A DNA stretch of 64,000 bases, from NCBI GenBank assembly GCA_963555825.3, contig CAUVXB020000002.1:1408001-1472000 (forward strand). The letters are read 5' to 3'. This stretch comes from Alphaproteobacteria bacterium. Lineage in GTDB: Bacteria > Pseudomonadota > Alphaproteobacteria > JAAXGF01. The notes below the pieces were generated by a model. That model saw nothing but the letters and a program-made list of their open reading frames with translations, ran no database searches and had not been told where the DNA came from. Shown in pieces: positions 1 to 64,000 of this stretch; within the stretch, counting starts at the first letter, position 1; each line of letters begins with the position of its first letter. Made by a program: the position numbers and the translations under genes.

Positions 1-1
1 G

Positions 2-1129
2 GTGCTGGAGCGCGAGGCCGAGGCGGGTGGTGTCCCGCGCCACTGCCACCATTCTGGCTTCGGGTTCAGCCAGTTCCATTGGCCCTACTTTGGCCCGGCA
101 TATGCGCGCCGTTTGCGTCGGGACGTAAAGGGCATCGACCTTCGGACCGACACGTCGGTGCTCGCTTTGCGTCCGGGCGGCGAACTCAGCGTTGCCACAA
201 CCGACGGGCTCGAAACGATGACGGGAAGCACCGTCCTGCTCGCCACCGGCGTCCGCGAAACCCCGCGCTCGGCGCGCCTGGTTTCCGGCGAACGCCCGGC
301 CTGGGGCGTGCTCACCACTGGCGCGTTGCAACAACTTCTGCATCTGGCCCATATCCGGCCGTGCCGGCGTCCGGTCATCGTCGGCAGCGAGTGGGTTTCG
401 TTCTCCGCCCTTCTCACGCTTCGCCGGGCCGGTATCAAGCCCGTGGCCATGATCGAGGAAGCGGACCGCATCACCGCGCCCAGACCCGCAGACACTATTG
501 CAAGGCTCGCCTTTGGGGTTCCCGTGCTGACCCGCACTCGGCTTCTCGGAATTCTGGGCCGCGAGGTCGTCGAGGCGGTCGAGATCGAGCGCGACGGCCG
601 GCGTGAGCGCCTCGCCTGCGACGCCGTCGTGATGACTGGAGGCTTCGTGCCCGAGGCCGCGTTGCCGCGCGCGAGCCACCTCGAACTTGACGAGGGCAGC
701 GGCGGACCCATCATTGACCAGCATTGGCGTTGCTCCGACCCCGTGTACTTCGCCGCCGGCAACCTCTTGCGCTCGGTCGAGACGTCGGGCGTCGTGGGCC
801 GCGAGGGCGAAGCTGCCGGCCGCGCCATGGCGGCCGCGCTCGCAGGCCGCCTGATCGCGCCGGCGCGCCGGGTGCCAATCAAGGCGAGCTCGCCGCTCCA
901 GTACGTCACACCCCAAGTCGTCGCGGTCCCGGGCGATCGGCCCAACGGCCTGCTGTTCCGGACACGCGTCGATCGCCCCGCGCGCGGAATACTGCGGCTG
1001 CTATGCAACGGTGAGGAAATTTGGCACCGTAAGATCTCCGCCCTTCCAGAGCGGCGCGTCCGGCTTCCAGGGGGACTCGTCTCCCTGGACGATATCGAGA
1101 GCGTCGAGGTCCGATTGGACCCGTCGTAA
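2..1129 (+). CDS. FAD/NAD(P)-dependent oxidoreductase (pyridine nucleotide-disulfide family), 5'-partial
   Basis: Motifs LEREAEAGGVPRHCHHSGFG, LLATGVRE and YFAAGN; the ORF runs off the left edge of the window. Confidence 0.8.
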   Translation: MLEREAEAGGVPRHCHHSGFGFSQFHWPYFGPAYARRLRRDVKGIDLRTDTSVLALRPGGELSVATTDGLETMTGSTVLLATGVRETPRSARLVSGERPAWGVLTTGALQQLLHLAHIRPCRRPVIVGSEWVSFSALLTLRRAGIKPVAMIEEADRITAPRPADTIARLAFGVPVLTRTRLLGILGREVVEAVEIERDGRRERLACDAVVMTGGFVPEAALPRASHLELDEGSGGPIIDQHWRCSDPVYFAAGNLLRSVETSGVVGREGEAAGRAMAAALAGRLIAPARRVPIKASSPLQYVTPQVVAVPGDRPNGLLFRTRVDRPARGILRLLCNGEEIWHRKISALPERRVRLPGGLVSLDDIESVEVRLDPS

Positions 1130-1219
1130 AGCGCAGCGCACACTGCGAGAGTCAATCTATCCAAGCGCGATTTAGGTAACTCGTGCGCCCGCCTCTGCTG
1201 ACCGAGAGGTGGGTTTGGA

Positions 1220-1563
1220 TGGGCGCCCGCGATCGTCGTGGTCAGGCACAACAGCGAGAAGAATATCCATTCCGGGTGGTCGTCGACCTTGGCGATGGCG
1301 TTCCAGATCGGATGCAATGACGCCGAAACCAGCACCAGCGCGGCGACAGTGAATTCCAATGGACCGCCTGCGCCGTCATTGTCGATCAGCGCGCCCTCGA
1401 GCACGACGAAATCCTCGTAGCCGGTGTGCTCGTGGGGCAGCGACCAAGGCGTTCGCGCCCGAATTCCTACCCAGCATCCTTTGCGGCGATATGATCCTTT
1501 ACAAGTTGCCGGAGCACAATGCGCTTCTGGTGGACGGTTTGCGCAAGGCGAGGTTGCCGGAAT
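1220..1563. pseudogene. Mosaic of gene fragments: DMT/EamA N-terminus (-), cupin fragment (-), adenylate cyclase/TPR-type C-terminus (+)
   Basis: Minus strand reads SLPHEHTGYEDFVVLEGALIDNDG, then FTVAALVLVSASLHPIWNAIAK; plus strand reads YKLPEHNALLVDGLRKARLPE; none of the three is complete. Confidence 0.5.
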
Positions 1564-1577
1564 GTCCGCTCGGGGTC

Positions 1578-3261
1578 CAGACTGTGTAAGAACGTTTGCT
1601 GCGTGATCTGTACGGCGCGTCTTTGGCTTCGATGATCCGTCGCGGCGGGTATTCCGGGATTAAGGATTTTCGCCACTCGTGCGGACCTGTCGGCCGGCTG
1701 GCGCCGGTGTGAGCTGCGATTTGGCCGGATATGGGCGCAATTTGCGGCGCAGAGAGGCCTATGCGGTCCTCATCGCCGCGATCAGCGGGTCGATGCCCGT
1801 GATGTTCATGACGCGCTTGAGATTGTAGGCCAGCACGTGCAGGGCCATCTCGGTCCTCACCCGTTTCAGCGTCTTCGTCTGGAAATGCGTCGCGCCCATC
1901 CAGGACTTGATGGTGCCGAAGGGATGCTCGGCCGTCTCGCGCCGCCGACGCATCGCCTCCGGGTGCTCGTCGAGCCGCCTCTCGACGGCCTCGAGAACAT
2001 GCTCGTGCTGCCAGCGGGTGATGCGGCGCTGCTTGGCCGTGGTGCAGCGATGCTTGATGGCGCATCCCTGACAGGCGTTGGTCCAGTAGCGCCGCATGCT
2101 CAGCCCCCTCTCCTGGCTGGTGAAGCGGTAGACCAAACGCTCGCCGGCCGGGCAGCGATAGACATCGTCGGCGGCCAGATAGACGAAGTCCTGTTTGCCG
2201 AAGCGGCCCTTGGCCTTGGCTCCAGAGGTCAGCGGCTTAGGCAATGTGACGGTGATGCCGGCCTCATCGCAGGCCAGAATCTCCTTGCCGTTGTAGTAGC
2301 CGCGATCGGCAACGACATCCAACTCGTCGGTCTCCAGAGCCGCCTTGGTCCGCTTCGCCATGGCTGAGAGCTGGGCGCGGTCGGTGCCCTGATTGGTCAC
2401 CTCGTGGGCGACGATCAGGTGGTGCTTGGTGTCGACGGCGGCCTGAACGTTGTAGCCGACCACGCCGGAACCCCGGCCGCTCGTCGCCATCGAGCGGGCA
2501 TCGGGATCGCTCAGAGAGATCTGCTGGTCCGGGCTCGCACGCCGCTCGACTTCAAGCGCCTTCAGGCGCCGCATCTCCTCCTTGAGGATCGCGATCTTGT
2601 CGGCCAGACGAGTCGTCTTGGTCGTGCGCGCCAGCGACGGCTCTTGCCGGTCGGCGCTGTCCAACTGGTCCAGATAGCGCGCAACGCTCTCCTCGATCTG
2701 CGCCACCCGCCGCGCCATCTTGGCCCGCGTGAAGTTCCTGTCCCGGCTGTTGACCGCCTTGAACTTCGAGCCATCGATCGCCACGCTCGCCTCGGCGAAC
2801 AGCCCGAGTTGCCGGCACAGCGCGACGAACCGGGCGCAGACCTTGCGGATCGCACGGCCGTTGTCCTTGCGGAAGTCGGCGATCGTCTTGTGATCCGGCG
2901 CCAGCCGGCCGACCAGCCACATCACTTCCACATTGCGCCCGGCCTCCCTCTCGAGCCGACGGCTCGACTGAACCCGGTTGAGATAGCCGTAGATGTAGAG
3001 CTTCAACAAATCGCAAGGATGATAGGCCGGCCTGCCGGTCGCCAGCGGCTCGACCCGGTCGAACCCGAGGCCGCCAAGATCGAGCTCATCGACGAAGACG
3101 TCGATCGCCCGAACCGGGTTGTCGTCGCCGATCCAGTCTTCCAGGCGCTCCGGAAACAACGTGCCCTGGCTGCGATCGACACCCTCGACAAAACGCTTCA
3201 TCAGACCCTCCCGCCAAAGCACGAGAGAATCATAACACCATCGACGTTTTTACACAGGCTG
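1578..3261 (-). mobile_element. IS1182-family insertion sequence
   Basis: Terminal inverted repeats CAGACTGTGTAAGAACGT and (revcomp) CAGCCTGTGTAAAAACGT; flanks GGTC/GGCC; single transposase ORF. Confidence 0.9.
1759..3201 (-). CDS. IS1182-family DDE transposase
   Basis: Motifs GRPAYHP..LLKLYIYGY, PDHKTIADFRK, AIDGSK, SDPDAR, GYNVQ, ADRGY and EHPFGTIK. Confidence 0.95.
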   Translation of the reverse strand: MKRFVEGVDRSQGTLFPERLEDWIGDDNPVRAIDVFVDELDLGGLGFDRVEPLATGRPAYHPCDLLKLYIYGYLNRVQSSRRLEREAGRNVEVMWLVGRLAPDHKTIADFRKDNGRAIRKVCARFVALCRQLGLFAEASVAIDGSKFKAVNSRDRNFTRAKMARRVAQIEESVARYLDQLDSADRQEPSLARTTKTTRLADKIAILKEEMRRLKALEVERRASPDQQISLSDPDARSMATSGRGSGVVGYNVQAAVDTKHHLIVAHEVTNQGTDRAQLSAMAKRTKAALETDELDVVADRGYYNGKEILACDEAGITVTLPKPLTSGAKAKGRFGKQDFVYLAADDVYRCPAGERLVYRFTSQERGLSMRRYWTNACQGCAIKHRCTTAKQRRITRWQHEHVLEAVERRLDEHPEAMRRRRETAEHPFGTIKSWMGATHFQTKTLKRVRTEMALHVLAYNLKRVMNITGIDPLIAAMRTA

Positions 3262-3375
3262 GGCCAGCAGCAGACATACGCAGCGTAGGCGCGCGGTGTC
3301 CGCTTCGGAGCGGTACGCGGACGTCGGACGGTCGAGCGTGGCTCCCCCCGGCGCGGCGCGCTCGATTCCCCCGCT

Positions 3376-4155
3376 CTAGACCTCGATGATGCCCTCGAGA
3401 TAGGTGACCGCGCGGCCGGTGAGCAGGACGCGGTCGCCCTTGACCTCGCAGTCGAGTTCGCCGCCGCGCGCCGAGACCTGATGCGCGGTCAGGCGTTGGC
3501 GGCCGAGGCGCTTGGCCCAATACGGCGCGAGTTCGCAATGGGCCGAGCCGGTCACCGGATCCTCGGGGATGCCGAACTTAGGCGCGAAATAGCGCGAGAC
3601 GAAGTCGACCGCCTCGCCGGGCGCCGTGGCGATGACGCCCTCGTAGGGCAGCGCCGCGATGCGGCCGATATCGGGCGCGAGACCGCGGACGTCGGCCTCG
3701 CTGGCGTAGACCGCGACGCAGTTGACATTGCCGAGCACCTCGGCGGGCGCCGCGCCCATCGCGCACGCCAGCGCGTCGGACGCGCCCCACGGCTCGGGCG
3801 CGAGCGCCGGGAAGTCCATCACCAGCCGTTTGCCGTCGCGGCTGACCGTGAGGCGGCCCGACCGCGTCTCGAAGGCGACCGTGTCGCCCGGCTCGTCGAG
3901 CAGGGTGAACAGGACGTGGGCGGTGGCGAGCGTCGCGTGGCCGCACAGATCGACCTCGGCGGTCGGCGTGAACCAGCGCAGGTCGTAGTGATCGCCGGCC
4001 TCGACGAAGAAGGCGGTCTCCGACAGGTTGTTTTCGGCCGCGATCGCCTGCATTTTCGCGTCGTCGAGCCAGACCTCGAGCGGGCAGACGGCGGCCGGGT
4101 TGCCGCCGAAGACGCGGCCGGTGAAGGCGTCGACCTGGAAGAGTGGCAGCTTCAC
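3376..4155 (-). CDS. PhzF-family isomerase/epimerase
   Basis: Motifs QVDAF..GGNPAAV, NLSETAF, EVDLCGHATLA and EDPVTGSAHC. Confidence 0.93.
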   Translation of the reverse strand: MKLPLFQVDAFTGRVFGGNPAAVCPLEVWLDDAKMQAIAAENNLSETAFFVEAGDHYDLRWFTPTAEVDLCGHATLATAHVLFTLLDEPGDTVAFETRSGRLTVSRDGKRLVMDFPALAPEPWGASDALACAMGAAPAEVLGNVNCVAVYASEADVRGLAPDIGRIAALPYEGVIATAPGEAVDFVSRYFAPKFGIPEDPVTGSAHCELAPYWAKRLGRQRLTAHQVSARGGELDCEVKGDRVLLTGRAVTYLEGIIEV

Positions 4156-4168
4156 GGTGTCATACCCG

Positions 4169-4620
4169 TCAGGCGCCCGCGGGCCGGCGCGCCAGGATCT
4201 GGATCGCGATCATCGTCATCACCGCCTCGTCGGCCTGGTTCGAGATGGTGTATTTGACGCGCGCGACGCCGCGGTCGGGCTTCGAGGCCGACGGCCGCGT
4301 CTCGAGCACCTCGCATGTCGTCTTGAGCGTGTCGCCGGGGCGCACCGGCTTGAGCCAGCGCACCTCGTCCATGCCCGGCGAGCCCATCGAGCAGCCGTTG
4401 AACAGGTTGGTCTGCCACATCAGCCGGAAGCCGATCACCAGGGTCTGGAATCCGCTGGCGATCAGCCCGCCGTATTGCGACGCCTCGGCGGCCACGGCAT
4501 CCATGTGGATCGGCTGCGGGTCGTAGCGGAAGCCGAAGTCGAGGATCTCGGCTTCGCTCAGCGTCTTGCCGTCAGAGACGAAGCGCTCGCCGACGGCGAA
4601 GTCGTCGAAGTAGCGCACGG

Positions 4621-4624
<4 letters not shown>
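4169..4624 (-). CDS. MaoC-family dehydratase
   Basis: Motifs [25 protein letters not shown] and [11 protein letters not shown]; ATGA overlap with the glmM stop. Confidence 0.9.
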
Positions 4625-5967
<1,343 letters not shown>

Positions 5968-6026
5968 GGGTCGTTACGTTTCCAAACGCCAAACGCGGAC
6001 AGATTAGCGCCGCGCGTGCCAGCGCG

Positions 6027-7145
6027 CTAGTCCGTGATCGCGCGCCAGACGGCGAGCGCCTGGACGGTTTCGGCGACGTCGTGGACGCGGACGATCTGGA
6101 CGCCCCGGTCGAGGCCGGCTAGTGCGGCCGCCAAGCTGCCCGGCAGCCGTTCCTTGGGCGCGGCCTCGCCGGCGATAAGCGTGATGAAGCTCTTGCGCGA
6201 GACGCCGAGCAGCAACGCGCAGCCGAGCCCGTGGAAGATACCGATGTCGCGCAGGATGGCCAAGTTGTGGTCGAGCGTCTTGCCGAAGCCGATGCCCGGA
6301 TCGACGGCGATGCGCTGGCGTGGAATGCCGGCCGCCTCGCAGGCCGCGATACGCGCCTCGAGGGTGTCGTAGACGTCGAGCGGCGCGTCGACATAGACCG
6401 GGTCCCGCTGCATGGTCTTGGGCTCGCCCAGCATGTGCATCAGCACGACCGGCGCGCCGGCCGCGGCGACCACGGCAGGGCTGTCCGGGTCAGCGCTCAA
6501 CGCGCTGACGTCGTTGACGACGGCCGCCCCCGCCGCCAGCGCGGCGCGCATGACCGCCGCCCGGCGGCTGTCGATCGAGACCGTCGCGCCTGCCGCGGCG
6601 AGCGCCTCTATGACCGGCAGGACACGGGCGCGTTCGGCGTCGGGCGACACCGGGTCCGAGCCGGGCCGCGTCGATTCGCCGCCGACGTCGAGGATATCGG
6701 CGCCGGCGGCGCACATGGCGTGGCCCGCGGCGATTGCCGTCCCGGCATCGGCGAAGTCGCCGCCGTCCGAGAAGCTGTCGGGCGTGACATTGATGACGCC
6801 CATGACGCGCGGGGTATCGAGCGCCAGCCCGGCGAACGGTGCGCGCGGCGCGCCGATCCGCTCCAGCAAGCCGGTGACCCGCGCCGCTGGCGGCCCGGCG
6901 AGCGTTGCCGCCCAGTCGGTGACGTCGGCGAGCGGCGCGAGACAGGCGCAAACAGCCTCGCCGTCGCGCAGCAGCACCTCGCAGGCGCTGAAGGCGAGGC
7001 GCCCGCCGGCCAGCCGGCGGGCGCTGCCGGCCTCGACGGCCGCGCGCGCCGCCGGGCCCGAGAGGACGCCCGCCGGGCGCAGGTAGACTGTCGCTTCATG
7101 CGAGAAGCCCCGCGGCAGGGCGGGGCTTCTGGTTCGTGACGCCAT
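6027..7145 (-). CDS. folP: Dihydropteroate synthase with N-terminal extension
   Basis: Motifs MGVINVTPDSFSDGG, GGESTRPG, DPGIGFGK, GVSRKS and RVHDV; ftsH-folP-glmM synteny. Confidence 0.95.
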   Translation of the reverse strand: MASRTRSPALPRGFSHEATVYLRPAGVLSGPAARAAVEAGSARRLAGGRLAFSACEVLLRDGEAVCACLAPLADVTDWAATLAGPPAARVTGLLERIGAPRAPFAGLALDTPRVMGVINVTPDSFSDGGDFADAGTAIAAGHAMCAAGADILDVGGESTRPGSDPVSPDAERARVLPVIEALAAAGATVSIDSRRAAVMRAALAAGAAVVNDVSALSADPDSPAVVAAAGAPVVLMHMLGEPKTMQRDPVYVDAPLDVYDTLEARIAACEAAGIPRQRIAVDPGIGFGKTLDHNLAILRDIGIFHGLGCALLLGVSRKSFITLIAGEAAPKERLPGSLAAALAGLDRGVQIVRVHDVAETVQALAVWRAITD

Positions 7146-7161
7146 GACGGGGACGCGTAGC

Positions 7162-9084
<1,923 letters not shown>

Positions 9085-9181
9085 GTTCGATTACCCTTCC
9101 CTGACCGGCGCGGCCACCACTGGAGCCGCCTTGGTCCTAGCGCGCAATTTACCGTTCCCGACGCACCGACGGCCGGCCATT

Positions 9182-10558
9182 CTAGCCCCGCGGCGCGACG
9201 AACGCAAAGCCATGCGGACCCAATGCGTGCGCGGGCCTGAACGCGGATTCGAAAAGCGGCGCGCCGCCATCCGGCGATGCAGTACGCATGAATCCCAAAT
9301 GGGGAACCGCGAGGAGACCGTCAAGATCGTAAATCGCCGGCAAGCCCGGACGCACCGCGGCGGGAATCGCGGTCTTGCGCAACGCCGGGTGCCGCGCGAC
9401 GGCCGCGCGCCACCCGTCGTGCCCGAGCTTGCGCACCATGAACCGTCCCGGCGCCCGCCCCGGCGCCGCCGTCGCGCGCAGCGTGAACCGGCCGTCCCAG
9501 CGCACCGAACCACCGGCCTCGAGCACGGATTCTTCGGCCGCGGCGGCCGGTTCCCGGCAAATAAGAACACCGTCTCGGCGCGGCAGGATACGGCAGCCGC
9601 CGAGCGTTCGTCCCCGACGGAGAGATCCCTCCGCGAGCGCGCCATGCAGGCGCTCGAGGCGGTCGCTGCGTGGCGCGTATTCGCCGCCACCAACGCATTG
9701 CACGATACGTGCAAGGGCGCGCCGCGCAATTTCGGCCGGTGCGCCGGCATAACGAACTGGGTCGAGGCGGCAGAACCCGGCCGGGTGCGGCGCGACAGCG
9801 TCGGCCAGCAAGGCGGCGACGGCGGTGTCCACGACGCCTCGCGCACGACCCAGCGCCGCGGCCATCCGCGACAGGCGTTCGGCCGTCACCCCCTCGTCGG
9901 CAAGCACCGGCATGAGTGCGCGCAAGCGACCGCGCGCGAAAACGATATCGCGATTCGACGGGTCCTCCACCCAGGGCTGGCCAGACGCCTCGAGCGTCGC
10001 GTAGAGGCGCGCCTTGGGCGTCGCCAGCAAGGGCCGCAGGTAACGCGCATCGGGCGTCTCGACGACCGCCGCCATCGCCGCCAAGCCATCGGGGCCACTG
10101 TGCCGCTCGAGCCGCAGCAGCACGGTCTCGGCCTGGTCGTCGCGATGATGGGCCAGCAACAGATGCAGCACGCCGGCGCCGCGGCACCATTCGCCGAGCA
10201 GCCGGTAGCGCGCCGCGCGCGCGCGCGCCTGAATGTCGGTGGTCGGCTTCGGCCCAGACCAGGTCAGGACGACCGCCACGACATCGCGCGCCGCGAGCCA
10301 GGCCGCGACCCGGGCCGCCTCTTCGCGCGAGTCCGCGCGCAGCCCGTGATCGACGACCAGCGCCGTCAACCGCCCGGCGCGACACCGAACCCAGCCGTCG
10401 ACGAGCAGGGCAAGCGCCATGCTGTCGGCGCCGCCGGAGACGGCGACAGCGATTTCGGGGGGCCGCTCGAACGGGCCGAGCGGCGTCATCATGCGATCGA
10501 ATTCAACCGTGGCGATCGGCGCGGTGATCGGCAGGTCCTCGGTCCCGCCATGAGACAT
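9182..10558 (-). CDS. tilS: tRNA(Ile)-lysidine synthetase
   Basis: Motifs AVSGGADS, DHGLR, HHRDDQAET, RPLL and EDPSN; lies upstream of ftsH. Confidence 0.95.
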   Translation of the reverse strand: MSHGGTEDLPITAPIATVEFDRMMTPLGPFERPPEIAVAVSGGADSMALALLVDGWVRCRAGRLTALVVDHGLRADSREEAARVAAWLAARDVVAVVLTWSGPKPTTDIQARARAARYRLLGEWCRGAGVLHLLLAHHRDDQAETVLLRLERHSGPDGLAAMAAVVETPDARYLRPLLATPKARLYATLEASGQPWVEDPSNRDIVFARGRLRALMPVLADEGVTAERLSRMAAALGRARGVVDTAVAALLADAVAPHPAGFCRLDPVRYAGAPAEIARRALARIVQCVGGGEYAPRSDRLERLHGALAEGSLRRGRTLGGCRILPRRDGVLICREPAAAAEESVLEAGGSVRWDGRFTLRATAAPGRAPGRFMVRKLGHDGWRAAVARHPALRKTAIPAAVRPGLPAIYDLDGLLAVPHLGFMRTASPDGGAPLFESAFRPAHALGPHGFAFVAPRG

Positions 10559-10563
10559 GCTTT

Positions 10564-10835
10564 TAGCCCGGATTTCTCACCATGGACAGGCGCGTCATCG
10601 CGTCGGGCGGTCGCCGATCCGCCAGGAGAAGGCCGCAGAGCGTAGCCTGGGCTACGGTCAAGGTCTTCGACGCCGCGGGCGGCCCGCCCGGCGCGACCCG
10701 CAGGGCGGCGGATCTCAGACGACAGGCCGCGTCAAGGCGCTTGCCCGATGCGCAAGCATCGCGCCGCGCGCCTTTCCTAGCCTGTCGTGCGATATCCGCC
10801 GTGCCGCATCTGTCCATGGTGAGAAGGCCGGGCTA
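10564..10835. mobile_element. MITE-like non-autonomous structured element with TA target duplication
   Basis: Ends TAGCCCGGATTTCTCACCATGGACAG and (revcomp) TAGCCCGGCCTTCTCACCATGGACAG match at 24/26; TA on both sides; internal inverted modules; no credible ORF. Confidence 0.8.
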
Positions 10836-11900
10836 GCCGCAGCCCGAGCGTTGCGCTTCCCGCGCCACCTTCTGCTTGAGCTGCGCCGAAGCGCCGGCGT
10901 ACAGCTCGCCGAACTTCTCGAAGGCGATGCAGGCCTCTTCGGTGCGCCCCGAACCAAAGAGCGACATGCCGAGCTTGAGCATGATGTCGGGCGCCTTGTT
11001 GCCGTCGGGGAAGCGCTGCAGGCCAAGCGCGAAGTGGTGCGACGCCGAGGCGTAGTCCTTGACCACGTAATAGGTCTCGCCCAGCCAGTAGTATGCGTTG
11101 TCCGTCAACTCGTGGTCGGGATGGCTCTCGATGAAGGCGTCGAACGCGCGCCGCGCCTCGTCGAATTCGCCCTGCTGTTGCACCGCCTGTTTCAGCACGT
11201 CGTAGGCGTAGTCGTACTGCTGCTTGGGCGTACCGGCGGGCAGCGCCGGTGCCAGCGCGACCATCTCGGTCGGCTCGGCCGCGGCGACCGCACCATCCGT
11301 CGTTACCGCCAGCAGCGCCGAGGCCGGAATAGTGCCGAGCACGCCAGGCTCGTCGGAGACCTGTGGGACGAGGGCCGGCTGCGTCGTTGCCGTCGTCGCT
11401 GGAACGGTCGCCGCCGTCGCCGGGATGGCCGCCGCCGGCGCGGTGAGCGCCGCGGCCGGCGCCATGCCGGTTGCCTGCCCCCGCTCGATCGCGGTCAGCC
11501 GAAAATCGACGTCGGCGACCAGCTTGTCGATCCGTTGGCCGAGCAGATCGATGCCGTGAGCGACCTCTTCGATACGCCCGGTCAGCGTGCGCATCTCGTC
11601 CTCGACCTGGCTGAAGCGGACTTCGAGCTGCGCCGTCCGGGCATCGCCGCCGCCGACCGTTGGCGCCGTCGTCGTCGGCTGAAGCGACGGTGGCGGCACC
11701 TCGCCGCCCTTGTACACGAACCTCTGAAGGTCGCTCATGTCGTTGCGCAGGCGCTCGAGTTCGAGGAGCAACTGCTGAATATTGGAGTCTTGCGCGGCGA
11801 CCGGCGCCGGGACGCCGCCGACCATCAGCACGATCAGCGCCATGACCGCCAATGCGCGAAGAATCGGTGCGTGGTGAATCGGTGCCGAACGAACGGGCAT
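10833..11900 (-). CDS. cpoB: Tol-Pal-associated TPR protein CpoB/YbgF
   Basis: Signal peptide, coiled coil, TPR segment NAYYWLGETYY...KAPDIMLKLG; follows pal; start codon uncertain. Confidence 0.9.
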   Translation of the reverse strand: MPVRSAPIHHAPILRALAVMALIVLMVGGVPAPVAAQDSNIQQLLLELERLRNDMSDLQRFVYKGGEVPPPSLQPTTTAPTVGGGDARTAQLEVRFSQVEDEMRTLTGRIEEVAHGIDLLGQRIDKLVADVDFRLTAIERGQATGMAPAAALTAPAAAIPATAATVPATTATTQPALVPQVSDEPGVLGTIPASALLAVTTDGAVAAAEPTEMVALAPALPAGTPKQQYDYAYDVLKQAVQQQGEFDEARRAFDAFIESHPDHELTDNAYYWLGETYYVVKDYASASHHFALGLQRFPDGNKAPDIMLKLGMSLFGSGRTEEACIAFEKFGELYAGASAQLKQKVAREAQRSGCG

Positions 11901-12063
11901 ATGTCGGTTCTCCCCGCCGGTCATACCGCATCGGCGGCAGGGGGCCGGCGCTGCACTCGGCCGACGACGACCGCGCCACCCCCCGTGGCGGACGCGCCGG
12001 CCAAGCCGTTTACCCCATCTATAGTGGGCGCGCCGCCATTGCGCGCCGGGTCCGGTCGAGCCG

Positions 12064-12618
12064 TCAGGCGCCGCCGCTCGACGTGACGAGCGTGACGCCG
12101 CGCCGGTTCTGCGACCAGGCGGCCTCGCTATGGCCGACCGCATCGGGCCGTTCCTTGCCGTAGCTGATCGTCTCGATACGGTTCGGGTCGACGCCGAGCT
12201 GGACGAGGTAGTTCTTCGCCGACGTCGCGCGCCGATCGCCAAGCGCGAGGTTGTATTCGCGCGTGCCGCGTTCGTCGCAATGGCCCTCGATCATGATCGT
12301 CGCGCTGGGCCACTGGCTCAGCCACGCCGCCTGGCGCTCAAGCGTCCGTTGGGCCGAGGCGTTCAAAACCGCCTTGTCGAGATCGAAGAAGACGCGATCG
12401 CCGACGTTGACGACGAGGTCATCCTGGGTACCAGGCGTCGGCCCCATGGGCTCGGCCGGCATCGGCTCGGGCACCGCCTCCTGGGTCATCTCGCCACCAC
12501 CCGTCGAGCTTGCGGTCGTATCGCCACCGCCGCTGGTGTCACTCGATTGATCCGGCGTCGTCTCGCACGCGGCGACCAATAGCAGCGCCGCGAAAAGACC
12601 AACGAACTTATTCCACAT
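12064..12618 (-). CDS. pal: Peptidoglycan-associated lipoprotein
   Basis: Lipobox VAAC; motifs EGHCDERGTREYNLALGDRRA and SYGKERP. Confidence 0.97.
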   Translation of the reverse strand: MWNKFVGLFAALLLVAACETTPDQSSDTSGGGDTTASSTGGGEMTQEAVPEPMPAEPMGPTPGTQDDLVVNVGDRVFFDLDKAVLNASAQRTLERQAAWLSQWPSATIMIEGHCDERGTREYNLALGDRRATSAKNYLVQLGVDPNRIETISYGKERPDAVGHSEAAWSQNRRGVTLVTSSGGA

Positions 12619-12768
12619 ATAAAAACTCTCCTCTGCCGGGATTAATTCTTCGATCTGCGTCTGCTACACCTTGGAGTGACAGTCGAACCCACGCAAGTTG
12701 ACGAGAATCGACTCCTGAAACCGTTGAAATCGGCCGAAAAACCGCCACTGGACTATACTGTGCGCCAT

Positions 12769-14109
12769 TTACGGAATCAAGGGGGACCAAGCCGGGTCTG
12801 ACGCCTCTGCGGGCGTCACGATCTCGCGCTCGTTGTAGCCGGTCAGGTCGATCGAATACAGCTTCACGCTGCCCGGGTCGTTGCCGCCGCCGGCCGTCTG
12901 ACGAAAGAACATGATGACCCGGCCGTTCGGCGCCCAGGTCGGTCCTTCGACAAGGAAACCACTGGCCAGCAGCCGTTCGCCCTTGCCGTCGGGGCGCATG
13001 ACGCCGATATAGAACTGCCCCTTGTAGATCTTGGTGAAGGCGATCAGATCGCCCCGCGGCGACCACACCGGGGTGGCATAGCGGCCATTGCCGAAGCTGA
13101 CCCGCTTGACGTTCCGGCCGTCCGAATCCATCACGTAAATTTGTTGTGATCCACCGCGGTCCGAGTTGAACGCGATGAAGCGTTCGTCGGGCGCGAATGA
13201 CGGCGACGTGTCGATCGCCAGGTGATCGGTCAGCCGCTTCACGCGCCGCGTGCGCAGATCCATCGTATAGACGTCGGAATTGCCTTCGCTCGAGAGGCTC
13301 ATGATGATCTTGTTGCCGTCGGGCGAGAAGCGCGGCGCGAAGGTCATGTTTGGGAAATTGCCAACGACCTCTTGCTGGCCGGTGTCGATGTGCAGGATGT
13401 AGACGCGCGGCTGGTTGTGGAAATAGGAGAGATAGGTGATCTCCTGGGCCGACGCCGAGAAACGTGGCGTCAGCACCAGATGCTCGCCGTTGGTAAGAAA
13501 TCGGTGATTCTCGCCATCTTGGTCCATGATCGCGAGGCGTTTGATCCGCTTCGTCGCCGGCCCCGATTCCGAAATGTAGACGATGCGGGTATCGAAGTAG
13601 CCGGTCTCGCCGGTGATCCGCTTGTAAATCTGGTCGGCGACCTTATGCGCGACGCGCCGCCATGCGCTGGGCTGCGCCCGGAAGATCAGCCCGACCATCT
13701 GCTGTTCGGCGAAGACGTCCCAAAGCTGGAATGTCACCTTGATGCGCCCGTCGGTCTGGCGTTCGACGACGCCACTGACCAGCGCCTCGGCATTGATCTG
13801 GCGCCAGTCGCCGAAGCGCGGCGAACCGCGGATCGCCTCGGGCCGTTGGATGAACGCCTTGTCGTCGATCGGGCTGAACAGGCCCGACCGCTCGAGGTCG
13901 CTGGCGACTACCCTGGCGAGATCGGCGCCGATCGCCTGCTCGGCGCCGCTGCCGACGAAGCGGCTGACGGCGATCGGCATCGGCTCGACGGATCCGCGCG
14001 TGATGTCGATCTTGAGTTCCGCGAACGCCGTCGCCGGGCCCGCGCACCAAAGCGCCAAGGCGACTACCGCCAGTCCGAGCAACCGTTTCATATGCGACAT
14101 TCGATGCAT
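12769..14109 (-). CDS. tolB: Tol-Pal beta-propeller protein TolB
   Basis: Motifs [12 protein letters not shown] and LAIMDQDG; PD40 repeats. Confidence 0.96.
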
Positions 14110-14152
14110 CCTGTCCCCGCGACGTAAGCCATTGTGATCAATTCGTTTAGGT

Positions 14153-15061
14153 TCAGACCGGTGGTCTGAACCGGAAAGTTATCTCGCGCCACTCCTCGTA
14201 GCGGTCGGGCGGCAGGTCGTGCAAGGGGCTTGCCTGCAGGACCGCGCGCCGCGCGCTTTCCGCCATCGACCGATAGTACTCGCCGCCGGGCTGTGCCATG
14301 CGCGCCCGGTCGACGATCTCCGCCTTGCGTACGGTGCCGTCGGGCAGCAGCGAGATGTAAATCTCGACGTCGAGCTCGCCGGCGTCGCGCGCGCCGGCCG
14401 GCACGTTCCACTTCTCCTCGACCTGACGGCGAATCGAATCGCTTACCGTCATCGACAGCGGCTCGTCGCGCGCCGAGGTCACGGTCGACGGCGTCGGTGC
14501 GGCCACGGCCGGCGCGATTTCGGGCTCCGGCGCACGCCGCTTTGGCGCGCTCTCGGTCAGGTCCTTGAGCAGCGTGTCGAACTGCTGCTTCTTGGCCGGC
14601 GCCTTGGGCTTCGACGGCGGCGCCGGTGGCGTATCGACGTCGAGCGCGGCGAGGCGCTCAGGCTTCGACGGCGGCGGCGGCGCCTCGGCCACCTCGGGTT
14701 CCGGCAGTGGCTCGACGATTTCGGGCTCGGGTTCGGGTTCCGGCACTGGCGGTGGCGGCGCCTCGACGACCTCCGGTATCGGCGCTGGCTCGGGCGGCGC
14801 CGGTTCGGGCAACGCCTCGGGCTCGGGCGGCACCGGATCCGGCTCGGGCAACGGTGGGATGTCCGCCGTTTCGACCGGCTCGGGTTTGGCCGCCGGCGCC
14901 GGCGGCGGCGGGTTGGAAATCTCGGCGACGGTCACGATCTCGACCGCGATCGACTGCGTCATGTCGAACTCGGGCTCGAAGAACGACGGCAAGCCAAAGA
15001 AGACCAGCGCAGCGACGCACAGGTGCAGCAGGAACGACGATATGGGGGCGCCAAATCGCAC
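14153..15061 (-). CDS. tolA: TolA (Pro/Glu-rich linker, TonB-C-like domain)
   Basis: N-terminal TM with SxxLH, PEP repeats; lies between tolR and tolB. Confidence 0.85.
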
Positions 15062-15064
15062 GTC

Positions 15065-15511
15065 TCACCTCGCCACCTTAGTGCCAGGCAGGACCGCGAT
15101 GAGCGCGATGTTGTCGAAGCCGGCCTCGGCGAGCACGCCCATGACCTCCATGACCCGGCCGTAATCGATCGCCTTGTCGCCGCGCACGAAGATGCGCGTC
15201 TCGGGCTTGCGCAGGGTGATCGCACCGAGCCGGGGCGCCAGCTCGTCAATGGCGATCTCGGTGTCCTGCAGGAAGATCTTGCCGTCGGCGTCGATGCTGA
15301 CCGCCAGCGGCTCGTCCTCGCCGCGGATTTCAGGCACCGTGCTTTCCGGCAGATCGATCGGCACGCCGACCGTCAACAGTGGCGCCGTGATCATGAACAC
15401 GACCAGCAGCACCAGCATGACGTCGACGACCGGCGTCACGTTGATCTCGTGCATCAGGCCGTGCGAGCGGCGCGCGCTGCGTCGCGACGATGTCGGGGTG
15501 ACGGTCGTCAT
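15065..15511 (-). CDS. tolR: TolR
   Basis: Motifs EINVTPVVDVMLVLLVVFMITAP and RGDKAIDYG. Confidence 0.95.
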   Translation of the reverse strand: MTTVTPTSSRRSARRSHGLMHEINVTPVVDVMLVLLVVFMITAPLLTVGVPIDLPESTVPEIRGEDEPLAVSIDADGKIFLQDTEIAIDELAPRLGAITLRKPETRIFVRGDKAIDYGRVMEVMGVLAEAGFDNIALIAVLPGTKVAR

Positions 15512-16251
15512 CCGACGATGCCCTCCTCCTCGAGCTGGCGTGACAGGATCGCCGAGAATTCGGCCGAGAAGGTCTCGAGCCGTCCCTCATAGCGACCCAG
15601 ATCGGTCGACAGCTTGTTGTAGGCGACCACCGCCGGGATCGCCGCGACCAGGCCAAGCGCGGTCGCGAACAGCGCCTCGGCGATGCCCGGCGCGACCACC
15701 GCAAGCGACGAGTTCTTGCTCACCGCGATCGCCTGGAAACTGTCCATGATGCCCCACACCGTGCCGAACAGGCCGACGAACGGCGCCGTAGAGCCGACCG
15801 TGGCGAGGAAGTTCATATAGCGCTCCAACGCGTCGACCTCGCGGTCCAGCGTGATCTGCATCGCCTGGGTGATGCGCTGGTGCAGGCCGACCGTGAGGCC
15901 CTTGCCGGTCGCCGCCAGTCCGCGCGACAGCGAGCGCCGCCACTCGGCCATCGCGGCGGCGAAGATCGCCGCCATCGGATGATCGGCCTGCTTGCCGATG
16001 CGGTCGTAGAGTTCCTCAAGCGAGCCGCCCGACCAGAAAGATTCCTCGAACTTCTCGGCCTGGCCGCGCAGACGGCGAAAGCGCATGACCTTCTCGAAGA
16101 TGATCGTCCAGCTCCAGAACGACGCGACAATCAGCACGATCAGCACGAACTTGACGATCGGATCGGCCTCGAGGAAGAGCCCGATGATCGACAGCGGCTC
16201 GAACCCGACCGAACCCTCCAAAGCGATTGTTTCAACGGCGGTTTCTTGCAT
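15508..16251 (-). CDS. tolQ: TolQ
   Basis: Motifs APFVGLFGTVWGIM and VVAPGIAEALFATALGL. Confidence 0.96.
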   Translation of the reverse strand: MQETAVETIALEGSVGFEPLSIIGLFLEADPIVKFVLIVLIVASFWSWTIIFEKVMRFRRLRGQAEKFEESFWSGGSLEELYDRIGKQADHPMAAIFAAAMAEWRRSLSRGLAATGKGLTVGLHQRITQAMQITLDREVDALERYMNFLATVGSTAPFVGLFGTVWGIMDSFQAIAVSKNSSLAVVAPGIAEALFATALGLVAAIPAVVAYNKLSTDLGRYEGRLETFSAEFSAILSRQLEEEGIVG

Positions 16252-16254
16252 CGA

Positions 16255-16701
16255 CTATGCCCCGGACAACGGTTGTATGACATTTTGCATGGCAGCGCGC
16301 AGCGCGGCGGGCAGCCGCCTCGGCTTGCCCGCCGGCGTGACGAAAGCGAGGCGCAGCAGAAGCCGCGCCAGGTCGACCGCACCACGCAGCACGGTCTGTT
16401 CGAGATCGGCGCTGGCGCCGCCCAGCGCGACGACGCGCGTGCGCACCTCGACTTCGTCGTCGAGCCGCGCGGGACGCAAGTAGTCGATCTCGCAGCGGCG
16501 CACGACCCAGCTGGCGCCCGCGTTCTCGGCGAGGCCGCTGTTCTCGAAGCCGAGCCCGCGCAGCCATTCGGTGCGCGCCCTCTCGGCGAATTTCAGATAG
16601 TTGGCGTAGTAGACCAGCCCGCCGGCGTCGGTGTCCTCGTAGTAGACACGCAGCGTCATGCTGTGCACGCCGGCCGCATTGACGCCGACGGCCTCAGTCA
16701 T
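16255..16701 (-). CDS. ybgC: Tol-Pal-associated acyl-CoA thioesterase
   Basis: Motif [26 protein letters not shown]. Confidence 0.93.
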
Positions 16702-17752
16702 GGTCGGCCTCCTCGGCCTCCTCGGCGGCCAGCAGATCGAGCTGCTCGGCAATCTCTCTGGGCAGCGTGAGACCGAGATGGCGGAAGCTCGCCGGCGTCA
16801 AGACGCGGCCGCGCGGCGTGCGCTTCAACAATCCCTGCTGGATCAGGAACGGCTCGATGACGTCCTCGATCGCGTCGCGTTGCTCGGACAGCGCCGCCGC
16901 CAGGGTCTCGACGCCGACCGGGCCGCCCGCGTAGTGCTCGGCGATCAGCGCCAGATAGCGGCGGTCCATGGCATCGAGGCCGCGGCCGTCGACCTCGAGA
17001 CGGTTGAGCGCCGCGTCGGCCGCCGCCGCGTCGATGCGGGCGATGCCGGTCACGGCGGCGATGTCGCGCACGCGGCGCAACAGCCGGGTGGCGACGCGTG
17101 GCGTGCCGCGCGCGCGGCGGGAAATCTCGGCGGCGCCGTCATCGGTCAGCGGCGCATCGAGCACGCGCGCGCCGCGCACGACGATCTCGCGCAGCTCGTC
17201 CGGTTCGTAGAAACCCAGGCGCAGCGGGATGCCGAAACGCTCGCGCAGCGGCGTCGAGATCAGCCCCGAGCGCGTCGTCGCGCCGACCAGCGTGAAGGGT
17301 GGCAGGTCGAGCCGTACCGAGCGCGCCGCCGGCCCCTCGCCGATGATCAGGTCAAGCTCGAAGTCCTCCATCGCCGGGTAGAGAATCTCCTCGACCGCCG
17401 GGTTGAGCCGGTGGATTTCGTCGATGAACAACACGTCGCGCGGCTCGAGGTTGGTGACGATCGCCGCCAGGTCGCCGGCGCGCGCCAGCACAGGCCCCGA
17501 CGTCGCGCGGAAACCGACGCCCAGTTCGCGCGCGGTGATCTGCGCCAGCGTCGTCTTGCCCAGCCCGGGTGGCCCGTAGAACAGCACGTGGTCGAGCGCA
17601 TCGCCGCGGCCGCGCGCCGCCTGGACGAAGACGGAAAGGTTGTCGCACACCTGGCGCTGGCCGATGAAGTCGTCGAGCACCGCCGGGCGAAGCTTGATCT
17701 CGCCGCCGTCCTCGGCACCGGAATCGGCGGTCACGACACGCTCCTCGCTCAT
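16694..17752 (-). CDS. ruvB: Holliday junction branch migration helicase RuvB
   Basis: Motifs [16 protein letters not shown] and RGTPR. Confidence 0.98.
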
Positions 17753-18354
17753 CGGCCGAGCTCGCGCAGGCCGGCGCGGATCAGGACGTCGAGCTCGGCC
17801 TCGCCGGCCATCGACCGCGCCGCGCCGGCCACGGCCATCGCCGCCTCGGTGCGCCGATAGCCGAGGTTGACCAGCGCCGAGACGGCGTCGCCCTCGACGC
17901 CGACCTCGATCAGCGTCGCACCGCCGGTCACGCCGGCCGGATGCAACGCCAGTCCGCCGACCGCGTCCTTGAGCTCGGCAACGATGCGGCCCGCGAGCTT
18001 GGCGCCGACGCCGTTGGCCTGGGCCACCGCCGCCTTGTCCTGCGCCGCGATGATGAGCATCAGATCACCCGGCGCATGCACGCTCAGGATCGCCAACGCG
18101 ACCCGCGCGCCGACGCCCTGGACCGACTGCAAGAGCCGGAACCAGTCGCGCTCGGCCTCGTCGGCGAAGCCGTAGAGGTGGATGTGGTCTTCGCGCACAT
18201 GGGTCTCGACGTGGATCACGACCGGCTGGCCGGCCGCCGGCAGCGCGCGCATCGTGCGGCCCGAGCAGAACACCAGATAGCCGACGCCGCCGACGTCGAC
18301 CACGGCGTGATCGTCGCCGACCGAATCGAGCAACCCGGCGAGCTTGGCGATCAT
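17749..18354 (-). CDS. ruvA: Holliday junction DNA-binding protein RuvA
   Basis: Motifs DVGGVGY, HVRED, LYGF and VQGVGAR. Confidence 0.97.
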
Positions 18355-18860
18355 GCGGCGGTCTCGGCGATGCGCGCGTCGACGCGCCGTCGCGTCGCGG
18401 CGTGGTGCGCGTGGCAGATCGCGACGGCGAGCGCATCGGCCGCGTCGCTGCTCTTGGGCAGGCAGCCGGGCAGCAGCCGGCGCACCATCTCGGCGACCTG
18501 GCGCTTGTCGGCATGGCCGGTGCCGACGACCGACTTCTTGACCAGGTTGGCGGCATACTCGCTGACCGCAAGCCCGGCACGCGCCGGCGCCAGCAGCACG
18601 ACGCCACGCGCCAGGCCGAGCTTGAGCGTCGAGGCGGCGTTCTTGCTGACGAAAGTCTCCTCGACCGCCGCCGTTTCGGGCTGGTAGCTGTCGATGATCG
18701 CGCTGAGGCCCTCGTGGATCTGCAAGAGGCGGCCGGCGGTCGTTTCGTCGCTGTTGGTCTTCACCGTGCCATTGCCGACATGGCTGAGCTTGTTGCCGTC
18801 GACGTCGATGACGCCCCAGCCGGTGACGCGCAAGCCGGGATCGAGACCGAGGACCCTCAT
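18351..18860 (-). CDS. ruvC: Crossover junction endodeoxyribonuclease RuvC
   Basis: Motifs LGLDPG, KLGLARG and [12 protein letters not shown]; alternative GTG start at 18866. Confidence 0.97.
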
Positions 18861-18870
18861 CGTCACGGCA

Positions 18871-18884
18871 CCCCCCCCCCCCCC
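18871..18884 (-). repeat. G14 homopolymer between the yebC stop and the ruvC start
   Basis: 14 consecutive C on the plus strand. Confidence 0.9.
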
Positions 18885-19634
18885 TCAGGCGCTGAGTTTT
18901 TCCATGACGTCCTCGGGGACGTCATAGTTGGCCGAAACCGCCTGCACGTCGTCGCTGTCCTCGAGCGCCTCGAGCAGTCTGAACAGTTGGTCCGCGGTAT
19001 CCTCGTCGACCGGCACCAGGTTCTGTGGGCGCCACACCAGCTTGGCGCTGGCCGGCGGGCCGAAGCGCGCCTCGAGCGCATCGCGCACGTCGCTTAACTG
19101 GTCGTCGGCGCAGATCACCTCATGGCCTACCTCGCCCGATTCGCAGTCGTCGGCGCCGGCCTCCAAGGCGGCCTCGAACATCTCTTCGGCGCTCGCCGCG
19201 TCGGCCGGATAGCCGACTGCGCCGACGTGGTCGAACATGAAGGTGACGCTGCCCGTTCCGCCCATCGTGCCGCCGTTCTTGTTGAAGGCGGTGCGCATCT
19301 CGGCGGCGGTCCGGTTGCGGTTGTCGCTGAGCGCCTCGACGATGACCGCAACGCCGCCCGGCGCGTAGCCCTCGTAGCGCACCTCGTCGAACTGAGCGCC
19401 GTCGTCGTCGCCGCCGCCACGCTTGATCGCGCGCTCCACCGTGTCCTTGGGCATATTGGCCGCCTTGGCGGCCTGCAACGCGGTGCGCAGACGCGGGTTC
19501 ATCGCCGGGTCGGGAAGCCCCGACCGCGCCGCGACGGTCAGTTCGCGAATCAATTTGGTGAACAGTTTGGCCCGCTTGGCGTCCTGTGCGCCCTTGCGGT
19601 ACATGATGTTCTTGAACTGGGAATGGCCGGCCAT
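18885..19634 (-). CDS. yebC: YebC/PmpR-family protein
   Basis: Motifs [28 protein letters not shown] and DNRNRT. Confidence 0.97.
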
Positions 19635-19779
19635 CGCCTCACTTCAACTGTATTCAACCGTATATAGTCGGGCCGCAGCCACAAAATACCACATCCGGTG
19701 GCGGGAACTACTCAATAACGCTATTGCGCCAATGTGGCAAGATTAGGGCGCGCGTGACGACCTTTTCCGCGCGCTTCGC

Positions 19780-20568
19780 CTACACGAACGCGCGCAGTGC
19801 GTCGAGCGTTTCGTTGGGCCGCTCGGCGATCGTCATGTGGCCACAGCCGGCGAAGCCGACGGTCTCGACCTCGGTCAGTTCGGCGGCGAGTTTGGCGGCG
19901 CCCTTAGGCGGCGTCATCATGTCCATCTCGCCGACGATCAGCTGCACCGGGCAGGTCACCTTGGTCGCCGTGGCGAGCGCGCCGGTGTAGTCGTTGCACG
20001 CCGTGAGGTCGGTGAACAGCAGCCCCGGCGCGGCTCGCTCGAACAGCCGCATGGCATTGCCCAGAACCCATAGCCCGGGCGCCGGCTGGCCGCCGACATG
20101 GCCGACCGGGCCGTGGCACCAGTCGACCATCAGCTCGAAGGCGCGGTGGTCACAGGCCTCGGCCGCGGCGAGCAGATCGGGATGCACCTTCATGGCGTCG
20201 GCCGCGCCGGCGAGCGAGATCTTGCGCACCCGCTCGGGCGCCCGCGCCGCGGCCTCAAGCGCGATATAGGTGCCCATCGAGAAGCCGATCAGAGTCGCCG
20301 TCTCGATGCCGGCGGCGTCGAGCACGTCGATCAGCCATTCGCCCATCGCCTCGACGGTCGCCAGCGGCGGTCCCTCGGACTGCCCGTGCTCCGGCATGTC
20401 GGGCCCCAGCACGCCGTATCCTTCCTGGGCGAAATAGCGCATCGGCACGGCCCACACCGTGTGGTCGAGCGAGGCGCCCGAGATGAACACCACGGCCGGC
20501 TTCGCGTTGTCGAACACCGTCCCCCCGGTGCCGGCACCGACTGTTCGGCCCTTGACGTTGAGCTTCAT
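19780..20568 (-). CDS. Alpha/beta-fold hydrolase
   Basis: GFSMG nucleophile elbow; GEMD and GH complete a Ser-Asp-His triad. Confidence 0.88.
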   Translation of the reverse strand: MKLNVKGRTVGAGTGGTVFDNAKPAVVFISGASLDHTVWAVPMRYFAQEGYGVLGPDMPEHGQSEGPPLATVEAMGEWLIDVLDAAGIETATLIGFSMGTYIALEAAARAPERVRKISLAGAADAMKVHPDLLAAAEACDHRAFELMVDWCHGPVGHVGGQPAPGLWVLGNAMRLFERAAPGLLFTDLTACNDYTGALATATKVTCPVQLIVGEMDMMTPPKGAAKLAAELTEVETVGFAGCGHMTIAERPNETLDALRAFV

Positions 20569-20742
20569 GATTACTTTGCTTTCCGATCATCTTCGCTGCG
20601 CGAAGATAACCTGCGCTCAATCGCCGCGCATGCCAATTTAAACTCCACAAGGACTGGCCGAACGGTCGGCGGCGCCCCTCTTGTCCCAATTAGACTGGCG
20701 CGCGCTGGGACGTGCCGTTAAACGATTCGATGCAAACATGCC

Positions 20743-22038
20743 CTACCCCTTCTGCGAGGCGCGCAGGCCGCGTTCGAGGTCGTCGATCAGGTCCGCCGGG
20801 TCCTCGACGCCGATCGAGAGCCGCACCAGGTCCTCGCCGACGCCGGCGGCCTCGAGCTCCTCGGCGCTCATCTGCTGGTGCGTCGTGGATGCCGGATGGA
20901 TGACCAGCGAGCGCGCGTCGCCGACGTTGGCGAGATGCGAGAACAGTTCGAGCGCCTCGATGAACTTGCGGCCCGCCGGGCGCCCGCCCTTGAGCCCGAA
21001 GCTGAAGATCGCGCCGCAGCCCTTGGGCAGCAGCTTCTTGGCGAGCGCGTGGTCGGGGTGGTTCTCGAGGTTGGGGTGGCTGACCCAGTCGACCGCCGCA
21101 TGGCCATCGAGATGGGCGACGATCTTGTCCGCGTTCTCGACGTGGCGCGCCATCCGCATGGGCAGCGTCTCGACGCCCTGGATGATGTAGAACGCGTTGG
21201 CCGGGCTCATGCAGGCGCCGAAGTCGCGCAGGCCCTCGACGCGGGCGCGCATGACGAAGGCCAGCGGGCCGAATTCGTCGGCGAAGTCGATACCGTGATA
21301 GCCGGCGTAGGGCTCGGTCAGCGTCGGGAACAGATCGCCGGCGTCCCAGTCGAACTGGCCGCCGTCGATCAGCGCACCGCCCATGGCGACGCCGTGGCCG
21401 CCGAGGAACTTGGTCACCGAGTGGTAGACCATGTCGGCGCCCAACTCGATCGGCCGGCTGAGATACGGCGTCGCGAAGGTGTTGTCGACCAGCAGCGGCA
21501 GGCCGTGGTCGTGGGCCACGGCCGCGATACGCGGGATGTCGAGCACCTCGAGCCCCGGGTTGCCGAGCGTCTCACCGAACACGAGCCGCGTCTCGGGCCG
21601 GATCGCCGCACCGAAGGCGCCCGCGTCGCGCGGGTCGACCAGCGTGGTGGTGATGCCGAAGCGCGGCAGCGTGTGGACGAACAGGTTGTGGCTGCCGCCG
21701 TAGAGCGAGCGCGACGAGACGATATGGCCGCCCGCCCCCATCAGCGTCATCACCGCGAGCGACAGCGCCGCCTGGCCCGACGCCGTGCACACCGAGCCGA
21801 CGCCGCCTTCGAGCGCCGCGAGTCGCTCCTCGAGCACCGCCGTCGTCGGGTTCGAGATGCGCGAATAGATGTGGCCCGAACGCGACAGGTTGAACAGCGA
21901 GGCGGCCTCGTCGGTGTCGCGGAAGACGTAAGACGTCGTCTGGTAAATCGGCACGGCGCGCGCGCCGGTCGTCGGGTCGGGCCGGTAGCCGGCGTGGACG
22001 GTACGCGTGTCGAATCGATGAAACTTGGGCTCGACCAT
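20743..22038 (-). CDS. O-acetylhomoserine aminocarboxypropyltransferase/cysteine synthase (MetY-like)
   Basis: Motifs AVPIYQTTSY, YSRISNPT, HSVTKFLGGHG (PLP Lys), HLANVGD and IHPASTTH. Confidence 0.93.
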   Translation of the reverse strand: MVEPKFHRFDTRTVHAGYRPDPTTGARAVPIYQTTSYVFRDTDEAASLFNLSRSGHIYSRISNPTTAVLEERLAALEGGVGSVCTASGQAALSLAVMTLMGAGGHIVSSRSLYGGSHNLFVHTLPRFGITTTLVDPRDAGAFGAAIRPETRLVFGETLGNPGLEVLDIPRIAAVAHDHGLPLLVDNTFATPYLSRPIELGADMVYHSVTKFLGGHGVAMGGALIDGGQFDWDAGDLFPTLTEPYAGYHGIDFADEFGPLAFVMRARVEGLRDFGACMSPANAFYIIQGVETLPMRMARHVENADKIVAHLDGHAAVDWVSHPNLENHPDHALAKKLLPKGCGAIFSFGLKGGRPAGRKFIEALELFSHLANVGDARSLVIHPASTTHQQMSAEELEAAGVGEDLVRLSIGVEDPADLIDDLERGLRASQKG

Positions 22039-22127
22039 GACGTTCCCCCGGGGGCTCGTGAATTGGCGGCCCGCACAGTACACAGGGCGCGCGGGAGCGT
22101 CCAGCCGGTGCGGGCCTAGATCGTATG

Positions 22128-22263
22128 TCACGCGGAGGCGCGGAGGACGCGGAGGTGGATGGATATGACGACCATATGTTTTGGAGGAAGTTACTGATAC
22201 CAAATCTGCGGCGGCGAGGCTTCCACGTCATCGCTTCTCCGCGCACTCCGCGCCTCCGCGTGA
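22128..22263. repeat. Palindromic element with 27-bp arms made of CGCGGAG units
   Basis: TCACGCGGAGGCGCGGAGGACGCGGAG ... CTCCGCGCACTCCGCGCCTCCGCGTGA; arms are 25/27 complementary. Confidence 0.9.
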
Positions 22264-22368
22264 ACCAAACGACGGCGGCCACCGGGCACGCCACTTGCCA
22301 TCGCCGCCCCGTTGCGCCGATGATCGGGCCGTGAAGCACGCCGCAGTCAAACCCCGGAGATTCGCGCG

Positions 22369-22581
22369 ATGAGCCCGCTCATCGGCTGGGCCGCCGTCCT
22401 GATCTTGCTCGTCGGACCGCTGATCCACGTCGCCGTGTCGCCGCGCGGCGGCCCCTTCCGGCCGCCCGAGGGCACCCGCTGCCCGTTGGGCCCGCGCGTC
22501 GGCTGGCTGGTCATCGTGTTGCTGCTGGGCCCGCTCGGTTGGCTGGTCTATATGGCGCGGCGGCGGGGCGGCGGTGAATGA
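22369..22581 (+). CDS. Small two-TM membrane protein (PLDc N-terminal-like)
   Basis: Two hydrophobic helices; WLVIVLLLGPLGWLVY followed by a basic tail; GGAG upstream. Confidence 0.65.
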   Translation: MSPLIGWAAVLILLVGPLIHVAVSPRGGPFRPPEGTRCPLGPRVGWLVIVLLLGPLGWLVYMARRRGGGE

Positions 22582-22980
22582 GCGGCGCGATGCCGTAGGT
22601 TTGGTTTGGCTGCTGGTGTCATGGGGAGCGAGACGAATGTCGAAACGAGCGCGACATAGGGCCCGATACATCGAGGGTTGGAATTCCATGGACGCCGAAA
22701 AGCTTCTGGTATCGGTCACCGATGACTTCCTGTTCGACGATCCGGCCGACCCCGAACCCGTGACCAAGGCGACGCTCGTCGCCTATTTGCCGAAATGGCC
22801 GGCCAAGGCCGCGGCCCTGGGCGCGGCGTTCGAGTTCGATATCGTCGATAAGGTCGTGCGAGACGACGATGGTCTGTTGCTCGAGTGGTATTGGTGGCGA
22901 CTGATCGGCGCCGATGTCGAAGGTTCGGCGGTCATCAGGACGTCGGACGCGGGCGTCATCTCCGAGCGCCTGACCTATTA

Positions 22981-24155
22981 TACCAGTGAGCGCCTGAATT
23001 GACTCTCGGGATATTCATTGATGGCGGATGATGGCGGATTGTGATTCTATGGTCTCCCACCAGATGTGGGGGATGTCATGGGATCAGCACTCAAGATACG
23101 GGATGATTTGACGCCTTTGGAGCTTCGGCGCTGGGCTCGCGTGGAATCGTACGGTCGAGCGGCGGCGCGGGCCTATGGGATCGCGAATGCTTTGGAGGAG
23201 ATGCCCCGGGCTGATGCCGCGCGGCTTGCGGGGATGGATCGCCAAACGCTTCGCGACGCGGTTGTTCGTTACAATGCAAAGGGATTGGAGGGGCTTCACG
23301 ACCGTCCAAAGGGCTACTCGCCGCGGCGGCTGACGGCAGACGAGGAAGCGGCGCTGGCGGCGGTCATCATCGCCGGGCCGGAGCCTGAGCGCGACGGGGT
23401 TTGCGCCTGGACCCGGGCCGATCTGTGCCGCTGGCTGGAGGAGCGCTTCGCCAAGACCTACCACCCCTCGAGCATGACCCGGGTTCTACGGCGGATGGGA
23501 TTTTCCCGCCAGAAGGCGCGCCCGAGCCACCCGCGAAGGGACGCCGAAGCGCAGGAGCGCTTCAAAAAAGGGGGCTTCGCGACATCCTGAAGGCGACCGC
23601 CGCGGCGCATCCCGACAAGCGCCTACAGCTGTGGTTTCAGGATGAAGCGCGCGTCGGCAACAAGGGCCGGGTGTGTCACCGGTGGTGGCGCAGGGGCGAG
23701 CGTGCCCCCGGGACGCGTCAAATCGGCTACCAGTGGGCCTACATCTTCTCCGCCGTGCGCCCGGACACCGGCGACGACGTCACCCTGGTGATGCCGAGCG
23801 TCAACGCCAAGGTCATGGACCTGTTTCTCGCACACTTCGCCGATACCCTGGACCAGGATGCGCACGCCGTCATGATGTGCGACGGCGCCGGTTGGCACGA
23901 CGAGCGCGCCCTCACCGTCCCCGACAACGTCACCTTGGCGCTGTTGCCGCCTTACAGTCCCGAACTCAACCCCGTCGAGCGGGTTTGGCTCTACCTACGC
24001 GAACGCTTCCTATCGCTCCGCGTCCTCGACGACACCGAGGCCATCATCGACGCCTGTTGCCAAGCATGGATCGACCTCATCGCAGAACCGGATCGTATGC
24101 GAACCCTCTGCGCCTATCCATGGATCATGAAGGTGATTTCATAGGCTCACTTGTA
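22981..24155 (+). mobile_element. IS630-family element, copy 1 (1175 bp)
   Basis: Ends TACCAGTGAG...CTCACTTGTA; flanked by TTA/TTA; near-identical to 39664-40838. Confidence 0.95.
23078..24144 (+). CDS. IS630 transposase, two ORFs joined by a -1 frameshift
   Basis: HTH orfA; orfB with WFQDEAR, DGAGWH and LPPYSPELNPVE; slippery AAAAAAGGGGG at 23564-23574. Confidence 0.92.
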
Positions 24156-24300
24156 TTACAGGACGCCCTGGCCACTGCGCCGCTGAAGCACCCCGGGCCG
24201 GCTAAAGCGGCCAGGCCCGCGCGTCGGCTGGCTGGTCATCGTGCTGCTGCGCGGCCCGGGAAACATCGCTTACTAGGCGCTCTATAGCAGGAGGTACGGC

Positions 24301-25455
24301 ATGGCGGCGTTCGAGACGGGTGAGTATCGCGACCGGGTGGCGCGGGTATCGGCCGGCATGGCGGATGCCGGGGTCGACACGCTGGTGGTCTTCTCGGAAC
24401 CGCATATGTGCTTCCTGACCGGCTACGAGGGCCGCTCCGATTATGTCCCGCAGGTCACCGTGATCCGCGCCGGCGACCAGGACGCGCGCGTCATCCTGCG
24501 CGAGATGGACATTCACTGCGCCACCCCGACCGTCTATCTCGACGCCTCGCGCATCGAGAGCTACCCGGAGAGCTATATCGGCACGCCCGAGCGCTCGCCC
24601 TGGCAGGTCATCGGCCAGCGCGTCGCGGAGATCGCCAACGGCGGCCGCATCGGCCTCGAGCTGGGCGCCGACAACTTCTCCTTCGCCGACCACCAGGCGC
24701 TGACCCGCGCGCTGGGCGACCGACCGCTGGTCGACGCGAGCGACCTGGTGAGCCGGGCGCGGATCAAGAAATCGCCGGCCGAGCTCGGCTACATGCGCGA
24801 CGCCGCCAAGATCGTCGACCGGGCGCTGCAGAACGGCATCGCAGAGATCGCCGAGGGGGTGCGCCAGTGCGACGTCGCGGCGCGCATCACCCACGACCTG
24901 ATCGCCGGCACGCCCGAGCGCGGCGGCGACGCGACCAAGGCGGTGACCATGCCGACCGGGCCGGGCGTCGCCCAGGCGCCGCACCTCAAATGGACCGACC
25001 AGCCGTTCCGCCCGGGCGACCAGACCGACTTCGAGGCCGGCGCCTTCGTGCACCGCTACTGCTGCGCGCTGTCGCGCACGTCCTATCTGGGCGACCCGCC
25101 AGCGCGCCTGCTTCACGTCCACGACGCGGTCCTGGCGGGCTTCGAGGCGGCGCTCGACGCGGTCCGCCCGGGCGCCACCTGCGGCGACGTGCACCGCGCC
25201 TTCGCGGCGGCGTTCTATCCGCGCGGCGTGCGCAAGGAATCGCGCATCGGCTATTCGATCGGGCTCGATTGGAGCGACTTGTGCTTCAGTCTGCAGGACG
25301 ACGACGAAACGCCGCTCGAGACCGACTACACCTTTCACCTCATCATCGGCGTCTGGGAACACGACGACGCCTATGTCTTCAGCGAAACCATCCGGGTCGG
25401 CGAACGGCGCGGCGAGAGTCTCTCGACGACGCCGCGCATTCTCTTTGTGCGCTAA
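24301..25455 (+). CDS. M24/Xaa-Pro peptidase-fold hydrolase, ectoine hydrolase (DoeA/EutD)-like
   Basis: Motifs EYRDRVAR, FLTGYEG, IKKSPAELGYMR, APHLKWTD and SRIGYSIG. Confidence 0.8.
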   Translation: MAAFETGEYRDRVARVSAGMADAGVDTLVVFSEPHMCFLTGYEGRSDYVPQVTVIRAGDQDARVILREMDIHCATPTVYLDASRIESYPESYIGTPERSPWQVIGQRVAEIANGGRIGLELGADNFSFADHQALTRALGDRPLVDASDLVSRARIKKSPAELGYMRDAAKIVDRALQNGIAEIAEGVRQCDVAARITHDLIAGTPERGGDATKAVTMPTGPGVAQAPHLKWTDQPFRPGDQTDFEAGAFVHRYCCALSRTSYLGDPPARLLHVHDAVLAGFEAALDAVRPGATCGDVHRAFAAAFYPRGVRKESRIGYSIGLDWSDLCFSLQDDDETPLETDYTFHLIIGVWEHDDAYVFSETIRVGERRGESLSTTPRILFVR

Positions 25456-25691
25456 GCGCGTGTCTGGTGGCGCCGGATGAAGCGCTGGGTGGTCAGGAAG
25501 GTGAGCAGGGCGGCGACGCCGACCGCCGCCGAGACGAGGGCCGCGAGGGCCGGATCGGCGAGGCCGGCGCTCGCCGAGAGGTCGGCGGCGGCGGCGCCGG
25601 CGGCGAGAATGCCGAGCGCGCCGAGGGCGACGCCGGGGTGGGCGTAGAGCAACATGTTGGTGTCGGTCGCCGCGATGCTCGCCTGGGTCAT
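25452..25691 (-). CDS. Small hypothetical membrane protein
   Basis: Two hydrophobic segments; GAGGAG RBS. Confidence 0.6.
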   Translation of the reverse strand: MTQASIAATDTNMLLYAHPGVALGALGILAAGAAAADLSASAGLADPALAALVSAAVGVAALLTFLTTQRFIRRHQTRA

Positions 25692-25853
25692 GATCGTCTC
25701 CTCGGTTTATCGGTCCGCCTACGAGACCCACCATAGACGCCGCATGTCGAAGGTTTTTGTCGCCCGTGTCGTGAATTGTAACGTTTTGTCGCCGCGCACG
25801 CGCCACGCGGCCGAAGAATTGAGAGCGCCGTGAGACGGAATTGAGGCGGCCGC

Positions 25854-26477
25854 TCAGCCGCCTCGGCCGCCGGGGCAGCGCGCCGCGATGGTCGCGGCGA
25901 TGTCGATCAGCTCGTCGAGGTCGATCAGGGTCTCGACGTAACCGTCGGTGTGGACGCGGAGCCGCGCACCGTCGAGCCGGATGTCGAGGCGCGGCAGGCG
26001 CGCGGCCAGCAGCTTGCGGCGCAGGCGAGTGTCCAACAGGCGGGCGGCGAAGTCCTCGTTGTTCCACTTCATCCGAAACGCGGTGTCGAACGCGTGATCG
26101 CCGGTCGCCGGGCGGCCGTCGGGCGGCGGCTGGCCGAGCCGCCGGGTGGCGTCGGCCGTCGCCTCGACGTCGCGCCGCGCGAGGCGGAGCTGCTGGCCGG
26201 TATCGACGCCGAGCGCCACGTCGACGAAGCAGAACGGGCCGCCGTCGGGCCCCTCGCCGCCGCTCGTCGGCATCGCGCCGACGTGGAAGCGGCGGCCGTC
26301 GATCTCGAAGTGGAGCTGCGGCAGCACCAGCGAGGTGCCCGGCGTCACGCTGCCGCGGCGCTTGGCGGCGGCCAGGCCGAACAGCCGGCCGAGGTCGCGG
26401 CTGCGCCGGGTGTGCTCGCGGTAGGCGTAGAAGAGCGCCGCGCCGATGACCGCGACGATGATGAACCACCAGTGCAT
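25854..26477 (-). CDS. Hypothetical protein with N-terminal membrane anchor
   Basis: Starts MHWWFIIVAVIGAALFYAY; co-oriented directly after DUF1192. Confidence 0.65.
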   Translation of the reverse strand: MHWWFIIVAVIGAALFYAYREHTRRSRDLGRLFGLAAAKRRGSVTPGTSLVLPQLHFEIDGRRFHVGAMPTSGGEGPDGGPFCFVDVALGVDTGQQLRLARRDVEATADATRRLGQPPPDGRPATGDHAFDTAFRMKWNNEDFAARLLDTRLRRKLLAARLPRLDIRLDGARLRVHTDGYVETLIDLDELIDIAATIAARCPGGRGG

Positions 26478-26492
26478 GGCGAGAATTCCGGG

Positions 26493-26675
26493 TTAGCCCC
26501 GGAAGAAGCCCTCGGCCTCGTTGCGCGCGTCGCCCTTGTCGGCGATGACCGCGCGGGCCCGGTCAATCTCGGACTCGAGCCCGGCGATGTAATCCTCGAG
26601 CGCCTCGATCGACATCTGCTCGAGGTTCTTCGGCACGGGCTTGACGTTGCGCGGCATCAAATCGTCTTCGTCCAT
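26493..26675 (-). CDS. DUF1192 small coiled-coil protein
   Basis: MDEDDL..LEQMSIEALEDYIAGLESEIDR..AEGFF; divergent from a quinone oxidoreductase, as is common in alphaproteobacteria. Confidence 0.85.
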   Translation of the reverse strand: MDEDDLMPRNVKPVPKNLEQMSIEALEDYIAGLESEIDRARAVIADKGDARNEAEGFFRG

Positions 26676-26811
26676 CGGCCCATCCCCGTTGTTCGCGGAA
26701 CGCCGGCTATTATAATTGCCGCGTTCGCGTCCCGGAAGGCCGCGCGTTGGGCCTTCCATCGCCATGCCTGCTGGGGCAGAGTGGCGCGCCGCCCATCACG
26801 AGGAGCCGACG

Positions 26812-27801
26812 ATGACCGAGACCATGACCGCCATCGAGATCGCCGAGCCCGGCGGGCCTGAGGTGCTGCGGCCCGTCGAGCGCCCGCGGCCCGCGCCCGG
26901 CGTCGGCGAGCTGCTGATCGAGGTCGCCGCCGCCGGCGTCAACCGGCCCGACGTGCTGCAGCGCCAGGGCGGCTATCCGCCGCCGCCGGGCGCGTCCGAT
27001 ATTCCCGGGCTCGAGGTCGCCGGCACGGTCGCAGCACTCGGCCCCGGCGCCCATGGCTGGCAAATCGGCGACCCGGTCTGCGCGCTGGTCTCGGGCGGCG
27101 GCTATGCCGAGTTCTGCGCGGCGCCGACCGCGCAGTGCCTGCCGGTGCCCGAGGGCTTCGACATGACGCAAGCCGCGGCGCTGCCCGAGACTTTCTTCAC
27201 GGTCTGGACCAACGTCTTCCAGCGCGGCCGGCTGCAGGCCGGCGAACGATTCCTGGTCCACGGCGGCTCGTCAGGCATCGGCACGACGGCGATCCAGATC
27301 GCCGCGGCGCGCGGCGCGCGGGTCTTCGCGACCGCCGGCACGGCCGACAAATGCGCGGCCTGCGAGCGGCTCGGCGCCGAGCGCGCGATCAACTACCGCG
27401 ACGAGGACTTCGTCGCCGTCGTCAAGCAGGCGACCGGCGGCGAAGGCGTCGACGTCATCCTCGACATGGTCGGCGGCGACTACATCCAGCGCAACATCAA
27501 GGCGCTGCGCACCGAGGGCCGCATCGTCTACATCGCCTTCCTCGGCGGGTCCAAGGCCGAGATCGACTTCCTGCCGCTGATGCTCAAGCGCGCGACGCTC
27601 ACCGGCTCGACGCTTCGGCCGCGCTCGGTCGAGCAGAAGAGCGCGATCGCCGACGAGCTGCGCGCCGAGGTCTGGCCGCTGTTGGACGCCGGGCGCATCG
27701 CGCCGGTCATCGATTCGACGTTTGCGCTGGCCGACGCGGCGGGCGCGCATGCGCGCATGGACGGCGGCGAACACATCGGCAAGATCGTGCTGACGGTGTA
27801 A
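26812..27801 (+). CDS. NAD(P)H-quinone oxidoreductase (PIG3/zeta-crystallin family)
   Basis: Motifs GVNRPDVLQRQG, HGGSSGIGT, GSTLRPR and HIGKIVL. Confidence 0.93.
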   Translation: MTETMTAIEIAEPGGPEVLRPVERPRPAPGVGELLIEVAAAGVNRPDVLQRQGGYPPPPGASDIPGLEVAGTVAALGPGAHGWQIGDPVCALVSGGGYAEFCAAPTAQCLPVPEGFDMTQAAALPETFFTVWTNVFQRGRLQAGERFLVHGGSSGIGTTAIQIAAARGARVFATAGTADKCAACERLGAERAINYRDEDFVAVVKQATGGEGVDVILDMVGGDYIQRNIKALRTEGRIVYIAFLGGSKAEIDFLPLMLKRATLTGSTLRPRSVEQKSAIADELRAEVWPLLDAGRIAPVIDSTFALADAAGAHARMDGGEHIGKIVLTV

Positions 27802-27830
27802 TACCAGGGCTCAGACGCCGTGGACGGCTC

Positions 27831-28934
27831 CTAGAAGCTATCGGCCAGGTGGGCCGCGACCGCCTTCTCGTTCCATGCCAGTCCGACGCCCGGCACGTTC
27901 GGGATATGCAGCGCGCCATCTTTGATCCGGTATGGCTGTTCAAGAATCGGATCGGCCCAATCCTGCCATTCGAGCCAGTGCGCGGTTTCGGTCACGCGCA
28001 TGACGTGGGCCGCCACTTCGGGATAGAGGTGGGTCGAAACCGGAATGCCCGCCGCGCCCGCGATCGCCGCCGCGCGCTGCCAGCCGGTGACGCCGCCGAT
28101 GCGCATGAAATCGGGCATGACGTAGTCGCAGGCCTTCATCTTCAGGGCGGTTTGCAGCGCCCGCGGGCCGTAGAAGTTCTCGCCGATCTGGATCGGTGTC
28201 TTCAGCTCGGCGGTGAGCCGCGCGTAACCCTCGAGGTCGTCGTAGACGATCGGCTCCTCGATCCAGGCGAGGCCGAGATCGTCGATCGCGTGGCACCGCT
28301 CCAAGGCCTCGCCGAGGTGAAGGCCCTGGTTGAAATCGATCATCAGCGCCATGTCGCCGCCGACGGCGTCGCGGACCGCCGCGATCGCCGCCAGGTCGTC
28401 GTCGATGCGATCGCGGCCGAGGCGCAGCTTAAGGCCGCGGAAACCGCCTTCGTCGCGCAAGGCGGCCGCCTCGTCGGCGAGCTCGCCGGGCGGCTTGAGC
28501 CAGAGCCCGTTGGAGTTGTACGCCGGCACGGCGCCGACACTGCCGCCCAAGAGGACGCACAAGGGCAGGCCGGCGGCCATCGCGAGCGCGTCCCAGACCG
28601 CCATGTCCATGCCGGCGACGGCGATCATGGACAGGCCCTCGTAGCCGACGAAATGCAGCGACTTGCGGCCCGCTTCCCAGAGGTCGTCCGGCGCCAGCCG
28701 GCGCCCTTCGAGCGCCTCGCCCAGATCGTGGATGGCGGGGATCAGGTAGCGCATTGCCTTGGCGATGTATGGCTCGAGATAACTTCGCCCCACGACTCCC
28801 TCGTTCGTGTAGAGATCGATCAGGATCAGCGGCCAATCGGTAAGCGTCGCGATCCGCGCGACGACGGGCCGCTCGAGCTTGAGCACGACGGGGCGCGCCT
28901 CGATGCGCTTAAGGGTCAAGGTCTCGAACGTCAT
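27831..28934 (-). CDS. Mandelate racemase-like enolase-superfamily enzyme
   Basis: Motifs DFNQ, WIEEP, IGEN, MPDFMRIGGVTGW, STHL and HWLE. Confidence 0.9.
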   Translation of the reverse strand: MTFETLTLKRIEARPVVLKLERPVVARIATLTDWPLILIDLYTNEGVVGRSYLEPYIAKAMRYLIPAIHDLGEALEGRRLAPDDLWEAGRKSLHFVGYEGLSMIAVAGMDMAVWDALAMAAGLPLCVLLGGSVGAVPAYNSNGLWLKPPGELADEAAALRDEGGFRGLKLRLGRDRIDDDLAAIAAVRDAVGGDMALMIDFNQGLHLGEALERCHAIDDLGLAWIEEPIVYDDLEGYARLTAELKTPIQIGENFYGPRALQTALKMKACDYVMPDFMRIGGVTGWQRAAAIAGAAGIPVSTHLYPEVAAHVMRVTETAHWLEWQDWADPILEQPYRIKDGALHIPNVPGVGLAWNEKAVAAHLADSF

Positions 28935-29268
28935 CGCGCGCCTCTATCCAAGATAACCTTCGCCACAACGCTACTGCGGCCAAGCACGATCTGCCAGACG
29001 CAATGCCGGTATTCGGTCGGGGTTATTGTACAACCCGGTCGGGTATACGACGACGGTTCCTGGCCGCGCCCTGTCTCAGGCACCGCGCGAGAACGGTAAC
29101 CCCGTGGCCGAACAGCTCGGAATTCGAGCCAGCCGGCGCAAAAAGGATACCGCAACCCTTTGCCACGGCGCGAAAAGCGGTTATATGCTGCTGTGAGAAC
29201 GGACATCCGGCACACTCGCGTGCCCGCCGGACACCCCATGTAACAGTCCAGGCTTTCGAGGAGGTGAC

Positions 29269-29826
29269 ATGCCGCCACCGCTGATGCCCAAGGCCACCGC
29301 CGTGTGGCTGGTCGAGAATTCGGTTTTGACCTTCCAGCAGATCGCCGATTTCTGCGGCCTGCACGCGCTCGAGGTGCAGGCGATCGCCGACGGCGAGGTC
29401 GGCACCGGCATCATCGGTCTCGATCCGGTCGCCAACGGCCAACTTGCCAAGGACGAGCTCGAACGCTGCAGTGCCGACCCGAGTGCGCGCCTCGAACTGG
29501 TCAAGCCGCGCGAACTGCCCAAGATCAAGAATCGCGGCGCGCGCTACACGCCGGTCTCCAAGCGTGGCGACAAGCCCGACGCGATCGCCTGGCTGGTGCG
29601 CAACCATCCCGAGATCAGCGACGCGCAGGTCTCCAAGCTCTTGGGCACGACCAAGACGACGATCAAGGCGGTGCGCGAGCGCACCCACTGGAACTCGCCC
29701 AACATCCGGCCGCGCGATCCGGTGCTGCTTGGGCTCTGCACCCAGATATCGCTCAACCAGGTGATCGCGCGCAACCAAGCCGACACCGGCGTCGCGGCCA
29801 AGCAGGGCGGCGCGGCGCCGGGCTGA
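29269..29826 (+). CDS. trcR: DUF1013 cell-cycle transcriptional regulator TrcR
   Basis: Motifs MPKATAVWLVEN..IADFCGLH.LEV, RYTPVSKR.DKP and RTHWN. Confidence 0.9.
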   Translation: MPPPLMPKATAVWLVENSVLTFQQIADFCGLHALEVQAIADGEVGTGIIGLDPVANGQLAKDELERCSADPSARLELVKPRELPKIKNRGARYTPVSKRGDKPDAIAWLVRNHPEISDAQVSKLLGTTKTTIKAVRERTHWNSPNIRPRDPVLLGLCTQISLNQVIARNQADTGVAAKQGGAAPG

Positions 29827-29841
29827 CCCGGAATTCTCATC

Positions 29842-31488
29842 ATGGCCGGGGACGACGGCACAGCCAACATCTACGAGAGCGGCCTCGACAAGAACGCGGC
29901 CAATTACGTGCCGCTGACGCCGTTGAGCTATCTGGCGCGCTCGGCCGCCGTCTACCCCGACCGGACGGCATGGATCCACGGGCCCCGCCGCGCCAGCTAC
30001 GTAGAATTTTACGCACGCTGCCGGCGCCTCGCCTCGGCGCTCACGCGGCGCGGCATCGGCGCGGGCGACACGGTCGCCGTCATGGCGCCCAACGTGCCGG
30101 CGATCCTCGAGGCGCATTACGGCGTGCCGATGACCGGCGCCATCTTGAACACGCTCAACATCCGGCTCGACGCGGCGACCATCGCGTTTATCCTCGAGCA
30201 CGGCGAGGCCAAGGCGCTGATCACCGACCGCGAGTTCTCAGCCACCATCGAAGCCGCGCTCGCCGAGACCAGCGCCACGCCGATCATCATCGACATCGAC
30301 GACGCGCTCTACCAGGGCGACGGCAAGCGGCTCGGCGAGATCGAGTACGAGGACTTCATCGCCGCCGGCGACCCGGATTACGCCTGGACCGGCCCGGCCG
30401 ACGAGTGGCAGGCCATCTCGCTCAACTACACCTCGGGCACGACGGGCAAACCCAAGGGCGTCGTCTATCACCACCGGGGCGCCTATCTGAACGCCATCGG
30501 CAATGCGCTTGGCTGGGGCATGGCGACCGGCTCGGTCTATCTCTGGACGCTGCCGATGTTCCACTGCAACGGCTGGTGCTACCCGTGGACCATGGCGGCG
30601 ATGGGCGGCACCCAGGTGTGCCTGCGCAAGGTCGAGGCGGGCGCCATCTTCGACGCCATCGCCGACCACGGGGTGAGCCATTTCTGCGGCGCGCCGATCG
30701 TCCTCAACATGCTTGTCAACGCGCCCGAGGAGGCACGCCGGCCGCTCGGCCGCACGGTCGAGGTGATGACCGCGGCGGCGCCGCCGCCGGCCTCGGTGAT
30801 CGCGGCGATGGAGGACATGGGTTTCCACGTCACCCACGCCTATGGCCTGACCGAGAGCTACGGTCCCGCCGTGGTGTGTGCCTGGCACGACGAATGGGAC
30901 GCCCTGCCGGTCGACGAGCAGGCCCGCGTCAAGGCGCGCCAGGGTGTCGCCTACCCCGTGCTCGAGGGCCTCATGATCGGCGATCCCGAAACGCTCTCGC
31001 CGTGCCCGGGCGACGGCGCGACGATGGGCGAGACGTTCATGCGCGGCAACATCGTCATGAAGGGCTACCTGAAGAACCCGCAAGCCACCGAGGCGGCCTT
31101 CGCCGGCGGCTGGTTCCATACCGGCGATCTCGGCGTCATGCACGACGACGGCTATATCGAGCTCAAGGACCGCGCCAAGGACGTCATCATCTCGGGCGGC
31201 GAGAACATCTCGACCATCGAGGTCGAGAGCGTGCTTTATCGGCATCCGGCGGTGCTCGAGGCCGCGGTGGTCGCGCGGCCCGACGAGAAATGGGGCGAGA
31301 CGCCCTGCGCCTTCGTCACGCTGAAGGACGGCGCCGAGGCGGTCGACGACCAGACGCTGATCGATTTTTGCCGCGACAACATGGCGCATTTCAAGGCGCC
31401 CAAGTCCGTCGTCTTCGGGCCGCTGCCCAAGACCTCGACCGGCAAGGTTCAGAAGTTCGTGCTGCGCGACCGCGCAAAAGAGCTATGA
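29842..31488 (+). CDS. Acyl-CoA synthetase (AMP-binding)
   Basis: Motifs YTSGTTGKPKG, YGLTE, GWFHTGD and PKTSTGK. Confidence 0.93.
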   Translation: MAGDDGTANIYESGLDKNAANYVPLTPLSYLARSAAVYPDRTAWIHGPRRASYVEFYARCRRLASALTRRGIGAGDTVAVMAPNVPAILEAHYGVPMTGAILNTLNIRLDAATIAFILEHGEAKALITDREFSATIEAALAETSATPIIIDIDDALYQGDGKRLGEIEYEDFIAAGDPDYAWTGPADEWQAISLNYTSGTTGKPKGVVYHHRGAYLNAIGNALGWGMATGSVYLWTLPMFHCNGWCYPWTMAAMGGTQVCLRKVEAGAIFDAIADHGVSHFCGAPIVLNMLVNAPEEARRPLGRTVEVMTAAAPPPASVIAAMEDMGFHVTHAYGLTESYGPAVVCAWHDEWDALPVDEQARVKARQGVAYPVLEGLMIGDPETLSPCPGDGATMGETFMRGNIVMKGYLKNPQATEAAFAGGWFHTGDLGVMHDDGYIELKDRAKDVIISGGENISTIEVESVLYRHPAVLEAAVVARPDEKWGETPCAFVTLKDGAEAVDDQTLIDFCRDNMAHFKAPKSVVFGPLPKTSTGKVQKFVLRDRAKEL

Positions 31489-31687
31489 TGCGCAAAGCCC
31501 CAGTTCCTGTGGCTTTGCTGCGTTCAAACGCCACGCAGGCCATTCTTTTCGAATCAAGATTGGCCGCAGGGGCGGCGGCCCGCAGTCGCGGGCTACGACG
31601 ACCGAACCGGTATGGCCGGTTTGATCGTCGATTCGATGCGAAGGCCGTCAAGTTCCGAGGTAGGTTCAAATCGAGTCCCGCCACGCC

Positions 31688-33151
31688 ATGAGCGATCCCC
31701 CGCCCCTTGCGGCGCGCGTCGCCGAGCTGAACCAGAGCCGCGTGCTGTGCATCGGCGACGTCATGCTCGACCGTTTCGTCTACGGCACGGTCAGCCGCAT
31801 CTCGCCCGAGGCGCCGATCCCGGTGTTCCAGATCGAACGCGAAACCGCGGTGCCGGGCGGCGCCGGCAATGTGGTGCGCAACGTGACGGCACTGGGCGCC
31901 GGCGCCTGCTTCATCACAGTGGTCGGCGACGATGCCGTCGGCCACCAGCTGACCGCGGCGATCGGCGACGGCGACGGTGTCGAGCCTTACCTGCTGATCG
32001 AGCGCCAACGCCGCACGACGCTCAAGACCCGCTACATCGCCGACGGCCAGCAGCTGTTGCGCGCCGACGACGAGACGACCGCGCCGATCGCCGCCGAGAC
32101 CGCCGCCGAGATCGTCCGCATCGCCGGCGACATGATGGCCGGCTGCGACGTGGTGGTGCTGTCGGACTATGCCAAGGGCGTGCTGACCGCCGAGGTCGCG
32201 CAAGCGGTTATCGGCGCCGCCAACGCGGCCGGCAAGCCGGTCGTCGTCGATCCCAAGGGCGACGACTACACGCGCTACCGGGGCGCCACGCTGCTGACGC
32301 CGAACCGCGGCGAGCTGGCGGCGGCGAGCGGCCGGCCCGCCGACGACGACGCGGCGGTCGCCGTGGCCGCGGCGGCGCTGATTGCGACCTGCGGCGTCGA
32401 GGCCGTGCTGGCGACGCGCGGCAAGGACGGCATGTCGCTGGTCGCCGGCGACGACGAGGCGCTGCATCTGCAGGCCGCGGCGCGCGAGGTCTACGACGTC
32501 TCGGGCGCCGGCGACACGGTGATCGCGACGCTCGCCGCCGCGCTCGGCCGCGGCGTGCCGATGGCCGACGCCGCCCGGCTGGCCAACTACGCCGCCGGCA
32601 TCGTGGTCGGCAAGGTCGGCACGGCGGTGGTCTACGCCGACGACCTGCTGCACGCGATCCACGCCAAGGAGTGGACGGCGATCGAAGCCAAGATCGTCAC
32701 CCTGGCGGGCGCCGCCGAGCGCGTCGCGCGCTGGCGCGCGCGGGGTCTGCGCATCGCCTTCACCAACGGCTGCTTCGACCTTCTGCACCCGGGCCACATC
32801 GCGCTGATCGGCCAAGCCAGGGCGGCCGGCGACCGGCTCATCGTCGGCCTCAACTCCGATGCGTCGGTGACGCGCCTCAAGGGCGAGGACCGGCCGATCC
32901 AGGGCGAACAGGCGCGCGCCCAGGTGCTCGCCTCGCTGGCCGACGTCGATCTTGTCGTGGTCTACGAAGAAGACACGCCGATGGCGCTCTTGGAGGCGCT
33001 CAGGCCCGACGCGCTGGTCAAGGGCGCCGACTACAGCCGCGCCGAGGTGGTCGGCGGCGACCTGGTCGAGGGCTACGGCGGCACGGTCGTGCTCGCCGAA
33101 CTCACCCCCGGCCACTCGACGACCGAGACGATCGAGCGCATCGCGCGGTAG
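31688..33151 (+). CDS. hldE: Bifunctional heptose-7-phosphate kinase/heptose-1-phosphate adenylyltransferase
   Basis: Motifs RISPEAP, DVSGAGDT and FTNGCFDLLHPGH. Confidence 0.96.
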   Translation: MSDPPPLAARVAELNQSRVLCIGDVMLDRFVYGTVSRISPEAPIPVFQIERETAVPGGAGNVVRNVTALGAGACFITVVGDDAVGHQLTAAIGDGDGVEPYLLIERQRRTTLKTRYIADGQQLLRADDETTAPIAAETAAEIVRIAGDMMAGCDVVVLSDYAKGVLTAEVAQAVIGAANAAGKPVVVDPKGDDYTRYRGATLLTPNRGELAAASGRPADDDAAVAVAAAALIATCGVEAVLATRGKDGMSLVAGDDEALHLQAAAREVYDVSGAGDTVIATLAAALGRGVPMADAARLANYAAGIVVGKVGTAVVYADDLLHAIHAKEWTAIEAKIVTLAGAAERVARWRARGLRIAFTNGCFDLLHPGHIALIGQARAAGDRLIVGLNSDASVTRLKGEDRPIQGEQARAQVLASLADVDLVVVYEEDTPMALLEALRPDALVKGADYSRAEVVGGDLVEGYGGTVVLAELTPGHSTTETIERIAR

Positions 33152-33304
33152 GGCGCTTGCCGGTCCCATTCGCCCAGCCAAATTCGACTAGCACGCGATG
33201 AGGCTGTGGGCTCTGACCCGACCTCCCTACAATCGCCCTGGCCCATCAGCGCTTGGGCATGAGCTCGGTTGCACGACGACGTTACGGCGAGACCGGAACC
33301 TTCG

Positions 33305-34111
33305 TTATTCGAAGTCGTGCATCCAGCCGCGAGCCTGCTGCTCACCCGCATCGCAGGGTGGACGAAGCCTTTCTGTGACGAGTCGCAGCAAGGGGTCTTG
33401 GGGCGCCATGCCGGCAATCTCCAGCAGCATCTTTCTTCGGATGGCGCGGGCGAAGTCCTTGAAGCCATCGGCGACGATGATGAATGAGCCGGGGCCGCCG
33501 ATGACGCAGTCCTCGTAATAGAGGTCGAGATTGGGCAGCGCCGGGAAGCCGTAAGTGGGTTCGGGACGATCGTTGACGATGGGCAGGCCGTTGATGACGA
33601 TGCCGCCGGCGACGGCGCGGTCGCGGGCCTCTACGACGTAGGCTCCTCTGTTGTTGGGCCCGTCGCCCGAGATGTCGATGATGCGCCGATATGCTTGAAA
33701 CCCATTGTCATCGAATCTGCGGGCCGCATAAGTGATCGCGGTGCTGATAGAGGTCCAATCCAAGGCCCTCAGCGCGGACCGCTCGATTGCCTCGGAAAAC
33801 GCGGTGGCGCTCTTCTCGCCGCCCACCTCGGTCCAGTCCACAAGCATGTTCTGGTAGTGGTCATCGGCCCACTCGATGTAAGCGATGGCGATGCGACCGA
33901 GCGGTCCCGACTGGATCGCCTCGATCACCCGGGGATGGCGGATGGCCAGGGCGAAACCGCGGCGCTGCAGGGCCGCTTCCTCGAGGTCCATGCTGGTGGA
34001 GATGTCGGCCGCCAGCACCAGCTCGAGGTCGACCTCGCGTTGCGCCGCCATCGCCCAGTTACATGTGACCATGAGGCACGCGCCGGCAGCGATCAGCACA
34101 GGGCTGATCAA
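33305..34111 (-). CDS. DUF1194 (vWA-like) secreted protein
   Basis: Motifs VDLELVLAADISTS, IDISGDGPNN and VIGGPGSF; TTG start with signal peptide inferred. Confidence 0.85.
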   Translation of the reverse strand: MISPVLIAAGACLMVTCNWAMAAQREVDLELVLAADISTSMDLEEAALQRRGFALAIRHPRVIEAIQSGPLGRIAIAYIEWADDHYQNMLVDWTEVGGEKSATAFSEAIERSALRALDWTSISTAITYAARRFDDNGFQAYRRIIDISGDGPNNRGAYVVEARDRAVAGGIVINGLPIVNDRPEPTYGFPALPNLDLYYEDCVIGGPGSFIIVADGFKDFARAIRRKMLLEIAGMAPQDPLLRLVTERLRPPCDAGEQQARGWMHDFE

Positions 34112-34361
34112 TGAACCCCTCTGTCGTTGCCGCCGCCGCCCATGTTGGCGTCGCCGAATCCCGACGCGAGGCAAGAGAACTCTTCGCGCAAGCCCCGCCG
34201 GCCCGAGCCCCGCATATTCAAAGTGGACGCCTGTTGCAAAGATCAGGCGCCGCATCGTTCCACCTCTTCATTGTTCGCGTGAAGTGCCGCCCCGAATGAT
34301 AAACGGGTTATCGCGTTAACGCCCTCATCGGGCCGACTCGGAATGTCGCAGGCGCGGCGCG

Positions 34362-35435
34362 TCAGTCGATCGGTTTGAAGACGCGAATCAGTTTGTTCTT
34401 GCCGCGGATTTCGAGTTCGCCGAGGGGTTCGACCACGCTTTGGTCGTTCAGCAATTCGACGGTCGATTCGGACATCAGGATGAGCGTGCCGTGCTCCTTG
34501 TTCATCTGCTCGAGGCGCGAGGCGAGGTTCACCGCGTCACCGTAGACCGTGTAATTGATCCGGTCGCCCGCGCCGACGTTGCCGGCGATCACGTCGCCGG
34601 TGTTGATGCCGATTCGCGTTCTCAGCTCGATGCCGGCGAATGTCCGCCCCTTGAGGACCTGCTGGATTTCCAATGCCGATTTGACGGCCATTTCCGCGTG
34701 CCGCGGATCCTCGACCGGGACGTTGAAGGTAACCAGCATGGCGTCGCCCTGGAACTGATTGACGACGCCGCCGTTTGCCGTAATCGGTTCGATCACAGCG
34801 GGGAAATACTCGCTCAGCATCTGCACCACCTGCTTGGGTGGGATGCTTTCCGCGGTGCCGGTGAAGTTCTCGATGTCGGAGAACAGTATGGTCGCCTTCA
34901 ACTGCTTGGGCTCGAGCGCCCCCTTGCTCGCGACGATCTGCTTGGCGACGCTTTCGGGGACGTATTTGCCGAAGATCTCGCGGATGAACTTGAGCTGCTC
35001 GACGACTTCGTCGCGCAGCCGCTTCTTCTCGAGACTGGCGCCGATGCGCGCGTTGAGCAGCACCGGGTCGAAGTCCTTCGGCAGATGGTCCTCGGCGCCC
35101 ATCTCGATACACTTCACGACGCTGTCCATTTCCTCGAGCGCCGAGATGACGATCACCGGCACGTCGCGCAATGTGGTGTCATCCTTCATTTCGCGCAGCA
35201 CCTGGAAGCCGTCGACCTCGGGCATCAGGATGTCGAGCAACACCAGATCGAAGAGCTCGGCGCGCAGCATTTCCAACGCCACGCGGCCATTTTCCGCCTC
35301 GCTTACGGTATGCCCCCGCTGGGTCAGGGCGCGGGAGAGTTTGAGCCGATTGATGCGGTTGTCGTCGACGACGAGGACATGGCCGAGCTTCCGGTCGGCG
35401 CCCGGTTCCGATGTCGTGACCGCCGGTTCGGTCAT
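34362..35435 (-). CDS. Response regulator-class III nucleotide cyclase (REC + CHD)
   Basis: REC motif DLVLLDILMP; cyclase motifs FSDIENFT, QFQGDA and YTVYGDAVNLASRLE. Confidence 0.92.
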   Translation of the reverse strand: MTEPAVTTSEPGADRKLGHVLVVDDNRINRLKLSRALTQRGHTVSEAENGRVALEMLRAELFDLVLLDILMPEVDGFQVLREMKDDTTLRDVPVIVISALEEMDSVVKCIEMGAEDHLPKDFDPVLLNARIGASLEKKRLRDEVVEQLKFIREIFGKYVPESVAKQIVASKGALEPKQLKATILFSDIENFTGTAESIPPKQVVQMLSEYFPAVIEPITANGGVVNQFQGDAMLVTFNVPVEDPRHAEMAVKSALEIQQVLKGRTFAGIELRTRIGINTGDVIAGNVGAGDRINYTVYGDAVNLASRLEQMNKEHGTLILMSESTVELLNDQSVVEPLGELEIRGKNKLIRVFKPID

Positions 35436-35818
35436 TGCGCCGACTTGTCGAGTATCTTTCGGACGCGGTCTTGCAAGACAGCGGGTTCCACGGATTTGCT
35501 CAGAAAATCGTCGGCGCCCGCCGCCATGCACCGCTCAACGCTTTTCATGTCTTCCAGCCCCGAGATGACGATCACCGGGATATCGCGCAAGCCCGCGTCG
35601 CCCTTCATCTCGCGCAGCACTTGGAAGCCGTCGACCTCGGGCATCAAAATATCGAGCAACACCAAGTCGTAAGCCCCGGACCGGAGCATGTCCAACGCCG
35701 CGCGGCCGCCGTCCGCCTGGCTCACGCTATAGCCGCCGCCTTCAAGCGTGCGCGCTAGCTTGAGCCGGTTCATGCGGTTGTCATCGACCGCGAGGATATG
35801 GATCGGTTGGTCGGTCAT
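35432..35818 (-). CDS. Single-domain response regulator
   Basis: Motifs ILAVDD, DLVLLDILMPEVDG and GADDFLSK. Confidence 0.9.
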   Translation of the reverse strand: MTDQPIHILAVDDNRMNRLKLARTLEGGGYSVSQADGGRAALDMLRSGAYDLVLLDILMPEVDGFQVLREMKGDAGLRDIPVIVISGLEDMKSVERCMAAGADDFLSKSVEPAVLQDRVRKILDKSAQ

Positions 35819-35862
35819 GAGTTCATTCCGTTGCCGCATTCATTTACGGTGAGATTGTCCGG

Positions 35863-36240
35863 CTAGTCCCCGAGGGCCTTGGCGACGCACGCGTTGAGCG
35901 TCGCCGCGTCGACCGGTTTGGTCAGGTAGTCCTCGGCCCCCATCGTCATGCACTTCTCGACGTCTTCGGGGTTCTCGACCGCCGAGATGATGACAACCGG
36001 AATGTCGCGCGTCGCCTGGTCGGCCTTCATCTGCTCGAGCACCGCGTAACCGTCGACCTCCGGCATCAATATGTCGAGCAACACCAGATCGAATCGCTCG
36101 GATCGGAGCATGTCCAACGCCGCGCGACCGCCGGCCGCCTCGTTTACGGCAAAGCCGCCGCCCTCGAGGTCCCGGGCCAGCTTGAGACGTGTTTGTCGGT
36201 CGTCATCGACGAGAAGTATGCGACCGCTATTTTCAGTCAT
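35863..36240 (-). CDS. Single-domain response regulator
   Basis: Motifs ILLVDD, DLVLLDILMPEVDG and GAEDYLTKP. Confidence 0.9.
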   Translation of the reverse strand: MTENSGRILLVDDDRQTRLKLARDLEGGGFAVNEAAGGRAALDMLRSERFDLVLLDILMPEVDGYAVLEQMKADQATRDIPVVIISAVENPEDVEKCMTMGAEDYLTKPVDAATLNACVAKALGD

Positions 36241-38690
36241 TGTTTGCTCCGAATTTCAGGTTGTCCACGCGAGCATCCCGGTGCCGACGCGGTTTTCGCC
36301 ATACGTCGGTTCATACTTCGCTGCGCAGCGTCTTGAGTGCCGTCTCGACCGCCGCGTATTCCGACGCCGCCCGGGACACAAGGTTGTCCGCGCCATCGAG
36401 CTCGCCCATTTTCCCAAGCAACTCGGCCTGCTTGCACAGCTCGCGCAGCGTTTCGGCGCCGAAGTCGGCGCTGTTCGACTTGAGGCTATGGGCGGCGAGG
36501 CGCAAGTCCGCCGCGTTGCCCTGATCGACGCCCTTGCGCATATTCGCCACCAGATCGGGGGCGTCCTCGAGAAATGTATCGATGATTTCCGCCATGAATT
36601 CCTTGTCGCCGCCGGTCAGCTTCTCGAGGCTTTCGCGCAGCGTCGCTCCGAGCTCATCGGCGGCCGTGTCGGCCGCGCTTGCATCGGCGCCGCCCGCGTC
36701 GCCGACCGGGTCCGCTTGCGGCGCGTGTGATGGCATCTTGCCGTATATCTCGGAGTCCCATTTGACGTCGATGAGCGGACGACATTGGTGCAGCGCTTCG
36801 ATCAGCCTCTCGGTGCGAATCGGTTTGCTGACGTAGTCGTTCATCCCGGCTTCCAGGCACATTTCCCGATCGCCTTGCATGGCGTTCGCCGTCATCGCGA
36901 TGATGCGCGGCCGTTTCTCGACCGGCCACTCCGCAACGATATGTCCGGTCGCCTCCAAGCCGTCCATATCCGGCATCTGGACGTCCATCAGCACGACGTC
37001 GTAAGGCTGCCGCCGCAGCGCGTCCAACGTCTCGAACCCGTTGCCCGCGACGTCTGCGCGATAGCCGAGCCGCGCGAGCAAACGTATGCCGAGCTTCTGG
37101 TTGATGGCATTGTCCTCGGCCAACAGGATGCGCAGCGGCAGTTGTTCCGCCATCTCCCTGTCGAACGACGACACGGTCTGAATTGTTCGCCGCATGCCGC
37201 GCCCGTCTTCATCGCCGAATATTTCGGCAAGCACGTCGAACAGCTGCGACGGCTTGATCGGCTTGGCGAGTGTTGCGGCGAACGCGACGGGTTCGTCTTC
37301 GGCGTGACGCGTCGCCTCGCGCTCGGACAGCGAGGACAGCATCACCAAGGGGAAGTCGCCGACGCCCTCGGCACCGCTCGCCATGTCGGCGCTCACCCGG
37401 CGAATCTCACTTGCCAGCGTCAGACCGTCCATCTCGGGCATCTCCATATCGAGCAGCCCGATCGCGAATCGCTCGCCGGATCGGAGCCATGACAGCGCCT
37501 CGTTGGCGGACGCGGTCGCGCGCGGCACCATGCCCCAGGATTCGGTTTGCAGCGTCAGGATTCGCCGGTTGGTCTCGTTGTCGTCGACGATCAGGACCCG
37601 CTTGCCGTCCAAGTCGGGCTGCGTCTCGTGCAGATAATCATACGTGGCGTCGGGCGCGCCCGAGGCGTGGATGGTGAAATGAAACTCGGAGCCCTGCCCG
37701 GGTATGCCTTGGCTTGTTACCCACATGGCGCCGCCCATCAACTCGCAGAGTTGCTTGCTGATGGTCAGGCCCAACCCGGTGCCGCCGTAGCGGCGCGCCG
37801 TCGACGCGTCGACTTGGCTGAACGACACGAACAGCCGGTCCATGCGGTCCGCAGGAATGCCGATGCCGGTGTCCTTGACGACGAAGTGCAGCTCGTAGTT
37901 CTGCTCCTCGGGCGCCTCGCCCCCGCCGTCGAGCGGACGGCAGGTGAGCGACAGCACGACCTCGCCCACCTCGGTGAACTTGAGCGCGTTGTTCAACAGG
38001 TTGATCAGGATCTGGCGCAACCGGGTGACGTCGCCGACGACCGATTCGGGCATGTCGCCCTCGACGATGTACGCCAGGCTAATGCCCTTCGTCGCCGCCT
38101 CGTTGGTCAGCAGGTCGATCGCGCTCTCGAGGCAGTCGCGCATCGCGAAGGGCTGATTTTCGAGCTCCAGGCGGCCCGCTTCTATCTTCGAGAAATCGAG
38201 GATGGCATTGATGATGGTCAGCAGGGACTCGCCGCTCTCGCGAATGATTTCGGCGAACTCGCGTTACTCGGAATCCAGGCTGGTATCGAGCAGCAGGCCC
38301 GACATGCCGATGACGCCGTTCATGGGCGTGCGGATTTCATGGCTCATGGTCGCCAGGAATTCGCTCTTGGCGCGGCTCGCCGCCTCGGCCTCTTCCTCTC
38401 TTTGCTTGAGTTCGGTGATGTCGGTGTAGACCGCGACAGTGCCGCCGGTTTCGGTCTTGCGCTCGCTGATGCGGATCCAACTGCCGTCCTGGCGCAGCTG
38501 GAGGTGTGGCTCGTCGGGGTTGCGGTGCTGTGCGACGCGCTGGGCAACCCATTCGTCGATGCGACCCTCGGCATCGCGAATCAGGCCTTGTTCGGCGGCG
38601 GCCCGGATGATCGACTCGAATGGTGAGGTGGTCCCAGAAAATCGGACAGGGAGCTAAGGTGTATTCCACCGGATAACGGAGGAATACGAG

Positions 38691-38972
38691 ATGACGAATC
38701 GACGCCGGTTTACGGCGGAATTCAAGGCCCGGGTGGCGCTGGAAGCGCTGCGGGGCGACAAGACGATCCAGCAGATCGCGGCCAAGCACAAGGTGCATCC
38801 GAACCAGGTGAGCGCCTGGAAGCGCCAGGCGGTGGACGGTCTGGGCGAAGTGTTTTCGAACGGCGCCAACCGCGCTTGCCGGGATCATGAATCCGAGGTC
38901 CGCGACCTTCACGCCAAGATCGGCGAGCTGACGGTGGAACGGGATTTTTTAGCCAGAGGGCTCAAGCGATGA
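38691..38972 (+). CDS. IS3 transposase OrfA
   Basis: RRRFTAEFKARVALEAL HTH; KIGELTVERDFL. Confidence 0.9.
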   Translation: MTNRRRFTAEFKARVALEALRGDKTIQQIAAKHKVHPNQVSAWKRQAVDGLGEVFSNGANRACRDHESEVRDLHAKIGELTVERDFLARGLKR

Positions 38973-41076
38973 GCCGGGGGGAGCGCAAGGCGATGATCAC
39001 ACGCGACGCCCCCGAGCTGAGCTTGAGCCGTCAATGCCGCCTGCTTTCGATCGGCCGGTCCTCGTTCTATTATGCGCCCAGGGGGGAGAGCCCTTCGAGT
39101 CTGGCGCTGATGCGTCGGATCGACGAGTTGTTCATGAAGTACCCGTTCTACGGCAGCCGCCAGATGGTCCGCCAGTTGCGGCGGGACGGCGTTTGCGTCG
39201 GCCGTCACCGGGTTCGCAGGTTGATGCGATTGATAGGCCTGGAGGCGATCTATCAGGCGCCGAGAACCAGCGTGCCGCATCCCATGCACCGGATTTATCC
39301 TTATCTTCTCAAAGGGATGGCTATCGACCAGCCCAATCGGGTCTGGTGCGCCGACATCACCTATATCCCCGTCCAGCGTGGCTTTCTGTACCTGGTAGCG
39401 ATCATGGACTGGGCGACGCGCCACGTTTTATCCTGGCGGCTGTCGAACACCATGGACGCTGGATTCTGCGCCGAGGCCTTGGGCGACGCGCTGGCCCGCT
39501 ACGGCCAGCCGGAGATATTCAATACGGATCAGGGCAGCCAGTTCACCAGCCTCGACTTCACCGGCGTGCTCAAGAACGCGAGCATCCGCATCTCCATGGA
39601 CGGTCGGGGCCGCTGCATGGACAACATCTTCATCGAGCGCCTGTGGCGGTCTCTCAAGTATGATACCAGTGAGCGCCTGAATTGACTCTCGGGATATTCA
39701 TTGATGGCGGATGATGGCGGATTGTGATTCTATGGTCTCCCACCAGATGTGGGGGATGTCATGGGATCAGCACTCAAGATACGGGATGATTTGACGCCTT
39801 TGGAGCTTCGGCGCTGGGCTCGCGTGGAATCGTACGGTCGAGCGGCGGCGCGGGCCTATGGGATCGCGAATGCTTTGGAGGAGATGCCCCGGGCTGATGC
39901 CGCGCGGCTTGCGGGGATGGATCGCCAAACGCTTCGCGACGCGGTTGTTCGTTACAATGCAAAGGGATTGGAGGGGCTTCACGACCGTCCAAAGGGCTAC
40001 TCGCCGCGGCGGCTGACGGCAGACGAGGAAGCGGCGCTGGCGGCGGTCATCATCGCCGGGCCGGAGCCTGAGCGCGACGGGGTTTGCGCCTGGACCCGGG
40101 CCGATCTGTGCCGCTGGCTGGAGGAGCGCTTCGCCAAGACCTACCACCCCTCGAGCATGACCCGGGTTCTACGGCGGATGGGATTTTCCCGCCAGAAGGC
40201 GCGCCCGAGCCACCCGCGAAGGGACGCCGAAGCGCAGGAGCGCTTCAAAAAAGGGGGCTTCGCGACATCCTGAAGGCGACCGCCGCGGCGCATCCCGACA
40301 AGCGCCTACAGCTGTGGTTTCAGGATGAAGCGCGCGTCGGCAACAAGGGCCGGGTGTGTCACCGGTGGTGGCGCAGGGGCGAGCGTGCCCCCGGGACGCG
40401 TCAAATCGGCTACCAGTGGGCCTACATCTTCTCCGCCGTGCGCCCGGACACCGGCGACGACGTCACCCTGGTGATGCCGAGCGTCAACGCCAAGGTCATG
40501 GACCTGTTTCTCGCACACTTCGCCGATACCCTGGACCAGGATGCGCACGCCGTCATGATGTGCGACGGCGCCGGTTGGCACGACGAGCGCGCCCTCACCG
40601 TCCCCGACAACGTCACCTTGGCGCTGTTGCCGCCTTACAGTCCCGAACTCAACCCCGTCGAGCGGGTTTGGCTCTACCTACGCGAACGCTTCCTATCGCT
40701 CCGCGTCCTCGACGACACCGAGGCCATCATCGACGCCTGTTGCCAAGCATGGATCGACCTCATCGCAGAACCGGATCGTATGCGAACCCTCTGCGCCTAT
40801 CCATGGATCATGAAGGTGATTTCATAGGCTCACTGGTATGAGGCGGTCTACCTACACGAGCTCACCGACGGCTTCCACGCCGAACGGGTCATCGGCGAGT
40901 GGATCGGCTTCTACAACACCGAGCGGCCCCATTCGTCCCTCGACGGTCAAACGCCGGCCGAGGCCTACGGGGCCGGTCAACCTGTGGATATGATGGACAA
41001 GGCTCGCGCCTTGCCCACATCCCCACAGGCTCAACAACAGCGACAGGATGTGATAAAAAGGATTTTGGCAGCATGA
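38969..41076 (+). pseudogene. IS3 transposase OrfB, interrupted by IS630
   Basis: Motifs WCADITYI, NTDQGSQF and IERLWRSLKY|EAVYL..YNTERPHSSL. Confidence 0.9.
39664..40838 (+). mobile_element. IS630-family element, copy 2 (1175 bp)
   Basis: Ends TACCAGTGAG...CTCACTGGTA; flanked by TGA/TGA; transposase 39761-40827 translates identically to copy 1. Confidence 0.95.
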
Positions 41077-42075
41077 TCAAACAACGGAATACACCTTAAC
41101 CGCGCTGCCAAACTGTCCAACAAAGTGGGACCACCTCATGGTGCACCCTGCTGAACGACATCTGAAATGCTCGGGTACAGGAGAGTCTTATACCGGCTGT
41201 TGCAAACGACGAGGTTGTCATCGGCGTCGTATAGCGAGAATCCTTCGGAAATGCTTTCGATCGCGTTGGTCAGCCGGGTGCGGGCTTCGTTGATTTCGCG
41301 CAGATTCGCTTCCTCAAGCTCGACGGCGGTGTCGTGAAACACCTTGAGGGCGTCGGCCATGCCGGCAATTTCATCGGTGCCGCCGTACGGTATCTGGGCT
41401 TGGAGGTTGCCGCCGGCGATCTCGAGCATGCTGTTGCTCAACGCCGTCAGCCGCGCGACCAGGTTGCGCCCGACATAGAGCCAGACGATCAGGGTCGAGC
41501 TGACGATGCTGAGCACGACAACGGCGATCATGATGCCTGTGCTGACGCGCTGGATCGCGCCGGCCTCCAGGTTGGCGGTGTCGATGTCGCCCTTGGCGCG
41601 CGCCACGAGCCCGTCGACCGCCTCGGTCAGCCGGCGCGAAATGTCGGCGTTCGAGGCAAGCTGCCGCTTGGCCTCCAACAGCTGGTCGATTTCGCGTTTG
41701 CGGGCGAGAAAGAAACTGTCGCGTCCCTTCGTGAAGGACTCGAATTTTGCGGCTTGCTCAAGAAGATCGCGGCCGGTCTCGGGATCGAGCTCCTTCGCTA
41801 CCGCCTTGACCCCGCCGATCGACTTCTGCAGCAACAGCGAGAACGAGTCGAAATCGCACGACAAATCCAAGTCCGCATATTGCTGTTGTTCACATGCGGC
41901 GGCCTCGGCGGACGCGACTTTCAGCAGCGTGCCGTAGATGGCTGCCGCTTCCAATTGCGCGGTCTCGAGAGGCAAGACCAGATCTATCGTCGTCGACAAC
42001 TCGTTGGCCACGTCGCGCATTTGAACATCCGAGATGCCGGTGTATCGCACCCGGTTCCTTGGACACAAGTTTGTC

Positions 42076-42987
42076 TCATGCGGCGGGCCTGAGTGACATC
42101 GCGGTGTGCCACGCCTGACGAGCTTGAGCGGGGCTCAGGTAGCCGTTCTTCTCCACGATCCACTGGGCATTGTACTGTTCGACGAACCCGCGGACGGCGT
42201 TCCGCAGCTCCGCGATGTTGCGGTAGATGCGGCCATGGATGATCTGTTCCTTGAGCGTGCGATTGAACCTCTCGGCGACGCCGTTGGTCTGGGGCTGTTC
42301 GACGAAGGCGTAGGACGGCTGGATGCCCCAGAACTTGATCTGGTTGGTGAAGTGGTCCGACAGATACTGGGAGCCGTGATCCATCCGCAAGGCCAGCCCC
42401 CGCGCCGCACCGGCGGAGGTCGAGGCATACAGCCTCGCAAGCCCCATGGAGATCGGCTGAAGGGCGGCGAAGCGGTCGCCTCGCTTGCACACATGCCAGC
42501 CGACGCACTCGGCGTTCCAATGCTCGATGGCGGTGAATATCCAGCCCCAGCCGTCGTCCACCGTGAACACCCGAACGCCGTCCGTGCCCCACATGAGGTT
42601 GGGGGCATGGGTGATGATCTCACCGACATGGGGATTTCCGCCACGGCGGCGGCAGCGATGGGGCGAGAGCAGGTTGTTCTCGCGCATCACCCGGAGCCCC
42701 CGCTTGCGGGAAACACGGATGCCACGACAGACCCGAAGCCGAGCCCAGACCTTGCGGTGTCCCTCGCCCTCCCAGGGGGATGCCTCCAGGTCGGCCTCGA
42801 TGGCCACCAGCAGAGCCTCGTCCGAGATCGAGGGCTTCGGTCCCCGGCGCTTTGCTGGTGGGCGCTCAGCGGTGGCCTGCTGCCGGGATTTCATGGCGTA
42901 GAACGAGGAACGGGCAAAACCCCAGGCCGCACAGACCCGCTGGAGGCCGTAGGCCAAACCCGTGCCGGGAGAGGTGGCGGCACTCAT
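42076..42987 (-). CDS. IS3-family transposase OrfB (rve integrase core)
   Basis: Motifs WGTDG, DHGSQY and NGVAERFNRTLKE. Confidence 0.9.
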   Translation of the reverse strand: MSAATSPGTGLAYGLQRVCAAWGFARSSFYAMKSRQQATAERPPAKRRGPKPSISDEALLVAIEADLEASPWEGEGHRKVWARLRVCRGIRVSRKRGLRVMRENNLLSPHRCRRRGGNPHVGEIITHAPNLMWGTDGVRVFTVDDGWGWIFTAIEHWNAECVGWHVCKRGDRFAALQPISMGLARLYASTSAGAARGLALRMDHGSQYLSDHFTNQIKFWGIQPSYAFVEQPQTNGVAERFNRTLKEQIIHGRIYRNIAELRNAVRGFVEQYNAQWIVEKNGYLSPAQARQAWHTAMSLRPAA

Positions 42988-43394
42988 CGCCGCGACCTCC
43001 GCCGCCCCAAAGGGCCGGACGTCTCCGTCTTGGCCTCCAGCAGTTCCACCTGCATGATCAACTCCCCGATCCGCTTCATGGCGATGTCCAGTTCCGCCTT
43101 CACCGGATCGCCCTTGCGTTCCTTGAGCGAGGCATCGATCCCGGCGATCGCCTTCTCACGCCACTGCTCGAGCCGGAAAATCTCCACGCCCAACTGCCGC
43201 GACAAAAGTTCCACCGGCTCGCCACGCAAAAGCCGCAGGGCAACCTCACGCTTGCGCGTCACCGTCCACCGCTGGCCAAGTCCCAGCGGGCCTGCCGGCG
43301 AAACCTGGCCCGGGGAAAACGTGGACGAGCCAAGCTCGCCCTCGTTTACCACAGGCCCATCAACAGCAACTTTGTTCTCAAAATTGTCGGTCAT
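42984..43394 (-). CDS. IS3-family transposase OrfA
   Basis: RWTVTRKREVALRLLRGE HTH; AAGGAGG RBS; ATGA overlap with OrfB. Confidence 0.85.
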   Translation of the reverse strand: MTDNFENKVAVDGPVVNEGELGSSTFSPGQVSPAGPLGLGQRWTVTRKREVALRLLRGEPVELLSRQLGVEIFRLEQWREKAIAGIDASLKERKGDPVKAELDIAMKRIGELIMQVELLEAKTETSGPLGRRRSRR

Positions 43395-43459
43395 GTTCCG
43401 GTCCTCCTTGGACACTTCGATTAAGCCAATTCTGTGTCCAAGGAAATCGGGTCCGACTC

Positions 43460-43732
43460 ATGGCGTTGCCGAAGGACATGCAGGCGCGTTTTCTGCGTAT
43501 CTCCGATCTTGTCGAAACTTTTGGCCCGCATCAAGTTGGAATGCCCCACGTCCGACCGCTGCGCGACAAGCTCTGGGAGATGAGGCTTACGGGCAAATCG
43601 GGCATCGGCCGCGCTATCTACGTCGCGGCGCCAGGGAGGCGGCTGGTCATCCTCCATGCCTTCGTGAAGAAGACCGAAAAGACACCGAAACGCGCGATCG
43701 ATACGGCACTCGCTCGCATGAGTACGATGTGA
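43460..43732 (+). pseudogene. RelE/ParE (Gp49/HigB-like) toxin, probably N-terminally truncated, orphan
   Basis: Motifs GMPHVRPLRDKLWEMR and VILHAFVKKTEKTP; the ATG is created by the IS end. Confidence 0.8.
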
Positions 43733-43817
43733 TCGTGAGGCGACGGGTCCCGTGTCAATTTATAGCGCGGGCCAGTTCCCAGCATTAGAATCGCAGAGGC
43801 AGAAGGAGGGCGACGCC

Positions 43818-44486
43818 ATGGGCGAGACGATCGAACTGACCGCGGTCGACGGGCATTCACTCGGCGCCTACCGGGCGACGCCGTCCGGCGCCACGGTTGG
43901 CCGGCTGGTCATCGCGCAGGAGATCTTCGGCGTCAACGGGCATATCAGGGCGGTGTGCGACGGTTTCGCCGCCGACGGCTATGCGGTCATCGCTCCCGCC
44001 CTGTTCGACCGAACCGAGCGCGGCGCCGAGCTCGGCTACGACGAGACGGGTTTCGCACGCGGCCGCGAGCTGAGCAGCCAGACCGGCAACGACAATGCCG
44101 TCTGCGACCTCGCCGCGACGCTCGACGCGGCGCGCGATGGCGCCACGATCGGCGTCGTCGGCTATTGCTGGGGCGGCGCGCTCGCCTGGCTCGTCGCCAC
44201 CCGGCTCGATGTCGATTGCGCGGTCGGCTACTACGGCGCGCGGATCATCGCCTACGTCCACGAACGGCCGCGCTGCCCGGTGATGCTGCACTACGGCGAA
44301 CGGGACGCCTCGACGCCGGCCGACGACGTGGCTCGCGTGCGCGCAGCGCATCCGGACGCGACGATCCATCTCTACCCGGCCGGCCACGGCTTCAACTGCG
44401 ACCAGCGCACCGGCGATTACCACGCCGAAAACGCCGCCATGGCCCGCGAACGCACGTTGACCTTCCTCGCCGAACACCTTGGGTGA
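43818..44486 (+). CDS. Dienelactone hydrolase family protein
   Basis: Motifs QEIFGVN, GYCWGG and AGHGFNCD; AAGGAGG RBS. Confidence 0.93.
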   Translation: MGETIELTAVDGHSLGAYRATPSGATVGRLVIAQEIFGVNGHIRAVCDGFAADGYAVIAPALFDRTERGAELGYDETGFARGRELSSQTGNDNAVCDLAATLDAARDGATIGVVGYCWGGALAWLVATRLDVDCAVGYYGARIIAYVHERPRCPVMLHYGERDASTPADDVARVRAAHPDATIHLYPAGHGFNCDQRTGDYHAENAAMARERTLTFLAEHLG

Positions 44487-44504
44487 GGCGTGGAATAAGT
44501 TTCT

Positions 44505-44611
44505 GAACCATAGAGACACAGAGACACAAAGAAGAGGAATCGAGGGCCGAAAGCGGCTCTCAATTGAACGTCTCTGTGTTGAAACTCTGTGTCTCTGTGC
44601 CTCTGTGGTTC
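44505..44611. repeat. Palindromic element with 27-bp arms made of CACAGAG units
   Basis: GAACCATAGAGACACAGAGACACAAAG ... CTCTGTGTCTCTGTGCCTCTGTGGTTC; arms are 24/27 complementary. Confidence 0.9.
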
Positions 44612-44615
44612 GAAT

Positions 44616-45467
44616 TTAACCGCTGGTGAACTCGACGATAACGCCGCAGGCCTCGTCCGGCGGCACGACGAGGGCGCTTCCGGGGTTGGCTGCGACAGCG
44701 ACGCCGTTTGCCCCGATGACGCGCGCGGCCTCGGCGACATCCGCGACCACCACGGTCATGCCGGCGATGTAAGGCGGCGCGGGCGCGTCGTCCAAATCCA
44801 ACTCGGGGTACAAGTCGGCGAGGTCGCCGGGGCGCACGAAGAGCAGTGCGGCGCGGCCGACGCGCACGGTCAGCATCTCGTCGGTCGGCGTGATCGCGCC
44901 GGCCCCGAGCAGGCCGGCGTAGGCCCGGGCCAAGGCCGGCGGGTCTTCGACCACGACGGTGATCGCGCGCAGGCCGGTGGCGCCGTTCGGGTGCGCCAGC
45001 CATGCCGGCCGGCGCACCATCTCGGGCGTCAGGTGCCGGCAGATGAAGGCTGTCAGCTGCGGCGTCGCATCGGGCGGCAGGTGGACCAGCTTGAAGCGCG
45101 GCTGCACGGTGCCCTCGGGCAGTTCCAGGTTGCGCGCCAAGTCCCTGGGCGGCGCGGCCGCGATGCCGGCGGCGTGAAGCGCGGCATAGCCGCCGTCGTC
45201 ATCGTCGCTCGCCAGGGCGATGCCCTTGAGGCCCTCGCGGCGCTCGAGAAAACTGTCGAGGCCGTTGGTTTCCTTGGTCCGATCGACAACGCCGATCAGC
45301 TCGACGTAGTCATCCGGAAACATGATGCAGTAGTTCGCCGTGCCCCAACCGATGTGGCTGCCGCGCGGCGTGCAGGTGAAGCCGAGCCGCCGGTACCCCT
45401 CGCGCGCGGCCTCGAGATCGCGCACGCCGACCAGAAGATGGTCGATACCGGTGATCGGCGGGCTCAT
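44616..45467 (-). CDS. VOC/glyoxalase-like protein
   Basis: Motifs GIDHLLVGVRDLE, GTANYCIMF..YVEL and HPNGA; ATGA overlap with mtnA. Confidence 0.85.
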   Translation of the reverse strand: MSPPITGIDHLLVGVRDLEAAREGYRRLGFTCTPRGSHIGWGTANYCIMFPDDYVELIGVVDRTKETNGLDSFLERREGLKGIALASDDDDGGYAALHAAGIAAAPPRDLARNLELPEGTVQPRFKLVHLPPDATPQLTAFICRHLTPEMVRRPAWLAHPNGATGLRAITVVVEDPPALARAYAGLLGAGAITPTDEMLTVRVGRAALLFVRPGDLADLYPELDLDDAPAPPYIAGMTVVVADVAEAARVIGANGVAVAANPGSALVVPPDEACGVIVEFTSG

Positions 45468-46573
45468 CGGCCGGCCGCCTCGGCCGCGCGTTCGGGATAG
45501 AGGCCCAAGAGCCCCTCGCGCGAGGCGGCGCAGACGCCGCGCTCGGTGATCAGCCCGCTGACCAGCCGCGCCGGCGTCACGTCGAAGCCGACGTTGAACG
45601 CGGTGCTCGCCTCGGGCATGACGCTGACCGTGGCCAGCGCGCCGGTCGCCGTGCGCCCGGTGACTTGCGCGACCTCGGCCGGGTCGCGCTCCTCGATCGG
45701 GATGTCGGCGCCGTCGGCGATCGACCAGTCGATCGTCGTGTGCGGCAGCGCGACGTAGAACGGCACCCCGTTGTCGTGCGCCGCGAGCGCCTTCAGATAG
45801 GTGCCGATCTTGTTGCACACGTCGCCCGCAGCGGTCGTCCGGTCGGTGCCGGTAACGCACAGATCGACCCGGCCGCGCTGCATCAGATGGCCGCCGGCGC
45901 TATCGACGATGACGCTGTGCGGCACGCCGTGCTGGGCCAGCTCCCAGGCGGTCAGCCCGGCGCCCTGGTTGCGCGGCCGCGTCTCGTCGACCCAGACGTG
46001 GAGCGGCACGCCGCGTTCGTGCGCGACATAGACGCAGGCGAGCGCGGTGCCCCAGTCGATCGCGGCCAGCCAGCCGGCGTTGCAGTGGGTCAGCAAGTCG
46101 ACCGGGGCCGACCGGCCGCCGCGCTGCCAGATTTCGGCGATCAAGCCGGCGCCGTGCTCGCCGATGGCGCGGCTGGCGGCGACGTCCTCGTCGCAGATCG
46201 CCCGCGCCCGGGCATAGGCCGCGGCTGCGCGCTCTGTGGCTGGCAGGGGCCTCAGCCGCGCCGCCATGTCGTCGAGTGCCCAGCGCAGATTGACCGCCGT
46301 CGGCCGGGTCGCGAACAGCCGCGCGTAGGCGTCGTCGAGACGCGTGTCCGAGGCGTCGTCGGCCATCGCGAGCGCCATGCCATAGGCCGCCGTCGCGCCT
46401 ATCAGCGGCGCGCCGCGCACGCGCATCACACCGATCGCCTCGCAAGCGTCATCCAGGGTCTCGAGGCGGCGCGTCTCGAAGCGATGCGGTAGCAGGGTCT
46501 GGTCGATGATCTGGACGGCGCGGCCGTCTTCGGCGAGCCAGATGCTGCGGTAAGGGTGTCCGTCGACCAGCAT
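45464..46573 (-). CDS. mtnA: S-methyl-5-thioribose-1-phosphate isomerase
   Basis: Motifs VRGAPLIG, RPTAVNL, THCNAG, DETRP and NKIGTY. Confidence 0.96.
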   Translation of the reverse strand: MLVDGHPYRSIWLAEDGRAVQIIDQTLLPHRFETRRLETLDDACEAIGVMRVRGAPLIGATAAYGMALAMADDASDTRLDDAYARLFATRPTAVNLRWALDDMAARLRPLPATERAAAAYARARAICDEDVAASRAIGEHGAGLIAEIWQRGGRSAPVDLLTHCNAGWLAAIDWGTALACVYVAHERGVPLHVWVDETRPRNQGAGLTAWELAQHGVPHSVIVDSAGGHLMQRGRVDLCVTGTDRTTAAGDVCNKIGTYLKALAAHDNGVPFYVALPHTTIDWSIADGADIPIEERDPAEVAQVTGRTATGALATVSVMPEASTAFNVGFDVTPARLVSGLITERGVCAASREGLLGLYPERAAEAAGR

Positions 46574-46595
46574 GATCCGCGTCGGCCCGACGCCG

Positions 46596-47123
46596 TCAGT
46601 CGCCTTCGAAGACGCAGAGCGCCGCGATCGAATGGCCGAGCGCCTTGAGCCGGCCGCGCCCGCCGAGGTCGGGCAGTTCGATGACGAAGCTGCAGCCGAC
46701 CACCACGCCGCCGGCGGCCTCGACCAGTCGGATCGCCGCCTCGGCGGTGCCGCCGGTGGCGATCAGGTCGTCGATGACCAGCACTTGATCGCCCCGGGCA
46801 ATCGCGTCGGTGTGGATCTCGAGCCGGTCGACGCCGTATTCAAGCGCGTAGTCCTGGCCGATTGTGGCCCAAGGCAGCTTGCCCTTCTTACGCATCGGCA
46901 CGAAGCCGGTCGAGAGCTGGTGGGCCACCGCGCCGCCCAGGATAAAACCGCGCGCCTCGATACCCGCCACCTTGTCGATGCGCCGCCCGGCGTAGGGTTG
47001 GACCAGCTCGTCGACCGCCTTGCGGAAGCCGGCCGGATCCATCAGCAGCGTCGTGATGTCGCGAAACATCACGCCCTTTTCGGGGTAATCGGGGATCGTG
47101 CGGACGAGCGACTTGTAGGGCAT
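46596..47123 (-). CDS. apt: Adenine phosphoribosyltransferase
   Basis: Motifs [19 protein letters not shown] and DDLIATGGT. Confidence 0.97.
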
Positions 47124-47141
47124 GACCGGCGCGCCTCCCGT

Positions 47142-48029
47142 TCAGCGGCCGAGCACGCGGCCGGCGACCGCGTCGAGGCGGGCGAGCGCTTCCGGGTCGC
47201 GCGCGTCGGGCGCCGTGATGATGGCGTGATCGAGCGCCGTCTGGCAGCCGCCGGCGCAGGGTCCGGCGTGATCGGCGAGCCGCGGCGCGAGGTCGCCGAT
47301 CAGGCCGCGCGCGGCCTGGGCGTTGGCCTGGATGACAGCGATCACGGTCTCGACGGTGACTGCGTCGTGGTCCGGGTGCCAGCAGTCGTAATCGGTCACC
47401 ATGGCGATGGTGGCGTAGCACATCTCGGCCTCGCGGGCGAGCTTGGCCTCGGGCATGTTGGTCATACCGATGACGTCGCAGCCCCACGACCGGTAGAGCT
47501 CGGACTCGCCGAGCGTCGAGAACTGCGGCCCCTCCATCACCAGATAGGTGCCGCCGCGCGTTGCAGGGATGCCGCGCGCCTCGGCGGCGGCGGCGATGTG
47601 GTCGCCGAGCCGGGCGCAGACCGGATGCGCCATCGAGACATGGGCGGCGACGCCGACGCCGAAGAAGGTCTTGGCGCGCGCGAAGGTACGGTCGATGAAC
47701 TGGTCGACGATGACGAAGCTGCCCGGCGCCAGATCCTCGCGCAGCGAGCCGACCGCCGAGATCGAGATCACGTCGGTGACGCCGGCGCGTTTGAGCGCGT
47801 CGATATTGGCGCGGTAGTCGATCTCGCCCGGCAGCAGGCGGTGGCCGCGGCCGTGGCGCGGCAGGAAGACCAGCGGCTGGCCGTCGAGCGCGCCGAACAG
47901 CAGCGCATCGGACGGCGCGCCGAACGGCGAGCCGATCTCGACCCAGCGCTTCTCCACGAGCCCGTCGATGTCATAGATGCCGCTGCCGCCGATGACGCCG
48001 ACGAGCGGCTTGGTTCCGGCGCTGGCCAT
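47142..48029 (-). CDS. mtnP: S-methyl-5'-thioadenosine phosphorylase
   Basis: Motifs IGGSG, PRHGRGH, EGPQFST, GMTNMPEAKLARE and VTDYDCW. Confidence 0.95.
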   Translation of the reverse strand: MASAGTKPLVGVIGGSGIYDIDGLVEKRWVEIGSPFGAPSDALLFGALDGQPLVFLPRHGRGHRLLPGEIDYRANIDALKRAGVTDVISISAVGSLREDLAPGSFVIVDQFIDRTFARAKTFFGVGVAAHVSMAHPVCARLGDHIAAAAEARGIPATRGGTYLVMEGPQFSTLGESELYRSWGCDVIGMTNMPEAKLAREAEMCYATIAMVTDYDCWHPDHDAVTVETVIAVIQANAQAARGLIGDLAPRLADHAGPCAGGCQTALDHAIITAPDARDPEALARLDAVAGRVLGR

Positions 48030-48069
48030 GCCGATGGCGCCTCTCGTGGCGGTGGCGCTGCGTGGCGGC

Positions 48070-48843
48070 CTAGTGGGTGTCGGCCCAGACCTTGCGTTTG
48101 GAGGCGTAGAACAGGGCGGTCAACACGATCAGGAACAGGATCGACTTTATGCCGATGCGCTTGCTGGCGTCCTGGTGCGGCTCGGCGACCCAGGCGAGGA
48201 AGTGGGTGACGTCGGCTGCCATCTGCTCGACGCTCGCCTCCGTGCCGTCGACGTACTCGACCCCATCCTCGAACAAGGGCGGCGGCATGGCGATCTGATT
48301 GCCGGCGAAGTAATGGTTGTAGTTCATGCCGTCGGCCAGCTCGAAGCCCTCGGGCGCCTCCTCCTCGTAACCGGTCATCAGCGCGAACAGGTAATCAGGG
48401 CCGTGCATGCGCGCCTTGGTGATGAGCGAGAGATCGGGCGGCAGGGCGCCGTTGTTGCTGGCCCGCGCCGCGTTGTCGTTGGCGAAGGGCGACGGGAAAT
48501 AATCCGACAAAATTGCCGGCCGCGTGAACATCTCGCCATCCGCGTCGGGGCCGTCCTCGACCTCGACCTCGGCGGCCTTCGCCTTGGCCTGGTCCTCGGT
48601 GGACTCGGCGTCGAGGAGGTTGCGGAAGGCGAAATATTTGAGGCCGTGGCAGCTCGCGCAGACTTCGGTATAGACCTGGAAGCCGCGCTGAATGGATGCC
48701 ATGTCATAGCGCCCGAAGACACCGTCGAACGACCAGCTCTGCTGCGGCAGTGCGGCCCCCTCGGCCGCGGCGGCTGGCGCCCGCGGCGCGATCAGGCCGA
48801 GGCCCAGAATGGCGGCGCAGGCCGCGATGGCAATGCTACGCAT
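48070..48843 (-). CDS. petC: Cytochrome c1
   Basis: CASCH heme motif, PPDLS, C-terminal TM. Confidence 0.96.
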   Translation of the reverse strand: MRSIAIAACAAILGLGLIAPRAPAAAAEGAALPQQSWSFDGVFGRYDMASIQRGFQVYTEVCASCHGLKYFAFRNLLDAESTEDQAKAKAAEVEVEDGPDADGEMFTRPAILSDYFPSPFANDNAARASNNGALPPDLSLITKARMHGPDYLFALMTGYEEEAPEGFELADGMNYNHYFAGNQIAMPPPLFEDGVEYVDGTEASVEQMAADVTHFLAWVAEPHQDASKRIGIKSILFLIVLTALFYASKRKVWADTH

Positions 48844-50153
48844 CACGCCTTCTCCATCTTCTGTGCCGCCGCGCCGCCGGGCGCCGGGCCGCCGCCCTTC
48901 AATACCGAGCCCGCGATGCTGTCGGGCAGCGGCTTGGTCCGCTCCAGCTTGCCGATCAGCGGCATGACGACGATGAAGTGTGCGAAATAGTACAACGTCC
49001 CCACCTTGCCAACATGCAGGAAGGTGATGGCAAAATCCTCCCCGACCTGCCACACGATGCCGTCGGGCGCGTTGGCGCCGACCCAGCCGAGCACGATGGC
49101 GTCGATCACGAAGAGCCAGAAGACCTGCTTGTAAATCGGCCGGAATTTTGCCGAGCGCACGCGCGAGGTATCGAGCCACGGCACGACGAACAGGATCAGG
49201 ATCGAGCCGAACATCAGCCCGACGCCGATCAGCTTTGCCGGAATGAACCAGATGTCGAAGTCGGCCGCGCGCAGGATCGCGTAGTAGGGCAGGAAGTACC
49301 ACTCGGGCACGATATGCGGCGGCGTGACCAGCGAGTTCGCCGGGATGTAGTTGTCGGGGTGGCCCAGGTAGTTGGGCGCGAAGAACACGAAGCCGGCCAT
49401 CACGAGCAGGAAGATGCCGAGACCGAACATATCCTTGATCGTGTAGTAGGGATGGAAGGGCAGCGTGTCCTGCGGCCCCTTGATGTCGATGCCCAGCGGG
49501 TTGCTCGATTTGTGCACGTGCAGCGCCCAGAGGTGGACGACGACGACGCCGACGATCGCGAAGGGTAGCAGATAGTGGAAGCTGAAAAACCGATTGAGCG
49601 TCGGGTTGCCGACGACGAAGCCGCCCCACAACCACTGGGTTATATCCTCGCCGATCCAGGGGATCGCCGTGAACATGGTGGTGATCACGGTGGCCGCCCA
49701 ATAGCTCATCTGGCCCCACGGCAAGACGTAGCCCGTGAAGGCGGTCGCCATCATCAGAAGCAGGATGACGATGCCCATCCACCAGAGGATTTCACGCGGG
49801 CTCTTGTACGAGCCATAGTAGAGGCCGCGCAGAATGTGAATGTAGACGACCAGGAAGAACATCGAGGCGCCGTTGGCGTGGGCGTAACGCAGCAGCCAGC
49901 CGTAATTGACGTCGCGCATGATGTGTTCGACGCTGTCGAACGCCATATCGACATGCGGCGTGTAGTGCGTCGCCAGGACGATGCCGGTGACCAGTTGCAG
50001 CGTCAGCACGATGCCGGCGAGCGAGCCGAAGTTCCACCAGTAGTTCAGGTTGCGCGGCGTCGGATAGGTGCCGACGCTGTGGTCGATAAAACTGAAGATC
50101 GGTAGCCGGTATTCGACCCACTGGACGATCGGGTTCTGCATGAACTTGTTCAT
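48843..50153 (-). CDS. petB: Cytochrome b
   Basis: Motifs [22 protein letters not shown] and PEWY. Confidence 0.98.
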
Positions 50154-50161
50154 GGTGCGCC

Positions 50162-50710
50162 TCAGCCGATCTTGATGGTGGTGTCGTCGAGGTAGACGTA
50201 GGGCGGCACCTGCAGGTTCTTCGGCGCCGGGCCGATCCGGATGCGCCCCGCGGTGTCGTAGTGCGAACCGTGGCAGGGGCAGAACCAGCCGCCAAAATTA
50301 CCCTTCGGCTCGCCTGAACGCTGGCCCAGCGGGATGCAACCGAGATGGGTGCAGACGCCGACCAGGACCAGCCATTCGGGCTTCTCGGCGCGCGCGGCGT
50401 CGTCTTCGGGATCGCGCAAGTCGTTGACATCGACGCCTTGCGCGGCCGCGATCTCGTCCGCGGTGCGGCGACGGATGAACACCGGCTTGCCCTGCCACAC
50501 CACGGTGATGCTCTGGCCGACCTCGATCGGCGAGAGATCGACCTCGGTTGATGACAGCGCTAGAACGTCGGCCGCCGGTCTCAGGTTATCAGCCAGCGGC
50601 CAGGCGACGGCCGCCGCGCCGGCAATGGTCATCGCGCCGGTAGCGAGGTACAGAAAGTCGCGCCGCGACTCGTCGTCGCCGTGGTCGGCGGCGGGCGTTG
50701 TTTCAGCCAT
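50162..50710 (-). CDS. petA: Rieske iron-sulfur subunit
   Basis: Tat motif SRRDFL; CTHLGC and CPCHGS. Confidence 0.98.
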
Positions 50711-50890
50711 GCTTCTGTCTCCCCCTCGTCGCGCGGAATGCGGCCATTGTTCCCATCAATGTATCGCCGTGTCTAGGCCTTCCCGCGCGCTGCGCTATGA
50801 TGGCGCGGCGCGGCGCCCGCCACGGCGGCTCCCGCCTACGGGTATAGCCCAAAAGTTCATGGTGACGAAAGGCCGGAAGCCGGAAAATCG

Positions 50891-51364
50891 ATGCGTCTCG
50901 CGCTTTATCAACCCGATATTCCACAAAACGCCGGCAATTTGCTGCGCACGGCGGCCTGCCTCGACGTCGCGGTCGATATCATCGAGCCCTGCGGCTTCGT
51001 GCTCGACGACCGCGCGTTTCGCCGCGCCGGGCTCGATTATCTCGCGGGAGTGGCGCTCACCCGGCACGTTTCGTGGGACGATTTCATGGCCCGGCGCCGG
51101 GCATCGGCGGCGCCCGGCCGTCTCATCCTGTTGACGACCAAGGCATCGACGCCCTATACGCGGTTCGCGTTCCGCGCCGACGATTGCCTGCTACTCGGGC
51201 GCGAGAGCGCCGGCGCGCCCGACGCGGTGCACGCCGCGGCCGACGCCCGCGTCGTCATCCCGATGGCGGCCGGGCGACGTTCGCTCAACGTCGCCGTCGC
51301 CGGCGCGGTCGTGCTGGCCGAGGCGCTGCGCCAGACCGATGGGCTACCAGGGGAGACGCCATGA
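50891..51364 (+). CDS. trmL: tRNA (cytidine/uridine-34 2'-O)-methyltransferase
   Basis: Motifs [23 protein letters not shown] and RSLNVA. Confidence 0.92.
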
Positions 51365-52206
51365 CCGACGCGACAGAGGACCGCAAGGCCGCCGCCGAAG
51401 CCTGGTTCAAGGATTTGCGCGACCGCATCTGCGCCGCTTTCGAGGCGCTCGAGGATGCGCTTGAGGGCGACGAGCGGCCGGCCGGCCGTTTCGCGCGCAG
51501 CGAATGGCAACGCCCGGGCGGCGGCGGCGGGGTCATGTCGGTGATGCGCGGCCGCGTCTTCGAGAAGGTCGGCGTCAACGTCTCGACGGTTTCGGGCGAC
51601 TTCGACGAGAAGTTTCGCGGCCAGGTCCCGGGCACCGAGGCGAGCGCGGCGTTCTGGGCCGGTGGTATTTCGCTGGTCGCCCATCCGTGCTCGCCCAAGG
51701 TGCCCGCGGTGCACATGAACACGCGCCATATCGTCACCGGCAAGGCCTGGTTCGGCGGCGGCGCCGATCTCACGCCGATGGTGCCCGACGCGGCCGATAC
51801 CGCCGATTTCCACGCCGCGCTAAAGGCCGCCTGCGATGCCCACGACCCGGATTACCACCCGCGCTTCAAGGCCTGGGCCGACGAGTATTTCCACCTCAAG
51901 CACCGCGATGAGCCGCGCGGCGTTGGCGGCATCTTCTACGACTACGTCGACAGCGGCGACTGGGACGCCGACTTCGCCTTCACGCGCGACGTCGGCGAGG
52001 CCTTCTTACGGGTCTACCCACGGCTCGTCGCGCGCAACATGAACCAGAGCTGGACGGCCGAGGAGCGCGCCCACCAACTGGTGCGGCGCGGCCGCTACGT
52101 CGAGTTCAACCTGCTGTACGACCGCGGCACGCGCTTCGGCCTCGAGACCGGCGGCAACACGGAAGCGATCCTGATGTCCCTGCCGCCCGAGGTGACATGG
52201 CCATGA
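51361..52206 (+). CDS. hemF: Oxygen-dependent coproporphyrinogen III oxidase
   Basis: Motifs [23 protein letters not shown] and [10 protein letters not shown]. Confidence 0.96.
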
Positions 52207-52868
52207 CCGACGCAGACCTCGTCACCATCCCGGCGGGCCGCGGCGCGGCGGCGCGGCTGCGCGCCGGCCAGCACGTCCGCGTGATCAATACGCGCGGCAC
52301 GCAATGCGTCGATACCTGGGCCTTCGTCGCCGACGACGTTTCGGAGTTCCTCTCGATGGAGCACAGCCGCTCGAACCTCGAGAAGATCCATTTCGAGACC
52401 GGCGACGTGCTCGCGACCAACCGCTACGCGCCGCTCCTCGAGATCGTCGCCGACACCTCGCCGGGCGGCCACGACACGTTGATCGCCGCCTGCTCGGAGG
52501 AGATGTATACGCGCGCCGGCCGCCCCGCCGGCCACGCCAATTGCGCCGACAACCTGCGTGCCGCGTTCGCCGTGCTCGGCGTCGACGCCGGGCGGACGCC
52601 GGCGCCGTGGAATCTGTTCATGCTGGCGCCGGTCGAGGCCGGCGGCGCGATCCGCTTCACCCGGCCGACCAGCGCGCCGGGCGACTACGTCGAACTCGCC
52701 GCGCTGCGCGACGCGATCGTCGCATTCTCGGCCTGCCCCGACGACGTCTATCTCACCAACGGCGGCGACGGCACGCCGACCGACGCCCACTTCGCGGTGT
52801 TCGATCCAGCGCGGCCAAGTTACAGTGCGGGCACGGACCGACCCGACAGAGGAGTGACATCATGGTGA
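52203..52868 (+). CDS. DUF1989 / urea carboxylase-associated family protein
   Basis: Motifs [24 protein letters not shown] and FSACP. Confidence 0.88.
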
Positions 52869-53407
52869 GGCGTTTCCTGGCAGGGATCCTGATGCTCGCC
52901 GCTTTCGAGATTTCCACCCCGGTGGCGCGGGCCGCCGATCTGTCGATCAACGCCTTCGCCGGGCGCTATGTCGGCAGCGGGCTGGCGCGCGACGACGTCA
53001 GCGAATACTTCGACCTCACCGTGCGCGACCTCGACGTCACGATCACGCCCCAGGGCGCCGGCTTCAACGTCGCCTGGACCACCGTGCTGAGCGAAGGCGG
53101 CGATCCCGACAACCCGAAGGTCAAGCGCAAATCGTCGTCGATCGGCTTCGTGCCGGCCGGCCGGCCGGGCCTCTTCCGCGGCGCCCCGTCGGTCGATCCC
53201 CTGAGCGGTTCGGCCTATGCCTGGGCATACATCAAGGGCCAGACCCTGACCGTGCATTCGCTGGTCATCGACGAGACCGGCTCCTACACCATGCACAGCT
53301 ACGACCGCACGCTGACCGGCCTCGGCATGGAGCTCGAGTTCACCCGCGTGCGCGACGGCGAACCGACCAAGACCGTCACCGGCAAACTGACCAAGGCGTC
53401 CCAGTAG
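52862..53407 (+). CDS. Hypothetical secreted beta-rich protein
   Basis: Signal peptide ending ARA; AGGAG RBS; high-GC3 codon pattern. Confidence 0.75.
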   Translation: MVRRFLAGILMLAAFEISTPVARAADLSINAFAGRYVGSGLARDDVSEYFDLTVRDLDVTITPQGAGFNVAWTTVLSEGGDPDNPKVKRKSSSIGFVPAGRPGLFRGAPSVDPLSGSAYAWAYIKGQTLTVHSLVIDETGSYTMHSYDRTLTGLGMELEFTRVRDGEPTKTVTGKLTKASQ

Positions 53408-53416
53408 GCCGGCGGT

Positions 53417-54643
53417 CTAGCCAGCATCGACCAGGGCCTTCAACCTCTCGAGCGTTTCCGCGCGGTCGGCGCGGTAGTCGCCGTCCTGCCACCACGCCTC
53501 GACGGCGGTGAGCCGGCGGCCGACCTCGGGTCCGACGGGCACGCCGAGCGCCGCCACGTCGGCGCCCTTGACCGGCAGCGCGGGGTCCTCCCAGGCGGCG
53601 GCGGTCGCGAGCATGGCGCGGATCGCGCCTGCGTCACCCGGCGCAGCCGCCCAGGCCATGGTGACCAAGTCGACGAACAGTGCCCGGCCGACGCGGTAGA
53701 GCGCGCGGCGCTGGACGCGGACGCTGTCGTCGGCGGCGATCGCGACGGCCGGCGTGGCCAGCGCGGCGAGGCGCTTGGTGTCGACCTTCGACAGGCGTAG
53801 CCGTTCGGCGGTCCGTTCGGTGCCACCTTGGCCGTCGCGCAACAAGCACGCCAGGCGGCGTAGCGGGTCGGCGGCGTCGCCCTCGATGGCGCAGAGCCCG
53901 GCGAGCGCGCCGACACCGGCAACCTCGGGCAGCACATGGCCGAGCACGCCTTCCTCGATCATCAACGCGACGACCGGCGCGGGCGCGGGCGCGGCCAGCA
54001 GCTTGAGCGTCTCGTCACGCAGCCGCTCGCCCGAGAGATTGGCCAGCAGAGGCGCCAATTCGCGGCAGGCGGCGAGCGCCGTGGCGTCCGCCTCGCCGCG
54101 ACCGTAATGGGCGTGGAACCGGAAGAAGCGCAACAGCCGAAGCGCGTCTTCTTCGATACGCGCGCGCGCATCGCCGACGAAGCGCACGCGGCCCCGGCGT
54201 GCATCCTCGATGCCGCCGACCGGGTCGTAGAGCGTGCCGTCGGCATCGCAGTACAACGCGTTCAGCGTGAAGTCGCGACGCGCCGCGTCGGCCACCCAGT
54301 CGTCGGTGAAGACGACCGTGGCGTGACGTCCGTCGGTCTCGACGTCATGACGGAGCGTCGTGACCTCGAACGGCGTGCCGTCGGCGACCGCGGTGACCGT
54401 GCCGTGTGCGATACCGGTCGGCACGGCCTTGAGGCCGGCCGCCTCGAGCAGTCGGGTAACGGTCTCCGGCGGGTCGGCGGTGGCGATGTCGACGTCCTTG
54501 ACGTCGCGCCCCAGCACGGCGTCGCGCACGCAGCCGCCGACGAAGCGCACGGTCGCGCCTTCGGCGGACAATGCCTCGGTCACCGCGCGGGTCGCGGGGG
54601 CCGTCATCCACGGCCGTGGCGCGATGCGATCGGCCGGCTGCAC
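53417..54643 (-). CDS. cca: CCA tRNA nucleotidyltransferase
   Basis: Motifs VGGCVRD, DVDIAT, DAARRDFTLNA and EDALRLLRFFRF. Confidence 0.92.
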   Translation of the reverse strand: MQPADRIAPRPWMTAPATRAVTEALSAEGATVRFVGGCVRDAVLGRDVKDVDIATADPPETVTRLLEAAGLKAVPTGIAHGTVTAVADGTPFEVTTLRHDVETDGRHATVVFTDDWVADAARRDFTLNALYCDADGTLYDPVGGIEDARRGRVRFVGDARARIEEDALRLLRFFRFHAHYGRGEADATALAACRELAPLLANLSGERLRDETLKLLAAPAPAPVVALMIEEGVLGHVLPEVAGVGALAGLCAIEGDAADPLRRLACLLRDGQGGTERTAERLRLSKVDTKRLAALATPAVAIAADDSVRVQRRALYRVGRALFVDLVTMAWAAAPGDAGAIRAMLATAAAWEDPALPVKGADVAALGVPVGPEVGRRLTAVEAWWQDGDYRADRAETLERLKALVDAG

Positions 54644-54647
54644 GCGG

Positions 54648-54932
54648 CTATTCCGTGTGGGAGGGGACGATTTCGCCGTCGACGATGCTGGGCGGAACGT
54701 ATTTCGACTCGGGCGGGCTCGAGCCGAGCAGCGCGAGGCTCACCAGGCTGGCGCCGAGCAGCGCGATGCCGCTGATGAACAGCCAGGTCCAGGGCGCCTC
54801 GCGCAGGCCCCAGCCCTCGGGCACCGCCTCGCCCGCGGCCTGTCGACGCCAGCGGTGTACGCCCAGCCAGATGCAGTACAGCAGCAGCGGCAGGATCAGC
54901 GGCAGGACGTAGTTTAGCAGAATACGGCTCAT
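54648..54932 (-). CDS. Small membrane protein (DUF6111-like)
   Basis: Two TM segments; C-terminal YVPP..DGEIVP; lies between the Nudix gene and cca. Confidence 0.75.
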   Translation of the reverse strand: MSRILLNYVLPLILPLLLYCIWLGVHRWRRQAAGEAVPEGWGLREAPWTWLFISGIALLGASLVSLALLGSSPPESKYVPPSIVDGEIVPSHTE

Positions 54933-55219
54933 GATGATGGGCTCAGGGTTTCGGCGAGGTCGACGATGATGCGGGCGGTCGCGCCCCAGATCATACGCCC
55001 GTTGTAGTCAAAGTAGAAATAATCGCGCATCCGGCCGCTGTATTCGATCTGGCCAATCTGGCGGTTGGCCGGGTCGAGCAGAAAGTCGAGCGGCACCTCG
55101 AACGCCTCGGCGACCTCGAACGCATCCAAGGTATAGACGATCGGCGGCGCGACGAAACCGATCACCGGGACGACGGCGAAGCCGGTCGCGATATCGTGCA
55201 GGCCGAGGCGCCCGATGAC

Positions 55220-56594
55220 GAGCTATAACCGAATCTTGTGTACGGCGTTGAAATGAAGGCGGCGTATCCTGGTGATTGTTGATGTCACCACTTGAGCTAA
55301 GCCAAGGAAGGATACGCCATGAAAGAGAATACCGTTGTTGCTTTTCAAAACCCATCTGATTTTCAGAAAGATCCGTTGACGGAAGTCCTACAAGCTGGAG
55401 CTCGCGAGTTGTTGGCCCAAGCCGTTGAGGCCGAGGTCTCCGTGTTTTTGGGTAGCCATGCGGCGCTTGTTGACGCCGCCGGCCGCCGCCGGGTTGTCCG
55501 CAATGGATATCTGCCGGAACGCTTCATCCAGACCGGGATCGGCCCGGTGAGCGTGCGCCAACCCCGTGTGCGGGACCGGGGGGACGGCGCCATCCGCTTC
55601 ACGTCGGCGATCCTGCCGCGCTATCTGCGCCGCGCCAAGAGCCTGGAAGACCTTTTGCCATGGCTGTATCTGAAGGGCATTTCCACCGGCGACTTCGGGG
55701 AAGCCTTGGCGGCGCTCCTGGGGAGCTCCGCGCCGGGGCTTTCGGCCTCCACGATCACCCGGCTGAAAGAGGTCTGGGGGGTTGAGGCGGAGCGCTGGCA
55801 ACGGCGCGACCTCACGGCCAAGCGCTACGTCTATTTCTGGGTGGACGGCATCTATTTCAGCGCCCGCATGGAGGAAGAGAAGCAGTGCATCCTGGTGATC
55901 GTCGGGGCCACGGACAAGGGACAGAAGGAACTGATCGCCATCGCCGACGGCTATCGCGAAAGTGAGCAGTCCTGGCTCGAAGTTCTGCTCGATCTCAAGC
56001 GGCGCGGCCTTGAAATGGGTCCGCAACTGGCGCTCGGCGACGGCGCGCTCGGCTTCTGGAAGGCGCTCCGCCAAGTCTACCCAGGCGCCCGCGAGCAACG
56101 CTGCTGGGTTCACAAGACGGGCAACGTCTTGAACAAGCTGCCCAAGGGTCTGCAAAAGAAAGCCAAGGGGCGCCTGCAAGACATCTGGATGGCCGAAACC
56201 AGGAAGGATGCCGAGAGCGCCTTCGACTTCTTCCTGGAAGCCTACGGGCCGAAGTACGACAAGGCCGCGGCCTGCCTGGCCAAGGACCGCGACGTCCTGC
56301 TGACGTTCTACGACTTCCCCGCCGAGCACTGGAAGCATGTACGCACGACCAACCCCATCGAGAGCACGTTCGCCACGGTTCGTCTGCGCACCTACCGGAC
56401 CAAGGGCTGCCTGTCGCGCAAGACGGCGATGGCCATGGTCTTCAAACTATGCCAGTGCGCTCAGAGAAAATGGAGAAAACTCGATGGATCGAACCATCTC
56501 GCCGAGATCATTCGCGGCGTCAAATTCGTAGATGGAGAACGCCAGGATCGCGCCGCCGCATGATCAGCCCATACACAACTTTTGACAATAGCTC
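55220..56594 (+). mobile_element. IS256-family element
   Basis: IRs GAGCTATAACCGAATCTTGTGTA and GAGCTATTGTCAAAAGTTGTGTA; 9-bp direct repeat CCCGATGAC. Confidence 0.95.
55319..56563 (+). CDS. IS256 (mutator-type) transposase
   Basis: Motifs RNGY, WVDGIY, GDGALG, QRCWVHK and RTTNPIES. Confidence 0.95.
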   Translation: MKENTVVAFQNPSDFQKDPLTEVLQAGARELLAQAVEAEVSVFLGSHAALVDAAGRRRVVRNGYLPERFIQTGIGPVSVRQPRVRDRGDGAIRFTSAILPRYLRRAKSLEDLLPWLYLKGISTGDFGEALAALLGSSAPGLSASTITRLKEVWGVEAERWQRRDLTAKRYVYFWVDGIYFSARMEEEKQCILVIVGATDKGQKELIAIADGYRESEQSWLEVLLDLKRRGLEMGPQLALGDGALGFWKALRQVYPGAREQRCWVHKTGNVLNKLPKGLQKKAKGRLQDIWMAETRKDAESAFDFFLEAYGPKYDKAAACLAKDRDVLLTFYDFPAEHWKHVRTTNPIESTFATVRLRTYRTKGCLSRKTAMAMVFKLCQCAQRKWRKLDGSNHLAEIIRGVKFVDGERQDRAAA

Positions 56595-56893
56595 CCCGAT
56601 GACCTCGATCCGGTCGATCGCAAGGCCGATCTCCTCCTCGGTTTCGCGCAGCGCCGTCGCCGCCGGATGGTCGTCGCCCGGCTCGATCCGCCCGCCCGGG
56701 AAGCTGATCTGCCCGGCGTGGTCGTCGAGATGCTCGGTGCGCCGGGTAAGGATCACGGTCAGCCCGTCGGCGTGCGTAACCAGCGGCACCAGCACGGCCG
56801 CCAGCGTCGCGCCGCCGACCGGCGCGGGCCAGGCGCCGGTGCCATCGCCGGCGCTGCCGCGCGCCGCCAGCCGCGCGCGCAGCTGGTCGGGCG

Positions 56894-57481
56894 TCATGCC
56901 GCCTCGCTCAGCCGGCCGAGCGGGAAGAAGCAGCCTGCGCTCCAGACGCCGAAAAGCGTCTCGTCGCCGAGCGTCTCTTCGACGCCGATCTCGACGAGTT
57001 GATAAAAGACCGCGCGCGCGATCAACGCCTCCAGCCGGCCGCGCACCAGCACATAGGGCGACGGCTCGCCGGTACGGTCGTCGAGCGCGACGCGGATCGG
57101 GTGCTTCGCGTCGGCCGTCACCTCGTCGTCCAGATTGGTGCGAAAATGCAACGATTGCGCCGATCCCGCGCCCTCGACGTCGAGTGCGACGGCGACGAAC
57201 GGCGCGTCGTCGACCACGACGCGGCCTTTTTCGACCGGCGTGGTCAGCCAGAATTCACCGTCCTCGTCGCGGCTCAGGACGGTCGAGAACAGCTTGGTCA
57301 GTTTTTTGCGACCGATGGGCGAGCCGTGGTAAAACCAAGTGCCGTCGCGGGCGATACGCATATCGAGATCGCCGCACAATTCGGGCTCGCGTCGTTTGCC
57401 CGCGTCGGGCGTCTGTGGCTCGCCGGTATCTGTGCCGAGAGCGGCGGCGAGGTTGGCCGGGTCGATTGTTGGTCTGGTCAT
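56894..57481 (-). CDS. DUF1285 protein
   Basis: Motifs CGDLDMRIARDGTWFYHGSPI, TPVEK and DDAPF. Confidence 0.9.
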   Translation of the reverse strand: MTRPTIDPANLAAALGTDTGEPQTPDAGKRREPELCGDLDMRIARDGTWFYHGSPIGRKKLTKLFSTVLSRDEDGEFWLTTPVEKGRVVVDDAPFVAVALDVEGAGSAQSLHFRTNLDDEVTADAKHPIRVALDDRTGEPSPYVLVRGRLEALIARAVFYQLVEIGVEETLGDETLFGVWSAGCFFPLGRLSEAA

Positions 57482-57518
57482 CCTAAATTCTCTTGCAGCA
57501 GATCACGGAGCGCACCCC

Positions 57519-58529
<1,011 letters not shown>

Positions 58530-58539
58530 TGGCCGGCGC

Positions 58540-59421
58540 ATGACCCAGGCGACCCTGGCGCGCCGTCAGGAGGCGGAACAGCTCGCCGCGACCCTGCCGT
58601 CGCTGCTGGTCGCCGCCGAGCGCGTCGCCGCGATCGTCGCCCAGGGCGTCCACGGTCGCCGCCGTGTCGGCATCGGCGAGACCTTCTGGCAATACCGGCG
58701 CTATCAGCCCGGCGATTCGACGACGCAGATCGATTGGCGGCAGTCCGCCAAGCGCAGCCACGTCTTCATCCGCGAGAACGAGTGGGAGGCGGCCGAGAGC
58801 GTCTGGATCTGGTGCGACGCCTCGCCATCGATGCGCTATCAATCGGCGCTCGCGCGGACCACCAAGGAGGACCGCGCCGCGCTCATGGCACTGGCGCTCG
58901 CCGTGCTGCTAATCCGTGGTGGAGAGCAGGTCGCCTTGCTCGGCGGCGATAGCCGGCCGACGACCGGCAGCACCACGCTGACGCGTCTCGCGACCGAGCT
59001 CGAGCACGGCGAGGAGGACCAGCCCAGCCAGCCGCCCATGGCGGTCTTGCCGCGCTATGCGCAGGTCGTGCTGATCGGCGATTTCCTGTCGCCAACCGAG
59101 GAGACCGAGGCGCTCATCAGGCATTACGTCGGCGGCGGCGTGAAGGGCCATCTGCTGCAGATCGTCGATCCCGCCGAGGAGACCCTGCCGTTCAGCGGGC
59201 GAACGCGGTTCGAGGGGCTCGAGGACGAGGGCGACATACTCGTCGGACGTCCGGAATCGCTGCGCGACGACTATGTCGGGCGCTTCCTCGCGCACCGCGC
59301 CGAGATCGCCGCGTTCGCGCGCGCCGCCGGCTGGAACTTCGCCGTGCACCACACAGACCGCCCGGCACAGACCGCCTTGCTCGCGCTCTATGTCGCCATG
59401 TCGGCGCAATCGGGGTGGTGA
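58540..59421 (+). CDS. DUF58 protein
   Basis: Motifs GVHGRRRVG.GE.FWQYR and IDWRQSA; follows moxR. Confidence 0.92.
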   Translation: MTQATLARRQEAEQLAATLPSLLVAAERVAAIVAQGVHGRRRVGIGETFWQYRRYQPGDSTTQIDWRQSAKRSHVFIRENEWEAAESVWIWCDASPSMRYQSALARTTKEDRAALMALALAVLLIRGGEQVALLGGDSRPTTGSTTLTRLATELEHGEEDQPSQPPMAVLPRYAQVVLIGDFLSPTEETEALIRHYVGGGVKGHLLQIVDPAEETLPFSGRTRFEGLEDEGDILVGRPESLRDDYVGRFLAHRAEIAAFARAAGWNFAVHHTDRPAQTALLALYVAMSAQSGW

Positions 59422-59425
59422 CGCC

Positions 59426-62152
59426 ATGATCGATCTCGGCGGCTTCGCCTTCGCGGCGCCCTGGATGCTCGCGGCGCTGGTCATCGTGCCGCTGATCTGG
59501 TGGCTGTTGCGGATCACGCCGCCGACCCCGGCGCGGGTGTTGTTTCCGGCGGTGCGTCTGCTGTTCGGCCTGATGCGCGACGAGGAGACGCCGGCCAAGA
59601 CGCCGCCCTGGCTGATCGTCCTGCGCATGGCGATCGCGACGCTCGTCATTCTCGCCCTCGCCGAGCCGCTACTCAATCCGGGCGTCCGGCTCGAGGGCCA
59701 GGGGCCATTGCTCATCGCGGTCGACGACGGCTGGGCGTCGGCGCGGCGTTGGGATCGACGCCAGGCGGCGCTGGCCGATCTGATCGACAAGGCCGAGCGC
59801 GCCGATCGGCCGGTCGTCTTGTTGACCACGGCGCCGACCGCCGCCGATGGCATGACGCCGCCAAGCGGCATCCTGCGCGCCGCTCAGGCGCGCGATATCG
59901 CCCAGGCGATGCAGCCCAAGCCGTGGCCGGTCGACCGCGACGCCGCCCGGGCCACGCTCGGACGCCTCTTGATCGGCGGTGGCGCAGACGTGGTGTGGCT
60001 GAGCGACGGGCTCGAGGGTGGTGACACAAGATTTGCCGCCGCGCTGGCCGCGCGTGGCCGCCTGCGCGTGTTCGTTGACGCCGACCTAGGGCGCACGCTT
60101 GTGCTCGCGTCGCCTGGCGCCGAACCCGGCGTCATGCGCCTGACCGTCAAGCGCCCCGCCGCCGCCGCCGCCGATGAGGTCTGGTTGCGCGCAAGCAGCG
60201 AGAGCGGCGCCGTGCTGGCGCGTCAACGGGTGCTATTCGCCGCCGGTGAGCACGACGCCGAGGTCGTCGTCGAGGCGCCGGCCGAGCTGCGCAACGATAT
60301 CGTGCGCCTCGATATCGAGGGCGCGCGCAGTGCCGCCGGCGTCGTCCTGATCGACGAACGTTGGCGGCGCCGGCCGGTCGGGCTGGTGTCGGCGAGCTCG
60401 GCCGAGGCCGACCAGCCGTTGCTGTCCGAACTGTACTATCTCGAGCGCGCGCTCAATCCCTTCAGCGAGGTCCGCAAGGGCGAATTGCGCGAGCTGTTGG
60501 CGCGGCCGCTCGCCGTGCTGGTTCTCGCCGACGTCGCCAAGGTGATCGGCGACGACCGGTCGGCGTTGGTCGACTGGCTGGAGGCCGGCGGCGTGCTGAT
60601 CCGCTTCGCCGGCCCGCGCATCGCCGATCGTACGGGCGACACCGACGACCTGGTGCCGGTCCGGCTGCGCGGCGGCGGCCGCGTGCTCGGCGGTGCGATG
60701 TCGTGGAACGAGCCGGCGCCGCTCGCACCCTTCGCACCCGGCACGCCGTTCGCCGGATTGGCCGTGCCCGCCGACGTACGGGTGCATCGCCAGGTGCTCG
60801 CCGAGCCAGCGCTCGACCTCGCTGCCAAGACTTGGGCGCGGCTCGCCGACGGCACGCCATTGGTGACCGCCGAACGGCGCGAGCACGGCTGGTTGGTGCT
60901 GGTCCACACGACCGCCAACACGGCCTGGTCGGATCTCGCGTTGTCGGGGCTCTTCGTCGAGATGCTGCAGCGCCTGGCGGCCCTGAGTCAGGGCGTCGCG
61001 GGCGAGGCCGGACAAGGTTTTCTCGCGCCGATCACGACGCTCGACGGGTTCGGGCGGCTGGCCGACCCGCCGCCGACCGCGCGGCCGATACCGACCGCCG
61101 ACATCGTCACGGCCTCGGCGGGACCGGCGAGCCCGCCCGGCTTCTACGGCGCCGACGGGGCGCGTCACGCGCTGAACCTGGGCGCCGGGATGGGCGCGCT
61201 GCGCGCCATCGGCGCGCTGCCGGAAAGCGCCGAGAAACGCGTCTATGGCGAGACCGGCGAGATCGATATCGGCGCCTGGCTGCTCGTCGCGGTCGTTGTT
61301 CTCGCATTGGTCGACCTGATTGCCAGCCTGGCGCTGCGCGGACTCGTCCGGTTGGGCGCCGCGGCGGCGACGGCGGGCGCCGTTCTGGTGGTCCTCGCCG
61401 CGCCGCCGGCGTACGCCCAACAGGACGACGACTTCGTTCTCAAGGCGACGCTCGAGACACGGCTCGCCTATGTGCGGACCGGCGACGACGGGCTCGACGA
61501 GATCAGCCGCGCCGGCTTGGTAGGCCTTGGCGCGACGCTGCGCGCGCGCACCTCGATCGAGCCGGCGCCACCGATGGGGATCGACATCGACCGCGACGAG
61601 ATCATCTTCTTCCCGCTGATCTATTGGCCGATGAGCGCGACGCAGCCGCCGCTCCGGCCGCGGGCGCTGGCCAAGGTCGACCATTACCTGAAGACCGGCG
61701 GCATCATCCTGTTCGACACGCGCGACCAGAACGCGCGCCTGTCGGGCAACATCGGCGGTGGCGGGCCGGGCGCCAAACAATTGCGCAAGCTGCTCGGCGG
61801 GCTCAACGTGCCGCCGCTGCAGCCGGTGCCGGCCGAGCATGTGCTGACCCGCGCGTTCTATCTGATGCAGGATTTCCCGGGCCGCTGGACCGGCGGGCCG
61901 CTCTGGGTCGAGCGCCACGAGGGCGGCGTCAACGACGGCGTCTCATCGCTCATCATCGGCAGCCACGATTGGGCGGCGGCCTGGGCGATCGACCAGCAGC
62001 GGCGCCCGATGTTCGCTGTCGTGCCCGACGGCGAGCGTCAGCGCGAACAGGCCTACCGCTTCGGCATCAACCTCGTGATGTACGCCATGACCGGCAACTA
62101 CAAGGCCGATCAGGTGCACTTGCCGGCGATCCTCGAGCGACTCGGCCAATGA
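59426..62152 (+). CDS. BatA N-terminal / DUF4159 membrane protein
   Basis: FAAPW..LLRITPP, ALAEP, C-terminal RFGINLVMYAMTGNYKADQVH. Confidence 0.9.
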   Translation: MIDLGGFAFAAPWMLAALVIVPLIWWLLRITPPTPARVLFPAVRLLFGLMRDEETPAKTPPWLIVLRMAIATLVILALAEPLLNPGVRLEGQGPLLIAVDDGWASARRWDRRQAALADLIDKAERADRPVVLLTTAPTAADGMTPPSGILRAAQARDIAQAMQPKPWPVDRDAARATLGRLLIGGGADVVWLSDGLEGGDTRFAAALAARGRLRVFVDADLGRTLVLASPGAEPGVMRLTVKRPAAAAADEVWLRASSESGAVLARQRVLFAAGEHDAEVVVEAPAELRNDIVRLDIEGARSAAGVVLIDERWRRRPVGLVSASSAEADQPLLSELYYLERALNPFSEVRKGELRELLARPLAVLVLADVAKVIGDDRSALVDWLEAGGVLIRFAGPRIADRTGDTDDLVPVRLRGGGRVLGGAMSWNEPAPLAPFAPGTPFAGLAVPADVRVHRQVLAEPALDLAAKTWARLADGTPLVTAERREHGWLVLVHTTANTAWSDLALSGLFVEMLQRLAALSQGVAGEAGQGFLAPITTLDGFGRLADPPPTARPIPTADIVTASAGPASPPGFYGADGARHALNLGAGMGALRAIGALPESAEKRVYGETGEIDIGAWLLVAVVVLALVDLIASLALRGLVRLGAAAATAGAVLVVLAAPPAYAQQDDDFVLKATLETRLAYVRTGDDGLDEISRAGLVGLGATLRARTSIEPAPPMGIDIDRDEIIFFPLIYWPMSATQPPLRPRALAKVDHYLKTGGIILFDTRDQNARLSGNIGGGGPGAKQLRKLLGGLNVPPLQPVPAEHVLTRAFYLMQDFPGRWTGGPLWVERHEGGVNDGVSSLIIGSHDWAAAWAIDQQRRPMFAVVPDGERQREQAYRFGINLVMYAMTGNYKADQVHLPAILERLGQ

Positions 62153-64000
62153 CCGAGGCGATGACCACGATCGCCGCCGCGCCGCTCGTGCCGTGGCCTC
62201 TGATCGCGCTGCTCGCGATCGCCGCCATGGCCGGCATCGGCTTGGCGCTCAAGTGCCGGGCGCGCGGCGCCTGGTGGCGCGCGCTCGGCTTCGCCGCGGC
62301 GCTCGGCGCGCTGATCAACCCGGCGCTGGTCGAGGAGGTGCGCGAGTTGCTGCCCGACGTCGCCGTCGTCGTGATCGACGATTCGGCGAGCCAGTCGATC
62401 GGCACGCGGCGCGACCAGGCGGCGGCGGCGGCCGACGCGTTGGCCGCGCGCCTCGCGGAGATCCCCAATCTCGAGACACGCACCGTCGTCTTCGACGCGG
62501 CGGCGAGCGCCGCCGGCGCGACGCCGGGTTCGGGGACGCGGCTGTTCGAGCTGCTCGGCCGCACCCTGGTCGACGTACCGCGCCAGCGGCTCGCCGGCGT
62601 CGTCATGGTGACCGACGGCCAGGTGCACGACGTGCCGGCCGATGTCGCCGCGCTCGGCCTCGACGCGCCGCTGCACCTCTTGCTCACCGGCCAGCACGGC
62701 GACCGCGACCGCCGGCTGGTCGTCGAGCGCGCGCCGCGCTATGGCGTGGTCGGCAATACCCAGACCCTAGTCGTGCGCGTCGAGGATGCCGGCAACCCGG
62801 CGAGCAACGGCAGCCTTGCAAAAGTTACTGTACGGCGCGGCGCCGGTGCCGAGCAGTCGTACTTCGTGCCGGTCGGCGTCAGCCACGAATTGGACTTCGA
62901 TCTCGACCGCGCCGGTATGACGGTGATCGAGATCGATGTCGAGGATGGCCCCGGCGAGCTGAGCCGCTTGAACAACCGCGCCGTCGTCGAGGTCAACGGG
63001 GTGCGCGAGCGCCTGCGCGTGCTGCTCGTCTCGGGTGTCGCGCATGCCGGCGAACGCGTCTGGCGCAACCTCTTGAAGTCCGACCCGTCGGTCGATCTGG
63101 TCCATTTCACGATCCTGCGGCCGCCCGAGAAGCAGGACGCGACACCGATCCACGAACTGGCGCTGATTTCTTTTCCGATCCGCGAACTGTTCGAGATCAA
63201 GCTGAACGAATTCGATCTGATCATCTTCGACCGATACCGGCGGCGCGGCGTCGTGCCGGTCACCTATCTGGGCAACATCGCGCGTTATGTCGAAGAGGGC
63301 GGCGCGCTACTCACCGCCGCCGGCCCGTCGTTCGCCTCGACGCTCAGCCTGTTCCGCACGCCGCTCAACTACGTGCTGCCGGCGAGCCCGACCGGCGAGG
63401 TCATCGAGACCGGCTACCGCGCCGAGTTGACCGCGCTCGGCCGGCGCCATCCGGTGACCGCCAACCTGCCCGGCGCCGGCGCGGTCGGCGAGACGCCGAG
63501 CTGGGGCCGCTGGTACCGCCAGATCGACGCCGAGGTCGACCGCGGCGTCGCGCTGATGGAAGGCGTCGCGGACCGGCCTGTGCTGGTGCTCGACCGGCTC
63601 GGCGAGGGCCGTGTCGCGCAGCTCCTGACCGACCATCTGTGGCTCTGGGCGCGCGGTCACGAGGGCGGCGGCCCGCAGGCCGAGCTGTTGCGCCGTCTCG
63701 CGCATTGGTTGATGAAAGAGCCCGACCTCGAGGAAGAGGACCTGCGCGCCGTCTCGCGCGGCGGCAAGATCGACATCATCCGCCGCAGCCTGTCCGACGC
63801 GGTGGTGCCGGTCAGCGTCACGGCGCCGTCGGGCGCGATCCGCGAGGTCGACCTCGAGGACGCCGGCGACGGCCGTTCGGTGGCGACGATCGCGGTCGAC
63901 GAGCCGGGCATCTACCGCCTGAGCGACGGTGTGCACACGGCGATCAGCGCGGTCGGCGAGATCAACCCGCTCGAATTCGCCGATCTGCGCGCCAGCGCCG
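62149..64000 (+). CDS. Conserved membrane protein with GATase-like domain (MoxR cluster), 3'-partial
   Basis: Open frame MTEAMTTIAAAPLVPW..WRNLLKSDPSVDLVHFTILRPPEKQD..; absent from the ORF track because it runs off the window. Confidence 0.85.
   Translation, partial: MTEAMTTIAAAPLVPWPLIALLAIAAMAGIGLALKCRARGAWWRALGFAAALGALINPALVEEVRELLPDVAVVVIDDSASQSIGTRRDQAAAAADALAARLAEIPNLETRTVVFDAAASAAGATPGSGTRLFELLGRTLVDVPRQRLAGVVMVTDGQVHDVPADVAALGLDAPLHLLLTGQHGDRDRRLVVERAPRYGVVGNTQTLVVRVEDAGNPASNGSLAKVTVRRGAGAEQSYFVPVGVSHELDFDLDRAGMTVIEIDVEDGPGELSRLNNRAVVEVNGVRERLRVLLVSGVAHAGERVWRNLLKSDPSVDLVHFTILRPPEKQDATPIHELALISFPIRELFEIKLNEFDLIIFDRYRRRGVVPVTYLGNIARYVEEGGALLTAAGPSFASTLSLFRTPLNYVLPASPTGEVIETGYRAELTALGRRHPVTANLPGAGAVGETPSWGRWYRQIDAEVDRGVALMEGVADRPVLVLDRLGEGRVAQLLTDHLWLWARGHEGGGPQAELLRRLAHWLMKEPDLEEEDLRAVSRGGKIDIIRRSLSDAVVPVSVTAPSGAIREVDLEDAGDGRSVATIAVDEPGIYRLSDGVHTAISAVGEINPLEFADLRASA

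Follow-up and report, generated by a model that had tools for sequence, protein, structure and literature searches.

Among the closest described systems is RUP (repeat unit of pneumococcus), mobilised by IS630-Spn1, a small, non-coding, multi-copy bacterial MITE with terminal inverted repeats, which inserts at TA and is attributed to an IS630-type transposase (PMC2229807). In the passages of the review that bear on it, RUP is the sole bacterial MITE linked to a transposase of this type (Delihas 2008, PMC2229807). The original prediction for the locus studied here had ascribed the TA-duplicating MITEs ERIC, Correia and RUP alike to IS630-type transposases; in the same passages the ascription is made for RUP and not for ERIC and Correia (PMC2229807). 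RUP is described there as 107 bp long, with ends like those of a known IS (PMC2229807). The element that we report shares the general traits of RUP and differs from it in being 268 bp long and G+C-rich, with no IS found that has its ends.

Correia elements duplicate TA. In the portion of the review that describes them, the transcripts of Correia/NEMIS elements are reported to be cut by RNase III (PMC2229807). Like these elements, ours has inverted ends that pair in the transcript, and co-transcription with neighbouring genes, for our element a plausible one, is a further parallel. Correia elements differ, as described there, in their size of 107-155 bp, their A+T-rich composition and the IHF site of the 155-bp form (PMC2229807). 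ERIC, Correia and RUP are all set apart from our element by the size and composition that this text gives for them (PMC2229807).

Elements of the IS630/Tc1-mariner type duplicate TA, and in vitro insertions of ISY100 sometimes end in TA on one side and in A alone on the other (PMC2170065). The latter resembles the imperfect outer bases seen in 22 of the 51 complete copies of our MITE. IS630 and ISY100 are autonomous, about 1.1 kb long and carry a transposase gene, whereas our element encodes nothing. The TA within 5'-CTAG-3' is reportedly the target of IS630, to go by the title of the 1991 work of Tenzen and Ohtsubo.

A last parallel is bcr1 of the Bacillus cereus group, described in the passage cited as a repeat that is transcribed and in which compensatory changes preserve a cruciform-like fold (PMC3184786). 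It differs from our element in its length of about 155 bp, in the 5-bp direct repeats that flank it and in its host group, and that passage draws no relation to stop codons (PMC3184786).

Here we describe a MITE that lies between cpoB and tilS, inside the cpoB stop codon. We consider it likely, at roughly 80%, that it is a MITE of the TA-duplicating IS630/Tc1-mariner type that was pasted into a cpoB TAA and rebuilt the stop as TAG, and that the enrichment of its family at stop codons comes from target choice together with selection.

Structure of the element at the cpoB-tilS junction

The window, meaning the whole 64,000-nucleotide stretch analysed, corresponds to positions 1408001-1472000 of contig C2 in a genome (G000) of 6.04 Mb, two contigs and 65% G+C. 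On its plus strand, positions 10564-10835 read tttTA-GCCCGGATTTCTCACCATGGACAG...CTGTCCATGGTGAGAAGGCCGGGC-TAgccg: a TA, 268 bp with inverted ends, and a second TA. The size first given for the element, 268 bp excluding both TAs, is correct. The MITE proper (10566..10833) is non-coding, starts with G and ends with C, and is enclosed by the left (10564..10565) and right (10834..10835) copies of the TA target-site duplication. Over their full length, these 272 bp are found again with 82-94% identity at dozens of unrelated loci in the genome, which places the element far beyond chance.

A repeat search of the window recovers two arms, 10564-10602 and 10797-10835, each 39 nt long and 82% complementary. 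The left (10566..10597) and right (10802..10833) terminal inverted repeats form the 5' and 3' arms of an outer stem, helix 1, at alignment columns 2-34 and 245-277. Between them, the predicted Y-shaped fold has two long internal hairpins. The first (10598..10696) is a prediction for which the copies offer almost no variation to test the pairing; the second (10706..10801) appears in both the repeat search and the predicted fold, and includes element position 193. Two 84-aa ORFs inside the MITE have no Pfam match, and its internal ORFs are not conserved in frame, with 1-3-nt indels between copies.

The neighbouring genes are all on the minus strand. The cpoB/ybgF-like gene (10833..12242) encodes a TPR protein, with TPR repeats and a TolA_bind_tri match of 24.9 bits that is under the Pfam cut-off. 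Its frame ends TGC GGC TAG, and this stop (10833..10835) consists of the duplicated TA, at 10835-10834, and the terminal G of the MITE; the C-terminus is unaltered by the insertion. The PP-loop ATPase gene tilS (9182..10558; PP-loop E 5e-45) follows with its ATG at 10558, and ftsH (7162..9084) is the next gene downstream. Removal of the element and one TA gives the rebuilt empty site ...tgcggcTAAaagcATG, exactly the sequence originally proposed, and the position of the MITE inside the cpoB stop, with a rebuilt TAG, is confirmed. The distance from the cpoB stop to the tilS start is now 277 nt, against 4 nt in the rebuilt empty site. Pattern scans of 10300-11100 returned no sigma-70-like promoter and no intrinsic terminator.

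Within the same interval, 10300-11100, the covariance models of Rfam 15 gave no match up to E = 1; an exact match would have taken away the novelty that had been claimed. A keyword search of the literature retrieved no description of the family, nor of stop-codon enrichment of IS630-type MITEs. With the named MITEs compared by description only, this is a real and apparently undescribed MITE family of RUP type, with a TA target and IS630-like.

A family of 51 complete copies

A BLAST search with the 272 bp finds 56 places in the genome. We count 51 complete copies: 34 short ones of about 272 bp, 16 long ones of about 539 bp (two of them 581 bp) that contain a nested second MITE, and one split by a 1.47-kb IS. 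Another six copies are truncated. The element is thus multi-copy with a TA duplication, as foreseen, and not a single-copy curiosity. A scan for the end motif gives 148 hits, with 54 inward-facing pairs and about 40 solo ends, and the terminal inverted repeats are conserved across 29 aligned copies.

The short copies have a mean pairwise identity of 0.898, and the resident IS elements are 99-100% identical among their copies. Judged by this divergence of about 10%, the MITE family is old relative to the resident IS elements. The 266 extra base pairs of the long form are a second, unrelated MITE with its own inverted ends of about 30 nt, nested at position 193. Since the composite is present 16 times, the outer MITE was still mobile after the nesting. 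Furthermore, the IS in the split copy is nearly identical to its other copies, so the MITE predates the expansion of this IS.

An example of the composite is G000:C1:39567-40104; the insert is 96-99% identical among this and the 15 other long copies. The second MITE stands alone at two places, G000:C2:934429-934696 and C2:1833068-1833336, and around 15 further places match it at about 75% identity. The split copy, G000:C1:2279585-2281322, is interrupted by the 1.47-kb IS with ends CAGCCCGTTGA..., which apparently duplicates TTAA and has at least seven copies at 98-100% identity. A 58-bp 'mini' form at G000:C2:1987422-1987479 consists of two ends back to back and could derive from deletion between the palindromic CCATGG common to both ends.

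Two solo remnants of MITE ends lie elsewhere in the window, at 29828-29849 on the plus strand and 26470-26491 on the minus strand; in each, three of the 20 specified bases of the 22-nt motif are mismatched. The plus-strand remnant takes up all 15 nt that separate the TGA of a TrcR-family gene from the ATG of an AMP-binding (acyl-CoA synthetase-type) gene, whose ATG is that of the end motif itself. The minus-strand remnant likewise sits behind a TAA. Among 47 solo or truncated ends genome-wide, a gene-like ORF opens at the motif ATG in 6, the end lies directly behind a gene-like stop in 14, and both hold in 3. Such ends have the look of scars left by secondary deletions, which made the junctions compact again.

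Insertion at TA within YTAR

In 48 copies, the left TA is preceded by C (32 copies), T (15) or G (1), and the right TA is followed by G (32), A (10), T (4) or C (2). Targets rebuilt for the 51 copies read CTAG (24), TTAG (13), TTAA (5), CTAA (3) and others (6). The target is YTAR, mostly CTAG, with duplication of TA, and the family shows the IS630-like preference for TA within CTAG. Of the 51 complete copies, 29 have TA at both junctions and most of the remainder have it at one. In the 22 copies lacking a clean TA on one side, it is nearly always the outer base that is changed, so that the left side reads CA or the right side TG.

Flanks of the form YTAG...CTAR, found in most copies, would also suit an IS5-type MITE with a 4-bp YTAR duplication, in which the G and C ends are part of the duplication. 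MITEPsy1 is of this kind, and is reported to duplicate CTAG or YTAA (PMC3189936). However, of the 9 copies with a left flank base other than C, only 1 has the agreeing base on the right, and of the 6 with a right flank base other than G, 1 has the agreeing base on the left; of these 15 informative cases, the 4-bp model thus fits 2. In the window copy, TTAG on the left stands against CTAG on the right. From this disagreement we take the duplication to be TA and the element to run from G to C, with a 2-bp rather than a 3- or 4-bp duplication. Identical 4-bp repeats are not what the two sides carry, and we reject the IS5-type duplication as extremely improbable.

Empty junctions in relatives and copies in other genomes

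The genome is the sole species of its genus in the collection, and its family holds 12 other genomes, mostly fragmented. In all 12 of these family-level relatives cpoB and tilS are adjacent and too close for a 270-bp insert to fit: 1-60 nt separate the stop of cpoB from the first TilS residue that aligns (residues 10-20), and the junctions read for example TGAgtg, TGAggtg or TAAagtg. The same Gly-Cys-X residues precede the stop in the cpoB genes of the relatives. The tight, unoccupied junction expected in relatives is therefore found 12 times out of 12, as empty-like sites. Ten of the 12 end cpoB with TGA, that is, with no TA on offer. One relative (G004) has 32 matches to the MITE, yet its cpoB-tilS junction is empty.

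An empty allele of the same species was not seen in the DNA contigs of runs X1 and X14, which carry the two occupied junctions with zero differences, nor was a joint of precise excision seen in these two runs. The excision joints listed for X1 and X14 are not credible, with sides of merely 20-22 nt. Occupied cpoB-MITE-tilS junctions without differences occur in DNA contigs of runs from two studies. The best-covering runs, X1, X9, X12 and X18, include ones labelled 'sponge metagenome'.

Outside this genome, the end motif occurs in three MAGs, which account for 17 of 20 MAG stretches, and in 109 metagenome stretches; the remaining three MAG stretches are isolated hits in unrelated MAGs. We collected 100 such loci (L061-L160) from the 20 MAG stretches and 80 of the 109 metagenome stretches, and MITE sequence continues beyond the end motif in 90 of them. 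A tree places the MAG copies in a clade of their own and joins many of the metagenome copies to individual copies of our genome. Identity to the window copy is 84-91% for the copies from other genomes, in contrast to 66-73% for the cpoB DNA of family-level relatives. This points to an element that decays more slowly than genes, or to transfer between lineages.

Search for a mobilising partner

The genome contains at least 150 DDE_3 matches, and we defined five IS630-type families in it, of 1185, 1177, 1174, 1171 and 1054 bp. The ends of the MITE match no IS of the window, as the original prediction had stated, and none of the five IS630-type families genome-wide. Pairs of the terminal repeat spaced 0.6-3 kb apart are absent from the genome, with the exception of the IS-split copy. 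A tblastn search with the five resident transposases gave 0 hits in the 100 MAG and metagenome loci, and Pfam analysis of ORFs adjacent to solo ends found housekeeping genes only, with no transposase beside them. In a DDE_3 search of five other genomes, the sole complete IS630-type element, located in a MITE-bearing MAG, has unrelated ends. A distant search of a plasmid collection gave a best E of 0.02 and no end match.

Longer, transposase-bearing copies with the same terminal repeats, which had been suggested as a possible source, were thus found neither in the genome nor in the 100 loci, and the plasmid collection holds no autonomous relative with these ends. Resemblance to the ends of an IS630-family element is likewise absent from the five families and the one MAG element. 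The best end resemblance, an internal match of 13/14 nt to one end of the 1177-bp IS (E = 0.037), was rejected as too weak and one-sided.

The IS630 family itself has undergone a massive expansion in this genome, with 66 full copies of the 1185-bp IS and 65 of the 1177-bp IS. Two copies of the latter lie in the window, at 22980-24156 and 39663-40839; its flanks suggest a 3-bp T-N-A duplication in 7 of the 10 copies viewed.

Enrichment at stop codons

Both ends of the MITE begin with G when read inward, and therefore insertion into TAA or TAG always rebuilds TAG, in either orientation. In 24 of the 51 copies a gene-like ORF does end at the junction TAG, and two of these copies serve two convergent genes at once. 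A first count, with a GC filter on the whole ORF, gave 25/51 and overlooked real genes such as those for the AHAS small subunit and ThiS. We then used a uniform rule that looks at the final 100 codons and asks for an open frame, a GC3 of at least 0.75 and a GC1 higher than GC2; it recognises 5566 gene-like stops genome-wide and was applied equally to copies and controls. By this rule 28/51 copies of the MITE are at a gene-like stop.

Among the 30 fetched loci, Pfam domains are present in 13 of the 19 frames of at least 450 nt that end at a junction. Domains that run to the C-terminus include SucD-type CoA ligase, AHAS small subunit, ThiS, RecQ, CcmH and OppC-type permease. They confirm that the frames ending at junctions are real genes.

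Gene-like stops coincide with 10.9% of all YTAR sites and 14.0% of those outside coding interiors, and with 19.1% of all CTAG sites and 23.7% of those outside coding interiors; these baselines are approximate, as they depend on a home-made, GC3-based gene map (74% coding) that under-calls genes. As a consequence the intergenic baseline is too large and the true enrichment somewhat smaller. Against the 23.7% baseline the share of the MITE has a binomial p of 1.6e-6. A weight matrix built from 26 non-stop sites predicts 15% over all sites and 25% outside coding interiors, so the target alone is insufficient to explain the stop-codon share.

As an internal control we used the 1185-bp IS of the IS630 family, which also has G...C ends and is flanked by CTAG...CTAG in 65 of 66 copies. 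It lies at a gene-like stop in 22/66 copies, and the share of the MITE is above it (Fisher p = 0.024). The enrichment at stop codons suspected from the single locus is hence supported, with 28/51 copies against 14-24% of available sites. Stop-codon landing as a trait of this family holds in part: the family is enriched, but the resident CTAG-targeting IS reaches 22/66 as well, and landing in stops is for this reason largely a matter of TA/CTAG target and selection, with no special skill. The assertion that the element 'lands harmlessly in stop codons' is similarly borne out for the landing, whereas the harmlessness is an inference.

Our reading is that target choice gives about one quarter to one third, as in the young IS, and that long purifying selection, acting on an old family, adds the rest. 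The gene-pair contexts of the copies, 10 convergent against 3 divergent, agree with this reading. Alternatively, the transposase might actively target gene ends through a structural or protein cue at stops or terminators, rather than the bare TA/CTAG, which could explain why the MITE exceeds both the available sites and the 15-25% of the sequence model. Several facts speak against such targeting: at about 10% divergence the family is old, and neutral sites would become enriched through survivorship alone; the control IS, although much younger, already reaches 33%; the intergenic baselines are inflated by under-called genes; and divergent-promoter contexts are rare (3) and convergent ones common (10), which is what selection by itself would produce. 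We regard it as quite improbable.

At the MAG and metagenome loci, 9 of the 24 copies with usable flanks are at a stop, with several of these representing one site in different records.

Tight junctions, pairing of the ends and transcription

The next start lies 10 nt or less from the rebuilt stop in 13 of the 25 stop-codon copies of the first count, as in TAGccgATG, TAGgccATG and TAAggccATG. The cpoB-tilS case is thus typical of the family.

The RNAalifold structure of 29 copies has the shape of a Y, with an outer stem made of both ends and two long inner hairpins, and 98.2% of alignment cells are paired on it. Both-sided changes occur in 10 of the 97 predicted pairs, against 4.0 +/- 1.3 in shuffled alignments (0 of 500 reach the observed value) and 1-3 pairs in slid controls. 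Eight of the 10 covarying pairs are in the end-to-end stem, and the inner helices contribute 2 of 68, one of which is G-C in 13 copies and A-U in 12. Covariation of the ends is not predicted from transposase binding alone. Minor wobble states (39 cells, 22 types) are not clearly above A-C mismatches (29 cells, 23 types), so that no strand is favoured; the constraint on pairing might operate in DNA or in RNA of both senses, or the pattern might stem from arm-to-arm exchange.

At columns 9-10 and 269-270 of alignment A1 (window 10572-10573 and 10826-10827) a single position close to each terminus is hypervariable, and the two are mostly complementary to each other. This pair of positions takes six standard pair types among the 29 copies, with 15 copies changed on both sides.

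For the RNA of mRNA sense from 10540 to 10860, the predicted fold has -191.9 kcal/mol (z = -7.6). At the foot of the predicted stem lie the stop of cpoB and the nucleotides immediately preceding the tilS AUG. Co-transcription of the element ahead of tilS-ftsH, put forward originally, is neither demonstrated nor contradicted by the RNA libraries: among the short contigs of X15 and X16, none bridges the element. One RNA contig, 10821-11137, enters it by 15 nt, and the others lie in tilS or cpoB alone. These contigs carry no strand, ends or levels.

Together, these data bear on the idea that the folded RNA, or single-stranded DNA, is itself under selection and acts as a processing or insulating module at operon junctions, for example as an RNase III site by which expression of cpoB would be kept apart from that of tilS-ftsH. 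It would account for the persistence of many copies between a stop and the next start. The covariation, concentrated in the end-to-end stem, the strong predicted fold, the tight junctions, the stop share above that of an IS with the same target and the higher conservation of the element than of cpoB in other genomes all fit this idea, and the cited passages offer precedents in the RNase III processing of Correia/NEMIS transcripts (PMC2229807) and the compensatory changes of bcr1 (PMC3184786). In the tight-junction set, moreover, 11 of 13 copies have a single orientation (binomial p = 0.022), in a subset chosen after looking. This bias (11 vs 2) is not upheld over all tandem contexts (10 vs 10) and does not recur in other genomes. 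The pairing shows no strand asymmetry and may be an effect at the DNA level or of arm exchange, few inner-helix pairs covary, and the RNA-library contigs gave no bridging. On balance we find a selected module of this sort rather unlikely.

A still broader proposal is that the family is shaped for stops and operon joints: with G...C termini and a TA duplication that restore TAG on both sides, it could settle in the few nucleotides that separate translationally coupled genes. The Y fold, maintained by compensatory changes in the end-to-end stem, would then serve in the polycistronic RNA to process it or to uncouple genes, here cpoB from the essential tilS-ftsH, and the scars of MITE ends would supply leaders and perhaps starts of downstream genes, as at 29828-29849; we would give this proposal only a small chance.

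Discussion

Inverted repeats, target duplication, copy number, size and empty sites together classify the element as a MITE. In the explanation that we prefer, insertion of an IS630/Tc1-mariner-type MITE into the cpoB TAA, a transposase supplied in trans, and possibly since lost, would have cut the MITE out of another place. The MITE would then have been pasted into the TAA with which the cpoB-like gene originally ended, at its TA, and this TA duplicated. As both ends begin with G inward, the junction reads TA plus G and the CpoB protein is unchanged in either orientation. In a genome of 65% G+C, TAA and TAG stops probably make up a large share of the TA/CTAG sites that can be disrupted without cost, and selection would later have removed insertions elsewhere.

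On the RNA level, 268 nt added to a cpoB-tilS-ftsH mRNA would, by the folding model, form a very stable Y, in which the outer stem of about 30 bp may bring the surroundings of the cpoB stop together with the stretch directly ahead of the tilS AUG. The former stop/start coupling would thereby be broken, and a long double-stranded target for RNA processing might be presented.

Several points count against the main explanation. No transposase-bearing element has these ends in the sequences searched, the ends are unlike those of the resident IS630-type families, 22 of the 51 copies do not have a clean TA on one side, and the stop share of the MITE is larger than that of the control IS.

The finding adds a MITE family to a poorly sampled lineage, in a genome packed with IS630-type elements. 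It shows, with counts and an internal control, that an element targeting TA/CTAG in a G+C-rich genome can complete the stop codon in more than half of its copies, and that a MITE can wedge itself into tight operon junctions and leave the proteins unaltered. For annotation, one element explains about 50 gaps of 270-540 bp between genes of this genome, together with many of its stop codons. If the RNA-level reading were true, the family would be a natural system in which an inserted hairpin rewires expression in essential operons.
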